Source: an uncultured delta proteobacterium (lineage in GTDB: Bacteria > Desulfobacterota > Binatia > UBA9968). From it: DNA of 64,000 nt. Of this stretch, positions 1-64,000 are shown one piece after another. The translations under genes were made by a program, and so were the position numbers. The notes under the pieces were generated by a model, which saw only the letters and a program-made list of their open reading frames with translations, had not been told where the DNA came from and did not search any database. The stretch covers positions 1 to 64,000 of the forward strand of contig CAVTUQ010000039.1 in the NCBI GenBank assembly GCA_963737905.1, written 5' to 3'. How positions within the stretch are numbered: the first letter of the stretch is position 1; each line of letters starts with the position of its first letter.

Positions 1-753
1 ACTCAGTTTCCGTCCCCACGGCATGTTCTTCTCCACAGCCATGACGGCTGCCAGCACCAGCATCCACGCGACATTGCCGACGCCCACGGCAAACATCAAG
101 AGCATCAACGCCCAGCAGCACCCCATGCAAAAAATCCCATGATTGATACCAAGCAACAGTGCGTTGCGCCGATCATGACGACCACGCCAATATTCCATGA
201 CAAAACTCAATGGCGCGCGGCATTTATCCAGACAGCGGTATTTCAAACGGCTAAACTGAAACCCCCCAGCTAGAAGTAGGGTGCCCGCTCCGATGATCCA
301 GGCATTCGCTTCAAGCCAGGAAATGCGCTCGACAACTTGATGCACCAACCAATCAAATGTGTGGGCAGCAATCCCGAATCCCATCCATACGACTAGATAA
401 CCCGCAATCGCCAGGGCCATAAGCTGCGATTGCTCTTGCCGCCGGGCAGTTAGCCGACGAAAGATCTCCAGCAACGGCAACGTCGTCGGCAACATCATGG
501 CGACCGTCATGAGCGTCCAACCGACAAGGTAAAGCGTAATCGGTATAAGCAGCGAGCCCGTGCCGATCTCTCCCAGTTGTTGATGATCGAGGTAGCGGCC
601 ATAGGGCGATCGGCCCCAGATCCATAGGGCCAACCAAGCTGAGACGACCAATGAGCCTATTAAACATAGGAAAGGTCCACGGTCGGATAAGGAAAACGGG
701 ATGCCGGAGTATGGGGATATTGGAGCGTTGGATTTTGAATGTATCACCGCCAT
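1..753 (-). CDS. DUF2182 family predicted metal-binding membrane protein, copy 1 (runs off the window edge)
   Basis: ATG at 753, frame open to position 1 (ends ...GRKLS). Near-identical to ORF 2730..3482, with W-TLM-VAMMLP, KYRCLDKCRAP and GCCWALM motifs. Confidence 0.85.
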   Translation of the reverse strand, partial: MAVIHSKSNAPISPYSGIPFSLSDRGPFLCLIGSLVVSAWLALWIWGRSPYGRYLDHQQLGEIGTGSLLIPITLYLVGWTLMTVAMMLPTTLPLLEIFRRLTARRQEQSQLMALAIAGYLVVWMGFGIAAHTFDWLVHQVVERISWLEANAWIIGAGTLLLAGGFQFSRLKYRCLDKCRAPLSFVMEYWRGRHDRRNALLLGINHGIFCMGCCWALMLLMFAVGVGNVAWMLVLAAVMAVEKNMPWGRKLS

Positions 754-841
754 TACTCCGGTGCTTCAGTCTGCTACCGTTTGCTACCAAGTACGCTCGC
801 TGGCCGGCTGACTTCCGTTTAGCGACATGCCAACCGATGGC

Positions 842-1444
842 TCAACTCTGGAAAACAAAATTCCCCTGAATCGCGTTGTGGTCTTTGAGATCAATGTTTT
901 GCCCCAATGCGGCGTTATTCATTTTGAACTTCGTAGCTTTGGCCACATAGGCGGGTGAACCCGGAATCGTCGAAAATATGGAATCGCGAAGCGTTGTCAC
1001 GTCGCCATTGGGACCACGGAAAGGCTCCATCTCGCAGTCAGCGATACTCCCGATCCGCAGCGTCCCCTTTCCCTCCTTAACCTCGAAAGTGATGGGCGAC
1101 CGCTCGACGGCAACCACCTCCCCAATCAACTGCACAAGATCCGCGATCGGACCTCCCTGTTTGCCGGTATAGACGCTGAGGAGCGCTTCTTCCTGTTGCT
1201 TCGTGGCCCGTTGGTCTATGTGGACGACGGCGCGCCAGTTACCTTTCAGAATGTTTCCGGGGATATGTACGATGAACGCCAAGGTGAGGCCCGATACATC
1301 CACATTGTCGATTTGTCCTTTTTCGAAATGATGCGCCAAGGCGGAGTCGCAGGTTCCCCTGTCCGGGTCCACGCCGATCCAGCAAGGACACAAGACCTCG
1401 CAGTTGCAAACTTCGAGAAGACTTCCTTCAAGCTTATAAGCCAT
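842..1444 (-). CDS. DUF1326 family protein, copy 1
   Basis: LLEVCNCEVLCPC motif, AAGGAGG RBS, usual pairing upstream of DUF2182. Confidence 0.85.
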   Translation of the reverse strand: MAYKLEGSLLEVCNCEVLCPCWIGVDPDRGTCDSALAHHFEKGQIDNVDVSGLTLAFIVHIPGNILKGNWRAVVHIDQRATKQQEEALLSVYTGKQGGPIADLVQLIGEVVAVERSPITFEVKEGKGTLRIGSIADCEMEPFRGPNGDVTTLRDSIFSTIPGSPAYVAKATKFKMNNAALGQNIDLKDHNAIQGNFVFQS

Positions 1445-1828
1445 AGATCCTCCTTTTCGACGGATTCATTGGTAAACGAACCCGTGGTGATTGATTGACC
1501 GCAAAATCTCTGCGGCGAAATAGTATTGCGTCCGCCCGTAAGAAGCGTTCCGGCCAACGCTTAACCAACATTGCCATTCCTTAATGTCGCCCGTGATACG
1601 TCGAAGTCTTGTCAACGATGGAACACGACTACTCAGCTATCAAATATTAAAGACAATGTCGATCCGAGACGAACGGTCGAAGAAGAAGCCTGCACGCTTC
1701 ATTGGGCCCGTCTACGGCCAGCGTCCATTCGCGCTTAGCAAGCCGAAGCAGGGTACGGCGAGTTTTTGAACCGTCTCTAAAAAGCATGACACCTGCTGAG
1801 TGCCTAGAACCAGGGAATGGGTGCGGAA

Positions 1829-2458
1829 TTAGCGCCGATAGGCCAGCATGATTCCGTCCCGAATGGGAAGCAGAACGTTTTCGACCCTCTGGTCTTTTCG
1901 AATGCGATCGTTAAGAGCGGCAACAGTCCGTGTGTCCTGATCCCGCGGGCTGAGAACACGCCCGCCGCGCAGCATATTATCCAGCACGATAAGCCCGCCC
2001 GGACGCACCAGATCGATGGCCCGGTCGTAATAATCATCGTAACTTCCCTTATCCGCGTCGATAAAACAGAGATCAAACGGCCCGTTCAAGGCTTTCAGGG
2101 TTTCCCTTGCCGGACCCAGCTTGATCTCGATCTTGTGCCCGTGTGGGCTCTCGGCAAAATAGCGCCGCGCGATTTCAGTGGTCTCGGGATTGACATCACA
2201 AGTAATGAGTTGCCCATCCTCTGGCAAGGCTTCTGCCATAGCCAGCGCGCTGTAGCCGGTGAACATGCCGATCTCAAGGACCCGCTTCGCTCCCGTTAAC
2301 CGAATCAGCAATTTCAACAGCGCCCCTTCCAGAGGACCGACCATCATACCGGGATTTTCGGTCTTTTGATGAGTTTCCTTCCAAAGGCGCCCATGAAGAG
2401 CCGAAAGAGCGCGCGTATGACGCTCCGCATATTCCTCAATCTGCTCAAACGAAGCCAT
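1829..2458 (-). CDS. Class I SAM-dependent O-methyltransferase (caffeoyl-CoA OMT-like), copy 1
   Basis: VLEIGMFTGYSAL, FDLCFIDADK and LIVLDNML motifs. GGAGG RBS before the ATG at 2458. Confidence 0.9.
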   Translation of the reverse strand: MASFEQIEEYAERHTRALSALHGRLWKETHQKTENPGMMVGPLEGALLKLLIRLTGAKRVLEIGMFTGYSALAMAEALPEDGQLITCDVNPETTEIARRYFAESPHGHKIEIKLGPARETLKALNGPFDLCFIDADKGSYDDYYDRAIDLVRPGGLIVLDNMLRGGRVLSPRDQDTRTVAALNDRIRKDQRVENVLLPIRDGIMLAYRR

Positions 2459-2560
2459 ACGAAACCTCCAATGCTGTTTCTTTCCCATCCAAAGATAGCG
2501 TAAATGCGGGCCGCTGCTAGTGGCTCGGCGGAGCTCAACTCACGTTAAGTCAGATTTTAT

Positions 2561-2734
2561 TCAGGAGTCTGCCACGTACCGCAGGATGTCCGTTTCGGTA
2601 AGCAATCCGATAAGTTTTTGGCCTTCTACCACCGGAAGACAACCTATCTTTTTGTCAATCATCAAGCGAGCGGCCTCTTTCACGGAAGCATCCGGCGATA
2701 TCGTGATAACATGTTCGGTCATCACTTCCTTAAT
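2561..2734 (-). pseudogene. C-terminal CBS-domain fragment at the duplication junction
   Basis: Translates IKEVMTEHVITISPDASVKEAARLMIDKKIGCLPVVEGQKLIGLLTETDILRYVADS*. No start codon context; abuts the truncated DUF2182 copy 2. Confidence 0.8.
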
Positions 2735-3482
2735 TCAGTTTCCGTCCCCATGGCATGTTCTTCTCCACGGCCATGACGGCCGCCAGCACCAACATCCACG
2801 CGACATTGCCGACGCCCACGGCAAACATCAAGAGCATCAACGCCCAACAGCACCCCACACAAAAAATCCCATGATTTATACCAAGCAACAGTGCGTTGCG
2901 CCTATCATGACGACCACGCCAATATTCCATGACAAAACTCAATGGCGCGCGGCATTTATCCAGACAGCGGTATTTCAAACGGCTAAACTGAAACCCCCCA
3001 GCTAGAAGTAGGGTGCCCGCTCCGATGATCCAGGCATTCGCTTCAAGCCAGGAAATGCGCTCGACAACTTGATGCAGCACCCAATCAAATGTGTGGGCGG
3101 CAATCCCGAATCCCATCCATACGACTAGATAACCCGCAATCGCCAGGGCCATAAGCTGCGATTGCTCTTGCCGCCGGGCAGTTAGCCGACGAAAGATCTC
3201 CAGCAACGGTAACGTCGTCGGCAACATCATGGCGACCGTCATGAGCGTCCAACCGACAAGGTAAAGCGTGACCGGTAGAAGCAGCGCGCCCGTGCTGATC
3301 TCTGCCAGTTGTTGATGATCGAGGTAGCGGCCATAGGGCGATCGACCCCAGATCCATAAGGCTAACCAAGCTGAGACGACCAATGAGCCTATTAGACCTA
3401 AGAAAGGTCCACGATCGGAGGAGGGAAATGGCGTGTCGTCGGAGTATGGGGATATGGGAGTGTTGGGTTTTGAATGCATCAC
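2730..3482 (-). CDS. DUF2182 family membrane protein, copy 2 (C-terminally truncated at the junction)
   Basis: Same motifs as copy 1. Ends GRKLN* exactly where the CBS fragment begins, whereas copy 1 reads GRKLS with no stop before the edge. Confidence 0.8.
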   Translation of the reverse strand: MMHSKPNTPISPYSDDTPFPSSDRGPFLGLIGSLVVSAWLALWIWGRSPYGRYLDHQQLAEISTGALLLPVTLYLVGWTLMTVAMMLPTTLPLLEIFRRLTARRQEQSQLMALAIAGYLVVWMGFGIAAHTFDWVLHQVVERISWLEANAWIIGAGTLLLAGGFQFSRLKYRCLDKCRAPLSFVMEYWRGRHDRRNALLLGINHGIFCVGCCWALMLLMFAVGVGNVAWMLVLAAVMAVEKNMPWGRKLN

Positions 3483-3569
3483 CGCCGTTACTCCATCCCT
3501 CCGATGCTACAGCCTGTCACCGTTTGCCGCGAAGTGCGCTCACTGCCCGCTGACTTGCCAATCGATGGC

Positions 3570-4172
3570 TCAACTCTGGAAAACAAAATTCCCTTGAATC
3601 GCATTGTGGTCTTTAAGATCAATGTTTTGCCCCAATGCGGCGTTATTCATTTTGAACTTCGTCGCTTTGGCCACATAGGCGGGTGAACCCGGAATCGTCG
3701 AAAATATGGAATCGCGGAGCGTTGTCACCGCGCCATTGGGACCACGGAAAGGTTCCATCTCGCAGTCAGCGATACTCCCGATCCGCAGCATCCCCTTTCC
3801 CTCCTTAACCTCGAAAGTGATGGGCGACCGCTCGACGGCAACCACCTCACCAATCAACTGCACAAGATCTGCGATCGGACCTCCCTGTTTGCCGGTATAG
3901 ACGCTGAGGAGCGCCTCTTCCTGTTGCTTCGTGGCCCGTTGGTCTATGTGGACGACGGCGCGCCAGTTACCTTTCAGGATGTTTCCGGGGATATGCACGA
4001 TGAACGCCATGGTGAGGCCCGATACATCCACATTGTCGATTTGTCCTTTTTCGAAATGATGTGCCAAGGCGGAGTCGCAAGTTCCCCTGTCCGGATCCAC
4101 GCCGATCCAGCAAGGACACAAAACCTCGCAATTGCAAACTTCGAGAAGACTTCCTTCAAGCTTATAAGCCAT
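3570..4172 (-). CDS. DUF1326 family protein, copy 2
   Basis: Differs from 842..1444 at only a few residues. ATG at 4172 with AAGGAG RBS. Confidence 0.85.
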   Translation of the reverse strand: MAYKLEGSLLEVCNCEVLCPCWIGVDPDRGTCDSALAHHFEKGQIDNVDVSGLTMAFIVHIPGNILKGNWRAVVHIDQRATKQQEEALLSVYTGKQGGPIADLVQLIGEVVAVERSPITFEVKEGKGMLRIGSIADCEMEPFRGPNGAVTTLRDSIFSTIPGSPAYVAKATKFKMNNAALGQNIDLKDHNAIQGNFVFQS

Positions 4173-4526
4173 AGATTCTCCTTTTCGATGGTAAACGAAC
4201 CCGCGCTGATTGATTGACCGCAAAATCTCTGCGGCGAAATAGTATTGCGTCCGCCCGTAAGAAGCGTTTCGGCCAACGTTTAACCAACATTGCCATTTCT
4301 TAATGTCGCCCGTGATACCTCGAAGTCTTATCAACGCTGAGCACTACTATCAAATATCCAAAACAATGTCGATCCGAGACAGACGGTTCAACAAGGGGCC
4401 TGCATACTTCATCGGGCCCATCGACGGCCACCGTCCATTCGCGCTCAGCGGGTCGAAACACAAGGGTACGGAGAGTTTGGGCAGTCTCTAAGTGCATGAC
4501 ACAAGCTTCAGTGCAGGGCATAGGAA

Positions 4527-5156
4527 TCAGCGCCGATAGGCCAGCATGATTCCATCCCGAATGGGAAGCAGAACGTTTTCGACCCTCTGGTCTTTTCGAA
4601 TGCGATCGTTAAGAGCGGCAACAGTCCGTGTGTCCTGATCCCGCGGGCTGAGAACGCGCCCGCCACGCAGCATATTATCCAGGACGATGAGCCCGCCCGG
4701 ACGCACCAGATCGATGGCCCGGTCGTAATAATCATCGTAACTTCCCTTATCCGCATCGATAAAACAGAGATCAAACGGCCCGTTCAAGGCTTTCAGAGTT
4801 TCCCTTGCCGGACCCAGCTTGATCTCGATCTTGTGCCCGTGTGGGCTCTCAGCAAAATAGCGCCGCGCGATTTCAGTGGTCTCGGGATTGACATCACAAG
4901 TAATGAGTTGCCCATCCTCTGGCAAGGCTTCTGCCATAGCCAGCGCGCTGTAGCCGGTGAACATGCCGATCTCAAGGACCCGCTTCGCTCCCGTTAGCCG
5001 AATCAGCAATTTCAACAACGCCCCTTCCAGAGGACCGACCATCATACCGGGATTTTCGGTCTTTTGATGAGTTTCCTTCCAAAGGCGCCCATGAAGAGCC
5101 GAAAGAGCGCGCGTATGACGCTCCGCATATTCCTCAATCTGCTCAAACGAAGCCAT
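4527..5156 (-). CDS. Class I SAM-dependent O-methyltransferase, copy 2
   Basis: Protein identical to copy 1 in the ORF track; the DNA differences are synonymous. Confidence 0.9.
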   Translation of the reverse strand: MASFEQIEEYAERHTRALSALHGRLWKETHQKTENPGMMVGPLEGALLKLLIRLTGAKRVLEIGMFTGYSALAMAEALPEDGQLITCDVNPETTEIARRYFAESPHGHKIEIKLGPARETLKALNGPFDLCFIDADKGSYDDYYDRAIDLVRPGGLIVLDNMLRGGRVLSPRDQDTRTVAALNDRIRKDQRVENVLLPIRDGIMLAYRR

Positions 5157-5258
5157 ACGAAACCTCCAATGCTGTTTCTTTCCCATCCAAAGATAGCGTA
5201 AATACGGGCCGCTGCTAAGGCCTCGGCGGAGCTCAACTCACGTTAAGTCAGATTTTAT

Positions 5259-5418
5259 TCAGGAGTCTGCCATGTATCGCAGGATGTCCGTTTCAGTGAG
5301 CAATCCGATAAGTTTTTAACCTTCTACCACCGGAAGACAACCTATCTTTTTGTTCATCAAGCGAGCGGCTCTTTCAGGAAGCGTCCGGCGATATCGTGAT
5401 AACATGTTCGGTCATCAT
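5259..5418 (-). pseudogene. Degraded CBS-domain fragment, copy 2
   Basis: Aligns with 2561..2725 but carries several small deletions. Confidence 0.7.
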
Positions 5419-6309
5419 TGATTAGACCTCAGCCACCCCCCAATTTGCTCAGATTTCATTCAAGCAGAAATCAGTTCAATCCTGGCATCGCCGCTCTTGG
5501 GCATAGCTCAACTGTGACAGCAGCAGTGATAAGGACACCACTAAGCCGGCAGCCAGACCCTTTAGAACAGAGCGCGAATACATAAAGCCTCCTTTGTAAT
5601 GTTGCCTAACGTATTACGTTTTATCCCTAAAGCGCTGGACGCAATCAAGTTTGGCACAGATTGCCAAGTGACGATAAGGGGATAAATGGGTTGGACGAAA
5701 CCGCGACGTCAACGTTACTCCCCCCGGCCATACGCGCTTTTTTACTGCGATTCATTGCCGGTTGTCCAGAACCTTTTTTCTTACCCTTCGCTCATCGGAC
5801 AATCCGCCTAGAGTTTCAACCGGGCCAGCTCACCGAACTTGCGAGCACCGACTTTGGCTCGTGGGCTAAAGAGAGCTTCGAGATTGCCCCGTCGATTGCT
5901 TAGCGTGACGAAACTTATAGGGATTCCGAGAGGCGGAAATAAGGACTTCTCCACCATGGGCGAAGCACGAGCTGATAGGGGAGCGGTGCAGTAGCTGGCC
6001 AGGATTAGGTTGGTCAGGATTGTGAAGTAGCCGAGCATTCTGAAGACGGTGAATGCTGCGCTTAGACTCTCTCCACCCAGACCACCGTAAAACCGTTAGG
6101 ATTAAACTGAACGTGTGAGGTCTCACGCAAGATTGGCTCGTAGGAGAATTCGATTCAATCCGCCTTTGTAATTCTATTGGCAAGAGACCCCCCATGCGAC
6201 TCTTCAGCCAAAGTTAACTAACTAGATGACCAAATCGGGCCGCCCGGCACTGAATGAGTTTGCAAAAACCATTGACACTGTTACTGATCTATATAACTAA
6301 CGAGAGCTT

Positions 6310-7119
6310 ATGCTCATAAGAGTATTTCTTGCCCTGAGTGGCATCTCTTCCTACGTAAAGAAGTTGCTCTGGAAGCAATGGTATCAATTTTTGGCCGGTC
6401 GTCATCAGACAAAAGATTGGTCATTTATGAATTACGGTTACGCCCCCTTACACGATCACTCTGACACGGTGAAATTGGATGAAGCAGATGAGCCTAACCG
6501 TTATTTCATCCAGTTATATCACCATGTCGTGAGTGCTGTAGATTTAACGAATCGAGATGTGTTGGAAATCGGTAGCGGGCGCGGGGGAGGCGCATCTTAT
6601 ATTAAACGGTATTTGAAACCGAAAGCGTTGACCGGGATCGATTTTTCAGACAAAGCCATTCAATTCTGTAAACACACTCATGACATGGACGGGCTATCAT
6701 TCATCAAGGGGGATGCTGAATCATTATCTTTCGATGCTGGACGCTTTGACGTTGTAATCAACATTGAATCGTCGCATTGCTATGGCTCCATGGAAACTTT
6801 TCTTGCACACGCGAAAAGAGTGCTTCGTCACGACGGATATCTTCTCTACGCTGATTTTCGCAACAAAAATGATGTCGAAGTACTACATCGCCAAATGGAG
6901 AGGTCGGGCATGAAGATTCTCAAACGAGAAAATATTACACCGAACGTTGTCAAGTCATTGGATTTGGACAATTAAAGAAAACTTCTAATTATTCGAGCTT
7001 TCTTTCAAAATTGGCTATTGAAACTCTTTCAAGAATTCGCGGGCGTGAAAGGATCGAAGATCTACGTGGGCTTCCAGAGTGGCACGATGATTTATCTGCA
7101 TTATGTTCTGCAGAAATGA
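6310..7119 (+). pseudogene. SAM-dependent methyltransferase (Rv2952/Fmt-like) interrupted by in-frame TAA at 6973-6975
   Basis: FMNYGY, VLEIGSGRGGG and NIESSHCY motifs. The frame continues after TAA as RKLL...FQEFAGVKGSKIY...YLHYVLQK*, a family-typical C-terminus. Confidence 0.7.
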
Positions 7120-7238
7120 TTGGCAGCCCGAACCCCGTTTATTTTCTAGTTTTCGCACAACGCACCGTAAGCGACCCCCGTTCCGGCTCCCATGAAGGAC
7201 CAAGAACTTGCACTCCATCAGTCATGGGCTGCCAGCAA

Positions 7239-8078
7239 TTACTCCAGCAGAAATTCTATCCTTGGGCGACCTGCATTCGTCCAACGCACGCCGTCGAAAA
7301 AGAAAATATGGGTTGTAGCTGGAGTAACAACCGGTGCCAGTGCGTCATTTCCTCCAACAATGGCGTAATTCCCACTGATCGAGACCGCATACCCAAATCC
7401 CTTTGAAGGGTTATTGTCGGAAGTGAGAAACGGTGCCTGTTCGCTCCATCCCGTCGCGTTACGCTTGAAAATATACGCTCTGTTTGTGGCGCCAACGATG
7501 GCGAGATCGCTGCTTATGGAAACGGACTGCCCGAATCTGTTGTCAAACACCTGACCGAAGTTATTACTGGGCTCGATGATCTGTTCTAACACCCAATTCG
7601 AACCATCATAATGGTAGATGAATGCCTTACTTTTCCCATAGCCGTCATAAGCCGAAGCGCCGACGATCGCGTATGTTCCGTCTATCGCGACGGATTCGGC
7701 GAAGTGAAGAGCATCATTCGCGGGGTTTGGCAAAGTGAAGTTGGCTTGCTCTATCCAGGCCGACTGTGTCTTTTTGTACAAGTAGACTTTAGCGTCATAG
7801 GGGTTGTCTGCTGGAGCTCCGACCACCGCGAAATCGCTACTAATTGCCACCTTAGAGCCGAAGGAGTCAGGGTCTTTTGCTTTGCTTCCCGCAGGGTTCA
7901 TCAATGAATACACGGGATGAGTCCACAAGGCGAGAATCAAAAACGGGACCAGCAACATATAAACTCGCATCGACTTTGAGAATTTATCTATCGTTGACCC
8001 TAGGGCAACGGAAAGATGCATCGACCGAAGTAATGCGGCGGATGCAGGCGTGATGGAACGAGGGGCTTTCATGGGCAT
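7239..8078 (-). CDS. FG-GAP repeat (beta-propeller) protein, probably secreted and truncated
   Basis: Four FG-x-xV(A/S)IS-x-x-A(I/V)VG-like repeats and a hydrophobic N-terminal segment. Too few blades for a full propeller. Confidence 0.7.
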   Translation of the reverse strand: MPMKAPRSITPASAALLRSMHLSVALGSTIDKFSKSMRVYMLLVPFLILALWTHPVYSLMNPAGSKAKDPDSFGSKVAISSDFAVVGAPADNPYDAKVYLYKKTQSAWIEQANFTLPNPANDALHFAESVAIDGTYAIVGASAYDGYGKSKAFIYHYDGSNWVLEQIIEPSNNFGQVFDNRFGQSVSISSDLAIVGATNRAYIFKRNATGWSEQAPFLTSDNNPSKGFGYAVSISGNYAIVGGNDALAPVVTPATTHIFFFDGVRWTNAGRPRIEFLLE

Positions 8079-8134
8079 CTCCTTTCGTTATTATAAAGCA
8101 GAGGCTCCAAATTTAATCTTCCTTCTTCTTTCAT

Positions 8135-8151
8135 CGCAACGCGTGTGCCAG
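8135..8151 (-). promoter_or_regulatory. Putative sigma-54 (-24/-12) promoter
   Basis: CTGGCACACGCGTTGCG: GG-N10-GC about 60 nt upstream of the FG-GAP gene. Confidence 0.6.
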
Positions 8152-8309
8152 AGATAAAAGCTAGAGAAATTGAAGTCCTGCAATGGGATAGCGTATAAGA
8201 GTAGATCTTTTTTGATACAGGGGAGTGTCAGATTCGATTCAGTTCGTGGTGGAAAACACTGAACACTTCTTAGACGAGTTCGTGATAGCGGGGTCCCATA
8301 TTGTCAGCG

Positions 8310-8640
8310 AGGACGATGAGATATCAGTTCCCTAGCACCAGGACTGCGTCAGCTCCGTCCTTGCCTGCGGCTCGGAATGCGGGCTCAATATCCTTGGGAC
8401 CTCTTACTTCCAGGTATTGAAGCTGCACCCGGAAGGCATTTGAGGCCGGGTTGAGCTCCTTCAACGATTGTGGGTGCCCGGTCGGGTCACATCCCCAAGA
8501 AAGGCGACCCGGGAGATCCTGGGAACGATCTCCTTCAGAAGCTCCAGTTGCTTGCTTATCTCTGGAGCAAGCGTGGACAATCCAGTAATGTTTCCGCCTG
8601 GTCGCGCGAGGCTGGCCACGAAGTCGGGGTAGTCGTCCCC
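8310..8640 (-). pseudogene. Fragment of an ABC transporter substrate-binding protein (ABC_sub_bind type)
   Basis: FVASLARPGGNITGLS..KQLELLKEIVPRISRVA then, in another frame, VQLQYLEVRGPKDIEPAF. No N-terminus. Confidence 0.75.
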
Positions 8641-8800
8641 AGCAGGAAGACCAATTTCTCCTGAGATTGAACTGAACGACGGAAATTTACATGCATGTCG
8701 GAACCATCGATTGACAACGGTTTGCGCCAACACGCAGCCGCGGGCTTAGAAGGCAAACGAGATGATCCAACGGCTGGGGAAAATGAGTCGAGCAGGATTG

Positions 8801-10036
8801 CTAAAACCGCAACGCAATTTGGTGATCACCGTCGGCGTTATCTTCAGGCACGGCATTGACACAATACTGCTGAACATCGGCAGCGGTCAGATTCGGGCCG
8901 GGAGCCAGCAACGCTAACCGTTCCATTGCGTCGCGCAGCTCACGCACATTGCCGGGCCACGAATGGGCGAGCAGCGCCGGCACAAAGTCAGAAGCCCAGG
9001 GCATGATCGGCCGCTGATATTTTCCCCCGAATGACTCCAGGTAATAACGAGCCAATAGCGGAATATCATCACCCCGCTCCCGAAGCGGTGGAAGCGCCAA
9101 ATGAAAGATATTCAAGCGGTAAAAAAGATCCTGTATGAGTTTTCCTTCTTTGACGGCGCTAGCAGGCAAGCGATTCGTGGCAGCGACGACGCGGGCTGCG
9201 ACGGGAATACTTGCAGTGGCTCCGATCGGACGCACCTGTCCTTCTTCCAGGACTCGCAAAAACTTTGCCTGAACCTCCACCGCCATGTCGGTGATCTCGT
9301 CGAGGAAAAGGGTCCCACCGTCAGCTTGCTCGAAGGCGCCCGGGTGCCGCGCTAAAGCATTCGGGAATGCCCCCTTTTCATGACCAAAGAGTTCGCTCTC
9401 CATCAACGTCGGTGCCATTGCGGCACAATTCAGCGCCAAAAAAGTCCCCTCACGCCTTGGAGAGAGATCGTGAAGCGTGCGCGCGACAAGCTCCTTGCCA
9501 GTGCCGTTTTCACCACTCACCAGTACAGCGGCATCTGTAGCAGCTATTTGGCTCAGTCGTTGGTATACCTGGCGCATGGTTGCCGACTTGCCGATGAGTT
9601 CACCATAGGAGCCCAACGGGGAGACCAACTTCTGACGCAGCACGTTCGCCTCACGGGCAAATCCTACTTGCTTGAGTCCCTTCTCAAGTACCGCACGCAG
9701 CTTCGGCGACTCCAAAGGCTTCGGCAAATAGTCATAGGCGCCGAGCCTGATGGCTTGCACTGCGGTTTCGATCGTCGCCTGGCCTGTTAGCATTATAATC
9801 GCGACTTGATGCACGCGTTCATGTAAGGCCTCAATAAACTGCAGCCCGGTCATGCCAGGCATCATAAGGTCGCTTACAATCGCGTGAGGCAGATCCTGGT
9901 TGCACCTTTGCAGCGCAGCCTGACCGTTGGATACGGCCAAGGCGTGATACCCCCAGCTTTCCAGCAGTGCCGTCAAACCATCACGCGTAGCGGCATCATC
10001 ATCTACGACTAGAACGTTCGGACGCGGTCGAGCCAT
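8801..10036 (-). CDS. NtrC-family response regulator (receiver + AAA+) with degenerate GAFTGA and no obvious HTH
   Basis: VLVVDDD/SDLMMP receiver, GENGTGKE, ESELFGHEKGAFPNA, LFLDEI, DLFYRL and WPGNVREL motifs. Confidence 0.9.
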   Translation of the reverse strand: MARPRPNVLVVDDDAATRDGLTALLESWGYHALAVSNGQAALQRCNQDLPHAIVSDLMMPGMTGLQFIEALHERVHQVAIIMLTGQATIETAVQAIRLGAYDYLPKPLESPKLRAVLEKGLKQVGFAREANVLRQKLVSPLGSYGELIGKSATMRQVYQRLSQIAATDAAVLVSGENGTGKELVARTLHDLSPRREGTFLALNCAAMAPTLMESELFGHEKGAFPNALARHPGAFEQADGGTLFLDEITDMAVEVQAKFLRVLEEGQVRPIGATASIPVAARVVAATNRLPASAVKEGKLIQDLFYRLNIFHLALPPLRERGDDIPLLARYYLESFGGKYQRPIMPWASDFVPALLAHSWPGNVRELRDAMERLALLAPGPNLTAADVQQYCVNAVPEDNADGDHQIALRF

Positions 10037-10105
10037 AATCAGTCTTACCTCCAGAGGCAGCTTGGGCGGATGCCTCCTATGTGAACTGTATTACGCTCTC
10101 CAACC

Positions 10106-10122
10106 AGCAACGCGAATGCCAA
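10106..10122 (-). promoter_or_regulatory. Putative sigma-54 promoter
   Basis: TTGGCATTCGCGTTGCT: GG-N10-GC about 70 nt upstream of the response regulator. Confidence 0.65.
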
Positions 10123-10431
10123 GGTATTTCATCTGAGGTTTGGTAACTTCACGGTCTTTTAGGTAATGTTCTGTATCAACGCCTTGAATGATCAGAGGTG
10201 ATTCTCGCCGGATACCGGTTGGCGGTTTTTCTGACGCGGCTTCTTGAAAACTAGCGGGAAGTTGAGCGGGTATATTGGCCCTCGTCGTGGATTGCAATTT
10301 TATCGCTGGAGAATACACCCATATTGCAAGCCGCTTCCGACAAAGTGTCGTCTGGACCCATCACCATCTTCGCAGGAGTCAACTACTTTTGGACAAAGAC
10401 AGTGCTCTTCACAGGTCTCATTCGTGCCTTC

Positions 10432-11106
10432 TTATTTCGCTAAAAAGCAGTAAATCCGTCCAGCGCCTCCGCGCGGAGAGGTGTTGGCGCAGCTTCCATT
10501 TTCATGCGACGAGTTCCATACGGGGTATCTGCCAGACGGATCACCGCCGGGGCCTAGCCCATCGGAGTGACCCACCTGCGCCTGCATATCGGACGCTTCC
10601 GACGTCCAGTCGCCGCACGTCTTTCCAGCCATGACCTTACCGTCAGTGGTCGAGCCGGTCAGGATGTCATGTTCGGTGGGCTTCGGTGAGTTAGGCCAAT
10701 TGCCGGGAACGGGTTGGCCGCTCTCATCAACAAACAGAGTAGCGTCTCCTTTGCGGGCGTGCAGCTCGGCAAGATCCTTCGCGACCATGACACCATTGGC
10801 GTTGAACCAGGGACCATTGCCGATCCGACTGCGAGCATCGGTCGGTTGGTTGTTATTATTGGGATCCCGCTCCACGCTCAAGTAGGCCCGCCAAGCGTTG
10901 TTGCCGAGACCCACGGCGGACGCTAGGGTCTGGCAAATGCGATCTGCGCCCTGCAGGCCGCCCAGGTTGCCTGTCTTGCTCTTAGCGCTACTGACAAAGA
11001 AGCTCATGTTAGGATTGCTCTGCGCGGCGCCGACCCGATTGTCCCCATGACCGCTGGCGAAAACCAGCAGGGCGATCACCGCGAGAAGAAAGTTGCAACG
11101 CTTCAT
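10432..11106 (-). CDS. Secreted lectin/endostatin-like domain protein
   Basis: Signal peptide; MSFFVSS..GNLGGLQGADRICQ, RIGNGPW, HDILTGS, TCGDWTS and GRIYCF motifs. Confidence 0.7.
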   Translation of the reverse strand: MKRCNFLLAVIALLVFASGHGDNRVGAAQSNPNMSFFVSSAKSKTGNLGGLQGADRICQTLASAVGLGNNAWRAYLSVERDPNNNNQPTDARSRIGNGPWFNANGVMVAKDLAELHARKGDATLFVDESGQPVPGNWPNSPKPTEHDILTGSTTDGKVMAGKTCGDWTSEASDMQAQVGHSDGLGPGGDPSGRYPVWNSSHENGSCANTSPRGGAGRIYCFLAK

Positions 11107-11119
11107 GAGAATCTCCTTT

Positions 11120-11338
11120 CTACCGCTGTAATCTCGTAATGGAGAGGATATCAGAAGCGCTGACCTGAACGACGCCCTGGTCCGACTTTAACGAAAAATT
11201 TCCCGACTCATCTTTTTGGGTGATATGCCCTTCCATCGGATTTGGAAATCTTCCAATTTCCGGCCGGAGCGTCACTTTAACCCGCTCGCCGATCGCAAGC
11301 GCTTTCAAAATATTTGTCAATGATTCGAATATCGCCAT
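11120..11338 (-). CDS. Small hypothetical protein (predicted beta-rich)
   Basis: GGAGGA RBS before the ATG; 13 nt gap to the next gene. Confidence 0.65.
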   Translation of the reverse strand: MAIFESLTNILKALAIGERVKVTLRPEIGRFPNPMEGHITQKDESGNFSLKSDQGVVQVSASDILSITRLQR

Positions 11339-11564
11339 GGCTCCTCCCAAAATCGCGATGGCACAGACGCAACTTCATCTGAGCATCGCTCATAGCCACA
11401 AACCGAGACGTTTTGAAGACTGCAACCACATTAACTCTTTTGACATTCAATGTCGCGCGTGCGGAGGTCAGTTGCAATTTGAAGGGGTTCCAGGCCGACG
11501 ATGGGCAAGATAATCATATCAAATCCCGCTCCCGCAGCCTTCCCTACCGTCTGTACCGATCGCT

Positions 11565-12459
11565 TCAATATAAGGCAAGAAGCCAACAAGCAATGAACAC
11601 GGCGAGCGCCGCACTGCCCGAGGCCCACTGGATACGTAACCCCGGCGGACGCGGCGTGAAAAGACCGAAGAGAAGTCCTAGGACACCGCCAAACACGAAA
11701 CCGAAGAGGTGAGCCAAAACATCCACGCGCTCTCCTCCCGTACCTAGCATCGCGAGAAGCGCAAGCGCTGCGGCGACGGGCACCCAGGCGCGGCGCTTGG
11801 GTGCTTTACTCCGGCCGCGCCTGCCCAAACCCAAGCCGCCGAGCATCCCGACAGCGCCAAAAACCGAAGTAGAGGCTCCTATGGAGACATGAGCAGAGCC
11901 GTGGAGGAGAGCGTTGGCAAGATTTCCGCCGGCGCCGGCTAGCAGGACCAGAGCCGAAGCCAGTCCAGCCCCCAGGGTGCTGGATAGCGCACCAAGAAAG
12001 ATGGTGATGCCGATGGCATTGCTTAGGACATGCGGCAGATTGGCATGCAGGCTGAGAGCGGTCACCGTACGCCATAGCTCGCCGTGAAGTATCCGGTCAG
12101 CATCCGCACTGCCGCGCTCCAACCATTGCGCCGTGGGATCCCCAATCGCAGTTATGAAAAAACATAGGAGGAGAATTCCGGCAACCAACGCTCCCGCTAC
12201 GAGGTTTGGCGGATCTGCCGGCTCATCTCGCTCGCGTAGTTTGGGCGGATTCTCCCGCTCATATGCCGAAAGCCCGGCAAGCGCCCTCTCCACCTCTTCC
12301 TCCGGCACGCTGAGAACAAGCCCATCCCGGGTCCGACTCAAGGTGGGGGAAAGGCCCTGAGCAACGAGGGCAAGCTCCCACTCCTCCGCCAAGTTGATAG
12401 TCCCTTGTAACCCGCAGAGGACTTTCTGAATCTTTGGTCAACGAAGCAGCACCCGACAT
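11565..12459 (-). CDS. Rhomboid family intramembrane serine protease (apparent frameshift near 12393)
   Basis: ELWRTVTALSLHANLPHVLSN, IGASTSVFG and AHLFGF motifs. The N-terminus MSGAASLTK..RDYQ lies in the adjacent frame. Confidence 0.85.
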
Positions 12460-12509
12460 ACTTGTTTCGAGTTAACCGCCTTTAGGTAACTCTGACACAA
12501 AATCAGGAG

Positions 12510-12630
12510 GAAGGTGCCTCTCGCTTCTTCCTCTTTACATAGTTGATGACGACGGCAATGATCGAGGGCAGGCCAAAAACGAAGGCTCCGACAATGGTCG
12601 CGATGGTGGTCACGCCGATCAGGAGCTAGG
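12510..12630 (-). pseudogene. Fragment of a DUF4870-like membrane protein
   Basis: Translates LLIGVTTIATIVGAFVFGLPSIIAVVINYVKR..EARGTFL, with no start or proper end. Confidence 0.5.
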
Positions 12631-12640
12631 GGAATCAATG

Positions 12641-14012
12641 CTATTCCGGGAAAAAGCCGTGGGGCGGGGCCGCCGGCGCGGGAACTGAGGCTTTACGGGG
12701 ACCTACCGGCAGCGGTTGTTCGCGAAGCATGTGGGCCACCAGTACCTCGCGAACGGTGTCGAGATCCAACCCGGCCGCAGCCGCCTGTTCGGCGACCTCC
12801 GCCAGAACCCGATCGACGTCTTGCATCATTTTCCACTGCTTGAAGAGATCTTTGCTCTCCACGCCCATAGCTTCACCCACCAGCTCGAGGAAGTTGACGA
12901 TCTTGAACGGGGATGTCGCCTCGTGAGCGCACAGCTCGCGATGGCAAGCGTGATAAATGCCGACGAGACAGTCGACGCCGCCGGCCGCCGCCGCGTCGAG
13001 CTCCCGCGCATGGAGCTCGCGCTTATACGCCGGTACCGGCGCCAGCGAGTTGCACATATATCCCACTCGTGGTTGACCGAGATCGACCAGCTCCACGCCG
13101 GGGATTGCCGTGAGAATCTGTGTAACGCCTTCGGTCACGCCGGCCACCCCCGGATGTTCGTGCAGAGCCACGCGTTTGTAAACCGGATGAATAAAGTGCG
13201 GGCGGAGCAGCTCGATTCGAGCGGCGATGTAGGGGATGACATGCTGCAGGGCGAAAGCAGCCTCCGTGCTCGGCATGATGATCTCGCTCAGTTGTATATT
13301 GCAAGTGGGGCACCATGTGAGAACGCGGGAAGCGCCGGTGCCGGCGAATCCGGCGACCGTGTTGCCGCCGATTCGTCCGGATGCCTTGGCATCGCCGGCG
13401 CGATATTGAATAACACCGCAACAGTTTGCCGGACCGCCGAAAACTTTGTAGCGCGCGCCGATTCGATTCAAGACCTCCAGGCAAAGAAGCGCGATATGCG
13501 GCGTCTTGAGGATATTGCAGCCAAGATACATGACGACATCCGGCGCCGCTTCGGAATCAGCGCGGGCGGACCGGGTGATCCGGGCAAGCAGTTCAGCAGG
13601 GAGCTGCACCCGGGAGAGCACCTTCACCGATTCGGACATTTTCTGGAAACCGGCCTGGCCGGTAGCGTGGCGTTCTTCTACGGCCCGCCGCTGGTTGAGC
13701 TTGAGGCGGGTAGCCGCTAACATGAAACGAGGATTGACGCCGTCGTCGCAGGCAGAGATACAGCGACCCGAGCCAGTGCACGATTTGCGCCCAGCGGGCG
13801 CCCCGGCTGGCCGCGTCACCGCCCCCGCGCAGAATGTCGAGCACGTCGCCCACGACGGCTGCCGGTTCCCGGGTGTCGATTCCGGCAGGACCGGCGGTGG
13901 GACAGACCTCGACGCATCGCGCGCAGCGGGTGCAGCGGTCGAGGATTTCGCTCACTCTAACGTCGAGCGAGGCGATGAATGCGTCACCGCGGTCCATCAT
14001 AGTTTCACTCAA
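12641..14012 (-). CDS. (Fe-S)-binding oxidoreductase with CCG domains (GlpC/HdrD-like), frameshift near 13786
   Basis: CTRCARCVEVCP and CTGSGRCISAC ferredoxin motifs split across two frames; YLGC, CCG and WCPTC motifs. Confidence 0.85.
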
Positions 14013-14210
14013 ACATGTCGCTGGCTAACTTCGGTATATCGCTATAAACCCCTTCACTTCCATGTGGACCAAATATTAGCGACACATCGCCGGTTGTGTC
14101 AAACATCTACACGTCCCTCTATCATCAAGGCCCGCACCTGGGCGATATGCCGCGCTGCAGCCCGTGAGCGCCGTGAGAATAACAAACCATTCAATTCCTC
14201 ATTCATCTAT

Positions 14211-15675
14211 TCAACCCGAACCCACTCTCTTTTCGCTGCTGTCGGGCCGTTTTTCGAACCACCTGGCGGCCTGCTCGTATGCATGCGCCACTTGAAAAAC
14301 CGTGCTCTCTTCGAAATTCCCGCCGACGATTTGCAGTCCGATTGGTAGTCCTAAAGAAGAAAACCCGCAACAGAGGCTGACGGCCGGCAGGCCCGTCACA
14401 TTAAACGGCACCGTAAAAGTGGTGCCCAAACTTATGCCTGCCGGTTGAAGCGCAATTCTTTGGCCGTCAATTTCGACAAATCCCTGTTTGCACTCTTCTA
14501 TGGTCGGCGCGGTGATTGGCGTGGTGGGTGTGACGATCACATCCAGCTTGTCAAAAGCTTTTTCAAACTCCTCGCAGATAATTCGTCTAACCCTTTGAGC
14601 CGTTACATAGCTCGAGGCGGGGATCATCAGCGAACCGATCAGGCGATGGAGCAAAGGGCGGCTGAAGTCATTGGGGCGTGATTTCATATAAGGCATCAGA
14701 TGAACGATGTTCTCCACGCGGCTGGTGACGGTCTGTACGGCCGGGATGAGATCCCTGTGAGGAATCGAGAATTCGACTTTTTTCATTCCGAGCGAGTGCA
14801 GCACGCGCGCCGCCTCGTCGATTGCCGTCTTAACTTCGGTTGCGACTTTATCTTCGAAATAACCCCTGAGTATGCCGAACTTTAGACCTTTGACGCTCTT
14901 TTTGATGCCGCGAGAAAAATTGGCGACGGGGGATTCCGAGCTCAGCGGATCTCTCACGTCGTACCCGGAGATCGTCTGTAATATCGTGGCGCAATCTTTT
15001 ATGGATTTGCTGAAAATGCCGAAGTGATCGGAAGAAAACCCTCCCGTTCCGGGAACATCACCGAAGCGGCTCACCCGTCCGTAGGTGGCCTTGAGACCGA
15101 CGGTTCCGCAAAAGGACGCGGGGTTTCTTACCGAACCGGCATTGTCGGTTCCAATGGAGCCAAGGCAAAGGCTTGCGGCCACCGCCGAGGCGGAGCCGCC
15201 ACTGGAACCGCCGGGCACTCGTTCCAGATCCCAGGGATTGCGGGTGGTGCCGTAGTAAGGATTGATCGTCGTTCCGCCGCTGGCCCATTCATGCATGTTG
15301 GTTTTGCCGAGTATGATGGCCCCCGCCTTCTTGAGTCTTTCTACTACCGTCGCATCATGGTCCGGCACCCACTCCGCCAGCACTTTCGAGTCCGCCGTAG
15401 TGCGTATTCCTTGGGTCGCCAAATTGTCTTTGATCGAAAAGGGGATGCCGTGCAGCGGACCGCGATACCTGCCGCGCGAGATCTCCCTTTCCGCTGTTTT
15501 GGCGTCAGCGCGGGCTTTCTCTTCCGTGACCGTCACATAGGCGTTGAGAGCGGGGTTTAACTTTTTGATTCGTTGCAAGAACAGATCTCGTAAGCTCGAC
15601 CGGCGATAGCTTTTTGCCGCGAATATGCCTGGAGATCTCACCAATCGTCATCGCCTCGATATCGATGGGCTTCAT
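14211..15675 (-). CDS. Amidase signature family protein (GatA-like), frameshift near 15588
   Basis: GPLHGIPFSIKDN, GKTNMHE, GGSSGGS and GTDNAGSVRNPASFCG motifs. The true N-terminus MKPIDIEAMTIGEIS...LSPVELT overlaps the upstream stop (ATGA). Confidence 0.9.
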
Positions 15676-15866
15676 CTTCGCACCTTCTTCTTTTCCACTT
15701 TCAGGATCGGCATGACGTCGACGAGATCCATTTCATTCAAAGGCCGCAGTAAACGCTCCATCTCTTCGGCCTGCTGGACGATCACTTTGATCTCGTCCTC
15801 ACTCAGCTTGAAGCCGTACTCGGCATTCAGTTTTCGAATTTGCTCTTCCATCTCGGGCCTCCCCAT
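15672..15866 (-). CDS. Small GatC/AtzG-like amidase partner protein
   Basis: 64 aa, helical and charged; translationally coupled to the amidase. Confidence 0.6.
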   Translation of the reverse strand: MGRPEMEEQIRKLNAEYGFKLSEDEIKVIVQQAEEMERLLRPLNEMDLVDVMPILKVEKKKVRR

Positions 15867-16435
15867 TCATTTCTGATACTGCTTGCCAGAGTCGATTGGA
15901 ACAATCTGACCAGGATGAATATCCCGAATAATCTGACACCTATATCTCGCACGTGCTGGACGAACTTATAGTCGAGAATTTTTCCCAACCAAGAACCTTA
16001 CGAAGTTTTATATCACAGCGAAGACAAACGGCGTCAAGTCTATTGGCATAAAGCGACCGTCAGAGTACCGATTGAACGACCACGGCCCAGTTACCGTTCA
16101 GTCCAACGAATATGTTCTTGGGGTTTGAAATCGCCAACGTTTAAAATACTAATCGAACCACCGGAAATTTCTAGCGTGTCATCAGCGTCAAATGCATAGA
16201 TCTTCATGGCAAGGCCCGCCTGCTTACGTTCTTTGGGATTCATGCGTTGTTGACCCGAGTCCACGGCGATTTCGCGGCACTGATCTAAATCTCAGAAACA
16301 ACAAATACGTCAACTGCTCAACGCTTCCGCAACTCTTTCGGAATGGGATCGCGCCGGATTCCCAAACCTCGCCTTTGACTTCAAGGCCCTGCCTAATATA
16401 ATTGCCGCATAACTCAAACGAGGAGGAGGCCGCCA

Positions 16436-16834
16436 ATGAAATTTGGGAAACCAGATTGGGCCGCTGTACCACTCCGACTGGGATTGGGAATCATTCTTCT
16501 CGTCGCAGGGTACGGTAAACTGACTCAAATGCCCAATACCATCGCCTTTTTCACAAAGTACGGGTTTCCGATTCCGATCGTCACGGCCTGGTTCATCGCG
16601 TCGCTGGAATTCTTCGGTGGAGCGGCCCTGATCCTGGGCCTGTTCGTTCGGATCCTGGGAATTCTTTACGCAATTGAATTCATTGTCGCATCGGTTCGGG
16701 TTCAACTGCCCACCTCCGGTTATGCCCAAACCCGCCTTCTCTTCATGTTTATTGCCGCTGGCTTGGCTTTATACTTTCTCGGAGCCGGTCCTTTGTCGAT
16801 CGATTCCGTCTGGAGAGAGAAGGAAAAGCGTTAA
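16436..16834 (+). CDS. DoxX family membrane protein
   Basis: LRLGLG..GYGKL, EFFGG..LILGL..R and GAGPLSID motifs; strong RBS. Confidence 0.9.
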   Translation: MKFGKPDWAAVPLRLGLGIILLVAGYGKLTQMPNTIAFFTKYGFPIPIVTAWFIASLEFFGGAALILGLFVRILGILYAIEFIVASVRVQLPTSGYAQTRLLFMFIAAGLALYFLGAGPLSIDSVWREKEKR

Positions 16835-17203
16835 CGAGAACATACATGTGCACCACGGCTGGCGTCGATTCGTTTGCGCCGGGCAGCAGAAGAGGTCCAC
16901 TTTGACTTGTCGCGGCCTATTCAAGTTTTCATGGTCGCCTTGCTTAATATCAAAACGAAACCCGACGCTGCCGCAATTGGAACAATGATCTAACACGTCG
17001 GGTGCCGGTCCCGACACTTGCCCTTTCAGCTGCTTTTGGCCCCAGATCCGCCCCTATTCCGTGGAATTGTTTGAGAGTGACTGCGAGATCTTCAAACGAC
17101 TTCTTGAGCGAGGACATCGGGGTCGGGAAGGTTGTCAGAGTCTTCTAGACTCTTATCGCGAAGCTTTGTCGCGATTACCCCAATATTTTTCACCAGTCAA
17201 ACG

Positions 17204-17776
17204 CTATCTTGACTCGTCCAAATTGAACGCTACTTCACGCCCGTTTAAAAGCAGCCGCGGCACCACCTCCACCGGCTGGCGCAGAGTGTTGGTCGCGTAG
17301 CAAGAACGTTCCATGAACGCCAAAAGTTCTACGACGCGTCCTTCTTTCTCTGGACTCTGCAGCTCGAGCTTATAGGTGAACCGACGACAGGCCGAAGGAA
17401 CGTCGGCCAGACCGAACTTTCCTCTCTGATCGAATTCCCCTTCAACGGTAAGCTCTGCGCGGTCGATCTGGACCCCGAGATATGACGCACACTGCGTCAG
17501 TTGACTCAACAGTCAAAGGCCGACGGAAGCGACCAGATACTGCAACGGCGCCGGTCCCTTCCCCAGACCTCCTCTCTCGACGGGTTCGTCGCAGGCGATC
17601 GTATACCCGCCGGGTACCTGTGCTTCCTTATAGTGATCCTTGATCAAGCGGATCTTCGCCTGGTGCGTCGTCACTGCCTTTTCTGGATCTTTCAAAAAGG
17701 CCTGACGTCGCTGCTCAAAAATCTCCTTGTGATGCTGATAGTCGATTGTGCAACAGCTCTCTTCTTTGTCGTCCAT
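17204..17776 (-). CDS. OsmC/Ohr-like peroxiredoxin, predicted selenoprotein (UGA at 17513-17515)
   Basis: Two track ORFs are in frame, joined by one TGA: DEPVERGGLGKGPAPLQYLVASVGL-U-LLSQL...MERSCYATNTL. The UGA sits at the first catalytic Cys position, with a SECIS-like hairpin downstream. Confidence 0.85.
17483..17499 (-). promoter_or_regulatory. Candidate bacterial SECIS apical hairpin (OsmC)
   Basis: TGACGCA-GTG-TGCGTCA: perfect 7-bp stem; the loop starts with G 21 nt after the UGA. Confidence 0.6.
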
Positions 17777-17831
17777 TCCGGTCACCTCGCTTTGTTTTTT
17801 CAGTGGGATGGGTTAGCCATTTGTGGTGTCT

Positions 17832-18094
17832 TTACGGTTCGGTCTCCTTGGCTCCTAGATCCCCGGCGATTTCGCGAAACTGCTCCAGGGCAGCTTCGAG
17901 ATCTTGGGCCGAGCACTTGGGCAAGAACATCGTGATTGGTACCATTTTCCGGTCCCTCAAGCTTTTAACAGCTTGATCGGTTGAAGTATTGAACGGCTTG
18001 AACCGTCAGGCTCGTAATCGCCATAGCTCATCCCGTCGTCCCGGAGGACGTTACAGTAATTCCAGAGTTTCTGGACGATTGCTGACGAGGTCAT
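17832..18094 (-). pseudogene. hsdM: Type I RM methyltransferase remnant (N- and C-terminal stubs only)
   Basis: 18094..18014 reads MTSSAIVQKLWNYCNVLRDDGMSYGDY; 17931..17832 reads DVLAQ..QDLEAALEQFREIAGDLGAKETEP*. The middle is missing. Confidence 0.8.
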
Positions 18095-18136
18095 GTTTTT
18101 AATCCATCCACGTCAGAACAGTCTGAATTCGCGTGA

Positions 18137-18466
18137 TTACAGAATCCTTTCAAGTTCGGCTTTTAGCGTGGGAAGGTCTCTGCTGACTGTGCTCCAAACG
18201 GTATCCAAATCAACATCAAAGTAGGCATGTATCAAGCGGTTACGCATGCCGCTGATATCTTGCCAAGGAATAGAGGGGTTTTGAGAGCGGGTCTCGGCGG
18301 ATATTTTGCTGGCCGCTTCACCGATGATTTCAAGTTCCCGAATCAGGGACAAGACCAACATGCGGTCGCTGTCCAGGTCGGCTCGAATCTTTCCTTGAAT
18401 GAAGGTCAGAGCTTCGTTGGCTGCGTCCAGCATGTGCTGCAGCCGGATACGGTCATCCTTCCGCAT
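18137..18466 (-). CDS. HepT-like (DUF86/HEPN) ribonuclease toxin
   Basis: [16 protein letters not shown] and [21 protein letters not shown] (Rx4H) motifs. Confidence 0.9.
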
Positions 18467-18767
18467 ACTGCACGCTGGCCGTGGACAGCACTTCGTCGCG
18501 GAAATAACGGCTAAGCTCGTTGGGCGTGCGCAAGTCGACCTTTTTAACCTCGAGGATCGCACAGAGCTCCCTCTCCATCCGAGCCAAATCGAGGAGACTT
18601 GGTGCCGTCTCGTCGGAATGGAACTCAACAAGGAGGTCGATGTCGCTATCTTTCCGAAGCTCGCCCTTTAACGCGGACCCGAAGAGGGAAAGTCTCCTTA
18701 TTCGATTTCTTTTGCAGAAATCGGCAATCTTCTCTCGCGGGAGTTCGATACTCGGTTTATTGCGCAT
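18453..18767 (-). CDS. MntA-like minimal nucleotidyltransferase antitoxin
   Basis: [22 protein letters not shown] and KVDL motifs; overlaps the HepT gene. Confidence 0.9.
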
Positions 18768-18792
18768 TTTGAAACCTTCCTACTTCGGTCAT

Positions 18793-19056
18793 TTATTGAA
18801 TTCTCCAATGGCGGCCGTAAAGATAACGGTCGTGGTCGCGGTTACTCACTGGAGGTCCCGTCTCTACGGAAAGTGCCGCGACGCCATTGAGAACACGGAG
18901 TATGCGCACATGTTCCGCTTTAGAGATCTCTGCTTCCTTCGCGCTCTTGAGGCCACGGTGCTGTCGCCATATCGAATCTACAAAGTCCAATACTTCCTTT
19001 TGCTTTTCTACTGGCAACTTGAGGAGCTTTTCCAACACTGATTTTTCGATACTCAT
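18793..19056 (-). CDS. Small DUF2281-like putative antitoxin
   Basis: LLKLPVEKQKEVLDFVD N-terminus and HDRYLYG C-terminus; no PIN toxin follows. Confidence 0.6.
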   Translation of the reverse strand: MSIEKSVLEKLLKLPVEKQKEVLDFVDSIWRQHRGLKSAKEAEISKAEHVRILRVLNGVAALSVETGPPVSNRDHDRYLYGRHWRIQ

Positions 19057-19188
19057 GCTTCTCCGAATGGTTCTTTATCTTATGTCACCATTTTGCCTGC
19101 CCGTTGGATCTTTGTCCAACCTACCAGTTGGTCTGCTCATCAGCCAACTTGCGATACAGCCGACCCTTTTCCTTTCAATCGAACGGGC

Positions 19189-19422
19189 TCATTTGAAGTG
19201 GGACCAGAAAAATTCATTGATAGAAACCCGCTCCCCTGGCGTTAGAGGCGTCGCATTGGGCAAGGCTTCTTTGGCCAACCGTATCCAGTCAAGTGGAGTA
19301 CTTTGATTCGCGAATCGCCGACCGTAGATTGACTCACGCTCCGCGCGCAGATCTCTATTCAGATTTGATTTCATTTCCTCCTGACGGCTTAGCCTAAAAG
19401 ACTCCCGACCCCTTTTCGTCAC
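19189..19422 (-). CDS. Small hypothetical protein
   Basis: 77-aa ORF, co-oriented, with a plausible RBS; no family recognised. Confidence 0.45.
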   Translation of the reverse strand: MTKRGRESFRLSRQEEMKSNLNRDLRAERESIYGRRFANQSTPLDWIRLAKEALPNATPLTPGERVSINEFFWSHFK

Positions 19423-19482
19423 TCCATCCCCTATTTAAGCCACGCCCTTTCGTTCAAGTTTAAAGGCTCGTGCAATCCTTTG

Positions 19483-20289
19483 CTATTGTTTTCTGGCAAA
19501 GAGCAAGATTCCGCCTATGCAACTCAGATATGTGAAATCGACCCCGCCAGGAGTAAGGTCAAATGTTGACGTCATACCATGCCCGAAGACGCGATTTCTA
19601 AGGATATTTATAGCATCGAGGACGCCGATAATTTGCGGTTGCATTACCTGACTTTGACGAAGGTGAGTGATCACAGCTCCAAACGTTGCGTTAGGCATCG
19701 AGAAGACTTCCTTGGCAACCGACTCCAAAGCATCAAATATGTTCTTACACGAATCGCGGTTCCGCCTTGGCCTATCATCGTAAGCGTCTCTTGCATCATT
19801 AAATAATCGTGAAGCTGCCTCAAATCGGGGCTGTCTTAACTCTTGAATTGCCGCCTCTATTTGGCTTTGCGCCGCCAATGGGACGACCCGCCTGAGATGC
19901 CCGTCTGCTTGTAGTTCCCAAACCACCCCGTACCCTGCCAAAATTCGATTGACACTTTCTCGATACTGATCCTGAAGATCTGCCCTGATAAACTCTGGCC
20001 ACAGTCGAGTAATCAAATCGTAAACTCTTTGCCATTGTATAGCTCTAATGTCGCGCCCGACTGCATACCTGTACCCACCATACGGATTGGCGGCTATTCC
20101 CATTCCCATGCTCTGCTGGCTTATCTCGTAAATACGCCGTGAGCTAATATGTGCGCCTTCGTCGGCTTCGCAAATAGAAAAAATAGCATCCACTAACTCT
20201 TCTCTCATTTCGTTCGGTGCGTCGGCGTCAATATTTCTTACAGCGGGCGTCAAACCTTGCGACGAAGAAAACACTCGAAATTGAGTCAT
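19483..20289 (-). CDS. AbiJ-N-terminal-domain-like protein with C-terminal HEPN-like motif
   Basis: WQRVYDLI, VNRIL..GVVWEL, DALESVAK and LRNRVFGHG (R-x5-H) motifs; AT-richer DNA. Confidence 0.6.
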   Translation of the reverse strand: MTQFRVFSSSQGLTPAVRNIDADAPNEMREELVDAIFSICEADEGAHISSRRIYEISQQSMGMGIAANPYGGYRYAVGRDIRAIQWQRVYDLITRLWPEFIRADLQDQYRESVNRILAGYGVVWELQADGHLRRVVPLAAQSQIEAAIQELRQPRFEAASRLFNDARDAYDDRPRRNRDSCKNIFDALESVAKEVFSMPNATFGAVITHLRQSQVMQPQIIGVLDAINILRNRVFGHGMTSTFDLTPGGVDFTYLSCIGGILLFARKQ

Positions 20290-20467
20290 ATTAGCAACTC
20301 CCAATATTGGGGATTTATCCAGGCAAAACCTTTGATGACGTACGTGTTAGACGTCGGAATCAAAACTCGTTCCGGATTCTTGGCAACGGCAGTTTACGTA
20401 AAGGTAGACGTCCCGTTTTCTTTTATTGGTCTATTACATCTCCGCCTTACCGGTCCGCCACACAATA

Positions 20468-20926
20468 CTATTCCTGAAATAATTCCCGAATTTTCCATTT
20501 AGCCAAACCCACGGTTGCAAGCGATGTTGCTGACGAAAGTAAACCGGAGACGATCAGGGTCGTACCAATTGGTAAGTTGTATTTACTGAGTATATACAGC
20601 CCTGCCGCCCCCAAAAGAAAACCGAAGCCGCAAACCACTAGCGCTAACAAGATTCGAGTTTTTAGCATGGGATAGTCTGGCCATTCGAGAATCAGACGCC
20701 GCTTTCCGTGTGGCGAAATCACGTCACCGCCTAACTGGTACGTCGCGACAAAGAAAGCGGCTGGGATTGTAGCCGCACCTAAACCCCATTTAACATCCCC
20801 AGCGAACTGTTCTGTAAAGAAAACAGCCGGTTCGGGCCAATAGGCAAGAAGCACGAAGGGAAGAAGCCCAGCTATGACTTCCGGAGAAATTAACGTTGCT
20901 CGTGCCACGTCCCAAAGGCGTTTCAT
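20468..20926 (-). CDS. Four-TM membrane protein coupled to the DUF4747-like gene
   Basis: About four hydrophobic segments; ATGA overlap with the upstream gene. Confidence 0.75.
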   Translation of the reverse strand: MKRLWDVARATLISPEVIAGLLPFVLLAYWPEPAVFFTEQFAGDVKWGLGAATIPAAFFVATYQLGGDVISPHGKRRLILEWPDYPMLKTRILLALVVCGFGFLLGAAGLYILSKYNLPIGTTLIVSGLLSSATSLATVGLAKWKIRELFQE

Positions 20927-21828
20927 GTGTGGTTTAAATTTCGGTCCTCGTTCATCTTAGAAAATTCCTCGAACGCGACTTGGAACAGCTCTTCCGGCGT
21001 CGGATCTTTTGCATAAAGAAAACTCTTCTGGTTTTCGCTTGTCCGAATCGTGACCGTTCGCGTCTGCTCGATGCCAACAACTTTGCCATGCCCATAACCG
21101 TCTGCCGCCATAAGGAGCGCTGCGTCACCCACACCTTCTAAAAGTGGTTCCATCATTTTCTGCATCTCAGCGGGAGAAGCACTTGCGGAATCCATAGCTT
21201 GGGCAATCTGAGTAACATTTGTTATTATCCCCGATGCAGAGTCCTCTTTAACCTGTACCTCATCTAATTGTCGCTTTTTCATGTAATCGTTGAGAGATTT
21301 CCAGCAAGGGCCAAATAGAGGATTTGGCGGCTTCACAGTAGCCTGCAATTCGATCACGCGCTCCAGCCGGGCAAGTCGTGTTACGAACGTACGCAGGTCA
21401 GTTATTGGCTCTATTTCGCAGCGGACAAAGAAGCGGTTGTAGCTCATTTCAATGAGCTCACAGAATGCCCTTTCAAATTGCTCTCGCGGAAGAACATTCC
21501 AAACGTGTTTGTACGCAATGCCGCTAAACTCCGGTATATACACAAATGGTGTCGATGCTTCGATTAGATTCTCGACCGCCTCCTGCTCGACAGCATGAGT
21601 TTCATGACGCACTACTTCGACCGCCCCCTCAGGCTTGTACTTCGCCAGTCGAGCAAAAATTCCCTCGGTTTGATCAGCCGATCCGAACCGCTGGAAATCA
21701 GTAAACGTGTAACGGTTTCCTCGTATCTGCACAAAAGCCGGGTTTTCGATAGCCGCAATTAGTTTTTGATTGTCTAGTTCAGCGATCTTTATGACACGCG
21801 ACATATAGTAACGCGCATTTGTTGGCAT
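20923..21828 (-). CDS. Hypothetical protein, DUF4747-like
   Basis: Intact 301-aa ORF. RLAKY, FVYIP, PPNP and AADGYG motifs recall DUF4747 (from memory, not verified). Confidence 0.55.
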   Translation of the reverse strand: MPTNARYYMSRVIKIAELDNQKLIAAIENPAFVQIRGNRYTFTDFQRFGSADQTEGIFARLAKYKPEGAVEVVRHETHAVEQEAVENLIEASTPFVYIPEFSGIAYKHVWNVLPREQFERAFCELIEMSYNRFFVRCEIEPITDLRTFVTRLARLERVIELQATVKPPNPLFGPCWKSLNDYMKKRQLDEVQVKEDSASGIITNVTQIAQAMDSASASPAEMQKMMEPLLEGVGDAALLMAADGYGHGKVVGIEQTRTVTIRTSENQKSFLYAKDPTPEELFQVAFEEFSKMNEDRNLNHT

Positions 21829-21886
21829 CCCTGGTTCCTAAATTATTCGTGGTGGACTGAGATCATGTCATTGATGTCATCAAAAG

Positions 21887-22830
21887 CTATGCGCCTTCGT
21901 GGGCATCCTCTGCGGATAATAAATCGGAAGGGCGTTTTTCAACAAACATCGGTGACAAAAGTTTACCCTCGAATGCACGATGCAGGATTGACTGGCGGAA
22001 ACGCTCGGCTCGCTGGAGGTTAGCTGATATTTGAGCTTCCAGTTCGTGCACGACACTCAACCGCCGTTCCACTTCCGACACGATCCGCTCCTGTTCGGCG
22101 AGAGGCGGAAGCGGGACCTTAATGGCCTTGATAATCGCCGTGTTAAGATTAGGCTGTGCAGCGCCTTGCTTTACGCCACGAAGCCGCGTGGTCTGGGAGT
22201 GCAGGAAATAGAGTAAATACAGCTTTAGCGGATAATCGACATCGAGAAGCGCAGCCACACCGTCATTTATGCAACTGCCAATGAGCGTGATTTTTGGTAC
22301 ACCGAGAGTGGCACCGCTGTTGGTGAGCAGAAGTGTCTCTGGCTCAATGTACCGACTCCGCTCACGTCCAGCCTCTGTGACTGTTTCAGGAACTGATTTT
22401 AGATACGAATTGTGGTCGGCTGTAATTGGTCCGACAGTTATCCAGGGAATGTTGCCGCCGAAGTACTTTGGGTCGCCCGCTGGCCTTGGAGAGGCACCGC
22501 GAACCACATTGGAGAGTTGCTCGATAACTACCCAATTCCATCCTTCAGGTAGTCGCGGCAGACCCGCTGGTCCGGCTGCTTGCGGCTCTTTGTATTTGCT
22601 TTTTCCATTCCATTTAGCCCGACGTTCAGCGAGGATGCGGTTGAGGAGTTCGCTGGCTGACTCCACATCCGGATGCGCTTTGCGCCACTCTTCGGTGAGT
22701 TTGCCTTCGACGGCGGCTTTGAGGACGGCGGCTTTGTAGCGCTTGAGGTTGACCTTGACGCGCTTCAGGTTGGTGACGGCTTCGTCGAGGCGGGAGAATT
22801 GTTTTTCGATTTCCACGACGATGCGTCGGA
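21887..22830 (-). pseudogene. hsdS: Type I RM specificity subunit, C-terminal half (spacer + one TRD)
   Basis: RRIVVEIEKQFSRLDE, LKAAVEGKLT, LPEGWNW, GAAQPNLN, PLPPLAEQERIV and QSILHRAFEGKL motifs. Confidence 0.85.
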
Positions 22831-22965
22831 GGACGTAGGTGAAGTTCCGGATCGCAACGCCCCGATACGCCAAAATGTTCGCGTCGATCTCATCCGCACT
22901 GCCCAGCCTGCTTGGGTGAGCAGGCGGTCGATGTTTTCTCTGGCTTTGTCTTCGGGGCTCGGCAT
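22830..22965 (-). pseudogene. hsdR: Type I RM restriction subunit, N-terminal stub
   Basis: MPSPEDKARENIDRLLTQAGWAV...ANILAYRGVAIRNF, joined directly to the hsdS half. Confidence 0.75.
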
Positions 22966-23185
22966 TACGGTATTATTGAAAACGCGGACTGGGCCGCAAT
23001 AGCCAGTGCAGGATCTAAAGGTGGCTGAATTTGCCAGGCAGTCTATCGATTTGGCGGGAATCTGACAAGGAAGAAATTTCTAAGGGATAAAGGCGGAAGG
23101 ATAAGGGATAAGACGGATCGAAGCTAACAACCGATGGTTGAGAGCTTGCGGAAATTTTCCCGTGGTTTGCCCTTAGCTAGGAATT

Positions 23186-23260
23186 CTCGCGCTAAGCCGC
23201 CAAGGACGCCAAGTTCGGAAGTTTTTCTTTGTAACCTTTGAGCTCTTTGTGGTTAATTCT
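23186..23260. repeat. Dispersed REP-like element, copy A
   Basis: CTCGCGCTAAGCCGCCAAGGACGCCAAGTTCGGA is 29/34 identical to 51219..51252. Confidence 0.65.
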
Positions 23261-23304
23261 CTTCCGCTGGTTGCGGTTCTGTAGTGAATCAACCGGCAGA
23301 TGAA

Positions 23305-23463
23305 TCAGGGTTTTTCAGCTACGACTTTGCCGTCTTTCCATATGTAGATCGGCGTTCCATGCATGCGCGCGGTCTTGCGGGCCACCTTGGCGGCGCGGCG
23401 AAGCGCCCTCCCCACAGCGGCCGAGAACTCTTTACTAGTTCTGGGGCGGGTGGTTCGTTTCAT
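23305..23463 (-). CDS. 52-aa basic protein coupled to the zeta-toxin-like gene (absent from ORF track)
   Basis: MKRTTRPRTSKEFSAAVGRALRRAAKVARKTARMHGTPIYIWKDGKVVAEKP*; ATGA overlap. Confidence 0.75.
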   Translation of the reverse strand: MKRTTRPRTSKEFSAAVGRALRRAAKVARKTARMHGTPIYIWKDGKVVAEKP

Positions 23464-23990
23464 GGCGATCTTTCCAACAATCTGGGTATGCGACCGGAAT
23501 TATCATACACGCTCCAGGCATCGGCTAAAAGACGGTAGTGCTTCTCAAAGTTCATCCAACTGCGCGTGAAGCGGCGCAGCACATCGCGGCGCGGCACGTT
23601 ATGGCCCCCTTGCTTAACTCTGGCGGCGATGCGCCGGAGCGCCAGTTGGGGCGACGAGATACGCAAATACGCAATTTCGATCCGGCGACCTGCGGCTTTC
23701 CACTGCTGTAGGAGCCTAATATAAGTAAGCCCGCTCAAAGTACTCTCAAAAGCAAAGTCCTCCTCGGATTTGGCAAGCCGGTTCAGCTCATGGAGAAACA
23801 GACGACCCGCCGCCAAAGCCGCCAATTCAGGTCGCAACGGCGAGAGTCCGCTGGCGATCAAATCCGGGTTGACAAAATAAACGACGCCCATCTCTCTGGA
23901 CAGAAACTCGCGCGCAAAGGTGGTTTTGCCGGCGCCGTTGGGTCCCGCGATGATGATACAAAGCGGGGATGAACGACTTACTTTAGCCAT
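23460..23990 (-). CDS. Zeta-toxin-like P-loop kinase/ATPase
   Basis: IIAGPNGAGKTT, FVNPDLIA, FAFESTLSG, RVKQGGHNVP and VYDNS motifs. Confidence 0.85.
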   Translation of the reverse strand: MAKVSRSSPLCIIIAGPNGAGKTTFAREFLSREMGVVYFVNPDLIASGLSPLRPELAALAAGRLFLHELNRLAKSEEDFAFESTLSGLTYIRLLQQWKAAGRRIEIAYLRISSPQLALRRIAARVKQGGHNVPRRDVLRRFTRSWMNFEKHYRLLADAWSVYDNSGRIPRLLERSP

Positions 23991-24259
23991 GGTTGCGCGA
24001 TTCTAATAGTGACGTGCCGGTGACGCAAGGCGGATCGTTGCGCCGGTCCAAAGTCCAATGTTCGGTTCAGACAACGAAATCGTTCAATTCCCATGAGTCT
24101 CTTATGGTCTTAAGCGACGATTTTGCCGTCTATCCTGTCAGCGGTTTGGCCGCGGCCTGTTTTCTCTTAACGCAAGATACGCTACGGTTGGCGCTAAGAT
24201 AACGGTCTATTTAAGATCGAGTAAGAAGCCCAACTAGCGGATGACCAGAAAATAAGGCG

Positions 24260-25048
24260 ATGGATAGCCAACTTTCAATGCGTACGACAATTCGCTTGAA
24301 CAACGGCAGAGATATGCCCATCCTCGGCCTTGGTGTTTGGTCAATGGCCGAGGGAGCAGAGACAGAGCAAGCCGTTTTGTGGGCGCTCGAAGCGGGCTAC
24401 CGGTTGATCGACACCGCCAAGATCTACGGTAACGAAGCCAGCGTGGGCCGCGCCGTAAGGAAAAGCGGCATCGCCAGGGAAGAGATCTTCGTCACTACCA
24501 AATTGTGGCCCAGCGACTTTCTTAGAGTGAGGTCCGCGTTCCAAACAAGCTTGGACAAGCTAGGACTCACTTACATCGACCTTTACTTGATCCATTGGCC
24601 TGTACCTTTGATAAGAAACCGTATCTGGAGAGAGTTTGAAAAAATCTATGCGGCCGGCCTGGTGCGATCGATCGGCGTCAGCAACTACAGCATCAACCAA
24701 CTGGAGACCTTGGCGGGAGCAGCTGACATCCCCCCAGCCGTCAACCAAGTCCTGTTCCATCCCTTTTCTTACAAGAAGGAGTTACTCGACTACTGCAAAT
24801 CAAGGAATATTGCTCTTGAAGCCTATAGCCCGCTGGCCAGAGGCAGGAAGTTGAACGATCCGGCCATCGCCGATATCGCCGGAAAGTATGGGAAGACGCC
24901 GGCTCAAATCATGATTCGGTGGTCGCTCCAGCACGGCCTTATCCCGATACCGAAATCCAGCAACAAAAAAAGAATTTTCGATAACGCGGAGGTTTTCGAT
25001 TTTCAGATCGAAAACGCTGATATGAAGGTCCTGGACAATCTCAGCTAA
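24260..25048 (+). CDS. Aldo/keto reductase
   Basis: GYRLIDTAKIYGNE, FVTTKLW, DLYLIHWP, IGVSNY and IPKS motifs. Confidence 0.95.
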   Translation: MDSQLSMRTTIRLNNGRDMPILGLGVWSMAEGAETEQAVLWALEAGYRLIDTAKIYGNEASVGRAVRKSGIAREEIFVTTKLWPSDFLRVRSAFQTSLDKLGLTYIDLYLIHWPVPLIRNRIWREFEKIYAAGLVRSIGVSNYSINQLETLAGAADIPPAVNQVLFHPFSYKKELLDYCKSRNIALEAYSPLARGRKLNDPAIADIAGKYGKTPAQIMIRWSLQHGLIPIPKSSNKKRIFDNAEVFDFQIENADMKVLDNLS

Positions 25049-25316
25049 TCCGAACCGAAATACGTTCAAAGTTCAACGTCCTACCCACCGCCTCTTAAAA
25101 CGGTACAGGGATGTAACTGGCTGATGCGACGCTTCCACGTTTCGGGAATTCTCGAAACGTCAAGGAATTCAAGGTAGGATTTCAAAAAACAGCGGCATGA
25201 CCGCTGAAGGCCAATAGGTCGTTCTGCTCTGCTTTTATGACAAGCGATATAATCCTGGTCGTAGGTGAGAAAAAGAGACGTTAAGTTAAAGGGACCCGAG
25301 CGCAGAAAAAAGAAAC

Positions 25317-27986
25317 TTACAGTTGCAACCGATTGAGCCGCAGCGCGTTGGTGATCACGGAGACCGAGCTGAAAGTCATGGCGACGCTGGCGATGACCGG
25401 ACTTAAGCAGCATGCCGAAGAACGGATAGAGCACGCCCGCTGCGATGGGAATTCCCAGCACGTTATAGACAAACGCAAAGAACATGTTCTGCCGGATGTT
25501 GCGCATGGTTCCCCGGCTCAAGTGGCGCGCTTTGGCGATGCCGCGCAGGTCGCCTTTTACCAGGGTTATCCCGGCGCTTTCCATCGCCACGTCGGTGCCC
25601 GTGCCCATCGCGATTCCCACATGAGCCTGGGCCAGCGCCGGCGCGTCGTTCACTCCATCCCCTGCCATCGCCACCATCCGTCCCTCCGCCTGCAGCCGCT
25701 TGACCACCTCACCTTTTTGCTCGGGCAATACCTCGGCATGAACTTCATCGATGCCGAGCTTTTTCGCCACCGCTTCCGCCGTGGTGCGATTGTCTCCCGT
25801 CAGCATGACGATCTTTATCCCATCTTCGTGAAGCATATGGATCGCTTCGGGGGTGGATACCTTGACGGGATCGGCGACGCTTAGCAGCCCGGCGACGGCT
25901 CCTTCGACCACAACATACATCACCGTCTGCCCGTCTTTTCTGAGCTCTTCCGATCGATCCCACAGATCACTGACGCCAACGTTCAATTCTTCCAAGAGTT
26001 TCCGGTTGCCAAGGGCGACCCGCTTTCCACCGACAGAACCAACGACGCCCTTGCCCGTGATGGAGCGAAACTCTCGCACATCGACAAGCTTCACTCCCCT
26101 CTCTTCCGCGCCGCTTACGATGGCCGCTGCCAGTGGATGCTCGCTGCCGCGCTCGAGACTGGCTGCAAGGTACAGGAGTTCCCCTTCGTCTTGCCCGCGC
26201 ACCGGAATCACAGAGACCAGGCGAGGTTTGCCCTCGGTCAAGGTTCCCGTCTTATCGACGACCAGTGTGCCGATCTTCTCCATAACCTCCAACGCTTCGG
26301 CGTTCTTGATCAGCACACCGGCGGTCGCCCCTCGTCCCGTGCCGACCATGATCGACATCGGCGTCGCCAGGCCCAGCGCGCAGGGACAAGCAATGATCAA
26401 CACCGCAACAGCATTGACCAACGCATAAGCCATGGCAGGCTCCGGCCCGAACAGGGCCCAGACGATGAAGGTCAGAACGGCGACCAGAACCACCGCCGGA
26501 ACAAAATAGCCGGCGACAACGTCGGCCAATTTCTGGATCGGCGCCCGCGTGCGCTGCGCTTCGGCGACCATGCGCACGATCTGCGCAAGAAGCGTGTCGC
26601 TGCCGACTCGTTCTGCTTGCATGATGAAACTGCCGGTGCCGTTGATAGTACCGCCCGTGACCTTGCTGCCTTTTGTTTTTTCCACGGGAATCGGTTCGCC
26701 GGTGATCATGGATTCATCAACCGACGTGGCTCCCTCGATTACGATACCATCCACCGGCACTTTCTCACCCGGTCGGACGCGCAAGCGGTCTCCGGGTTTG
26801 ACCTGCTCTAACGGTACATCTTCTTCAGAACCGTCGTCCCGCACAAGACGAGCCGTTTTGGGCGCAAGCCCTAGCAAAGCCTTGATCGCCCGGCTGGTCT
26901 TGCTGCGGGCGCGCAGCTCCAACACCTGGCCGAGCAGAACCAACGTCGTGATAACCGCAGCGGCGTCGAAGTAAACGCCCACCTCACCCGTGTGTCCTCG
27001 GAAAGATTGGGGAAAGAGATGTGGGAAGAGAGTGGCAACGACACTGTAGACATAAGCCGTCCCGATGCCGATGGCGATCAAGGTGAACATATTCAAGCTA
27101 CGGTTAATGATCGAAGCCCAACCCCTTTGAAAGAATGGCCATCCGCACCAGAGAACCACCGGAGTCGCCAACCCAAGCTGGAGCCAATTGAGGAATTGAG
27201 GAGACACAATATGTTGCAGCGGCTGTCCGGGAATCATGTCGGACATCGCGAGAAAAGCGATCGGCGCGGTTAAGTACGAGGGAGATCCAGAACCGCCGCG
27301 TCATGTCGACCAATTCTGGGTTGACTTCTTCCTCCAGGGTTACGGTGCGAGGCTCCAGCGCCATCCCGCAGATGGGGCAGGAGCCGGGCTCCGAACGCAC
27401 AATCTCGGGATGCATGGGGCAGACGTACTCTGTCTTTACGAAGGAGCGGACGGGGATGCAGGTTCCAAAGCCATGCCGCATTTCGGGCAGGCCCCGGCTT
27501 TGACTCGCGCACCTCGGGATCCATCGGACAGACATACGCCGCCCTGTGATCCGCGTCGGTGGTCTGAGAAGTTTCCGGCGGCGGATTTGACGGCCGCGCC
27601 GGTGCATCGTGCACATGAGCATCAGGCCGGCGCGGGTTTTTGAGAACCGCCTCAGGATCTGCGATGAATTTCACCATGCATCGTCGGCTGCAAAAGTAAT
27701 AGGTCTCGCTCCCGTGCTTTTGTTTCCCGGCCGCGCGAGCGAGATCGACGGTCATGCCGCAGACCGGATCGTTCACCGATCCGCTGTGCCTACTGGAATG
27801 CTCTTTACCTTCAGCCTGGGTCTGATTAGCCTTCGCATACGCCGCCGGGTTTTCCTTAAATTTACCGAGGCAGTGTTGGCTGCAAAAATAGTAAGTTTCC
27901 CCGTTGTGCTTGTGTTTTCCTGCGGCGCTTTTCGGGTCCACTTCCATGCCGCAAATTGGATCAATCATCGTCGTTTCATCTTTCAC
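25317..27986 (-). CDS. copA: Cu(I)-translocating P1B ATPase with two YHS and YxCPM domains, copy 1 (frameshifts near 27490, 27270 and 25405)
   Basis: [50 protein letters not shown] and YN motifs. The true end reads [10 protein letters not shown] at 25317. Confidence 0.85.
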
Positions 27987-28113
27987 GCCTCTGGAAGTGT
28001 TGTCATGCTGGTTGATGTATTATATCACTGACACTCGCTGAAAAAGGCAGAGTCGTAACAGCATAGCGGTAACACTCGCTGCTGTGATTTCTTTTTCCTC
28101 TCGCTCCCCTTCT

Positions 28114-28434
28114 TCATCCACCAAGGTCCTTCTTCTTGGCCTCAAACTCGTCCTTGTTGATCTCGCCCCGTGCATATCGCTGGCGGAGAATCTCGATGGC
28201 TGAGTCCGACTTCTCTTCTTTTCCTTTACCCAGTAACCAACGAATACCTACGATGAGACCGACGATGACGAGCGCCCAGAAAAGAAACATCATCGCCATC
28301 ATCCCAATGCCCCATCCCCACCACCACATGGGATGCATTTCCCAGTGCCATTCATAAAATCGTCCTTGGGCCAGCAGTCCGTCTGGAGCTAGCCACCCTG
28401 CCAGCAGAAACGGCCAATGCCAGATTTGTTTCAT
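28114..28434 (-). CDS. SHOCT domain membrane protein
   Basis: Met/Trp/His-rich N-region, TM helix, AIEILRQRYARGEINKDEFE. Confidence 0.85.
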   Translation of the reverse strand: MKQIWHWPFLLAGWLAPDGLLAQGRFYEWHWEMHPMWWWGWGIGMMAMMFLFWALVIVGLIVGIRWLLGKGKEEKSDSAIEILRQRYARGEINKDEFEAKKKDLGG

Positions 28435-28894
28435 AGTGCCCTCCTCACTCTGGTAAGAATTCCATCGATAAGATCAACCCCTGTGATGCTTGCTTATCTC
28501 CCTCTTGCACGCAGGCCCGGCAAGAAGCCGGCCTTGTTTCACGTATTCCCGGTCCTCGGGCGCGCGGTGGAACAAATTGATCTCCACCCTGTAGAGATGA
28601 TGGGGTTGCTTTCACTGCCAGATCCTCAACTTGCGTGTGACCGCGAGAATTTGACGACTCTCTTGATCTTATAAAAAACGCCTGCCGCATTGAATGCAAG
28701 CCCAAAACAGTTGACTTTGATACTTGGCTAACAATGCGCAGGAACAGACGATGATCAATACCGGTTCGGTCTTTGCTCGATGGCAATGGGCTCGCCAGTC
28801 CCGTAGATCAAGCGCCTTTGACGACCGGCCTAAGCAGTCTATAATGGCACAGTAAACGTAGTGTCTGCACAATGTTTCTCGATAAGGGGATAAT

Positions 28895-29383
28895 ATGAAT
28901 CCAAAACAAATGACGCGCCCTAGAGCGCTGGGTAACACGATTTTCCTAGCAGCGTTTGTGACTGTGCTCATCCTTGCGCAGCCAGCCGTCGCCGGGCCGA
29001 CGGTCACAGTTTACAAAAGCCCGACCTGAGGTTGCTGCGTCGCGTGGGTGGGTCACCTGCGAGAAAGCGGTTACAATATAAAAACAAACGAGGTTTCGGA
29101 TGTTCAGCTCGATGCGATCAAAGATAAATACAGCGTTCCGCAGCCTCTTCGTACTTGCCATACCGCAATCGTCGAGAACTACGTCATTGAGGGCCACGTC
29201 CCCGCGGAACTTATCGAGCGAATTTTGAAAGAAAAACCAGCTTTCGCCGGACTTGGAGTTCCGGGAATGCCGATCGGCTCACCGGGAATGTACGGTCCCA
29301 AGCCAGAGCCTTATGACGTCTTCTCTTTTGACAAGAAAGGCCAGGTCAAACTTTACAAGCACATGCCCCCGTACAAGCAGTGA
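28895..29383 (+). CDS. Exported DUF411 family metal-binding protein, predicted selenoprotein (UGA at 29027-29029)
   Basis: AAGGGG RBS and ATG at 28895, signal peptide ending AVA, then VTVYKSPT-U-GCCVAWVGHL, RTCHTA, YVIEGHVP and GLGVPGMPIGSPGM. The family motif is normally YKSPxCGCC. Confidence 0.85.
29032..29070 (+). promoter_or_regulatory. Candidate bacterial SECIS element (DUF411)
   Basis: CGTGGGTG-GGT-CACCTGCG: 8-bp stem with two G-U pairs; GGU loop 22 nt after the UGA; lower stem TTGCT/AGCGG. Confidence 0.65.
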
Positions 29384-29427
29384 GTTTTATGATTTGACTG
29401 AGCGCAGTTTTTTCCTGGCAATACTTT

Positions 29428-30312
29428 TTATCGGGACCGGTACATCATCCCAGGGCCCATCATACCGCCGCCCATCATCCCCCCCATCCTTACGGCCATC
29501 CAACCTTGCTGTTCCTCTCCAAGAACCTGATTCGGGTCGAGGCGGTGATCACGGAGGACGAGCGACTCCAAGTAATATACCAGCGCCCAGAGTTCCCGAC
29601 TACTTAGCGAATCTGCATAAGACGGCATCGGAGTCCCGGAAAGCCCGCTAACAAGCGTGAGATAGGTTTCTCTAATATCAGATCCTCGCTTGAGTGGGCG
29701 CCAGGTCAAGTCCGACGGCCAGATCGGCCAGCCCCAATCGTCTTTGAGGTCTCCCGCGGATGGACCATCGCCGCGACCTTGCTCTCCATGACAAGCATTA
29801 CAGCCGCTTTCCTTATACAACCGTTTACCTTGATCCAGGATTTCCTGCGTTTTCGGTGGAGCCGCCGGAACACTGATTGGTTTTCCCGGCTTTTCTTTCA
29901 CAAACCGGGGTGAGAATGTCTTGATGTATTGAATCACTGCTCTCCGATCGTTGTCTCCTAGATCGGCACGGCCAATCATTCCAGTCCATCGAACTCCTTG
30001 AGTCACAGTACGAAGCAGATCATCATCCGTGGGCAATGAACCTGAAGGTGTAGAGCCGAACTTGAATACGCCAGTTCTAAAGTCTCGCGGCCGGATGCGA
30101 AACAGCGAAGCAGCCGGACCATTGCTGTCTCCGTCAACACCGTGGCAGACAGCACAGTTGACCTGATAGATTTGTTGTCCCAGGTACAAGGTTTGTTTAG
30201 ACGGCGACGTTTCGGTTTCGGCAGCGCCGGCTGATCTCAAGGTGAATTCAAATCCTGGCCAGAGCACAAGACCAATAAGAGCCCCCGCGGCGATTTTCAT
30301 GGTTTCTTCCAA
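29428..30312 (-). CDS. Di-haem cytochrome c with Met/Gly-rich tail
   Basis: CAVCH and CNACH motifs, signal peptide, tail MGGMMGGGMMGPGMM. Confidence 0.9.
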   Translation of the reverse strand: MEETMKIAAGALIGLVLWPGFEFTLRSAGAAETETSPSKQTLYLGQQIYQVNCAVCHGVDGDSNGPAASLFRIRPRDFRTGVFKFGSTPSGSLPTDDDLLRTVTQGVRWTGMIGRADLGDNDRRAVIQYIKTFSPRFVKEKPGKPISVPAAPPKTQEILDQGKRLYKESGCNACHGEQGRGDGPSAGDLKDDWGWPIWPSDLTWRPLKRGSDIRETYLTLVSGLSGTPMPSYADSLSSRELWALVYYLESLVLRDHRLDPNQVLGEEQQGWMAVRMGGMMGGGMMGPGMMYRSR

Positions 30313-30365
30313 TCAACAAATCAGACTGAACCCATTGCTAGACGGGCGCCTGAGCGCGTCGGGTT

Positions 30366-30662
30366 CTACGATTCTAAATCTTTTCTCTTTTCCTCGAATT
30401 CAGCTTTTTGAATTTCCCCTCTCGCGTAGCGGCGTTTAAGAACCTCCACGGCATCTTCCGACGGCTTCGATCTCGCATGCGGTGACAAATAACGGACGAG
30501 AAGAACAATTCCAGCGATCGCGAGGACCAAAAATATCAACATAAAAATAAACATAAATATCCCCCATCCGCCTCCCATCATGTTGTTATGCCAACCCCAG
30601 GGCCCTGGATAACCTGGCTGCCATTGAACCAGCATTTCTCCAACCATCGATAAAGTTTTCAT
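30366..30662 (-). CDS. SHOCT domain membrane protein
   Basis: TM helix and AVEVLKRRYARGEIQKAEFEE. Confidence 0.85.
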   Translation of the reverse strand: MKTLSMVGEMLVQWQPGYPGPWGWHNNMMGGGWGIFMFIFMLIFLVLAIAGIVLLVRYLSPHARSKPSEDAVEVLKRRYARGEIQKAEFEEKRKDLES

Positions 30663-30776
30663 TTTTGTCTCCTCCTTATCCTTACGGCCACCGATTTAAA
30701 ACCCAGGAGGAAATCTCCCTTGTTGAATAAGGTCTACAAGCAGAGAAAGATTTTCTCCATTTTCACGGTAATAGCT

Positions 30777-30870
30777 ATTTCTTATTCGTCGGCGGCTTTT
30801 TCTCTAAGCTGTACCCTGGCAAATAACGCCTAGTATATTCTTCGACGAAAGCCTTTGTTCTTGCCTCACA
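30777..30870 (-). pseudogene. Remnant paralog of the C-terminus of 31903..32211
   Basis: EARTKAFVEEYTRRYLPGYSLEKK versus KARAKAFVEEYLQRYLPEYKLEKK. Confidence 0.6.
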
Positions 30871-30980
30871 CTCCTGGGAGTAATTCTTTCTCGCTTGTCG
30901 CCGTCACTGTCTTTTGATTCTGGCTTTCACACTGTTTCGTGTTAGTCCAAAATTCTTGTTCCCGTTCCTCAACAGATTGG

Positions 30981-31070
30981 TCATTTTTTGGCTTCGGGCT
31001 GAGGCTCGGCTTTGGCTTCAGCTTTGGGCTTAGGTTCGGCTTTTGCCTCAGTCTTAGGCTCGGCCTTCAG
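30981..31070 (-). repeat. Degenerate 24-bp coding-type tandem repeat (KAEPK/Q-x-EA), orphan gene tail
   Basis: Reads LKAEPKTEAKAEPKPKAEAKAEPQPEAKK* on the minus strand, with no start. Confidence 0.55.
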
Positions 31071-31183
31071 TCTCAGCAGTCGCGGGCGCAGGGATTTCAC
31101 TTTGGTTTTTTGCGCAACGGACGCGCGGTGGCGTTTCGTCGCGGCGCCTGCCCAGCCTAACCGTCAATATTCTCAATCCGATA

Positions 31184-31753
31184 TCAACCGCGTCTCAATT
31201 TATCGCGCTGCTCCTTGGTGAGCACCGCATCGATCTGCTTCTGGGCGCTGAGCGATAGGTCAAACATCTGTTGGCGCAGCTCCGACATCTTGCGGTAGCT
31301 CTTGCTGAGCGCTGCGTCATCGCGTTGGTCCGAGTAGTACTGCTCGTTCATCAGCGCTTGCTCATCCTGCATCTTGCCCATAATTTCCCAGTGCTTGCGC
31401 CGCACGTCGTTCTGGATCTTGGCAATCTTGCTGCGTTGCTCTGCGCTGAGATTGAGATCAGATCTCGTACCGTAACCGAACATCGTGCCAGAACCCATGC
31501 CGTAGTCGGGGCCGAAACTGCCCATCATACCTGGTCCCATCCCGTAACCACCGCCCCAACCCGGACCCATCATCCCTGGTCCCATTCCATAGCCGTATCC
31601 CGGTCCATAACCGTACCCTCCTCCAGGACCCATCCCATAGCCCGGACCGGGCTGAGTCCCCTTATCGCCGGGAGCCGGAGATTGAGCAAAAGCAGAGGTT
31701 GTCAAAACCAGCAAAAACAATATCGCGAATATCGCCGAGACTTTCTTTTTCAT
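31184..31753 (-). CDS. Spy/CpxP/ZraP family periplasmic protein with GYGMGPG repeats
   Basis: Signal peptide, repeated GYGMGPGMMG, LNLSAEQ and VLTKEQ (LTxxQ) motifs. Confidence 0.85.
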   Translation of the reverse strand: MKKKVSAIFAILFLLVLTTSAFAQSPAPGDKGTQPGPGYGMGPGGGYGYGPGYGYGMGPGMMGPGWGGGYGMGPGMMGSFGPDYGMGSGTMFGYGTRSDLNLSAEQRSKIAKIQNDVRRKHWEIMGKMQDEQALMNEQYYSDQRDDAALSKSYRKMSELRQQMFDLSLSAQKQIDAVLTKEQRDKLRRG

Positions 31754-31902
31754 TGTGCTTCCTCCCTCTTACGAACTCTTTTAGATTGTCTTATTGTATG
31801 TCGATCAGTGATAACATTTATTCCACCTCACGGAGACGCCCGCCCGTTGAATCATCCCGTGCCAGCATTAAGCAGCGGTTCTATTTATTAACAGAGAACG
31901 GT

Positions 31903-32211
31903 TTACGGATTCTTCTTGTCGTCTTTCTTTTCCAGCTTGTATTCCGGAAGATAACGCTGGAGATATTCTTCAACAAAAGCCTTGGCCCGTGCCTTCTGCT
32001 CTTCAGGTGTGAGATTCGGAGAGGGTTGGCTTTGCTGGGAGCCCTGGCCGTAGCCTGGCCCGTAACCTTGACCACCACCCATCATTCCTTGTCCTCCTCC
32101 GCCGTAACCTTGCCCCATCATACCTCCACCCATTTGGGCGAAAGCGTAAGATGTTAATGTGATAAGAAATAATGCCAGTGGAATGACAAGTGGCTTCTTT
32201 TTGATGTTCAT
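31903..32211 (-). CDS. Secreted Gly/Met-rich hypothetical protein
   Basis: Signal peptide ending AFA, then MGGGMMGQGYGG repeats. Confidence 0.75.
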   Translation of the reverse strand: MNIKKKPLVIPLALFLITLTSYAFAQMGGGMMGQGYGGGGQGMMGGGQGYGPGYGQGSQQSQPSPNLTPEEQKARAKAFVEEYLQRYLPEYKLEKKDDKKNP

Positions 32212-32249
32212 TGCTGCTCCGCATTAAGTTGATTTGGAAAATATAAACC

Positions 32250-32266
32250 AGCAAAGCTAGTGCCAT
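32250..32266 (-). promoter_or_regulatory. Putative sigma-54 promoter
   Basis: ATGGCACTAGCTTTGCT: GG-N10-GC about 40 nt upstream of 32211. Confidence 0.65.
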
Positions 32267-32525
32267 CATTCCTGCGCTCCGTGTTTCTTTGCTTGCGCGC
32301 ACTGTTTAGTCCGTAAGAAGTCGAGTTCATTAAATAAGGCCGCCACTTTTTCGAAGGCCAAAGGATATTTCCACATCACTCAGACCAATACGCCACAGTT
32401 AGCACGCATTTTTGTCGCACTTTCGCCGGAGACGAAGCAATATGCTTTCCTCATATTTCGCTTCAATGACAAAATACCAGTGTTCGATTCTCATTCTTGC
32501 AAATGACTCTATCCTCTAAACAGCT

Positions 32526-35051
32526 CTATAGCTTCATCTTGTTAAGCCGCAGCGCATTGGTAATCACCGACACTGAACTGAACGTCATCGCGGCGCTCGC
32601 AATGATCGGACTTAACAAGAGGCCAAAGAAGGGATAGAGCGCTCCGGCCGCAATGGGAATTCCCAAGATATTGTAGATGAAAGCAAAGAACAGGTTCTGG
32701 CGTATGTTCCGCATCGTTCCGTGGCTGAGCCGGCGCGCGTTGGCGATGCCTCTAAGATCACCTTTGACAAGTGTTATCCCCGCGCTTTCCATTGCTACGT
32801 CAGTCCCCGTTCCCATCGCTATGCCCACATGCGCCTGAGCCAGAGCCGGAGCATCATTGATTCCGTCACCTGCCATCGCGACCATTTTCCCTTCCGCTTG
32901 CAGACGCTTGACGACCTCGCCTTTCTGCTCGGGCAAAACCTCCGCTTGAATCTCATCGATCCCGAGCTTGCCCGCCACGGCTTCGGCCGTCGTGCGATTG
33001 TCCCCGGTGAGCATCACGATTTTGACTCCTTCCTTGTGCAACAGCTGGATCGCTTCGGGAGTCGAGTTCTTGATCGGGTCGGCCACACCGACCAGACCCA
33101 CAAGCTCGCGCTCGACAACGACGGACATGACTGTCTGTCCGTCACGGCGCAGTTCCTCGGCGCGATTCGACAACGCCGTAGGTCGCACACCCATTTCTTC
33201 GAGGAGCTTTTGATTTCCGAGCCCCACTGCTTTTCCGTCTACGGTACCCATCACACCTTTTCCCGTGACAGAGCGAAAGTCCGTTGCCTCAGTAAGCTTG
33301 ATGCCCCGCTCACGAGTCCCGTCAACGATGGCCGCGGCGAGCGGATGTTCGCTCCCTCGCTCGAGGCTCCCCGCCAACCGCAGAATTTCGTCTTCGTTTT
33401 TACCGCTCGCGGGAATCACCGACACGAGGCGGGGCTTGCCCTCGGTGAGCGTTCCAGTCTTATCGACCACAAGCGTGTCAATTTTTTCCATCACCTCCAG
33501 AGCTTCCGCATTCTTGATCAGCACTCCGGCTCCCGCCCCGCGCCCCGTGCCCACCATAATTGACACCGGGGTAGCCAATCCCAACGCACAGGGGCAGGCG
33601 ATGATTAATACCGCCACTGCATTGACGAGAGCATGGGCCAAGCGCGGCGCCGGCCCCACCAGCCCCCAGATCACAAAGGTGATGATCGCCACCAAAACAA
33701 CTGCTGGGACGAAATAAGAGGCAACGATGTCTGCCAACTTCTGTATCGGCGCGCGGCTTCGTTGGGCTTCGCTTACCATACGAACGATTTGAGCAAGGAG
33801 CGTATCGCTTCCTACACGCTCGGCCCGCATGGTAAAGCTTCCAGTCCCATTGACGGTTCCGCCTGTAATGCGACTCTCTTTCACTTTTTCTACCGGAATG
33901 GGCTCGCCAGTGATCATCGACTCGTCAACCGACGTGGTGCCGTCCAGCACCACGCCGTCAACCGGGATTTTTTCTCCGGGACGGACCCGAAGGCGATCAC
34001 CCGGCGTTACGCGCTCCAACGGAATATCCTCTTCGCTCCCATCGTCGCGTAGCAGCCGCGCTGTTTTAGGCGCAAGTCCGAGCAGCGCTTTGATAGCGCT
34101 ACTGGTTCGGCTGCGGGCTCGCAGCTCAAGCACCTGACCCAGGAGAACCAAGGTTGTGATGACCGCGGCAGCGTCAAAATAAACTGCGACCTGTCCTTCA
34201 GGCCCGCGGAACGATTCTGGAAATAGGTTCGGAAATATCGCCGCAATGAGACTGTAAACGTAGGCCGTTCCGACACCGATGGCGATGAGGGTGAACATGT
34301 TGAGACTACGATTAACGATCGATGCCCAACCGCGCTGGAAGAACGGCCAACCACCCCAGAGGACAACGGGAGTGGCAAGCGCTAATTGAAACCAGTTGAG
34401 AAAATGCGGTGAAAACCAGCGGTGAACCGGCTGGCCCGGAATAAATTCGGCAAGAGCGAAAAATAGCAGAGGGGCACTAATAACCGCGCTAATCCAAAAC
34501 CTCCTTGTCATGTCCACAAGCTCGGGATTCGCTTCCTCTTCCAGTGTGACAGTTCTCGGCTCGAGCGCCATGCCGCAGATCGGACAGGATCCCGGCTCCG
34601 GCCGCACAATCTCTGGATGCATCGGGCAAACATATTCGGTTCTGCTCGGAGAAAATGAGGTCGGGCTCTCCGGCTCCAGAGTCATGCCGCATTTGGGGCA
34701 AGGTCCAGGCTTGTTTTCGCGAACCTCCGGATCCATAGGACAGACATAGGCGACAGACTGTGCGTCGCGTTCGCCGTGCGTACCGCTGCTCCCGCTTCTC
34801 CCGGTTTTTTCCTTCCCCCTCGACGGGGGAAGGTCAGGATGGGGGTGCCACGATTCCGGATGCACACGTGTACCCTGCTCATTAGCGCTGGACTTCAGAA
34901 ACTTCTCAGGATCTTCTTTGAACTTTGCCAAGCAATGCTTGCTGCAAAAATAATAGACCCGCCCGTCATGCTCGTGCTTTCCCGCGGCGCTATTCGGTTG
35001 AACCTCCATTCCACAAACAGGATCAATCATTGTTGAATCTCCCTGGGGCAT
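32526..35051 (-). CDS. copA: Cu(I)-translocating P1B ATPase with YHS domain, copy 2 (intact)
   Basis: [40 protein letters not shown] and MxxSS motifs. Confidence 0.93.
34810..34847. repeat. Palindromic REP-like element inside the copA2 linker
   Basis: CCTTCCCCC-TCGAC-GGGGGAAGG perfect 9-bp stem followed by TCAGGATGGGGG; encodes [13 protein letters not shown]; absent from copA1. Confidence 0.6.
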
Positions 35052-35082
35052 AAACGACACTCCCAAACGATTTGTACCGCAT

Positions 35083-35745
35083 TTACTGCTCACTTTCTCG
35101 AAACGCACCCGCCGACATCAACTTTTTCCACTCGCCTTGTCTGGAAAAAAACATCGGCACGCTTTGCCGATAGGCTTCATAGGCGGCGCCGAATTTCTGC
35201 ACCATCTTTTCCTCTTCTTTTTTCGAAAGGCGATAATAAACCCACACGATAACGGGAAATAAAACCACTGTCGGAATGGTCGGCCAGTGAATCAACTGGC
35301 CAAAGACCGCAAGAAAAATACCCGTGTACTGAGGATGCCGGACAACGCCGTAAAGCTTGTCCGTCGCTAGCCGCCCTTCCTTGGTTGCAAGATAAATTTC
35401 CTTCCAACCCTCCGCGAGTAGAGAGATGCCGGCAAAAACGAAGGTGTATCCCACGATCATTTCAACCATGGCGCCCAGAGGTCCCCAGCCAAAGAGATAG
35501 GCCCAGAGGTGGCCGGTGTCGTGTGCCCAGGGAAGCTTTATTCCCAACCAGCCGGTCAACAGATAGATCGTCAGTGGAAAGCCGTACATCTCTGCGTATA
35601 GAGCGATGATGAAGGCCTGGACGAGACGAGCCCTTGTCCATTCTCTCCACCCTTTAGGCGCCACATAGCGGTAAAGGATCCATGAAGCTATCACCATCAT
35701 GATGATCGAAAGCTCCCAAAAACCGATGTCTGATCCCTGGTCCAT
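35083..35745 (-). CDS. Isoprenylcysteine carboxyl methyltransferase (ICMT/PEMT) family membrane protein
   Basis: [26 protein letters not shown] and EE..M..KFG..YEAY..VP motifs. Confidence 0.9.
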
Positions 35746-35882
35746 TGACGTGTCCTTATCCCTCAGCCCATGTAAGCGACAAAACGTAGTCGTATTCGCG
35801 TCCTTCGGGGATCGATTTCCAACAGCACTGGCCGGACGGCCACAAAAGGAAATCCATCTTCATTCAACCCGCTTCGACCGTA

Positions 35883-37139
35883 TCAGCGATCGAGAACCTC
35901 CTTTATCAACTTCAATTCATCCCGCATCAGTCTCGGCAGCAAGAAATTCTCCCGCACCTTTTCTCGCCCGGCAGCACCGAAGGCATTTCTCTCTTCTACA
36001 TTGTCCAACAGGTCCAAGACCTTGTTTGCACATCCCTCGACATCCTCAACCAGATACTCTTGATAGGCTTCCGGAAACTGCATGGGAATTCCGCCCGCTC
36101 GTCCGGCGACCACCGGTTTTCCCTTCCATAACGCTTCGGACACGACCAAGCCGAATCCTTCTCTGAGCGACTTTTGAATCACCACGTCGGCGCCGCGTTG
36201 AAACGCGTTCACTTCCATATTTCCCACTCCGGTGAGATTCGTGAACACGTACATGTCCTTGTCCTTTGCCGATTCGGCGTTGATAATTTCCAGCATGCGC
36301 CAGCCCTCCGGATCATCTCCGGCCATGGCGCCGATGAGCGCCAACTGGACTTCCGGTCGCTTTTCTTTTGCCAAACGATACGCCTTGATGACGCCCAACG
36401 GATCCTTCCATGGATCAAATCGGGAGACCTGAAGTAGCAGGGGGCGGTTAAGATCAACGCCGGCATTGGCCAGTGCTCGTTTGCAAACCTCCTCTGGAAG
36501 ATCCATGTTTTTTGTGCTCAGAGGATCGATGGCGGGAGGAATGAAGACCGCGTGTGCCGTATTCAGGTCCGGCGGGCAAAACTCTGTCATCGTAAAAACC
36601 ACGGCGTCGTATTCCTCGATGAAGGGCTTCAGAAAGTTCCATACACGGGGGTTAGGCTCCGAGCTATCGATGTGGCAGCGCCAGATCCAGCGCGCCCGGT
36701 TCGCTTTCGCAAAGTGTCTCAAAGCGGCGGGCTGTGGGTCGTGAACGACGTAAACATCATAGGCGCCTTCAATCATCTGGGCACAGGCACGGTCACGATC
36801 GAGATAGGTTCGCTTGATCGTCTCCGTGAGATCGAGATCTGCACCTTGCAGAGCATTATGAAACGCCTTCGTCACTTCGAAAAAAGGCGCGTCGCCGTGG
36901 ATAACTCTCCAATCTGCGTTCACTCCCATCGCATCCAGGATGGGAATTTCCGCAGCGAGAAGCTCGGCGACGCCGCCGCCGGCTGCGGTGGCATTGATCT
37001 GGCAAATTCGAATTCCCGCTAACGAATTCGCCAACCTTTCCAACTCATCGATCAAGGCATCACCGACCAAGGGACGGTAATTGTCCGGATCGGTCGACTG
37101 CGCGCAGCAGTGACGACCAACACTTACTTGTGGAAGCAT
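35883..37139 (-). CDS. treT: GT4 glycosyltransferase, trehalose synthase TreT-like
   Basis: INATAAGGGVAELL, TKAFHNALQG, VHDPQP, WRCHID, SRFDPWKDP and KSLREGFGL motifs. Confidence 0.85.
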   Translation of the reverse strand: MLPQVSVGRHCCAQSTDPDNYRPLVGDALIDELERLANSLAGIRICQINATAAGGGVAELLAAEIPILDAMGVNADWRVIHGDAPFFEVTKAFHNALQGADLDLTETIKRTYLDRDRACAQMIEGAYDVYVVHDPQPAALRHFAKANRARWIWRCHIDSSEPNPRVWNFLKPFIEEYDAVVFTMTEFCPPDLNTAHAVFIPPAIDPLSTKNMDLPEEVCKRALANAGVDLNRPLLLQVSRFDPWKDPLGVIKAYRLAKEKRPEVQLALIGAMAGDDPEGWRMLEIINAESAKDKDMYVFTNLTGVGNMEVNAFQRGADVVIQKSLREGFGLVVSEALWKGKPVVAGRAGGIPMQFPEAYQEYLVEDVEGCANKVLDLLDNVEERNAFGAAGREKVRENFLLPRLMRDELKLIKEVLDR

Positions 37140-38137
37140 AAGATCACCTCCCGCATAAACTTAGCTGTCTCTTCGGGCAAAGCAGTGTTAATAGACATCC
37201 CCGAGCCCAGTTCAAACCCGGCGACCTTCGTCAATCGAGGAATGATCTGAATGTGCCAAAGATAATAGCTCTTCTGTTCGTCCTCCACTGGGGCTGAATG
37301 AATGACGTAGTTGTAATCCGGGTCCCCCAGCGCTTCGTGAAGCGATTCGAGGGTCACCTTGAGCACATGGGCCAACTCCGGGAGATCTTCTTCGGGGACT
37401 TTACCAAAGCTCGGTTGGTGCTTTTTCGGTCCGATCCAAGTTTCAAACGGGAATTTCGATGCAAAAGGATGAAAGACCACGAACTGCTCGGTATCAATGA
37501 TGAGTCTCTCCCGAAGCGCGGTTTCATCCTGCAGAACGTCGCAATAAAGACACCGCCCCGTGTCATCATAGTAAGTGGTCGCCACCTCGTATTTTCGCCT
37601 GATATCCTTTGGAACTACGGGTGTCGCAATCACCTGCGAGTGCGGGTGTTCGAGCGATGTTCCCGCAGATTCCCCGTGATTTCGGAATATTAAAATCAGT
37701 TTTGCCCAGCCTTCCTCACGAAGACGGCGATATCTTTCTTGATAGGCTCTCAATACGTCGAGAATCTGCGTTTCCGGCAAAAGCGCGAGGGTCTGTTCAT
37801 GCTCCGGCGTTTCGATGATCACCTCGTGGGCGCCAACGCCTTCCATCTCGCGGTAAATGCTTCCGACCTTTTTGTGTTCGATTGTCCCACCCGGGACGAG
37901 AGCGGCGAACTTATTAGAAACGACCCTGACGGACCAAGGTGAACTTTCATTTTTTCGGAGAACAAAGATTTCAGGAGGAGTCGAAGTTTCGTTTCCTGGA
38001 CAAAAGGGACAGGTCGCTTTCGACCTTTCTCCCTCACGAGGAAAACCGTGTTTCACAAAGTCGTGGGGACGCTTCGCCCTCTCGGTCGCAAAGATCACCC
38101 ATTCTTTGGTTGTCGGATCTTGTCTAAGTGTGGGCAA
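37124..38137 (-). CDS. galT: Galactose-1-phosphate uridylyltransferase family protein
   Basis: ERAKRP, CPFCPGNE, HEVIIE, GTSLEHPHSQ (HxHxQ) and AGFELGSG motifs. Confidence 0.9.
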   Translation of the reverse strand: MPTLRQDPTTKEWVIFATERAKRPHDFVKHGFPREGERSKATCPFCPGNETSTPPEIFVLRKNESSPWSVRVVSNKFAALVPGGTIEHKKVGSIYREMEGVGAHEVIIETPEHEQTLALLPETQILDVLRAYQERYRRLREEGWAKLILIFRNHGESAGTSLEHPHSQVIATPVVPKDIRRKYEVATTYYDDTGRCLYCDVLQDETALRERLIIDTEQFVVFHPFASKFPFETWIGPKKHQPSFGKVPEEDLPELAHVLKVTLESLHEALGDPDYNYVIHSAPVEDEQKSYYLWHIQIIPRLTKVAGFELGSGMSINTALPEETAKFMREVILCFHK

Positions 38138-38170
38138 TGTTCTTTTCCTTGTTAACCGAGCGCTTTTTGC

Positions 38171-38317
38171 CTAATCCTTGGCATACTTCTCTGGCTCCTT
38201 CTCAAACTTCGCCTTGCATCCCGCAGAACAGAAGTAATAGGTCTTTCCTTTGTAGTCAGCCGTGCCGGCGGCTTTACTTTCGTCTACATTCATTCCACAA
38301 ATTGGATCCTTTGCCAT
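38171..38317 (-). CDS. Stand-alone YHS domain protein
   Basis: MAKDPICGMNVD...YYFCSAGCKAKFEKEPEKY. Confidence 0.9.
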   Translation of the reverse strand: MAKDPICGMNVDESKAAGTADYKGKTYYFCSAGCKAKFEKEPEKYAKD

Positions 38318-38400
38318 TGTCGTCTCCCTCCTTGCCAACTTCATGTTCATTTGTCCGTGTATGCTCTCTGTTTTAGATTTTCTCTTTGGCCGCGCAACTC

Positions 38401-38865
38401 TCATGCAGACTTCCTCACGGCGATTTGATCTCCTCGAACATTCACAACATACGGTTCCAATGGTCTCGGAGGCGGTCCAGCTATGTTTTTTCCGTTGGGA
38501 TCATAATGGCCGTTATGGCACGCGCACCAAATGTGACTCAGGTCGAGCCGGTACTGAACGATACAAGCGAGATGGGTGCAAATTGCGGTAAAGGCCCTCA
38601 GATCTCCATCCGGAGTTCGAATCAAGATTCCCGGCTGGCTCCCGAACTTGAAGATCTGCCCGCTGTTGGCTTTTACGTCCTCCGGTTTGATTGACAGGGT
38701 CACAGCGCGAGCCGTTGACTCCTCTACTCTCGGCGGAACGATGTATCGTGTCACCGGGTATAGGGTCGAAACGATTAACGCGCCGGCACTGGTCCCCAGA
38801 AACCAGTTAAGAAGCTCCCGGCGGCTAACGTTCCACCCGCCGCCATCTTCCGTTTGCGTCGTCAC
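38401..38865 (-). CDS. Tat-exported Rieske [2Fe-2S] protein
   Basis: SRRELL twin-arginine signal; CTHLAC, CACHNG and GPPPRPL motifs. Confidence 0.9.
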   Translation of the reverse strand: MTTQTEDGGGWNVSRRELLNWFLGTSAGALIVSTLYPVTRYIVPPRVEESTARAVTLSIKPEDVKANSGQIFKFGSQPGILIRTPDGDLRAFTAICTHLACIVQYRLDLSHIWCACHNGHYDPNGKNIAGPPPRPLEPYVVNVRGDQIAVRKSA

Positions 38866-38912
38866 ACTACCAACGCTTTTTTTCTTCTGCCAAGATGAAC
38901 CCACGTTAAGTT

Positions 38913-39836
38913 TCATTTGATTCTTTCCTGTATGCTTTCCGCCCGTGGCGGAAGCGACGAATCCGATTTCACTGTCTCCGCCCAAAGGACTTCATACACT
39001 CGGTGAAGTCCTGAGAACCCTTTCAAGCGCGCGAACCCAAGGAAGTGGATAGGAACCGACACCGGCGCCTGTTTGCGCAACTCCTGGGCTGCCTCTTCGT
39101 CAATAAAAATCCGATTACGTTCGGGGATCTCATTCAGTTTGCTGTTCTCACCCTCTACTTGCCTGAAACTCTCGGCCACGAGTCCCTGAAGACGAAAGGC
39201 TTTATTGATCGCTGCGCCATGACGGTCACCGGTGCCATCCATGAAAATTTCGCCATAGCTGATCCCCGCGCGCAGTTCCAAGCTAGGGGCGGGTGAAAGA
39301 TCCGGCGGCCGTTCGATGAAATCCCTCAACAGGCCAGTCGCTGTCTGACATGCACTCAAGACCGAGGGGAAAGTCATGAAACAACCGTCACCAGTGTTTT
39401 TCGTGAAAGTAGGTCCACGGGCGTTAGCCAGGGCTGAAGTACGCTCCTGCAAAATCTCTGCGGCATGCAGAGCTAATCCCTCGCCATAATGAGTCGCAAG
39501 ATGCGTGGAGCCCACCAAATCCACGACCAGAACCGCTTCGCTTATGGAAACCTCCGGGGTTTGTCTCCTGCGCATTCGTGATCGAATGACTCGGTATGCA
39601 AAAATTCCAACCCCCCCAAGGGCCAAGCCAAGCAACACCAAAAAGGTCCGCTACCGATAAAATGGTGTTGGTTCGAGCAGGCGCTCCATCGGCATTTCGC
39701 CGATCTGCTCCTCTGGCATCATTCGGCCGGCTCCCGGACTTTCCTGCGCCACCGCGCCAACGGACGACAACGCCACTACCACCGCGATAACCAGTATCCA
39801 CGAGACACCCAACCCTGTTTGATTCCGATTGAACAC
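38913..39836 (-). CDS. Membrane-anchored class III adenylate/guanylate cyclase, in-frame TAG at 39651-39653
   Basis: VVDLVGST, KNTGDG, LRAGISYGE and GAAINKAFRLQ motifs. The signal-peptide ORF 39651..39836 is in frame with 38913..39641. Confidence 0.75.
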
Positions 39837-40030
39837 TAGCTTAGATCCTTCTTTCTCGATTCAAACTCTTCCCTACTAATCTCACCCCGCGCATAGCGCT
39901 GACGCGGAATCTCAAATGCCGAATCGGATTGAGACTCCTTGCCCTGACCCATCAGCCAGCGAACGGCAACGACAACCGCCACGACTATCAGCAGCCAAAC
40001 TAAAATCATCATGATCAGTCTTGCCTCCAA
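39836..40030 (-). CDS. SHOCT domain membrane protein (short, possibly 5'-truncated)
   Basis: TM helix then SDSAFEIPRQRYARGEISREEFE. Confidence 0.7.
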   Translation of the reverse strand: MEARLIMMILVWLLIVVAVVVAVRWLMGQGKESQSDSAFEIPRQRYARGEISREEFESRKKDLS

Positions 40031-40042
40031 AGTACTGTTGCT

Positions 40043-40498
40043 CTACGTCATTGCATGAGCCTTCGAAAACTTGACGACCCTGCTGGCCATGTAAGCTATT
40101 CCTGCGAGGTTGCACGCCAATCCGAACCAGAACAATTCAATTTGATATTGCGCCACCAAAGCGATCGCCCCGGCGGCACCCACCACCGGGAGGATGTTGG
40201 TCAGGTAATGCGCGCAACACGAAATCATCGCCGCAGTGGAGGTCGTCCCCGACACGGCGACGACTTTGCCTGACATGTCCATGTCCCGGATTGCGCTTCG
40301 AAGATAGCTGTAGAGTCCAATCTGTACGCCGAATCCAGCCGCCAGTGAAACAATAAAATACCAAAAGTCCAAAAATTGCCTGACGGTGAACTCCCAACCC
40401 GACACCGCGGCAAGAATCACAAAGTAGACCCCGAGCAGAGCCGCCATTGCACTAACTCCGAAAGCAACCGAACTCCAAATAATCCTAGTCCGGTTCAC
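40043..40498 (-). CDS. Membrane protein with MISCCAH metal-binding motif
   Basis: Four TM segments and STAAMISCCAHYL; resembles proteins found in copper clusters. Confidence 0.75.
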   Translation of the reverse strand: MNRTRIIWSSVAFGVSAMAALLGVYFVILAAVSGWEFTVRQFLDFWYFIVSLAAGFGVQIGLYSYLRSAIRDMDMSGKVVAVSGTTSTAAMISCCAHYLTNILPVVGAAGAIALVAQYQIELFWFGLACNLAGIAYMASRVVKFSKAHAMT

Positions 40499-40585
40499 CT
40501 TTTTCCCCTCTCTCGCTATCAAATAGACTTTCCACGCCAGGCCGATCCAATCGCGCGACATCCACGCAAATTTTTGCCGACTCTC

Positions 40586-40840
40586 TCAGCCCCATTTGCG
40601 TTGATAAAAATTGTAGATCGGCGTGTAGACCAGTCCCCCATAGACTCCATAAAGAAAACTCTCCACCAAACCGATAACAAAGCTCCCCACGGTCAACCAC
40701 TTGAAACCCGGCAACGTAATCTCCAGGAACTGCACCATATGAAAAGTTTCCGGGACGACCAGGCCGTACACCACGCAAACGACATAGCTAACCGTCGTAA
40801 AAGTCGCCAGTGACCACGTCAGAACGCGAATGTTCAGCAT
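40586..40840 (-). CDS. Small membrane protein, DUF5676-like
   Basis: SYVVCV, FH...LPGFKWLT..SF.IGLVES.LYG.Y pattern. Confidence 0.7.
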   Translation of the reverse strand: MLNIRVLTWSLATFTTVSYVVCVVYGLVVPETFHMVQFLEITLPGFKWLTVGSFVIGLVESFLYGVYGGLVYTPIYNFYQRKWG

Positions 40841-40864
40841 ATGCTCCTCCAGTCATTCTTGTTT

Positions 40865-42052
40865 CTATTCAAAGACAGCCCTTTGATTATGACTGTCATG
40901 GCATGCCTCCAAGGTCATTTGCTCCTTCATGTGCGTGCACCAGACACAACTGCAATCCTCGTGATGGCAGTTCTTATCCTCCACCTTCATTCGCTTCAAA
41001 GCGTTCGCTAATATTACCGCAAGGGGATAAAGGGCATTCTTCAGGGGTGAAGGATCGTAGGCCTTCCTGAGAACGTCCCGCAGATCGGCTGTTCTTGCGA
41101 TCCGTCGCGCAATAAAATCATAGCCCCGATTTCCGAGGAACTCGTGGATCATCCGATTTGAAAGCGAGGTTCGGAGAAGCGCCAGGATTTCTTGCTTCCA
41201 AAGTTCGTCGTAGTTCGTGCCCCGAATGATGCTCTGGGCCGCCAAGAATCCGGACCTCATCGCATATCGCATTCCAAAACCGAAAAGTGCCTCTTGAAAC
41301 CCCGCTGACTCTCCGAGGTAAAGTTTTTTTCCTTCTATAGCGGTGGGACGCAGGAAGAAATTTCCATAGCCGCCGAATTCCTTCGCATTCCTCATCTCCA
41401 TCGGAACCAGCTTTCGGAATGTCTCTAAGGTCCTTTTAAGGTAGATTTTCTCGTTGCGAAAATCTCGCCCGATTACGGTCGCAAGAGTGGCTCGCCCCTG
41501 ATTAACCAGAAGATAAGCGTAGCCCTTCGGAGCAAGCCGGTCGTCTACGATTGCAAATGCTTCGTCTTCAAGATCTGTTTCAAAAACTACTCCCTTGGCA
41601 ATCAGGTCCGCCGCGCGTGGGCCAACTGCAATAATTCCTCCGCCATCTATGTTCCAGACCCGCGCGTTGAATTTAACCTTCACCCCTGCGGCTTCGGCTT
41701 GTCGCAAAAGGCCAAAATCCAAACATCTCTTTTCCCTTCCTCTTTCGACTAGGTAAAAAAGCGGCTCACGGGTTCGGATCTCGCGTCGCCGTAGATTCGG
41801 AGAAACAAAAATGCCGCCTCGATACGGTTCAAAACGAAAATTTACCTCCACGTTGATCAGCCTGAGAAAATCTTTCACGTCACTTACCGTCGTCCAGTTT
41901 TCTATTCCCTGAAAATCTCCATGAAAGCGATGACCAACCCCAGGAGCAGCCTCGTGCAAGGTGACGTCAATGCCCGCTCTGGCAAGATTGATAGCAGCGA
42001 CAAGCCCTGCCGGACCGGCCCCGATGACGCTTATTAATCCCGTACGGTTCAT
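40865..42052 (-). CDS. FAD-dependent oxidoreductase (geranylgeranyl reductase-like) with Cys/His-rich tail
   Basis: VIGAGPAGL, PKGYAY and GESAGFQ..FGFGM motifs; tail CHHEDCSCVWCTH. Confidence 0.85.
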   Translation of the reverse strand: MNRTGLISVIGAGPAGLVAAINLARAGIDVTLHEAAPGVGHRFHGDFQGIENWTTVSDVKDFLRLINVEVNFRFEPYRGGIFVSPNLRRREIRTREPLFYLVERGREKRCLDFGLLRQAEAAGVKVKFNARVWNIDGGGIIAVGPRAADLIAKGVVFETDLEDEAFAIVDDRLAPKGYAYLLVNQGRATLATVIGRDFRNEKIYLKRTLETFRKLVPMEMRNAKEFGGYGNFFLRPTAIEGKKLYLGESAGFQEALFGFGMRYAMRSGFLAAQSIIRGTNYDELWKQEILALLRTSLSNRMIHEFLGNRGYDFIARRIARTADLRDVLRKAYDPSPLKNALYPLAVILANALKRMKVEDKNCHHEDCSCVWCTHMKEQMTLEACHDSHNQRAVFE

Positions 42053-42471
42053 CTTATTCCGTTCGCCTTCTGAAGCTCCCGTATATAAACAACGATCTGA
42101 TCGATTTGATTCCGCCCCACCTGCGGCTGAGCAGGCATGGCTCCGAATAGCCAATGATGCTGGGGCACGCCTAAGGTCACGGCTCGAACAATCGAAAAAT
42201 CGCCGTGATGCGAGGGACCATAGATTTGGTTCACTAGGGACGGTCCTTTATCGGTCCCAGCCGCATTCTTGCCGTGACAGCTGACACAGTAAGCTACGAA
42301 CGCGGCCTCTCCCGTTGTCGCTTCCGCAGAAAGCTTCGAAACCCTAACCGTGCCTTGCTCATCGGCACGTTGCTGGATCAGATAACCCCCGCCGGCTATC
42401 ATGCCAACCACCGAAAGAATGATTCCAATAACAAGCGCAATTTGCCTCGATGTCCCCATATTCAAAATCAC
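42049..42471 (-). CDS. Mono-haem cytochrome c
   Basis: CVSCHG, YGPSHHGD, HHWLFGAMP and YIRELQKANG motifs. Confidence 0.9.
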   Translation of the reverse strand: MILNMGTSRQIALVIGIILSVVGMIAGGGYLIQQRADEQGTVRVSKLSAEATTGEAAFVAYCVSCHGKNAAGTDKGPSLVNQIYGPSHHGDFSIVRAVTLGVPQHHWLFGAMPAQPQVGRNQIDQIVVYIRELQKANGIR

Positions 42472-42480
42472 AACGGCTAA

Positions 42481-42816
42481 TCATACGCGACGGCGCACGA
42501 CAAGTTTCATCCTGTCGAAACCAACGATCTCGACTCGCTCACCCAAAGACATCGCCTCTTTACAGACGGCCTCCCAGATCTCGCCTCGGTAAAGCACTTT
42601 CGTCTTCTCTTCACTGCGTCGAAATACCGTTCCAACGGCACCCATCATTCCCTCGATACCCGTAGTTGACGGCTGGTGCATAGTCCGCCAAATCAGCCAG
42701 TAGAAAGCAGCAGACAAGAGGCAGACGCCAGCATACAAAATCAACGCTGCTTCCCAAGGGAAAAATAAAAACAGCGGCAGCGCGAAGATCGGCAACAGTA
42801 AAAGTATGTGACACAT
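42481..42816 (-). CDS. NfeD-like C-terminal (OB-fold) membrane protein
   Basis: MCH start, two TM segments, TGIEGMMG, GEIWEA and GERVEIVG motifs. Confidence 0.8.
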   Translation of the reverse strand: MCHILLLLPIFALPLFLFFPWEAALILYAGVCLLSAAFYWLIWRTMHQPSTTGIEGMMGAVGTVFRRSEEKTKVLYRGEIWEAVCKEAMSLGERVEIVGFDRMKLVVRRRV

Positions 42817-42890
42817 CGCTTTTTTCGTAAGTTCGCTCTGTTACCACGGTCGAACGACTTTGAGCTTCGCGAGCTCTCAAGCCCCGCTGC

Positions 42891-43043
42891 TTATCGAGGT
42901 TGATCCTCATCACGCTTGTTCTTACGAGCACCGTGGTCTCTATGCCCTCCATGTCCGCCACAACCCATGCCCGAAGAATGCATCCAGATAAAAACCACCA
43001 AAACGACGATCCAAAACCAGTTGTTCTGTAAAAAGTCGCCCAT
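42891..43043 (-). CDS. DUF2933-like small His-rich membrane protein (absent from ORF track)
   Basis: GAGGAG RBS; MGDFLQNNWFWIVVLVVFIWMHSSGMGCGGHGGHRDHG...*. Confidence 0.7.
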   Translation of the reverse strand: MGDFLQNNWFWIVVLVVFIWMHSSGMGCGGHGGHRDHGARKNKRDEDQPR

Positions 43044-43089
43044 GACAGCTCCTCCTCTTCAACGCCCCTGCCCAGCCGCAACCATCCTT

Positions 43090-43500
43090 CTACTCCAGAG
43101 TCCAGCGGAACGTTCTCTCTTTAACTCCTGCGAGATCTTTAATAACGATCTCAATCCACTTTGCATCCGGCGATTTCTTCGGGAAGGTCAAAGTCACCTC
43201 TCGATGATGGCCACCGCCTTTGTTCTCGACCTTTGTCGGTGAGTAAGTTTTTCCCGTGCCATCCCGCAGCAGCGCTAACGTCTTAAAATCATAGCTGTCT
43301 AAACCAACCGAGTGCGTGTTGAGCGCCACTTGGAAGCGGGGACTCTCATTATTGCGCGGATTCACGTAGGTTACGGCCACAGTGACTCCTCCTCCCGAGA
43401 TGGTTTGCGTCGCGTCCGTCGTGCCGGCTGCGTAACTCTTCGCGCTACCCATGAACCCTGCCAAGAGAAATCCTGTAAGAAATAATCTCAGTGCTTTCAT
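43090..43500 (-). CDS. Periplasmic hypothetical protein with THS and GGHH motifs
   Basis: Signal peptide; VALNTHSVGL and GGGHHREVTLTF motifs. Confidence 0.75.
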   Translation of the reverse strand: MKALRLFLTGFLLAGFMGSAKSYAAGTTDATQTISGGGVTVAVTYVNPRNNESPRFQVALNTHSVGLDSYDFKTLALLRDGTGKTYSPTKVENKGGGHHREVTLTFPKKSPDAKWIEIVIKDLAGVKERTFRWTLE

Positions 43501-43656
43501 GCTCGTTTGCTCCTTATCGTCATAGTCCCGCAGACGGTTTGTTGAGGAAGCGGTTTCATGCCTTCTCGCGCCGGAAGAGACATCCTTCAATTCGGCGAAA
43601 AGGAATGACTTACCAATGCCTCGGCAAACCGGGCATCCGGAAAAACAAGAGGGATT

Positions 43657-44097
43657 TCAGACTAAGAAAACGGAGAGTAGAAGATAGCGAGAGCGTGACG
43701 GAAAACCAGGCGGTGAAGACGTAATGAACCAATCAAGATGAGGACTTCGCCCGCCCGTGATATTTTTACCAAGCGCAGCCACTCCACTTGAAACGGAAGA
43801 CTTTAATTGGATGGCCTTGCGCGGCTGTGTTAGAGAACTCGCGGAAGACGATTGTACGATCGCGTCAAATTCGTGATGAATTGTAAGACAATGTACTTCG
43901 CTGGCCAGTCCACCAGCAGAACGGCCGACAAAATCTGTCGACGGCTTTCGGCTTTCAAAACTGCCGCCTGCCGACTGTTCCTCAGCGCTTTCCCCCGTCT
44001 CTCTCAGGCAATCCTCAAAAGCCCACGCTACACCGGAGTAGGCGAATAAAACTGAGAGGTAGAGCATGCCGAGAGATTTAAGAAATCGACCCTTCAT
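43657..44097 (-). CDS. Putative His/Cys leader protein 1 (DUF2946-like)
   Basis: N-terminal TM + WAFEDC, EVHCLTIHH, C-terminal RYLLLSVFLV; first gene after a sigma-54 promoter. Confidence 0.6.
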   Translation of the reverse strand: MKGRFLKSLGMLYLSVLFAYSGVAWAFEDCLRETGESAEEQSAGGSFESRKPSTDFVGRSAGGLASEVHCLTIHHEFDAIVQSSSASSLTQPRKAIQLKSSVSSGVAALGKNITGGRSPHLDWFITSSPPGFPSRSRYLLLSVFLV

Positions 44098-44130
44098 ATT
44101 AATACGCGCGCCTCACAGCGATTGTTACTA

Positions 44131-44147
44131 AGCAAGATATCCGCCAA
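44131..44147 (-). promoter_or_regulatory. Putative sigma-54 promoter
   Basis: TTGGCGGATATCTTGCT: GG-N10-GC about 35 nt upstream of 44097. Confidence 0.55.
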
Positions 44148-44297
44148 CGTCAAAAGCCAGCGGAATGCTCAACCGTTACTGGATCTTATTGCGTCTTTTT
44201 TCTCAAGATTGACAAAGTCAACCCATTAGCTTTGCAAATTCAAGAAAACAAGGTTGATTCATCTGAATGATCGATTCGTCTATCCTTTCGCCGCCAG

Positions 44298-45725
44298 TTA
44301 TCCGGCATTGGCTGTCCCTGCGTGAACGTCAATCCCGTCCCGAGTAAGATCCTCCTCGCTTGCCTTGAGGGCAACGGTTCCCTGTGGATGTTCATACCAA
44401 CCAGGATCTTCGTCATAGCTTTTTAACTGATCGCGGACCTTCACGATCGTAAACATCCCGCCCATGGTGATGTAGTCGAAGGGCCCCTGGCCGCCCTTCA
44501 TAGAGATCGTATTGCGCGGATACGGCATGACCTCAGCCATCCCGCCCATATCCATTCCGGTTTGACCCATGCTCATATATGCCGGGAGCAGAGAGCGGAT
44601 TTTCTCGTCCAGGCCCTCGGTCTTAATGCCTACCATGTTGGGAAACTGATGCCCCATCTGGTTCATCACGTGATGCGTCATATGGCAATGCATGGCCCAG
44701 TCCCCGGGAGCGTCGGCGATGAATTCGATGTTGCGCGTCTGTCCGACTGCAACGAGAGCCGTGGTTTCCGGCCACTGGGCCGAAAGAGGAATATCTTCGC
44801 CGTCCGTCGCCGTGGTCCGGAAGTGGAAACCGTGGAGGTGGATCGGATGATGGTCCATCGCCCCCAGGTTGCCCAACCGGATGCGAACCTTATCACCGGT
44901 TTTGCACACTAGGGGACTGGTAGAAGGAAAGCTCTTACCGTTGATCGTCAAGATATTGAAGCCGCTGTCTTTTACGGTGTTTGGGCGCGCCGTTCCGGCT
45001 TCAATCACCCACTCGCTCAGCATCAGCACAAAATCGCGACCGACTCGATATTCAGGAGAGGGATTTCTGGGATGAATAACAAACATGCCAATCTGTCCCA
45101 TCCCCATCTGTGTCATCTCGTCATGATGGGAGTGATACATGAAGGTTCCGTGCTGGCGCAAAGTCCACTCATACTTCACTGTCTCACCCGGTTTGATGTA
45201 CGGTTGCGTCAGACCGCCGACGCCGTCCATTCCATTGGGGAGATAAACCCCATGCCAATGAACGGAGGTACCGACTGGCAACCGGTTCGTCACGTAGATC
45301 CGTATCCGTTCGCCCTCGACCGCCTCAATCACGGTGCTGTTCACGCGTCCGTTGTATCCCCAGCATTTAGCGCGCAGGCCCGAGTCAAAAGCATGATCGA
45401 CCTCTTCCGCAATCAAGTGGAAGACTTTCACGCCATCCATGACCCTAAACGGTAGCGTGCCACCGTTTGGGATCACGACCGGCTTGTAACCCTTTTCCGG
45501 TAAAGCTGGCGGCAGCGGTTTCACATCGATGGCTCCTCCGCTGTAGCTCTTCTCCCAATACGGGCGACCGCCCTGAGATTTCTGTTGTCCAGACGCAGGC
45601 TGATATTGCACCGAGCCGCTGCCATGGGTTGTTGCCTGGCTCTCCTTCCCCAACACCGCGACACCGCCCGCGATTGTAGCAGCGCCGAGACTGAGTATTC
45701 GCCGTCTGGAGATTTTATCAGCCAT
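44298..45725 (-). CDS. Tat-exported multicopper oxidase (two-domain type)
   Basis: SRRRIL signal; HWHG, MYHSH, HPIHLHG and HCHMTHH motifs; Met-rich tail. Confidence 0.93.
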   Translation of the reverse strand: MADKISRRRILSLGAATIAGGVAVLGKESQATTHGSGSVQYQPASGQQKSQGGRPYWEKSYSGGAIDVKPLPPALPEKGYKPVVIPNGGTLPFRVMDGVKVFHLIAEEVDHAFDSGLRAKCWGYNGRVNSTVIEAVEGERIRIYVTNRLPVGTSVHWHGVYLPNGMDGVGGLTQPYIKPGETVKYEWTLRQHGTFMYHSHHDEMTQMGMGQIGMFVIHPRNPSPEYRVGRDFVLMLSEWVIEAGTARPNTVKDSGFNILTINGKSFPSTSPLVCKTGDKVRIRLGNLGAMDHHPIHLHGFHFRTTATDGEDIPLSAQWPETTALVAVGQTRNIEFIADAPGDWAMHCHMTHHVMNQMGHQFPNMVGIKTEGLDEKIRSLLPAYMSMGQTGMDMGGMAEVMPYPRNTISMKGGQGPFDYITMGGMFTIVKVRDQLKSYDEDPGWYEHPQGTVALKASEEDLTRDGIDVHAGTANAG

Positions 45726-45742
45726 TTCTTCTCCTCCGTACT

Positions 45743-47161
45743 TTAATTCCCTTCTCTGCCGTTGATCTTGACTGGCCCGGCTGTCCCTCCGGTCGGTAAT
45801 CCATTCGAGCTTGGCAGCCGACCGCTCAAAAGCTGCCCGAGGTCTCCCCGGGCCAGCCAGTAATCACGTAACGCTTCAATGTAGGCGACCGCCATCTCGA
45901 TCTGCTGTTCCCGCGCGCGCAATAGTTGAATGGGCCCGAGCTGCATCGCGTTGTATTGCAACTGGGACTCGTTCACGATTCGCTCATGGAGCGGCAATAG
46001 AATGTCCCGATAGTACAAGGCGCGATCCCGGAATCCTTCCACCCGATCTCGAACAGCGCGCGCCGTAGAGCGTACTCGCACCGCCAAGGCATAGTATTCC
46101 TGCTGGGTGCGCCTGAGCTCCGCCGCCGAACGCCCAACCCGGGCTTGACCCTGATCGAAAAGTGGAATGGGAAATTCCAGTACCGGCCCGACCTCCCATG
46201 CACCTTCGTTTCGTTCCGCGAACGGCCCGAAACCCAACTCCGGGATCAAAGCCGTTGTTCGGTTAAATCCCAACTGTTCGCCCGCGACGAGAATGCGCTG
46301 CCTCGCATGGGACAAATCAATGCTCCGGCTGAGCGCAACGCGTTCGATATCCTCGGTCGGCATCGGCTGCGCTGGAATGTCAGGCAAATGTCCGTCGCTT
46401 TGCCACTCGGTATTTCTTCCCCACAGCCCCATTAGATCGTTCAACTGTTCCCGGCTTTGGCGCACCGCGATCTCGGCGGACCTAAGCGCCAGCTTGCCGG
46501 CTTCTGTAAGGGCCCGTTCCCTGGCCAGGTCCAGATCGGTGATATTCCCAGCTTCATTCAGCCGGCGCGCCACTTCCAAAGATGCGTTCAATGCCTGGAC
46601 AATCGTTTGTCGCAGCTCCAGCATTTGTTCATTTGCCAGATGTAAATAAAAGGCGGCCCTGGCTCTCGCAGCAAAGTCGAGTACGGCACCTGTGACTCGA
46701 AGTTTCGCCTCATCAAACCGGGCGGCGGCGACTCGCTTGCGAAGCGGCATGTAAAAGATATCGAGAAAGTTCATCACCGTGACAAGTTCCAAATTCGCCT
46801 GGCCGCCAGAAGTCGGGAACTTAACTGCCGCCTCGAAGATCGGATTATTGAGGAGTCCGGCTTGCACCAGGTCTGCCTGCGCAACGCCCAGGTCCGAGTA
46901 GACCGCCTGGAGGTCACGATTGTTCAGCAACGCAACCTGGACCGCCTCATCGACAGTGAGCTTTGCCTTCAGCAACGAGTCAACTTTCGTGGCGGCTTCT
47001 TTATCCAGCTCGGTTCCGTTGTTCCAAAATATCCGGCTTGCGCTCCGCTCTTCCACCGTCGCTTTGACATCGTCAAAACCGGCGTTGAGTGCTACCGTCG
47101 CGCAACCGCTGAGCAGCACGAGCCCAACAACCAACCAGCCAGCATTTTTCAAACCTATCAT
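45743..47161 (-). CDS. TolC family outer-membrane lipoprotein (copper-resistance type)
   Basis: LSGC lipobox; AVQVALLNN, ADLVQAGLLNNP and IPLFDQGQ motifs. Confidence 0.9.
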   Translation of the reverse strand: MIGLKNAGWLVVGLVLLSGCATVALNAGFDDVKATVEERSASRIFWNNGTELDKEAATKVDSLLKAKLTVDEAVQVALLNNRDLQAVYSDLGVAQADLVQAGLLNNPIFEAAVKFPTSGGQANLELVTVMNFLDIFYMPLRKRVAAARFDEAKLRVTGAVLDFAARARAAFYLHLANEQMLELRQTIVQALNASLEVARRLNEAGNITDLDLARERALTEAGKLALRSAEIAVRQSREQLNDLMGLWGRNTEWQSDGHLPDIPAQPMPTEDIERVALSRSIDLSHARQRILVAGEQLGFNRTTALIPELGFGPFAERNEGAWEVGPVLEFPIPLFDQGQARVGRSAAELRRTQQEYYALAVRVRSTARAVRDRVEGFRDRALYYRDILLPLHERIVNESQLQYNAMQLGPIQLLRAREQQIEMAVAYIEALRDYWLARGDLGQLLSGRLPSSNGLPTGGTAGPVKINGREGN

Positions 47162-47198
47162 CGGCGCATCTCTGTCCGGTGCTCAGCAGTTACTGGCA

Positions 47199-47660
47199 TC
47201 ACTTCTTCTCAATCTTAACGATCGTTTTCTTTGGAACGTCGATAGTGAAGCGAACCTTGTCCCCGGATTTCAGTCCTTCGAGAAGGGTAGGAGGATCGAC
47301 CTGATAACCCATCGTCATGGGTCCCATAAATCCCTTAATTTCTCCGTGCTCCACAACGAGTTGGTTGGCATTCGGAACCGTTGCCACGACTTTGCCCTCA
47401 CCCGCCACCGTCTGGTCCCCAGTCTGTGCCGACTGCTGAGCCTCATGGCCGCCTTGCTGGGCCGCCATGGCCGGCGTAGGTTGTGACGAGGGTAAATCCG
47501 ATCGCGCGTAGGCAAGCGTTTTCGACATCGGACGGGCGGGCGCTGCCATCGCCTCAGGATGAGCCGGATGCTCAACAGTCAACGGCGGGATTTGATAAGC
47601 CGCGCAACCCGTCAAAAGCGACAATGATAGAATTAATATGAAACAATTCTTGTTTTTCAT
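47199..47660 (-). CDS. CusF-like copper-binding lipoprotein
   Basis: LTGC lipobox; EHPAHP, VEHGEIKGFMGPMTMGY and GDKVRF motifs. Confidence 0.85.
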   Translation of the reverse strand: MKNKNCFILILSLSLLTGCAAYQIPPLTVEHPAHPEAMAAPARPMSKTLAYARSDLPSSQPTPAMAAQQGGHEAQQSAQTGDQTVAGEGKVVATVPNANQLVVEHGEIKGFMGPMTMGYQVDPPTLLEGLKSGDKVRFTIDVPKKTIVKIEKK

Positions 47661-47682
47661 GGCTGCTTTCTCATCGCGGTCA

Positions 47683-48360
47683 CTATTTGAGTTTCACGAT
47701 TTTAGTGACTGATTGGTTTTCGGTATCGAGCGTGAAACGAATTTTATCGCCTGATTTAATTCCTTTAAGGATAGATCGTGAGCTGACTTTGTACCCCATC
47801 GTCATCGCGTCCATGACACCCTTGATCTCGTCGTGCGTGATAACAACCTCCTGGTTTTGTGGCACAACGGCGATTATCTTCCCTACCCCGGTCACAAATT
47901 TGGCAATACCTGGGGGCCTTAATGAAGCGAGATAAGCCGAAAGATCGATCAGCTCTTGAACCGTCATCCGGTCGTTGTAAACGGGCATCCTGGAATTGCC
48001 GTCCGGGTCGCGGTCTTCTTTGGCTGCCCAGGCGCTCGGATTGATGGTGGACTCCGTGAAATACTCGAGCGGATGCATTGATCCCATCTGGCTCAACTCC
48101 GGGCCGTAATCGACGCCGGCAAAGTCAAAGTTTTCACCGCGCACTTCGTGGCAAAAATAGCACTCGAACTTGATAAACACCGCGCGGCCTTTGCCCGGGT
48201 CGCCCTTAGGCATCGTAAACCGCCAATTCTGAGGATGATGGGTGTGTAACTCTTCGTGATGGTTCCCTTTTTCTTGAGCCTTCGACGATGAGAAACACGC
48301 GAGTAACGAGAAGAGAACAATCGCAAACCAGGACGGACGCAAATCGGCAACCATAGCCAT
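47683..48360 (-). CDS. Cytochrome c - CusF fusion protein
   Basis: HHEELHTHH, CYFCH haem motif, C-terminal ITHDEIKGVMDAMTMGY...GDKIRF. Confidence 0.85.
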   Translation of the reverse strand: MAMVADLRPSWFAIVLFSLLACFSSSKAQEKGNHHEELHTHHPQNWRFTMPKGDPGKGRAVFIKFECYFCHEVRGENFDFAGVDYGPELSQMGSMHPLEYFTESTINPSAWAAKEDRDPDGNSRMPVYNDRMTVQELIDLSAYLASLRPPGIAKFVTGVGKIIAVVPQNQEVVITHDEIKGVMDAMTMGYKVSSRSILKGIKSGDKIRFTLDTENQSVTKIVKLK

Positions 48361-48434
48361 GCCTCACAAAATCATAGATAGGTTGGAACACACCCCTGCC
48401 GTTTCAGGCAGAGGAACGGCAAGATGAACGAAGG

Positions 48435-48842
48435 CTAGATTCTAAAAACGGAGAGAAGCAGGTGGGGTGAAAGGCCCACAAGGAAAGGATAACGGGGAAA
48501 TCTTCCGGCACTACTACTGATGAAATGGTTCTGAGCGTTCAGGGAGGTTTGTTCTGCGGATAAAGCCGAATGCGAAGCTAATTTAAGTTCGTGATCCCGC
48601 GGTTTCGGATCCGACTTCACCGATAGCGATGCAAGGGATTGGAGATCGAAGTGTAGCTGAGCACAATGAACCCGGGGCGCGGACTGATCATGTTCCGAAT
48701 CGCCATGATGCGAATCGGAAATAGCGCCATGATGATCTTCGTCCACCGTCTCGTGGACGTGGCGGAAACAATCCGCCCAAACCGAAGCTGGCCCACTAAG
48801 CAGGAAAAAGAGAGAAAACAGAGGGATCAAGAAGCGCCGCAT
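48435..48842 (-). CDS. Putative His/Cys leader protein 2 (DUF2946-like)
   Basis: Signal/TM + WADC, His-rich tract, RVHCAQLH, C-terminal HLLLSVFRI; first gene of the cus/MCO operon. Confidence 0.7.
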   Translation of the reverse strand: MRRFLIPLFSLFFLLSGPASVWADCFRHVHETVDEDHHGAISDSHHGDSEHDQSAPRVHCAQLHFDLQSLASLSVKSDPKPRDHELKLASHSALSAEQTSLNAQNHFISSSAGRFPRYPFLVGLSPHLLLSVFRI

Positions 48843-48914
48843 AGAGTTTCAGATGCGTCAGCATAACTGACGATGAAACCCGATTCAAGTCGTTTGAAAA
48901 ACTCTTGAGTTCTT

Positions 48915-49170
48915 TTAGCTCGCTTTCTCCGCGACTATGGTCGAAAAATCTTTACGCGTGCCCTCAGGCGCTGGGAACGTCTGGTAGCGTGATTCCAGGA
49001 TGGTCCAACCGTCAAACCGTTCTTCTAACTCGTTCCGTCGAAAGAGACAGTAGTTATCCGGATCGAACATCCCTAGATAAGTCGTGCCCTCAATCAGCAC
49101 GTTGACCATTGCCCGGCCGGCGGGTTTGACGTATTCTTGGATGGCGGTTAAGAGTTGAAGCGCCTTCTCG
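48915..49170 (-). pseudogene. C-terminal fragment of a TehB-like methyltransferase
   Basis: IQEYVKPAG...YCLFRRNELEERFDGWTIL...FSTIVAEK, lacking the SAM-binding N-terminus. Confidence 0.55.
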
Positions 49171-49229
49171 TGATGGCACCGCCTACAACGCAAAAGATCC
49201 GGAACATCGCGCTATCAAATTAAGATGTT

Positions 49230-50021
49230 TCAAGCTGTCGATCTAGCCGTGACAACTCCTGACTTGACCAATTGCCACAAGCCAACGAAGATCATCAACA
49301 CACCAAACCATTGCGCTTCGGTCAAGCCGAAGGCGAAGGCCGGATTTAACCGCCAGAATTCGACCACTAATCGCGCCAAGCCCGAGAGGGCCAGGTAGAG
49401 CCAAAAGATCGCGCCCGGTGCATACTCTTTTTTTCTAAGCGCCCACAGGATGCCAAAGATAACCGCCGATTCGAGAAATTCGTAGATCGGCGTCGGGTGA
49501 ACCCGCACGCCGGGGGGATAAGGAATGCCAGTGGAGGGGTCGACCCACCCGATGATTGCGTTGGTGTAAGCTACACCCCAAGGCAAATTGGTCACAGTTC
49601 CCCAATCGCCGTCCCCCGCTACGTGGCATCCTAGCCGTCCGATGCCATAGGCAATCGCCAGCGCCGGAGCCGCGATATCGGCGGCTTTCAGCCACGGGAT
49701 ATGGTTTTTCCGAACAACCCAACTAACTCCCAGCACGCCGCCCAAAAACCCGCCATACCACGTGAAACCGGCCCCGGTAAAAATATAGTCCCACGGCGAG
49801 CGGAGAAAATGACTCCACTCTTCGACAATAAAAAGAAGTCGAGCTCCAAGCAATCCGCCTATGGCGGCGGCGAACACCATCGTGGAAGCCAACTCCGGAT
49901 TGTAGCCCTTTCGTTTAAGCTCTGCTTGAACGACCCACGCAGCGGCAATCGCCGCCAAGGCCATGAATACACCGAAGCTATAAATAGTCAGCGGTCCAAA
50001 TTGAAAAAGAATCGGCAGCAT
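49230..50021 (-). CDS. lgt: Prolipoprotein diacylglyceryl transferase
   Basis: GARL, WYGG, GRLGC, LPWGV, HPTPIYE and R..VEFWR motifs. Confidence 0.93.
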   Translation of the reverse strand: MLPILFQFGPLTIYSFGVFMALAAIAAAWVVQAELKRKGYNPELASTMVFAAAIGGLLGARLLFIVEEWSHFLRSPWDYIFTGAGFTWYGGFLGGVLGVSWVVRKNHIPWLKAADIAAPALAIAYGIGRLGCHVAGDGDWGTVTNLPWGVAYTNAIIGWVDPSTGIPYPPGVRVHPTPIYEFLESAVIFGILWALRKKEYAPGAIFWLYLALSGLARLVVEFWRLNPAFAFGLTEAQWFGVLMIFVGLWQLVKSGVVTARSTA

Positions 50022-50282
50022 CACGCTCCCCTGAAGCAGTCGTATAAGGAGGTTACCAAAATATGCTGAGAAAATCACATCACGGAGTCTTTTGATTCAA
50101 GCCATAGTACCACGCATCTCTTCTGCTGCCGTCCCTCTAGCCCTTCAGCAGCATTGTCAATCATGATTTTCTTTGTTACCAGTATCTGTATTTTGCCATC
50201 CCGATGAAGAGCCTGTTCGTTCCTATTCTTATAAGATTCAGTTCGCGCACAAACTGAAACAAGGCACCTCCAGCGCTAATTC

Positions 50283-50720
50283 GTGAAAGCCGTTATCCAA
50301 AGAGTGTCCCGAGCCGAAGTCAAGGTCGCCGACGCGCTCATCGGCAGAATCGGCCCCGGCCTTTGTATTTTTCTGGGCATCGGCAAAGACGATGGCCAAA
50401 GCAACGCCGATCGTCTTGCGGAGAAGATCAAGAATCTGAGAATTTTTGAAGACGAGAATGGCAAGATGAACCGATCCATAGAGGAAATGGGCGAAGAAGT
50501 CCTGGTCGTATCGCAATTCACCCTGTATGGAGATTGCAGGAAAGGCAATCGTCCTTCCTTTAGCGATGCGGCGCCACCCGACGAGGCGGAAAAATTGTAC
50601 GACTATTTCGTGCAGCGATTGCGCGGCGCGGGTCTCACCGTGGCGACCGGACAATTCAAGGCGCGAATGGCTGTCGCCTTGACCAACGACGGACCGGTCA
50701 CCTTTATCGTCGAGACCTAG
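50283..50720 (+). CDS. dtd: D-aminoacyl-tRNA deacylase
   Basis: [19 protein letters not shown] and NDGPVT motifs. Confidence 0.97.
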
Positions 50721-50727
50721 GAAAAAA

Positions 50728-51420
50728 ATGAACGTCGTCTTGTTTCAACCGGAAATCCCGCCCAATACCGGAAGCATCGCGCGGTTGTGCGCGGCAACGC
50801 TCACGCCGCTCCATTTGATCGAGCCCCTGGGTTTCAAGATCGATGACAAGCATCTGAAACGTGCCGGGCTGGACTACTGGGAATTCGTTGACCTTCGGGT
50901 CTACAGATCATGGGATGATTTCTTCACCCGGCATGCCACCAGAAATCTTCTCTACTTTTCCAAAAGAGCGAGCCAATCCTTCACCCGGACTCGATACCAG
51001 GAAGACGACTATCTTGTCTTCGGCCCCGAAACCCGCGGCCTGCCGCAGGAGCTTCTGGACGCCAATCCGGATCGCTCGTATCGCATTCCCATGATGGGTA
51101 CCGGGGTGCGCAGCTTGAATTTATCCAATGCCGTTTCCATCGTGCTCTACGAAGGACTCCGGCAGTTGGGGAAACTGGATCAAACAAGCAAACTTATTTG
51201 GAAATCACACAGAGTTGACTCGCGCAAAAACGCAAAGGCCGCCAAGTTCGGAGAAAAAGAACATTATCTTCTTGCGCTCTTGGCGTCTTGGTACGATGAA
51301 AGTTTCGAATCGTTCGTAAAGTCTGAATACCTCGTCTCAAAAGAGAGTTTTTCAAGGGCGACACTGCTGATCATGATCATCGGGTCTGACCCACAGGGTA
51401 CCCGTCCGGCGATCGCGTAA
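50728..51420 (+). CDS. trmL: tRNA (cytidine/uridine-2'-O)-methyltransferase; homology ends near 51180, tail doubtful
   Basis: PEIPPNTG, RAGLDYW, FGPETRGLP and RSLNLSN motifs. Confidence 0.9.
   Translation: MNVVLFQPEIPPNTGSIARLCAATLTPLHLIEPLGFKIDDKHLKRAGLDYWEFVDLRVYRSWDDFFTRHATRNLLYFSKRASQSFTRTRYQEDDYLVFGPETRGLPQELLDANPDRSYRIPMMGTGVRSLNLSNAVSIVLYEGLRQLGKLDQTSKLIWKSHRVDSRKNAKAAKFGEKEHYLLALLASWYDESFESFVKSEYLVSKESFSRATLLIMIIGSDPQGTRPAIA
51219..51291. repeat. Dispersed REP-like element, copy B
   Basis: CTCGCGCAAAAACGCAAAGGCCGCCAAGTTCGGA followed by the inverted arm TTGCGCTCTTGGCGTCTTGG. Confidence 0.65.
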
Positions 51421-51687
51421 GATTCGCGGGGAACATCTAGACAAAACACAAAAAGTGAGGACAAAGTTTGAAAAAAGTACCGGTTTCCACTTGACGCCCG
51501 CGCTTGTTTCTGGTCTATTTTGCATCCAGTTCGATCGGCCGGTTTGCCGATCCGGTCACTTCATCGATTCGTTCTACATAGCCCGGACTGGATCTTATTC
51601 AGCCGGCTTTTTATTTCGCCGATGGCAGAATGTTTGAAGACGAAAACTCAACGCGTTGACGCTCGTCGATTAGATTGAGGAGGAAAT

Positions 51688-53049
51688 ATGCATCAGTTAA
51701 AAGATGGAAAGAAAATTTCTTGGCTCGCTGTGTTCCTATCCGCGCTCGGGATCGTTTTCCCCACGCCGGCTCAGCCAGCCGATCAACCCGCAGGAAAGCT
51801 CGAAAAAGTGAGGATCGCCTACAGCGCTATTTCTGGCAGCCAACTCGTAGGGTGGATCGCCAATGACGCAGGGTTCTTTCGCAAGAACGGGTTGGATGCT
51901 GAGTTCATCTTTGTCGAGGGTGGGCCGCGGGCCGTCCAGTCCATCGCGTCGGGCGAGGTGCAGTTCGGCGTGGTGGCCGGTGCCCCTGTCATACAGAGTC
52001 ATCTTCGGGGTTCGTCGGTAGTCCTAGTGACGGGATTTCTTAACACCCTCGACTATCAGTTCATCGTTGACAAGAGAATCACCCGGCCGGACCAGCTAAA
52101 AGGCAAGGCTGTGGCAGTAAGCCAGCCAGGATCCTCGTCCGATTTCGCCATGCGCTATGCTCTGGATAAATACGGGCTGGAGCCAGGCAAGGATGTAACT
52201 CTGATCGAAATCGGCAGCCAGCCGGCGCGCTTTTCCGCGCTCGAATCAGGTAAGATCCAGGGGGTGATGATCGCGGTTCCGTTGACTCTCACGGCCAAAA
52301 AGATGGGCTTTAACGTCCTGGCCGATCTTCAGATGCTGGGGCTCGAATACCAATACACCGCAATGGCAACCACTCGAGAGTTGATCAAGTCGCGCCCCGA
52401 TCTCGTCCGGAACGTGGTGAAGGCCTCCGTGGAGGCCATCCACTATGTCAAGACCCATCGTAAAGAGTCCATAGAAATTCTTCGGAAGTATATGAAGACC
52501 GATGACATCGAGGCGCTGGCAGAAACCTATGAAGCCACCGCACTCGCCCTGATTCCCGAGAGGCCCTATCCGACCCTCCGCGGAATTCAGATTATACTTC
52601 AGGAACTCGGCACAAAAGACCCTAAGGCTAAGGCAGCCCGGCCTGAGCAGTTTGTGGATATGAGCTTTGTCAAGGAACTTGATGGTTCGGGATTCATCGA
52701 CCGGCTGTATAAAGCGACGCCGGCTGTTGCCAGCGCTGAAACTCACCCACCTCCTGCTCCAAGCACCACGGAGAAAGCAACGCAGACCGCTCAAAAGAAC
52801 GCGATTGTTTCCGACACCAAACAGAGAACGGAAAAACTAGCTCAAGCCCCCAAGACTTCTTCTTCCGCGTCAACGGAATATACAGTGAAGGCTGGGGATA
52901 CCCTCAGCCACTTGGCACTCGAATACTATGGGAATGCACGCAAATGGCGGCAAATTTACGAAGCTAATAAAGAAACTATGCCAAATCCAAATTATATATA
53001 CATTGGACAGAAGATTCTTGTCCCTGCCGATACGCCGCGAGCGGCGTGA
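51688..53049 (+). CDS. NMT1/SsuA-like ABC substrate-binding protein with C-terminal LysM domain
   Basis: GFFRKNGLD, QLKGKAVAV and PEQFVDMSFVKEL motifs; Pro/Thr linker; YTVKAGDTLS...IYEAN...IYIGQKI. Confidence 0.88.
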   Translation: MHQLKDGKKISWLAVFLSALGIVFPTPAQPADQPAGKLEKVRIAYSAISGSQLVGWIANDAGFFRKNGLDAEFIFVEGGPRAVQSIASGEVQFGVVAGAPVIQSHLRGSSVVLVTGFLNTLDYQFIVDKRITRPDQLKGKAVAVSQPGSSSDFAMRYALDKYGLEPGKDVTLIEIGSQPARFSALESGKIQGVMIAVPLTLTAKKMGFNVLADLQMLGLEYQYTAMATTRELIKSRPDLVRNVVKASVEAIHYVKTHRKESIEILRKYMKTDDIEALAETYEATALALIPERPYPTLRGIQIILQELGTKDPKAKAARPEQFVDMSFVKELDGSGFIDRLYKATPAVASAETHPPPAPSTTEKATQTAQKNAIVSDTKQRTEKLAQAPKTSSSASTEYTVKAGDTLSHLALEYYGNARKWRQIYEANKETMPNPNYIYIGQKILVPADTPRAA

Positions 53050-53163
53050 CGACGATGGCACTCAGGGCTAGCTTCCCCGGGATAGTAAAGGGGTTCACGC
53101 TCGCTGCACTGCAAGTCTACACTTGACATAAGCAGTAAAGATTAGATAGCGTTCGCGCATTCT

Positions 53164-54349
53164 ATGCCCGGCCGGCCCTTTCTTCAGATACCAGGCCCGA
53201 GCATTGTGCCAGAGCGCGTTGTTCGGGCCATGTCCCAGCCCCTGATCGATCATCGGGGTCCTGCATTCGCAGCGCTGTTGCGCGAAGTTTTGCAGGGGCT
53301 CAAAGCGCTATTTCGAACGGCCGACGGTCATGTTCTCCTCTTCCCCGGCTCCGGCACCGGAGGATGGGAATGCTCTATTGTCAATACGCTTTCGCCCGGC
53401 GACCAAGTGCTGGGCTGTGTGAACGGTTACTTCAGCGACCTATTTTGCCGCACCGCCACCTCCCACGGTATCGACGTGCAGAGACTGGAGGCCGAGTACG
53501 GCGCGGGCGTGCCGGCCGATGCGATTGAGGAGCGCCTGCGTCGAGACAAGGACCATCGAATCAAGGCCGTTCTCGTAGTCCAAACCGAAACCTCCACCGG
53601 TGTCACCAGCAGCCTTGCCACGGTGCGCAAAGCCATCGACGCCGCGGCCCACCCCGCGCTTCTCTTGGCCGATGTGGTGAGCTCGCTGGGCTGCACGGAT
53701 CTGCGCTTCGACGAGTGGAAACTGGACGTCGCCCTGACCGCTGCTCAAAAAGGGCTCATGCTGCCGCCGGGTATGGCACTTCTCGCCGTGAGTGAAAAAG
53801 CGCTTGAGGCGAATCGCGCGGCCCGGTGCGCCCGCTCGTTTTGGGACTGGCGGCCGGTTCTGGAGAGCAATGCGGAAGGTCATTTTCCCTATACCCCGGC
53901 GACTGCCCTGTTATTCGGCCTGAGCGAAAGCCTAAAGATGCTCTTCGAAGAAGGGTTGGAGAATGTTTTCTACCGCCATGCGCGGCTGGCCGGCGCCTGC
54001 CGGAGAGGGATCAACGCGATGACTCTGCAACCTCTTCGCGCGCGATCCCGAACAATATTCTAATACGCTGACTGCGGTCTCAATGCCCGAAGGGTTTGAT
54101 TCCGACTCGTTCATCAATCATACCCTTTCGCTCGTCGATCTGCCGCTCGGCAAAGGTCTCGGCAAAGTCAAAGGAAAACTCTTCCGCATCGGCCACCTCG
54201 GGAGTATCAACGAGCTTGAGCTCTTGGGCGTTCTGGGCGGAATCGAAATGGCATTAAAAAGCTTCGGCGTGAAGTTGCCCCTCGGCGCTGGTCTGGCAGC
54301 GGCGGAAACTTTCCTGTTGGAAACCACCATCAAACGATCGCCTTTATGA
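53164..54349 (+). CDS. Class V PLP aminotransferase (serine/alanine-glyoxylate type), frameshift near 54031
   Basis: IPGPS, IDHR, ETSTG, DVVSSLG, AQKGLMLPPG, FPYTP and FRIGHLG motifs. Confidence 0.9.
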
Positions 54350-55216
54350 AAATCGATCCGCATAAATGCGTTGCCTGTGGAAACTGTTTGCCGGTTTGCC
54401 CAATGGGCGCGATCTACATCGATCCGTCCATCAACCGGGCACGCATCAATGCGGATGAATGCGTGGAATGCTTTACCTGTTATCGAGGCATGTCGAAGGA
54501 ACATCTCAACCCCATGCTGGTACGAACGATCCGCAAGACCGCGCAATTTTTCCGGTTTCGTTTCGATCCGGAACCCGACATCTGCCCCACGGATGCGATT
54601 GTGCCGGAAGAGTTGAGTTGGCCGAGGGTCGTCCGACGCGCCTTCTCCGATCCTCAGGTGCCGCACGAGTCGACCGGCATTCATGGGCGCGGCACCGCCG
54701 AAGTTAAGACTAACGACGTCACCCACCGAGTGAAGGGAGGCGAGGCAGGCTTCGTAGTGGAGTTTGGCCGGCCGGGGATCGGCGCTCGCTTTCGCGACAT
54801 CGAGCGGGTCACATGGAGCCTTGGCCGAGTTGGGCGTGGAATTTGAAAGCAATAATCCCGTGACTTCGCTTATGACCGACCCTGCGCGGGGTCTTATCCG
54901 CTCGGAGATACTCGACGAGAAGATTCTATCGGCGATCGTCGAGATCAAAACTAGCCTGGAACAGGTGCCTTCGGTCTTGAGGAAAATCAGAGAGCTTTCC
55001 CGCGAGGTAAAGACGGTGATCAGCATCGGCGTCTCAACTCGCTGTGGCGGCGCCGGCGAGGAGCCATTGAAGGAGATTTTGGAGCGCGAGGGCTATCCGA
55101 CTTATCGGGGCAAGACTAATTTGGGACTGGGGCGAGTTACGGTAGTCTCGAGTTCCGAGTCTGGCGTCTCGATTTCAATCCGAAACCAGAAACCCGAAAC
55201 TCAAAACGCGCAATAA
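54346..55216 (+). CDS. 4Fe-4S binding protein with uncharacterised C-terminal domain, frameshift near 54817
   Basis: CVACGNCLPVCP, CVECFTC...CPTDAI, GRGTAEVKTNDVT, EFGRPG and KTNLGLG motifs. Confidence 0.8.
55145..55207. repeat. Inverted arrays of degenerate heptamer repeats (GTYTCGA / CCGAAAC)
   Basis: GTCTCGA GTTCCGA GTCTGGC GTCTCGA ... CCGAAAC CAGAAAC CCGAAAC TCAAAAC. Similar tracts near 56960 and 59960. Confidence 0.55.
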
Positions 55217-55223
55217 ATCGCGT

Positions 55224-55928
55224 ATGACCAACACGCTTCACCGGTACAGCGAGCACTACGCCTTTGAAACGCCGCCGAACCCGGCTCCGGTCCGGGACGA
55301 CTATATCGTATTCGCCATGGCGAGCAGCGGGATCAACGATGACGATCTGGTCGAGAAATACCGAGCTTTCCTGCGCCTGGCGCTGCAGCACAATCCCGTG
55401 AATATCGGCGACGCCACCAAGGGTGGGATACTCCGTCCACGACAGGACTTGAACCCAAAAGCCCACTGGATGCGTAATCAACAACCCAATCCAGAAGAAG
55501 TCATCGCGGGCATCGAAGGCCACACGACCGTGGCGGCAGTCTTTGACAATTATGCAGACGTGAAGGCCTTTGTACACGATGTCCAATGCGCGAATCTGGG
55601 CGTATCGGTGAATATCAGCGCGCCGATTGACGATGCGGACCGTTGCTGCCGCGAGAACGGGATTACCCGCCACAGCGTGGAATATTCCTTGGGGTTTTGC
55701 GGCCGGGTGGACCGGTTGCCGGATGCCACCGTGCTGGAACTTTCAACCATGTGCGGCCACGGCATGCTTTCCGCCCAGTTCGTCGAGAAAATGATCGATT
55801 GGGTCAAAGAAAACCGCCGCACCCCCGCCGAGGTTTCACGTACGATGGCTCGCTTCTGCAGCTGCGGCGTGTTCAACATCAGCAGGGCCGAACGCATCCT
55901 TGATGAGGCAAGAACGAAAAACCGGTGA
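55224..55928 (+). CDS. Hypothetical protein with MCGHG and CxCGxFN motifs
   Basis: MTNTLHR, CC..GITRHS, STMCGHGM and FCSCGVFN motifs. Confidence 0.8.
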   Translation: MTNTLHRYSEHYAFETPPNPAPVRDDYIVFAMASSGINDDDLVEKYRAFLRLALQHNPVNIGDATKGGILRPRQDLNPKAHWMRNQQPNPEEVIAGIEGHTTVAAVFDNYADVKAFVHDVQCANLGVSVNISAPIDDADRCCRENGITRHSVEYSLGFCGRVDRLPDATVLELSTMCGHGMLSAQFVEKMIDWVKENRRTPAEVSRTMARFCSCGVFNISRAERILDEARTKNR

Positions 55929-55973
55929 GATTCCCGTCGAGGGAACAAAAGGACGGGAAAGGAGAAAAAACAA

Positions 55974-56951
55974 ATGAAGCGCATATTCTTTGGTGTTCTG
56001 GTCCTGACCTTGGTTGGTCTTTGGATTCGACCGTCGATGGCGCAGACCGTTACGCTAAGGCTCGGCCATGTCGGTTTTCCGGGCTCTCTTTTCGCCATCA
56101 CGACGGATGAATATGCCAACCGAGTCAACGCCGCGCTCAAGGGAAAAGTGGAGATCAAGGTCTTCCACTCCAGCCAGCTCGGCAGTGACGAGCAGATGAT
56201 GAGGGGGATCAAAGTGGGCGCTCCGGAGATGGTGGCACCATCAACGGTCATGAGCACCGTGGAAGCGAAATTCGGCGTCTTTGAGATGCCCTACCTCATT
56301 GTCAGCCGAGCCCACATGAAGAAGGTAGCGGAGAACTCGCAAGTCCAGAAACTCCTCTTCCAAGGACTGCCTGCAAAGGGAATCAGAGTGCTCGGAGTTT
56401 GGGAGAACGGATTCCGCCACATCACCAACAACGTGAGGCCGATAGTGAAACCTGACGATCTGAAAGGGATCAAGTTGAGAGTGCCGGGCGGAGTCTGGCG
56501 GGTGAAGATGTTTAAGGAGTACGGGGCAAATCCTTCGCCCATGCCGCTCTCCGAGGTCTATTCGGCGCTCCAGTCGGGCGTCATGGACGCGCAGGAAAAT
56601 CCCTTCCCACAAATCGCGTCGGCAAAATTCTACGAGGTGCAAAAGTTTCTTTCTTTGAGCGGCCACGTGTACACTCCCGCCTACCTGGTGGTGGGGGAAG
56701 AATCCTGGGCAAAGCTGCCGAAAGACAGCCAGAACACGCTCTCGAAGATCGCCTGGGAGATGGGAGACTTTGCCCGCTCCGAAGGCGAGCGGCTGGATAA
56801 GGAGCTGATGGGCAAGCTTGTCCCACCCATGAAATCCAACGAGGTCGACAAAGATGCGTTTATTAAAGGCTCGGCCGGGGTCTACGAAGAATTTGGCAAA
56901 GAAGTACCGGGCGGGACTGATCTGATCAAGGTCATCCAGTCGCTGCGGTAA
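55974..56951 (+). CDS. dctP: TRAP transporter substrate-binding protein
   Basis: SSQLG, WENGFRHIT, DLKGIKLRVP and EVYSALQSGVMDAQENP motifs. Confidence 0.95.
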   Translation: MKRIFFGVLVLTLVGLWIRPSMAQTVTLRLGHVGFPGSLFAITTDEYANRVNAALKGKVEIKVFHSSQLGSDEQMMRGIKVGAPEMVAPSTVMSTVEAKFGVFEMPYLIVSRAHMKKVAENSQVQKLLFQGLPAKGIRVLGVWENGFRHITNNVRPIVKPDDLKGIKLRVPGGVWRVKMFKEYGANPSPMPLSEVYSALQSGVMDAQENPFPQIASAKFYEVQKFLSLSGHVYTPAYLVVGEESWAKLPKDSQNTLSKIAWEMGDFARSEGERLDKELMGKLVPPMKSNEVDKDAFIKGSAGVYEEFGKEVPGGTDLIKVIQSLR

Positions 56952-57044
56952 TATCTAGAGATTCGAGATTCGAGTTCGAACACGAATTCAGAATTGTGCC
57001 CCCTGGCTATCCCAATGCGAAAGAACCACAAGCCATAATCAACC

Positions 57045-57560
57045 ATGGGGAAGATCCTCGACCGCGTGATTGAGCTACTCGAGTGGTGGGCGGTGGTTCT
57101 GCTCGTTCTGATGGTCGTATTGGTCTTTCTCGGGGTTTTCTTCCGTTATGTCGTCGGCGCGGCTCTCGCCTGGTACGATGAATTTGCTTCGTATTTACTG
57201 GTCTGGTTGACGTTTTACGGAGCCGTCGCCGCCTCCTATCGCCGCCGCCACATCGGATTCGAGACGTTCGTTATTCGTCTGTTGCCGAACACTCGAAAGG
57301 GGATCGAGGTGGTTGCCGAGCTCCTTATTCTGGGATTCCAAGTTGTGCTTTTCTACTATGGCTGGCTTCTTATGCGAAAGATGGGCGATGAGACCGCGGT
57401 CTCGCTGGCTTGGGTGAAAATGGGCTGGGTCTATAGCGTGTTTCCCATTACCGGCGGGCTCATGCTTCTCATCAGTCTCGACCGTCTGTTTCGCCTTGTG
57501 TTGCGCAAGGGAGATCAGAAAGGAGCCGAAGTCGCGTGGAGTGGCTCATCCTCGGAATGA
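57045..57560 (+). CDS. dctQ: TRAP transporter small permease
   Basis: VFFRYV...WYDE..YLLVWLTFYG..HI; four TM segments. Confidence 0.92.
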   Translation: MGKILDRVIELLEWWAVVLLVLMVVLVFLGVFFRYVVGAALAWYDEFASYLLVWLTFYGAVAASYRRRHIGFETFVIRLLPNTRKGIEVVAELLILGFQVVLFYYGWLLMRKMGDETAVSLAWVKMGWVYSVFPITGGLMLLISLDRLFRLVLRKGDQKGAEVAWSGSSSE

Positions 57561-58813
57561 TCGTTCTCCTGACGGTCATCAATGTCCCCATCGCTTTCGC
57601 TCTCTCGATTACGACGATTGTATTCCTTTTGGTGAACGGGACTGCGTCCCTCAGTGTGGTGCCCTTAAACTTATTTTCGGGATCGTCGAGCTTTCCCCTG
57701 CTCGCCATTCCCCTCTTCATCTTGGCCGGCGGCCTCATGGAGACTTCAGGGATCTCGCTTCGACTGGTCAATCTGGCCAACAGTATGGTGGGCTTCATCC
57801 GCGGCGGACTGGCGATGGTGACGGTGGTAGCGACTATGATCCAGAGCGAGATCTCCGGATCCTCCGTAGCGGATGCCGCTGCGATCGGTAATGTTGTGAT
57901 CCCGGCCATGGAGAAGCGCGGGTACCCAAGAGCGTTCAGCGCGGCCATCGTTTCCAACGCAGCGTCTGCCGCGATTCTGATTCCTCCCTCCATTCCCATG
58001 ATCATCTACGCCTGGATGGCCGAGGTGTCTGTGGCCAAGCTTTTTTTTGCAGGCTTTCTACCCGGTTTTCTAGCGGGCGGATGTATGATGGCTCTCAGTT
58101 ATTATTACGCGTGCAAGTATCGGCTCCCGGTTGAACAGAAATTTTCATTACGGTCGGTCGGAAAAACTACGGTACAAGCTTTCTGGGCGCTGTTTATTCC
58201 ACTCGTAATCTGGGGCGGAATCTTTCTCGGCATCGCCACCGCCACCGAAGTCGCGGCGCTGGCGGTGATTGCGGCATTCATCATCGGCGCGTTCATCTAT
58301 CGCGAGCTGCCTGCACGCGAGCTCGTGCGGGTCTTGAGGGACTCCACCGGGCAGACCGCGGTGGTCATGCTCATCGTGGCCTCCTCGGCGGTGCTCGGCT
58401 GGTTTCTCACCAGCGAGCAGATTCCGCAGAAGTTTGCTCGCCTCATGCTTGAGACAACATCAAACAAATACGCGATCCTTCTCTTTCTGAACATCTTCTT
58501 TCTTATTGCAGGGATGTTTCTCCATTCGGCCGCCGCGATCATCCTCATCGTCCCCATCGTGATGCCGCTGATCCGGCAAATTGGATTGGATCCGATCCAT
58601 TTCGGCATCATCGTGACCATCAACCTCGGTGTGGGTCAGCAGACCCCGCCCGTCGCGACGGTGCTGTTTACCACGGCCGCCATCGCACGCTTGCCCTTCT
58701 GGGAAGTTTTCAAAGCGGGATGGCCGTTCACCGTTGTTCTGGCCTTAGTCACTCTCCTGGTTACTTATGTACCATGGATCAGCCTCGGATTGGTCAACCT
58801 CGTCAATTGGTGA
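57536..58813 (+). CDS. dctM: TRAP transporter large permease
   Basis: LLAIPLFILAG, SGSSVADAAA, LIPPSI, TATE, DPIHFG and TPP motifs. Confidence 0.95.
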   Translation: MEWLILGMIVLLTVINVPIAFALSITTIVFLLVNGTASLSVVPLNLFSGSSSFPLLAIPLFILAGGLMETSGISLRLVNLANSMVGFIRGGLAMVTVVATMIQSEISGSSVADAAAIGNVVIPAMEKRGYPRAFSAAIVSNAASAAILIPPSIPMIIYAWMAEVSVAKLFFAGFLPGFLAGGCMMALSYYYACKYRLPVEQKFSLRSVGKTTVQAFWALFIPLVIWGGIFLGIATATEVAALAVIAAFIIGAFIYRELPARELVRVLRDSTGQTAVVMLIVASSAVLGWFLTSEQIPQKFARLMLETTSNKYAILLFLNIFFLIAGMFLHSAAAIILIVPIVMPLIRQIGLDPIHFGIIVTINLGVGQQTPPVATVLFTTAAIARLPFWEVFKAGWPFTVVLALVTLLVTYVPWISLGLVNLVNW

Positions 58814-59001
58814 TCGGCCCGCCAGCAGACTTCGAAGCGGAAAGAGTATGCAAAGGAGTTAGCCAAAAGGAGAATGCGGGCCGGCCGTTTGCGAATGCTA
58901 GACTTCAGGTCGGTGCTTGCCGCAATCACGCACCTGGACATTTGTCTGCCCTTGAAGTAAGGGGAAGATAAATCAAAAATCTCCAAAAGAAAGGAACCGT
59001 C

Positions 59002-59940
59002 ATGCCCACATTAATCACGGGATTGGGTTTAGTTGGAACATCCTACGCACAGCTCGCGCTGAAGCGCGGCGAGAGTATCGTCTTCTACGACGTGGCGCCA
59101 AGAAAAGATTTTCTGGCGCTCAAGCTCGGGACAGCAAACGTCACGGTGGTCCAAAGAGACGTACGTGATCTTCCGGCACTGGTGGAAACGATCCAAAAAC
59201 ACAAAGTGGATAAAGTCATCCATACTGCGGGTTTGATCGGCGGCAAAGTTGCGCAGCCGATCTACACCGGCATGCAGATCAACGTGATGGGGACCATCAA
59301 CGTGGCGGAGGCGGTGCGGTTGACCGGCGTAAAACGCCTCGTGCAAATCAGCACCTTCGGGATCTACGACCGGCGCGGAGGGGAACCCGGCCCCATCGAT
59401 GAAAGCTTTCACCGTGGGCCCGGCGAACCTTACGGCAATTCCAAAGTGGCCAAGGAATTGATGGTGGAGGCTTACCAGCGCCTTTATGGATTTGAATTGA
59501 TCGTTCTCCGCCTCGCCAATGTCTATGGCGTCGGGCACTTTGCTGGCGGCTCTGCCGGCGGCGAGATGGTGCAAACCATGCTGCAAACCGGCATTAAAGG
59601 CGGCGTCGCGAAAATCGCCCAGGAGCAGGCTCGTGACTTCGAATATATCTATTACAAGGACTTGGGTCGTGCCCTGGACAAGGCCGCGACGGCTCCCCTA
59701 ACAGCTCCGGCTACCTTGAATATCGGTACCGGCGTGGTCATTAAGTTCGATGATCTCGTAGCAACCGCGGAGAAACTGCTGCCCAATCTGCAAGTGGAAT
59801 TGATCCCGGGAACGCGGTCCCGAAGCGCCAAGCAACCCATGGTCATCGCCAAGGCCAAGCAGCTCCTAAACTGGGAGCCTGAATACAATTTGGAAGCCGG
59901 GTTCAAGGATTACATTAAGGAACTTAAAGAATTAGGTTAG
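59002..59940 (+). CDS. NAD-dependent epimerase/dehydratase (extended SDR)
   Basis: LITGLGLVG, HTAG, NVMGT, YGNSK and LRLANVYG motifs. Confidence 0.9.
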   Translation: MPTLITGLGLVGTSYAQLALKRGESIVFYDVAPRKDFLALKLGTANVTVVQRDVRDLPALVETIQKHKVDKVIHTAGLIGGKVAQPIYTGMQINVMGTINVAEAVRLTGVKRLVQISTFGIYDRRGGEPGPIDESFHRGPGEPYGNSKVAKELMVEAYQRLYGFELIVLRLANVYGVGHFAGGSAGGEMVQTMLQTGIKGGVAKIAQEQARDFEYIYYKDLGRALDKAATAPLTAPATLNIGTGVVIKFDDLVATAEKLLPNLQVELIPGTRSRSAKQPMVIAKAKQLLNWEPEYNLEAGFKDYIKELKELG

Positions 59941-60033
59941 TCCGGGTCCGCGTGGTTTTCGGATCTCGATTCGAGGTTTCGGGTTGTGAGAAGGTGCACA
60001 CTGACACCCGAAAGCGGGGCTTCTAACGTGTAA

Positions 60034-62515
60034 CTAGAAGGACAGAATGCCATTTTTACCGCTCTTGTATCCATTGTAGCGAATCGTGGCGCCGTCGGTC
60101 TCCAGAATGATGGCGCCATCCTCATCCGTGCGTAAAATCTCGGCTCCGACTTGACGATAGCGCGCAACCACCTCGTCGCGAGGGAATCCGAAAGGATTGC
60201 GGGATCCCACGGAAAATATCGCCAATGAAGGCCGCACCGCCGTCACAAATTCCTGAGTGCTGGAGCCGGCGCTGCCGTGTCGCGGAACTTTGACCACAAG
60301 GCTGCGAAGCTGCTCGGCTTTAGGCTGTAGCCGTTGCTCGTCGCGCTTGTCTAGGTCCCCCGCAAACAGAAATCGTACCTTACCGAACTCCAGCCGCAAC
60401 ACGACGGAGGCATCCTCCGCTCCGTCCGGCGGCGGATAGAGCACGCAAAGCTTGACGTCGTCGATGGCGCGACACGGTACCTGATCGCTCAGGGTAAGTC
60501 GTTTGACGTTCCCTTGCTCCAAGGCCTCTTCCAAATCATCGAAGCGGGTGGTTTTGCCTTTGCTTGGCCCGGACCAAAACTCCGCCGGCGCGAATTCCGT
60601 CGCCACAGACCGCATACCGCCATAGTGATCAACGCGCGGATGACTGACGAATAAGTAGTCTACCTTAAGAATTTTGCGGGAGCGCAGAAATGGACCGACG
60701 ATACTTTCACCGGTGTCAAAATCTCCCAACGCCGTCCCGCCGGCATCGATAATCAGCACCTTCGAACGGGGCAGCTCCACGACAGCGGCATCGCCCTGGC
60801 CGACGTTTAAATGAGTTACACGTAACGCTTTGCGGCCCCATCGTTCACCCCACCAATAAAAGGCGTCGGCCCCCAAAGCCAATGCGAATACGGCAACCGC
60901 CACAATCACAAACCGATTTCTACGCAAGAGAAAAAACGCGACAATAAATAAATAGAGCGCGGTTATCTCCAAGGCATTTGGCACGGGCACCGCAATGTTG
61001 GCGAGGGGAAGGTGTGAAAACAGCCTCACTAGCCAGAGGGTTGCCGACAATAGATACTCGGCCGGCCACACCAAAACAGCCGCAGCGGCGGGGAATATCA
61101 AAGAGAGAAAGCCCGTGATCAGCCCCAACGGCACAACGATAAAACCGACTAACGGCACAATTACGGGGTTGGAAATGAAATCCGGCTAAAGACAAATGAC
61201 CGAAATAGTGAGCGATCAGCGGCCCGGTGCCCAGAGTTGCAAAAAGCGGCACGGCCAAATGCAGGCTCCCTTGCCTTAGTTTATGCTTCCACCAACTCCG
61301 CTCCTGCGGCAGTTCGTCCCGGGGTCGCCGGGGCGACCTGTCTATCATTCTACGCATGCCCCAAACAATGAACAGCACCGCGAGAAACGAAAGCTGAAAG
61401 GAAATATCGGCAATGACAGCAGGCCAGATCAGCGCGATGAGCAGCGCGGCAAAAGTAAGACTGGCGAACACTTCCTCCTCACGGTCCAACAGAACCGCCA
61501 ACTCATAGACCCCGATCATGATCGCCGAACGGACCGTCGGCACCATGGCCCCGGCGATGGCGGTGTAAAAAGCCACCGCCAAAAAGGAGAGGAACGTCCC
61601 CACCTTCAGCAAATTCCAGCGTAAGAGGAGAGTGGAGCTGTACGAGCCGCCAAAACGAACCAGCCAGAAGACCACCAGCCCCAGCATGCTGACGTGAAGT
61701 CCGGAAATGGAAAGCACGTGGTTCACACCTGCAGCGGTAAACTCGTTGCGCATTTCCTTGGTGACAGCACCCATATCGCCGACCACCAGTGCCTTCATAA
61801 GAGCGCCGTTGTCCGATGAAAAGTGCTGATCGATATACCGGCGAATCTCTCGGCGGAGTGATTCGATAGCACCGCGCACGGGACCGGGCCTGCGGGCCAA
61901 CAGTTCGACCTCCTGGTCGTTTTCCAGATATCCAATAGCATAAATCTCTTGTCGCGCCAGGTAAGTCGCGTAATCGAACCCGCCCGGGTTCCCGCTGTTT
62001 CGCGGCTCTTGCGGCCGAATCCAAAAGCGTAAGCGATCGCCGTAATGCCATTCTTGTCGCACGCGTCGGATGCTCAACAAAAGGTCTCCCGAAATTTCTT
62101 CAGCCCCTGTGGGATGCCAGATTCGGTCGCATCGGACCAGCCATCGGCTGCGGTTCGGTAATTTCTCCGGCTCTCGCGCGAGCGTCCCTTCTAGATATAG
62201 GAGTGCACTATCGTTACCCAGCAGGCGGACGTGATTCGGCGGGAAGTCCGGGTGAAGCAGCTGCCAATGCCGGATGTAGCCAAGCGAAAGTCCCAAAGCC
62301 GCGCTGAAGAGCAAGAGTCCCCAGCGTCTTGTCGTCGTTTTGATAACGAGCAACAACGGGATGAGCGGAAGAAAAAAGAATTGAGACGGGATGACGAGCG
62401 GGAGCGCGGCTGCCGCCTGGCCTACCAGGAGGGATAATGTCGGAACCACCAGCCACACCAACGGGTGGCTGAGTCTCGCAACGGCAGTTGTCCTTGTTAC
62501 CGTCTCTCCGGACAT
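60034..62515 (-). CDS. comEC: DNA internalisation competence protein ComEC/Rec2, frameshift near 61179
   Basis: NPGGFDY, HVLSISGLH, SFQLSF, NVGQGDA, SHPRVDHYGG, HGS and RTDEDGAI motifs. Confidence 0.92.
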
Positions 62516-62525
62516 CTGCTGTTCC

Positions 62526-64000
62526 TCAGTCCGACCTGGAGCAAAGGGATTGAAGGATTTCCCGAGCGGTCCTCTCGTTCATGGAGGGGACCTTAAGGAG
62601 CTGATCCAATGTTGCGGCTTCGATTCTTTTCATGCTGCCAAAAGCACGGAGTAAGGCTCGCTTGCGTGCTCCCCCGACGCCCGGAATCCCATCGAGAGCG
62701 GAAAAAAGCGTTTGTCGGGCCCGTAGTTTCTTGTGATGCGTGATGGCAAAACGATGCGCCTCGTCCCGCACTCGCTGCAGCAAGAAAAGCGCGTTCGAGT
62801 TGCGCTTCAGGATCACCGGATTGCTCTGCCGTGGCAAAAAGACCCGCTCTTCGGAGCGCTCGATTTCGACGCTGCGCGGCGCTGATTGCACGCGCATTTT
62901 CGCCAGCCCCACCGCTTCGACGCCTTTCACCCCGACTTCAGACATCGCCGCCAGTGCCATGGCAAGCTGGCCTTTGCCGCCGTCAACCACCACGAGATCC
63001 GGAAGATCCTCCTCTTTTTTGCCGCGCGCAAAACGCCGCTTCAACACTTCCAACATCATGCCGAAGTCATCCCCGCCGGAAGAGGCATCAATGCTCCGAA
63101 TCCGGTAATGACGGTACCGAGACTTGTCCGGCTCACCGTTGACAAACGTCACCATGGAACCGACGGCATGGGCGCCATGCAACATCGAAATATCGAAACA
63201 CTCGATGCGCTGCGGATAGTTTCTCAAACGCAGCTTTGACTGTAGCTCCTGCAGCATTTTCTCCCGGGCCTTCTCTTGATCGTGGCGCTCCGAAAAGCTC
63301 TGCCGAGCGTTTTCCCGGGCCATCTCCACCAGTTCGCTCTTAGCACCCCTCTGCGGGCTGAGAATACTGACTCGCTTTCCCTTGTTTTCCCTCAGGTAGT
63401 CTTCCCGGACTTCCCGGTCATCCAGCTCCACCGGCAGCAAGATTTCATCCGGGACAAAGCGATGGCCCTGGTAAAATTGCGTCAGCAACGCGCCCATGAC
63501 CTCCTCATCAGGAAACTCCAGGTCCTCCAGGGAATAGGACTGGCTGCCCGTTAGTTTACCTTGCCGAACGAACAGGGCTTGGACCTCAATAAATCCCCCC
63601 TCCCGATAAAGTCCAAAAACGTCCTGGTCGCTTCCCCAATGGGAAACCATGCGCTGCTTCTCGAGGGTTTTTTCGACGGCCTGAATCTGGTCGCGAATCT
63701 TGGCCGCCGCTTCGAACTCCAAAGCCTCGGATTTCTCCGCCATCCTTTGCCGCAATTCCGACAGCAGCTCGTCTTGCTTTCCCTCGATGAACAGGATGGC
63801 TTGGCGGACTCTTTCACGGTAATCGGTCTGGCTTACGGGCAAGACGCAGGGTGCCAGGCAACGTTTGATTTGATATTGCAGACAGGGACGGCTGCGGTTT
63901 TTGAAGTTGTGCTCCGTGCAATTGCGCAAAAGAAAATGCTTTTCAACAATGTCCAGCGTTTCGCGTGCCGCCACCGCCGACGAAAACGGCCCGAAATAAC
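62526..64000 (-). CDS. uvrC: Excinuclease ABC subunit C (5' end outside the window)
   Basis: YFGPF at the edge; RPCLQYQIKRC, LEFEAAAKIRD, RIECFDIS, VVDGGKGQL, RDEAHRFA and HhH motifs. Confidence 0.97.
   Translation of the reverse strand, partial: YFGPFSSAVAARETLDIVEKHFLLRNCTEHNFKNRSRPCLQYQIKRCLAPCVLPVSQTDYRERVRQAILFIEGKQDELLSELRQRMAEKSEALEFEAAAKIRDQIQAVEKTLEKQRMVSHWGSDQDVFGLYREGGFIEVQALFVRQGKLTGSQSYSLEDLEFPDEEVMGALLTQFYQGHRFVPDEILLPVELDDREVREDYLRENKGKRVSILSPQRGAKSELVEMARENARQSFSERHDQEKAREKMLQELQSKLRLRNYPQRIECFDISMLHGAHAVGSMVTFVNGEPDKSRYRHYRIRSIDASSGGDDFGMMLEVLKRRFARGKKEEDLPDLVVVDGGKGQLAMALAAMSEVGVKGVEAVGLAKMRVQSAPRSVEIERSEERVFLPRQSNPVILKRNSNALFLLQRVRDEAHRFAITHHKKLRARQTLFSALDGIPGVGGARKRALLRAFGSMKRIEAATLDQLLKVPSMNERTAREILQSLCSRSD

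What the first reader, a model, noticed from the sequence alone, without database searches (positions are those of the whole stretch)
28895..29383. Hidden exported selenoprotein: DUF411 metal-binding protein with a U-G-C-C motif inside a copper island
Seen: the ORF track shows only the 3' part (29048..29383). An ATG with RBS at 28895 gives a signal peptide followed by VTVYKSPT-TGA-GCCVAWVGHL in the same frame. Immediately downstream is an 8-bp hairpin with a GGU loop 22 nt after the UGA, plus a lower stem. Known: DUF411 proteins carry YKxPxCGCC and occur in copper clusters; bacterial SECIS elements are hairpins just 3' of the UGA with G at the start of the loop. Inference: Sec replaces the first Cys, giving a periplasmic selenoprotein for Cu/Ag binding or thiol-redox work. 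It is the only plus-strand gene in the island. I do not recall DUF411 among standard selenoprotein families, but that needs checking.
Basis: partly seen in the sequence, partly recalled or inferred. Interest (0 to 1): 0.88.

Follow-up and report, generated by a model that had tools for sequence, protein, structure and literature searches.

The report
Selenocysteine form of copper protein CopG
The "stop" codon inside this small exported copper-resistance gene almost certainly encodes selenocysteine, which points to a widespread selenoprotein family that gene callers cut short and that the selenoprotein catalogues I could read do not list.

Summary
An ATG at 28895 opens a 162-codon frame with a single in-frame TGA at 29027-29029, followed by an 8-bp hairpin with a GGU loop.

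Read through, the product is a DUF411/CopG protein (Pfam 87 bits; model TM 0.89 to P. aeruginosa CopG, 6WIS). The TGA aligns with the first Cys of CopG's copper-binding CxCC motif, giving U-G-C-C.

- **Conservation:** in 60 related genomes, 26 of 27 homologous places carry TGA at exactly this column. So do 21 of 78 classifiable homologues from seven phylum labels; the other 57 have Cys.
- **Machinery:** the genome has selA, selB and a selD that is itself TGA-interrupted at the canonical site. tRNA-Sec was not found in this 87%-complete assembly, but it is present in 15 of 20 relatives.
- **Hairpin:** a G-loop hairpin at the SECIS position occurs in 39/44 Sec forms and 18/58 Cys forms.
- **Annotation:** public databases hold the close relatives as truncated 108-111 aa "hypothetical/DUF411" proteins.
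- **Literature:** a 2026 catalogue of 119 prokaryotic selenoprotein families lists no DUF411/CopG.

Verdict: a genuine, apparently undescribed selenoprotein family. The copper function is inferred, and selenium incorporation is untested.

The parts
28818..28845 (+). sigma-70-like promoter (TTGACG, 16-nt spacer, TATAAT; 11 of 12 matches), about 50 nt upstream of the ATG
   Evidence: 2 promoter-like sites found against 0.8 expected in shuffles. This is a consensus match only.
28884..28889 (+). Shine-Dalgarno-like AAGGGG, 5 nt before the ATG
   Evidence: read directly from the sequence
28895..29383 (+). Full coding sequence of the Sec-containing DUF411/CopG homologue: 162 codons plus a terminal TGA at 29381-29383
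   Evidence: PF04214, 87.3 bits against a cut-off of 27; 6wis, E 1e-24; model pLDDT 94.5; TM 0.89 to 6wis
28895..28993 (+). Predicted Sec-type signal peptide (residues 1-33). It has a basic N-region and a hydrophobic core, and ends in A-V-A before G34.
   Evidence: Read from the translation. All 27 homologues have a hydrophobic N-terminal segment before the conserved ITVY strand. No signal-peptide predictor was run.
29027..29029 (+). In-frame TGA, read as selenocysteine U45; it aligns with the first Cys of the CopG CxCC motif
29027..29038 (+). U-G-C-C motif (residues 45-48), the counterpart of the CxCC copper-cluster motif of CopG. U45 and C48 also form a UxxC pattern between strand 1 and helix 1 of the thioredoxin-like fold.
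   Evidence: columns 11, 13 and 14 invariant; strand residues 2-7 and helix 14-23 of the model, with the motif at model residues 11-14
29043..29061 (+). SECIS-like upper stem-loop: 8-bp stem with a GGU apical loop at 29051-29053. It overlaps the codons for A-W-V-G-H-L-R.
29031..29074 (+). Extended hairpin including the lower stem. It is seen in this sequence only and is not conserved.
   Evidence: One search shows strain variants at 29067, 29068 and 29074 in the lower 3' arm.
29156..29164 (+). Invariant C-H-T motif (residues 88-90)
   Evidence: invariant columns C54 H55 T56 of A2
29264..29290 (+). G-M-P-x-G-S-P-G-M motif (residues 124-132), holding the two invariant Met residues
   Evidence: The review PMC7558416 says CopG binds its Cu4 cluster through CxCC and two adjacent Met. 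That these are those two Met is my inference.
25081..27246 (-). Neighbour: P-type (E1-E2) ATPase, 721 aa
27270..27986 (-). Neighbour: protein with two YHS domains and a weak NosL-like match
29428..30312 (-). Neighbour: dihaem cytochrome c, convergent with the CopG gene
31184..31753 (-). Neighbour: LTXXQ / heavy-metal-resistance (CpxP/Spy-like) protein
32526..35108 (-). Neighbour: heavy-metal P-type ATPase with an N-terminal YHS domain and HMBD domains
   Evidence: Its N-terminus gains no meaningful extension when TGA is read through.

Best explanation
The gene at 28895-29383 encodes an exported CopG-family (DUF411) protein in which selenocysteine replaces the first cysteine of the copper-binding CxCC motif.

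Inferred mechanism:
1. Transcription starts at the promoter-like site at 28818-28845 and translation at ATG 28895.
2. At UGA 29027 the ribosome is met by SelB-GTP-Sec-tRNA(Sec), held by the small G-loop hairpin at 29043-29061, 14 nt downstream. Sec is inserted instead of terminating.
3. The second TGA, at 29381, has no such hairpin and terminates.
4. The 162-aa precursor is exported and cleaved after A33.
5. The mature protein of about 129 aa has a thioredoxin-like fold. Like P. aeruginosa CopG, it handles copper in the periplasm. It either binds a multinuclear Cu cluster through U45, C47, C48 and the two Met of the GMPxGSPGM motif, or interconverts Cu(I) and Cu(II). The selenolate would give a softer, more nucleophilic ligand or redox centre with a lower pKa.

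Shown here: the TGA, the family, the fold, the aligned column, conservation of the TGA, enrichment of the hairpin, and the Sec genes.

Inferred: Sec insertion itself, export, copper binding and the role of selenium.
For: 1. **Family and column.** PF04214 scores 87 bits. PDB 6wis/6wje CopG matches at E 1e-24 with U45 opposite the first Cys of CGCC. The AlphaFold model has pLDDT 94.5 and TM 0.89 / rmsd 1.7 A to 6wis.
2. **TGA conserved in relatives.** 25 of 61 genomes (own included) have a match. Of 28 places, 27 have one internal TGA and 1 has Cys. All 27 TGAs lie at the same column, and the frame is conserved on both sides at 48-68% identity.
3. **Wider spread.** Of the best 80 of 596 relatives in genome contigs, 78 were classifiable: 21 TGA and 57 Cys. 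The Sec forms carry seven phylum labels.
4. **Sec machinery.** selA scores 607 bits, selB 410 bits and selD 381 bits, side by side on contig C29. selD has TGA at its G-U-x-x-K site, so Sec decoding must work in this organism.
5. **Hairpin.**
   - A stem of 5 bp or more, with the loop starting 18-27 nt from the U of UGA and G in the first two loop bases, occurs in 39/44 Sec forms and 18/58 Cys forms (Fisher p 3e-9).
   - 73.2% of cells pair in Sec forms, reached by 0/500 shuffles. In Cys forms the figure is 57.9%, reached by 233/500.
   - Pair 30/46 is kept in 37/44 Sec forms against 18/57 Cys forms, and pair 33/43 in 40/44 against 28/57.
   - Several Sec forms (L041, L099, L100, L120, L096) build a hairpin at the same place from different sequence.
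   - The 36-nt window starting 9 nt after the U of UGA is relatively more stable in Sec forms (z -0.59 against +0.16, Mann-Whitney p 7e-6).
   - The genome's own selD has a 7-bp hairpin with a GUU loop after its UGA.
6. **TGA is not a general sense codon here.** The gene itself ends in TGA.
7. **Other assemblies.** Contigs from three DNA runs of three studies cover 29027-29029. No difference is listed there, although differences are listed at 29008 and 29067.
8. **Promoter.** A promoter-like site sits upstream of the ATG at 28895, not of the GTG at 29048.
9. **Context.** Two heavy-metal P-type ATPases, YHS proteins, an LTXXQ protein and a cytochrome c flank the gene.
Against: - **No tRNA-Sec in this assembly.** The Rfam tRNA-Sec model gave a best score of 46.6 bits, on a tRNA-Leu. 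ARAGORN found 45 tRNAs and none Sec. Rfam found nothing in 40 kb around selABD. BLAST and nhmmer with relatives' tRNA-Sec found nothing significant. The assembly is 87% complete, and 15 of 20 relatives, one of the same genus included, have a tRNA-Sec of 64-79 bits.
- **The hairpin is partly a by-product of conserved codons.** The W-V-x-H-L codons give 18 of 58 Cys forms a similar hairpin. Covariation rests mainly on one pair, 30/46. Related sequences inflate the shuffle control.
- **Whole-region fold energy does not favour Sec forms.** The mean is -15.7 for Sec and -17.7 kcal/mol for Cys (one-sided p 0.998).
- **The hairpin is never among the three most stable windows of the gene, with one exception** (1 of 44).
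- **Five Sec forms lack the hairpin by my criteria.** All five are labelled Chloroflexota.
- **The window's own hairpin is only modestly unusual** (z -2.2).
- **Copper context is not conserved.** Ten flanking ORFs from five related loci gave solute-binding proteins, an ABC ATPase, a DsbA-like protein and DUF2231, but no copper efflux genes.
- **Nothing here shows expression or selenium in the protein.**
Confidence: 0.88

Rival explanations
1. Simple nonsense mutation: the gene is a pseudogene, and the TGA ends a useless 44-aa peptide.
For: Gene callers treat it this way. The table-11 ORF list splits the frame, and public databases hold 108-111 aa fragments. selC was not found in the assembly.
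Against: The same TGA column recurs in 26 of 27 homologous places in relatives and in 21 of 78 homologues elsewhere. The protein sequence is conserved on both sides at 48-68% identity. Independent nonsense mutations at one codon would not leave the frame intact like this.
Confidence: 0.02
2. The TGA is a true stop, and the functional product is the 111-aa protein started at GTG 29048: a cytoplasmic DUF411 fragment without signal peptide or CxCC motif.
For: A GTG start exists at 29048. The Pfam DUF411 model matches only residues 85-132, which lie in the downstream part.
Against: - The upstream 44 codons are conserved as a signal peptide, strand 1 and the motif in all 27 copies.
- The fragment would lack strand 1 and the metal motif of the CopG fold.
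- The GTG lies inside the hairpin.
- The promoter-like site and the Shine-Dalgarno-like motif precede 28895.
Confidence: 0.03
3. The UGA is read through, but by something other than Sec: near-cognate Trp or Cys insertion, or a reassigned genetic code.
For: Some metagenome pipelines did call close relatives with TGA=W, giving 164- and 184-aa products (P0130 and P0128). selC is unseen in the assembly.
Against: - The gene's own terminator is TGA. The TGA=W calls run on past that terminator into unrelated residues.
- The recoded column is always a Cys in the other homologues, which is the signature of Sec/Cys pairs.
- selA, selB and a Sec-type selD are present.
- Relatives have tRNA-Sec.
Confidence: 0.05

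Closest known systems
CopG of Pseudomonas aeruginosa (DUF411, PDB 6WIS/6WJE; Hausrath et al. 2020, known to me only through the review PMC7558416, passages read)
   Same: - It belongs to the same Pfam family and matches at E 1e-24 over residues 37-156.
- The predicted fold matches (TM 0.89).
- The motif sits at the same place after strand 1.
- C-H-T, E-G-H and the Met-bearing GMPxGSPGM segment are conserved.
- An N-terminal export signal is present.
- In the window the gene is linked to copper or heavy-metal ATPase genes.
   Different: The first Cys of CxCC is encoded by UGA (Sec). A hairpin follows the UGA. The residues after the motif are W-V-G-H-L rather than W-I-K-H-L. Copper binding has not been tested for this protein.
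Thioredoxin-fold UxxC bacterial selenoproteins (Trx, Grx, DsbA-like, thiol:disulfide interchange and others; Table 1 of PMC13188914, read)
   Same: Sec is the first residue of a U-x-x-C pattern at the N-terminus of helix 1 of a thioredoxin-like fold. Homologues have Cys at that position. A SECIS-like hairpin lies within the coding sequence just after the UGA.
   Different: The motif is U-x-C-C with an extra Cys. In the Cys form it is a metal-cluster site rather than a plain dithiol/disulfide centre. The family (PF04214) is not in that table.
Predicted metal-handling selenoproteins: cation-transporting ATPase E1-E2 (UxxC), SO_0444 Cu/Zn efflux transporter (UxC), CopZ-like 2Fe-2S proteins and YHS-domain protein (GxU), all from Table 1 of PMC13188914
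   Same: Sec replaces a metal-ligand Cys in a protein of copper or heavy-metal homeostasis. All are predicted by comparative genomics only.
   Different: They have different folds and families. None is a periplasmic CopG-type cluster protein. None of the curated selenoprotein models of NCBIfam matched this protein (0 families).

Membership tests
Bacterial SelB/SECIS-dependent selenoprotein gene | In-frame UGA aligned with Cys in homologues (Sec/Cys pair) | tested here: met
   U45 lies opposite the first Cys of CGCC in 6wis. 57 of 78 homologues and L050 have TGC or TGT at the column.
Bacterial SelB/SECIS-dependent selenoprotein gene | Protein conservation continues on both sides of the UGA, and the UGA is conserved in orthologues | tested here: met
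   27 of 28 places have TGA at the same column. In alignment A2 the mean column identity is 69%, with conserved residues before and after column 11.
Bacterial SelB/SECIS-dependent selenoprotein gene | SECIS hairpin shortly downstream of the UGA with G in the apical loop. The bSECISearch model of 16-37 nt is recalled, not run. | tested here: inconclusive
   The hairpin is present here. It occurs in 39/44 Sec forms against 18/58 Cys forms, and pairing exceeds the shuffles only in Sec forms. However, it overlaps conserved W-V-x-H-L codons, five Sec forms lack it, and bSECISearch was not available.
Bacterial SelB/SECIS-dependent selenoprotein gene | selA, selB and selD in the genome | tested here: met
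   all three score above the curated cut-offs and lie adjacent on contig C29. selD is itself Sec-type.
Bacterial SelB/SECIS-dependent selenoprotein gene | selC (tRNA-Sec) in the genome | tested here: not met
   It was not found in the 46-contig, 87%-complete assembly. It is present in 15 of 20 relatives, or 13 of 18 without the two unpublished genomes G006 and G012. Absence from an incomplete assembly does not show absence from the organism.
Bacterial SelB/SECIS-dependent selenoprotein gene | Selenium shown in the polypeptide (75Se labelling or mass spectrometry) | not testable with these tools
DUF411 / CopG copper-resistance protein | Match to PF04214 above the gathering score | tested here: met
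   87.3 bits against a cut-off of 27
DUF411 / CopG copper-resistance protein | Thioredoxin-like CopG fold | tested here: met
   Model pLDDT is 94.5. The top five PDB hits are all CopG chains, with TM 0.83-0.89.
DUF411 / CopG copper-resistance protein | CxCC motif plus two Met as cluster ligands (as stated in review PMC7558416) | tested here: inconclusive
   The motif is U-x-C-C, with the first Cys replaced by the UGA codon. C47, C48, M125 and M132 are invariant. Which Met residues ligate the cluster in 6WIS was not checked.
DUF411 / CopG copper-resistance protein | Periplasmic location | not tested
   The signal-peptide-like N-terminus with A-V-A before G34 was read by eye. No predictor was run.
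DUF411 / CopG copper-resistance protein | Genetic link to copper export genes | tested here: inconclusive
   The link is met in the window: two P-type ATPases with YHS/HMBD domains lie nearby. It was not seen in ten flanking ORFs of five related loci.
DUF411 / CopG copper-resistance protein | Binds a tetranuclear copper cluster and contributes to copper resistance | not testable with these tools
   This needs biochemistry and genetics.

The most novel reading that the evidence does not exclude
Sec45 is a direct, possibly bridging, ligand of a multinuclear copper cluster. That would make this the first natural copper-selenolate metalloprotein family. The family would also have switched between Cys and Sec repeatedly across at least seven phyla: the quick tree needs 10 changes at fewest, of which well-supported branches force only 2. 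The switching may have been eased because the conserved W-V-x-H-L codons already form half of a SECIS hairpin.
Probability: 0.35. Interest if true: 0.78.

Novelty: new member of a known kind. Interest (0 to 1): 0.62.

Why it matters
- **Catalogue gap.** If true, this adds a widespread family to the prokaryotic selenoproteome, in soil lineages (Binatia-like, Acidobacteriota, Gemmatimonadota, Chloroflexota, Rokubacteria and others). The family is missing from a 2026 catalogue of 119 families and from NCBI's curated selenoprotein models.
- **Annotation error.** Public databases systematically hold these genes as truncated 108-111 aa "hypothetical" or "DUF411" proteins that lack both the signal peptide and the active-site motif.
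- **Selenium and copper.** It links selenium use to periplasmic copper handling. It also offers a natural Sec/Cys pair in a structurally solved copper-cluster protein, which is a clean system for asking what selenium does at a copper site.
- **SECIS origin.** It gives a case for studying how a SECIS hairpin can arise from codons that are already conserved.

Tried and rejected
- **Hausrath et al. 2020** (the CopG structure paper) is not held. CopG chemistry is taken from passages of the review PMC7558416 only.
- **Supplementary tables** are closed. These include the BSepDB family list and the deep-Sep tables, and they could list this family.
- **RNA evidence.** The one metatranscriptome run listed (X20, share 0.05) laid nothing on the stretch. 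There is therefore no statement on expression either way.
- **Whole-region MFE as a SECIS test** failed. Cys forms come from GC-richer genomes and fold at least as stably. I replaced it with within-gene z-scores and a position-specific hairpin count.
- **tRNA-Sec** was sought by Rfam on the whole genome (only 150 of 852 candidates were scored) and by ARAGORN. It was also sought by Rfam on 40 kb around selABD, and by BLAST and nhmmer with ten relatives' tRNA-Sec. None was found.
- **Phylum-wide sample.** Among 400 genomes of the same phylum there was only one further match, a weak one (E 4.6e-4, no stop inside). In this phylum the gene is concentrated in the window's own family and a sister family.
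- **Other TGA-interrupted metal genes in the island.** Reading TGA through extends the ATPase ORF at 32526 by 79 codons, but with meaningless sequence. Rejected.
- **Conserved copper context in relatives** was not found.
- **Tree.** It is a quick, poorly resolved tree (115 columns, 102 rows, 5 starred branches). I make no claim about the number or direction of Cys/Sec switches beyond "at least 2".
- **First submission.** One search was turned back because one schema field was missing. This report is the same with that field in place.
- **Literature searches that found nothing on this family:**
  - 'DUF411' + 'selenoprotein': 0 papers.
  - 'CopG' + 'selenocysteine': 20 papers, none relevant by title.
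  - 'selenoprotein' + 'copper resistance' + 'selenocysteine': 11 papers, none relevant by title.
  - 'COG3019': 2 papers, neither relevant.
  - Term finds for DUF411, PF04214 and CopG in PMC13188914, PMC13326102 and PMC12013277: 0 occurrences. A find for 'DUF' and 'copper' in PMC9312934 showed none of these either.
Full report
**1. What is in the sequence**

On the + strand an AAGGGG motif (28884-28889) precedes an ATG at 28895. The frame runs 44 codons to a TGA at 29027-29029. It then continues in the same frame to a second TGA at 29381-29383. Under table 11 the ORF list therefore shows two pieces, 28895..29029 and 29048..29383. With TGA read through, the product is 162 residues and contains ...VTVYKSPT-U-GCCVAWVGHL....

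A promoter-like site (TTGACG, 16-nt spacer, TATAAT; 11 of 12 matches) lies at 28818-28845, upstream of the first ATG.

The 64 nt from the UGA fold into an 8-bp stem with a GGU loop (29043-29061) and a lower stem (29031-29074). The energy is -20.6 kcal/mol, z -2.21, and 6 of 200 shuffles fold as well.

**2. What protein it is**

- The readthrough protein matches Pfam DUF411 (PF04214) at 87.3 bits against a cut-off of 27.
- Its only PDB relative is the DUF411 protein 6wis/6wje (E 1e-24). There the TGA codon aligns with the first Cys of C-G-C-C.
- A model built from 26 aligned homologues has mean pLDDT 94.5. Its five best PDB matches are all 'copper resistance protein CopG' chains, with TM 0.83-0.89 and rmsd 1.7-2.4 A. 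Thioredoxins and glutaredoxins follow far behind.
- In the model the motif sits between strand 1 and helix 1. That is where thioredoxin-fold proteins carry CxxC, so U45 and C48 also form a UxxC pattern.
- The review PMC7558416 (passages read) describes CopG-like proteins as periplasmic. They are linked to copA and cusCBA and contribute to copper resistance under anaerobic conditions. They bind a tetranuclear Cu cluster through the CxCC motif and two adjacent Met, and are proposed to oxidise Cu(I) to Cu(II) and to pass Cu to cuproproteins. The primary paper is not held.
- C47, C48, C-H-T, E-G-H and both Met of GMPxGSPGM are invariant in the 26-sequence alignment.
- Residues 1-33 look like a Sec-type signal peptide ending in A-V-A. 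This was read by eye; no predictor was run.

**3. Is the TGA a Sec codon? Conservation**

I searched 60 related genomes plus the window's own with the readthrough protein. The search reads through stops and counts them.

- 25 of 61 genomes have a match.
- Of 28 places, 27 contain exactly one internal TGA and 1 (L050, 39% identity) contains none.
- Translating all of them shows the TGA at the same column in all 27: P-T/G-U-G/S-C-C. The exception has Cys there.
- Identity to the window protein is 48-68%, and conservation holds on both sides of the TGA.
- By family, 22 of 36 genomes of the window's family and 2 of 5 of a sister family have the gene, but 0 of 19 of a third family in the order.
- The unpublished genomes G006 and G012 are among the non-matching ones. 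Without them the counts are 25 of 59 genomes overall and 22 of 34 in the family.
- In 400 genomes sampled from the rest of the phylum there was only one further match, a weak one.

A scan of genome contigs with the alignment found 596 relatives, and the best 80 were kept. My motif filter classified 78 of them; L062 and L130 were dropped as unclassifiable. Of the 78, 21 have TGA and 57 have TGC or TGT at the column. Two of the 21 duplicate loci already held, which leaves 44 distinct Sec forms and 58 Cys forms for the later tests.

The Sec forms come from records labelled Binatota, Acidobacteriota, Gemmatimonadota, Chloroflexota, Rokuibacteriota, Pseudomonadota (Burkholderiales), Myxococcota and an unplaced 'delta proteobacterium'. 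The closest named record is a MAG labelled Candidatus Binatia bacterium, at 70% identity.

**4. Sec machinery**

- The window's genome (46 contigs, 87.5% complete) encodes selA (607 bits), selB (410 bits) and selD (381 bits) side by side on contig C29.
- selD itself has an in-frame TGA at its G-U-A-A-K site. This matches the UxxK motif listed for selenophosphate synthetase in PMC13188914. Without working Sec insertion, this organism could not make its own SelD.
- tRNA-Sec was not found in the assembly by any of five approaches.
- In 20 relatives, 15 have a tRNA-Sec of 64-79 bits (13 of 18 without G006 and G012). One of these is of the same genus. ARAGORN calls all ten fetched examples tRNA-SeC.
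- I take the gap to be an assembly gap, but it remains a gap.

**5. The hairpin**

The stem-loop overlaps the codons for W-V-G-H-L, which are conserved at the protein level. Conservation of the hairpin alone therefore proves little, so I compared Sec forms with Cys forms.

- **(a) Position-specific count.** I looked for a hairpin of 5 bp or more whose loop starts 18-27 nt from the U of UGA and has G in its first two bases. It occurs in 39 of 44 Sec forms and 18 of 58 Cys forms (Fisher p 3e-9).
- **(b) Fixed 9-pair structure.** 73.2% of cells pair in the Sec forms, which 0 of 500 column shuffles reach. In the Cys forms the figure is 57.9%, reached by 233 of 500. The difference lies in pair 30/46 (37/44 against 18/57) and pair 33/43 (40/44 against 28/57). 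In other words, Sec forms avoid Met or Val codons after His, and they match the wobble base before Trp to the first base after Leu.
- **(c) Same place, different sequence.** Some Sec forms build the hairpin from other sequence: L041, L099, L100, L120, and L096 with 12 bp.
- **(d) Within-gene stability.** The window just after the UGA is relatively more stable in Sec forms (z -0.59 against +0.16, p 7e-6). For the 19 Sec forms from other phyla alone, p is 0.035.
- **(e) A control from the same genome.** The genome's own selD has a 7-bp hairpin with a GUU loop after its UGA.

Evidence against:
- Raw fold energy of the whole region is no lower in Sec forms.
- The hairpin is almost never the most stable window in the gene.
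- Relatedness inflates the shuffle controls.
- Five Sec forms, all labelled Chloroflexota, lack the hairpin by my criteria and may use another element.
- The lower stem seen in the window is not conserved.
- bSECISearch could not be run.

**6. Other checks**

- **Genetic code.** TGA is not a general sense codon here. The gene ends in TGA, and metagenome gene calls made with TGA=W run on past that terminator into unrelated residues (P0128 and P0130).
- **Other assemblies.** Contigs of three DNA runs from three studies cover 29027-29029. One may be the source sample, and two are strains 4-5% divergent. No difference is listed there, while differences are listed at 29008 and 29067. Fifty-two less-supported differences were not shown, so this is good but not complete assurance.
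- **Neighbours (25-35 kb, all on the minus strand).** They are two P-type ATPases (one with YHS and HMBD domains), a double-YHS protein, a SHOCT protein, a dihaem cytochrome c and an LTXXQ/metal-resistance protein.
- **Context in relatives.** That copper context is not conserved. Ten flanking ORFs from five related loci gave solute-binding proteins, an ABC ATPase, a DsbA-like protein and DUF2231.

**7. Is it known?**

- The closest database proteins (63-86% identity) are 106-111 aa fragments that start after the TGA. They are named 'hypothetical protein' or, in NCBI records, 'DUF411 domain-containing protein'. Full-length entries of about 150 aa are Cys forms at 46-61% identity.
- NCBIfam, which holds NCBI's curated selenoprotein models, gives no match at all.
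- I read Table 1 of Zhang et al. 2026 (PMC13188914) in full. It is presented as the most comprehensive inventory, with 119 families and subfamilies. It contains no DUF411, PF04214, CopG or UxCC entry.
- Term finds in the main texts of the BSepDB paper and the deep-Sep paper gave no occurrence of DUF411, PF04214 or CopG. A find for 'DUF' and 'copper' in the 2022 review showed none either.
- Four full-text searches found no paper linking the family to selenium.
- Supplementary tables were closed and subscription papers are not held. The statement is therefore 'not found in what I could search', not 'never described'.

**8. Evolution (tentative)**

A quick maximum-likelihood tree of 102 distinct sequences, with the Sec/Cys column masked, puts the window gene in a supported clade of 31 rows, 30 of them Sec (SH-aLRT 95). 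Other Sec forms are scattered. The fewest changes of state are 10, against a mean of 33 under shuffled labels, but well-supported branches force only 2.

The window's copy groups with copies from other genera of its family (support 97) rather than with the two same-genus copies (51-54% identity). This hints at transfer together with the metal island.

**9. Verdict**

The TGA at 29027 is very probably a selenocysteine codon in a CopG-family copper protein (confidence 0.88). The mechanism of recoding is the ordinary bacterial one. The copper function is inferred from homology and from the local context, and I put it at about 0.6. What selenium does at the site is unknown.

I rate it a new member of a known kind: a further Sec/Cys family with a thioredoxin-like fold. 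It is of moderate to high interest because it is widespread, systematically mis-annotated, absent from current catalogues, and sits at a structurally defined copper-cluster site.

Noticed in passing
G000 contig C29:71024-75669 (loci L009, L011, L019): selA, selB and selD lie side by side on the minus strand. selD carries an in-frame TGA at its G-U-A-A-K site, followed by a 7-bp hairpin with a GUU loop about 33 nt downstream. No tRNA-Sec lies within 40 kb.
   Followed up: partly
proteins P0002-P0004: These are 278-279 aa metagenome proteins at 50-52% identity that carry PF04214, two of them with a glutaredoxin Pfam hit as well. They are possibly tandem or fused DUF411 forms.
   Followed up: no
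proteins P0128 and P0130: Close relatives (about 86% identity) were called in a public metagenome under a TGA=Trp code. This gives W at the Sec column and runs past the terminal TGA. It is an annotation artefact, but it independently shows the same two TGAs.
   Followed up: partly
L061, L075, L103, L105, L124 (Chloroflexota-labelled loci): These five Sec forms lack the G-loop hairpin at the usual place. They share the nucleotides just after the UGA (a TGT codon for the third Cys, followed by a Gly codon) and have W-I/V/A-x-H/Y-V/M/L instead of W-V-G-H-L. They may use a different SECIS.
   Followed up: no
window 28895-29383 compared with L035 and L036 (same-genus genomes) and L024-L026: The window's copy is 62-68% identical to copies in other genera of its family and groups with them (support 97). 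It is only 51-54% identical to the copies in the two same-genus genomes. This is a possible transfer together with the metal island.
   Followed up: partly
window 21887-23990: A type I restriction-modification specificity subunit and a zeta-toxin/AAA-like ORF lie just upstream of the metal-gene stretch. This may mark a mobile or variable region.
   Followed up: no
window 27270-27986 and 32526-35108: YHS-domain proteins and E1-E2 ATPases are both listed as selenoprotein families in PMC13188914. The copies here show no meaningful in-frame TGA: the ORFs are unchanged, or extended only by junk, when TGA is read through.
   Followed up: yes
Cys-form loci, e.g. L057, L082, L111, L116: Some Cys forms with W-V-x-H-L already form a 6-7 bp hairpin at the SECIS position. 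The family may therefore be pre-adapted for Cys-to-Sec conversion.
   Followed up: partly
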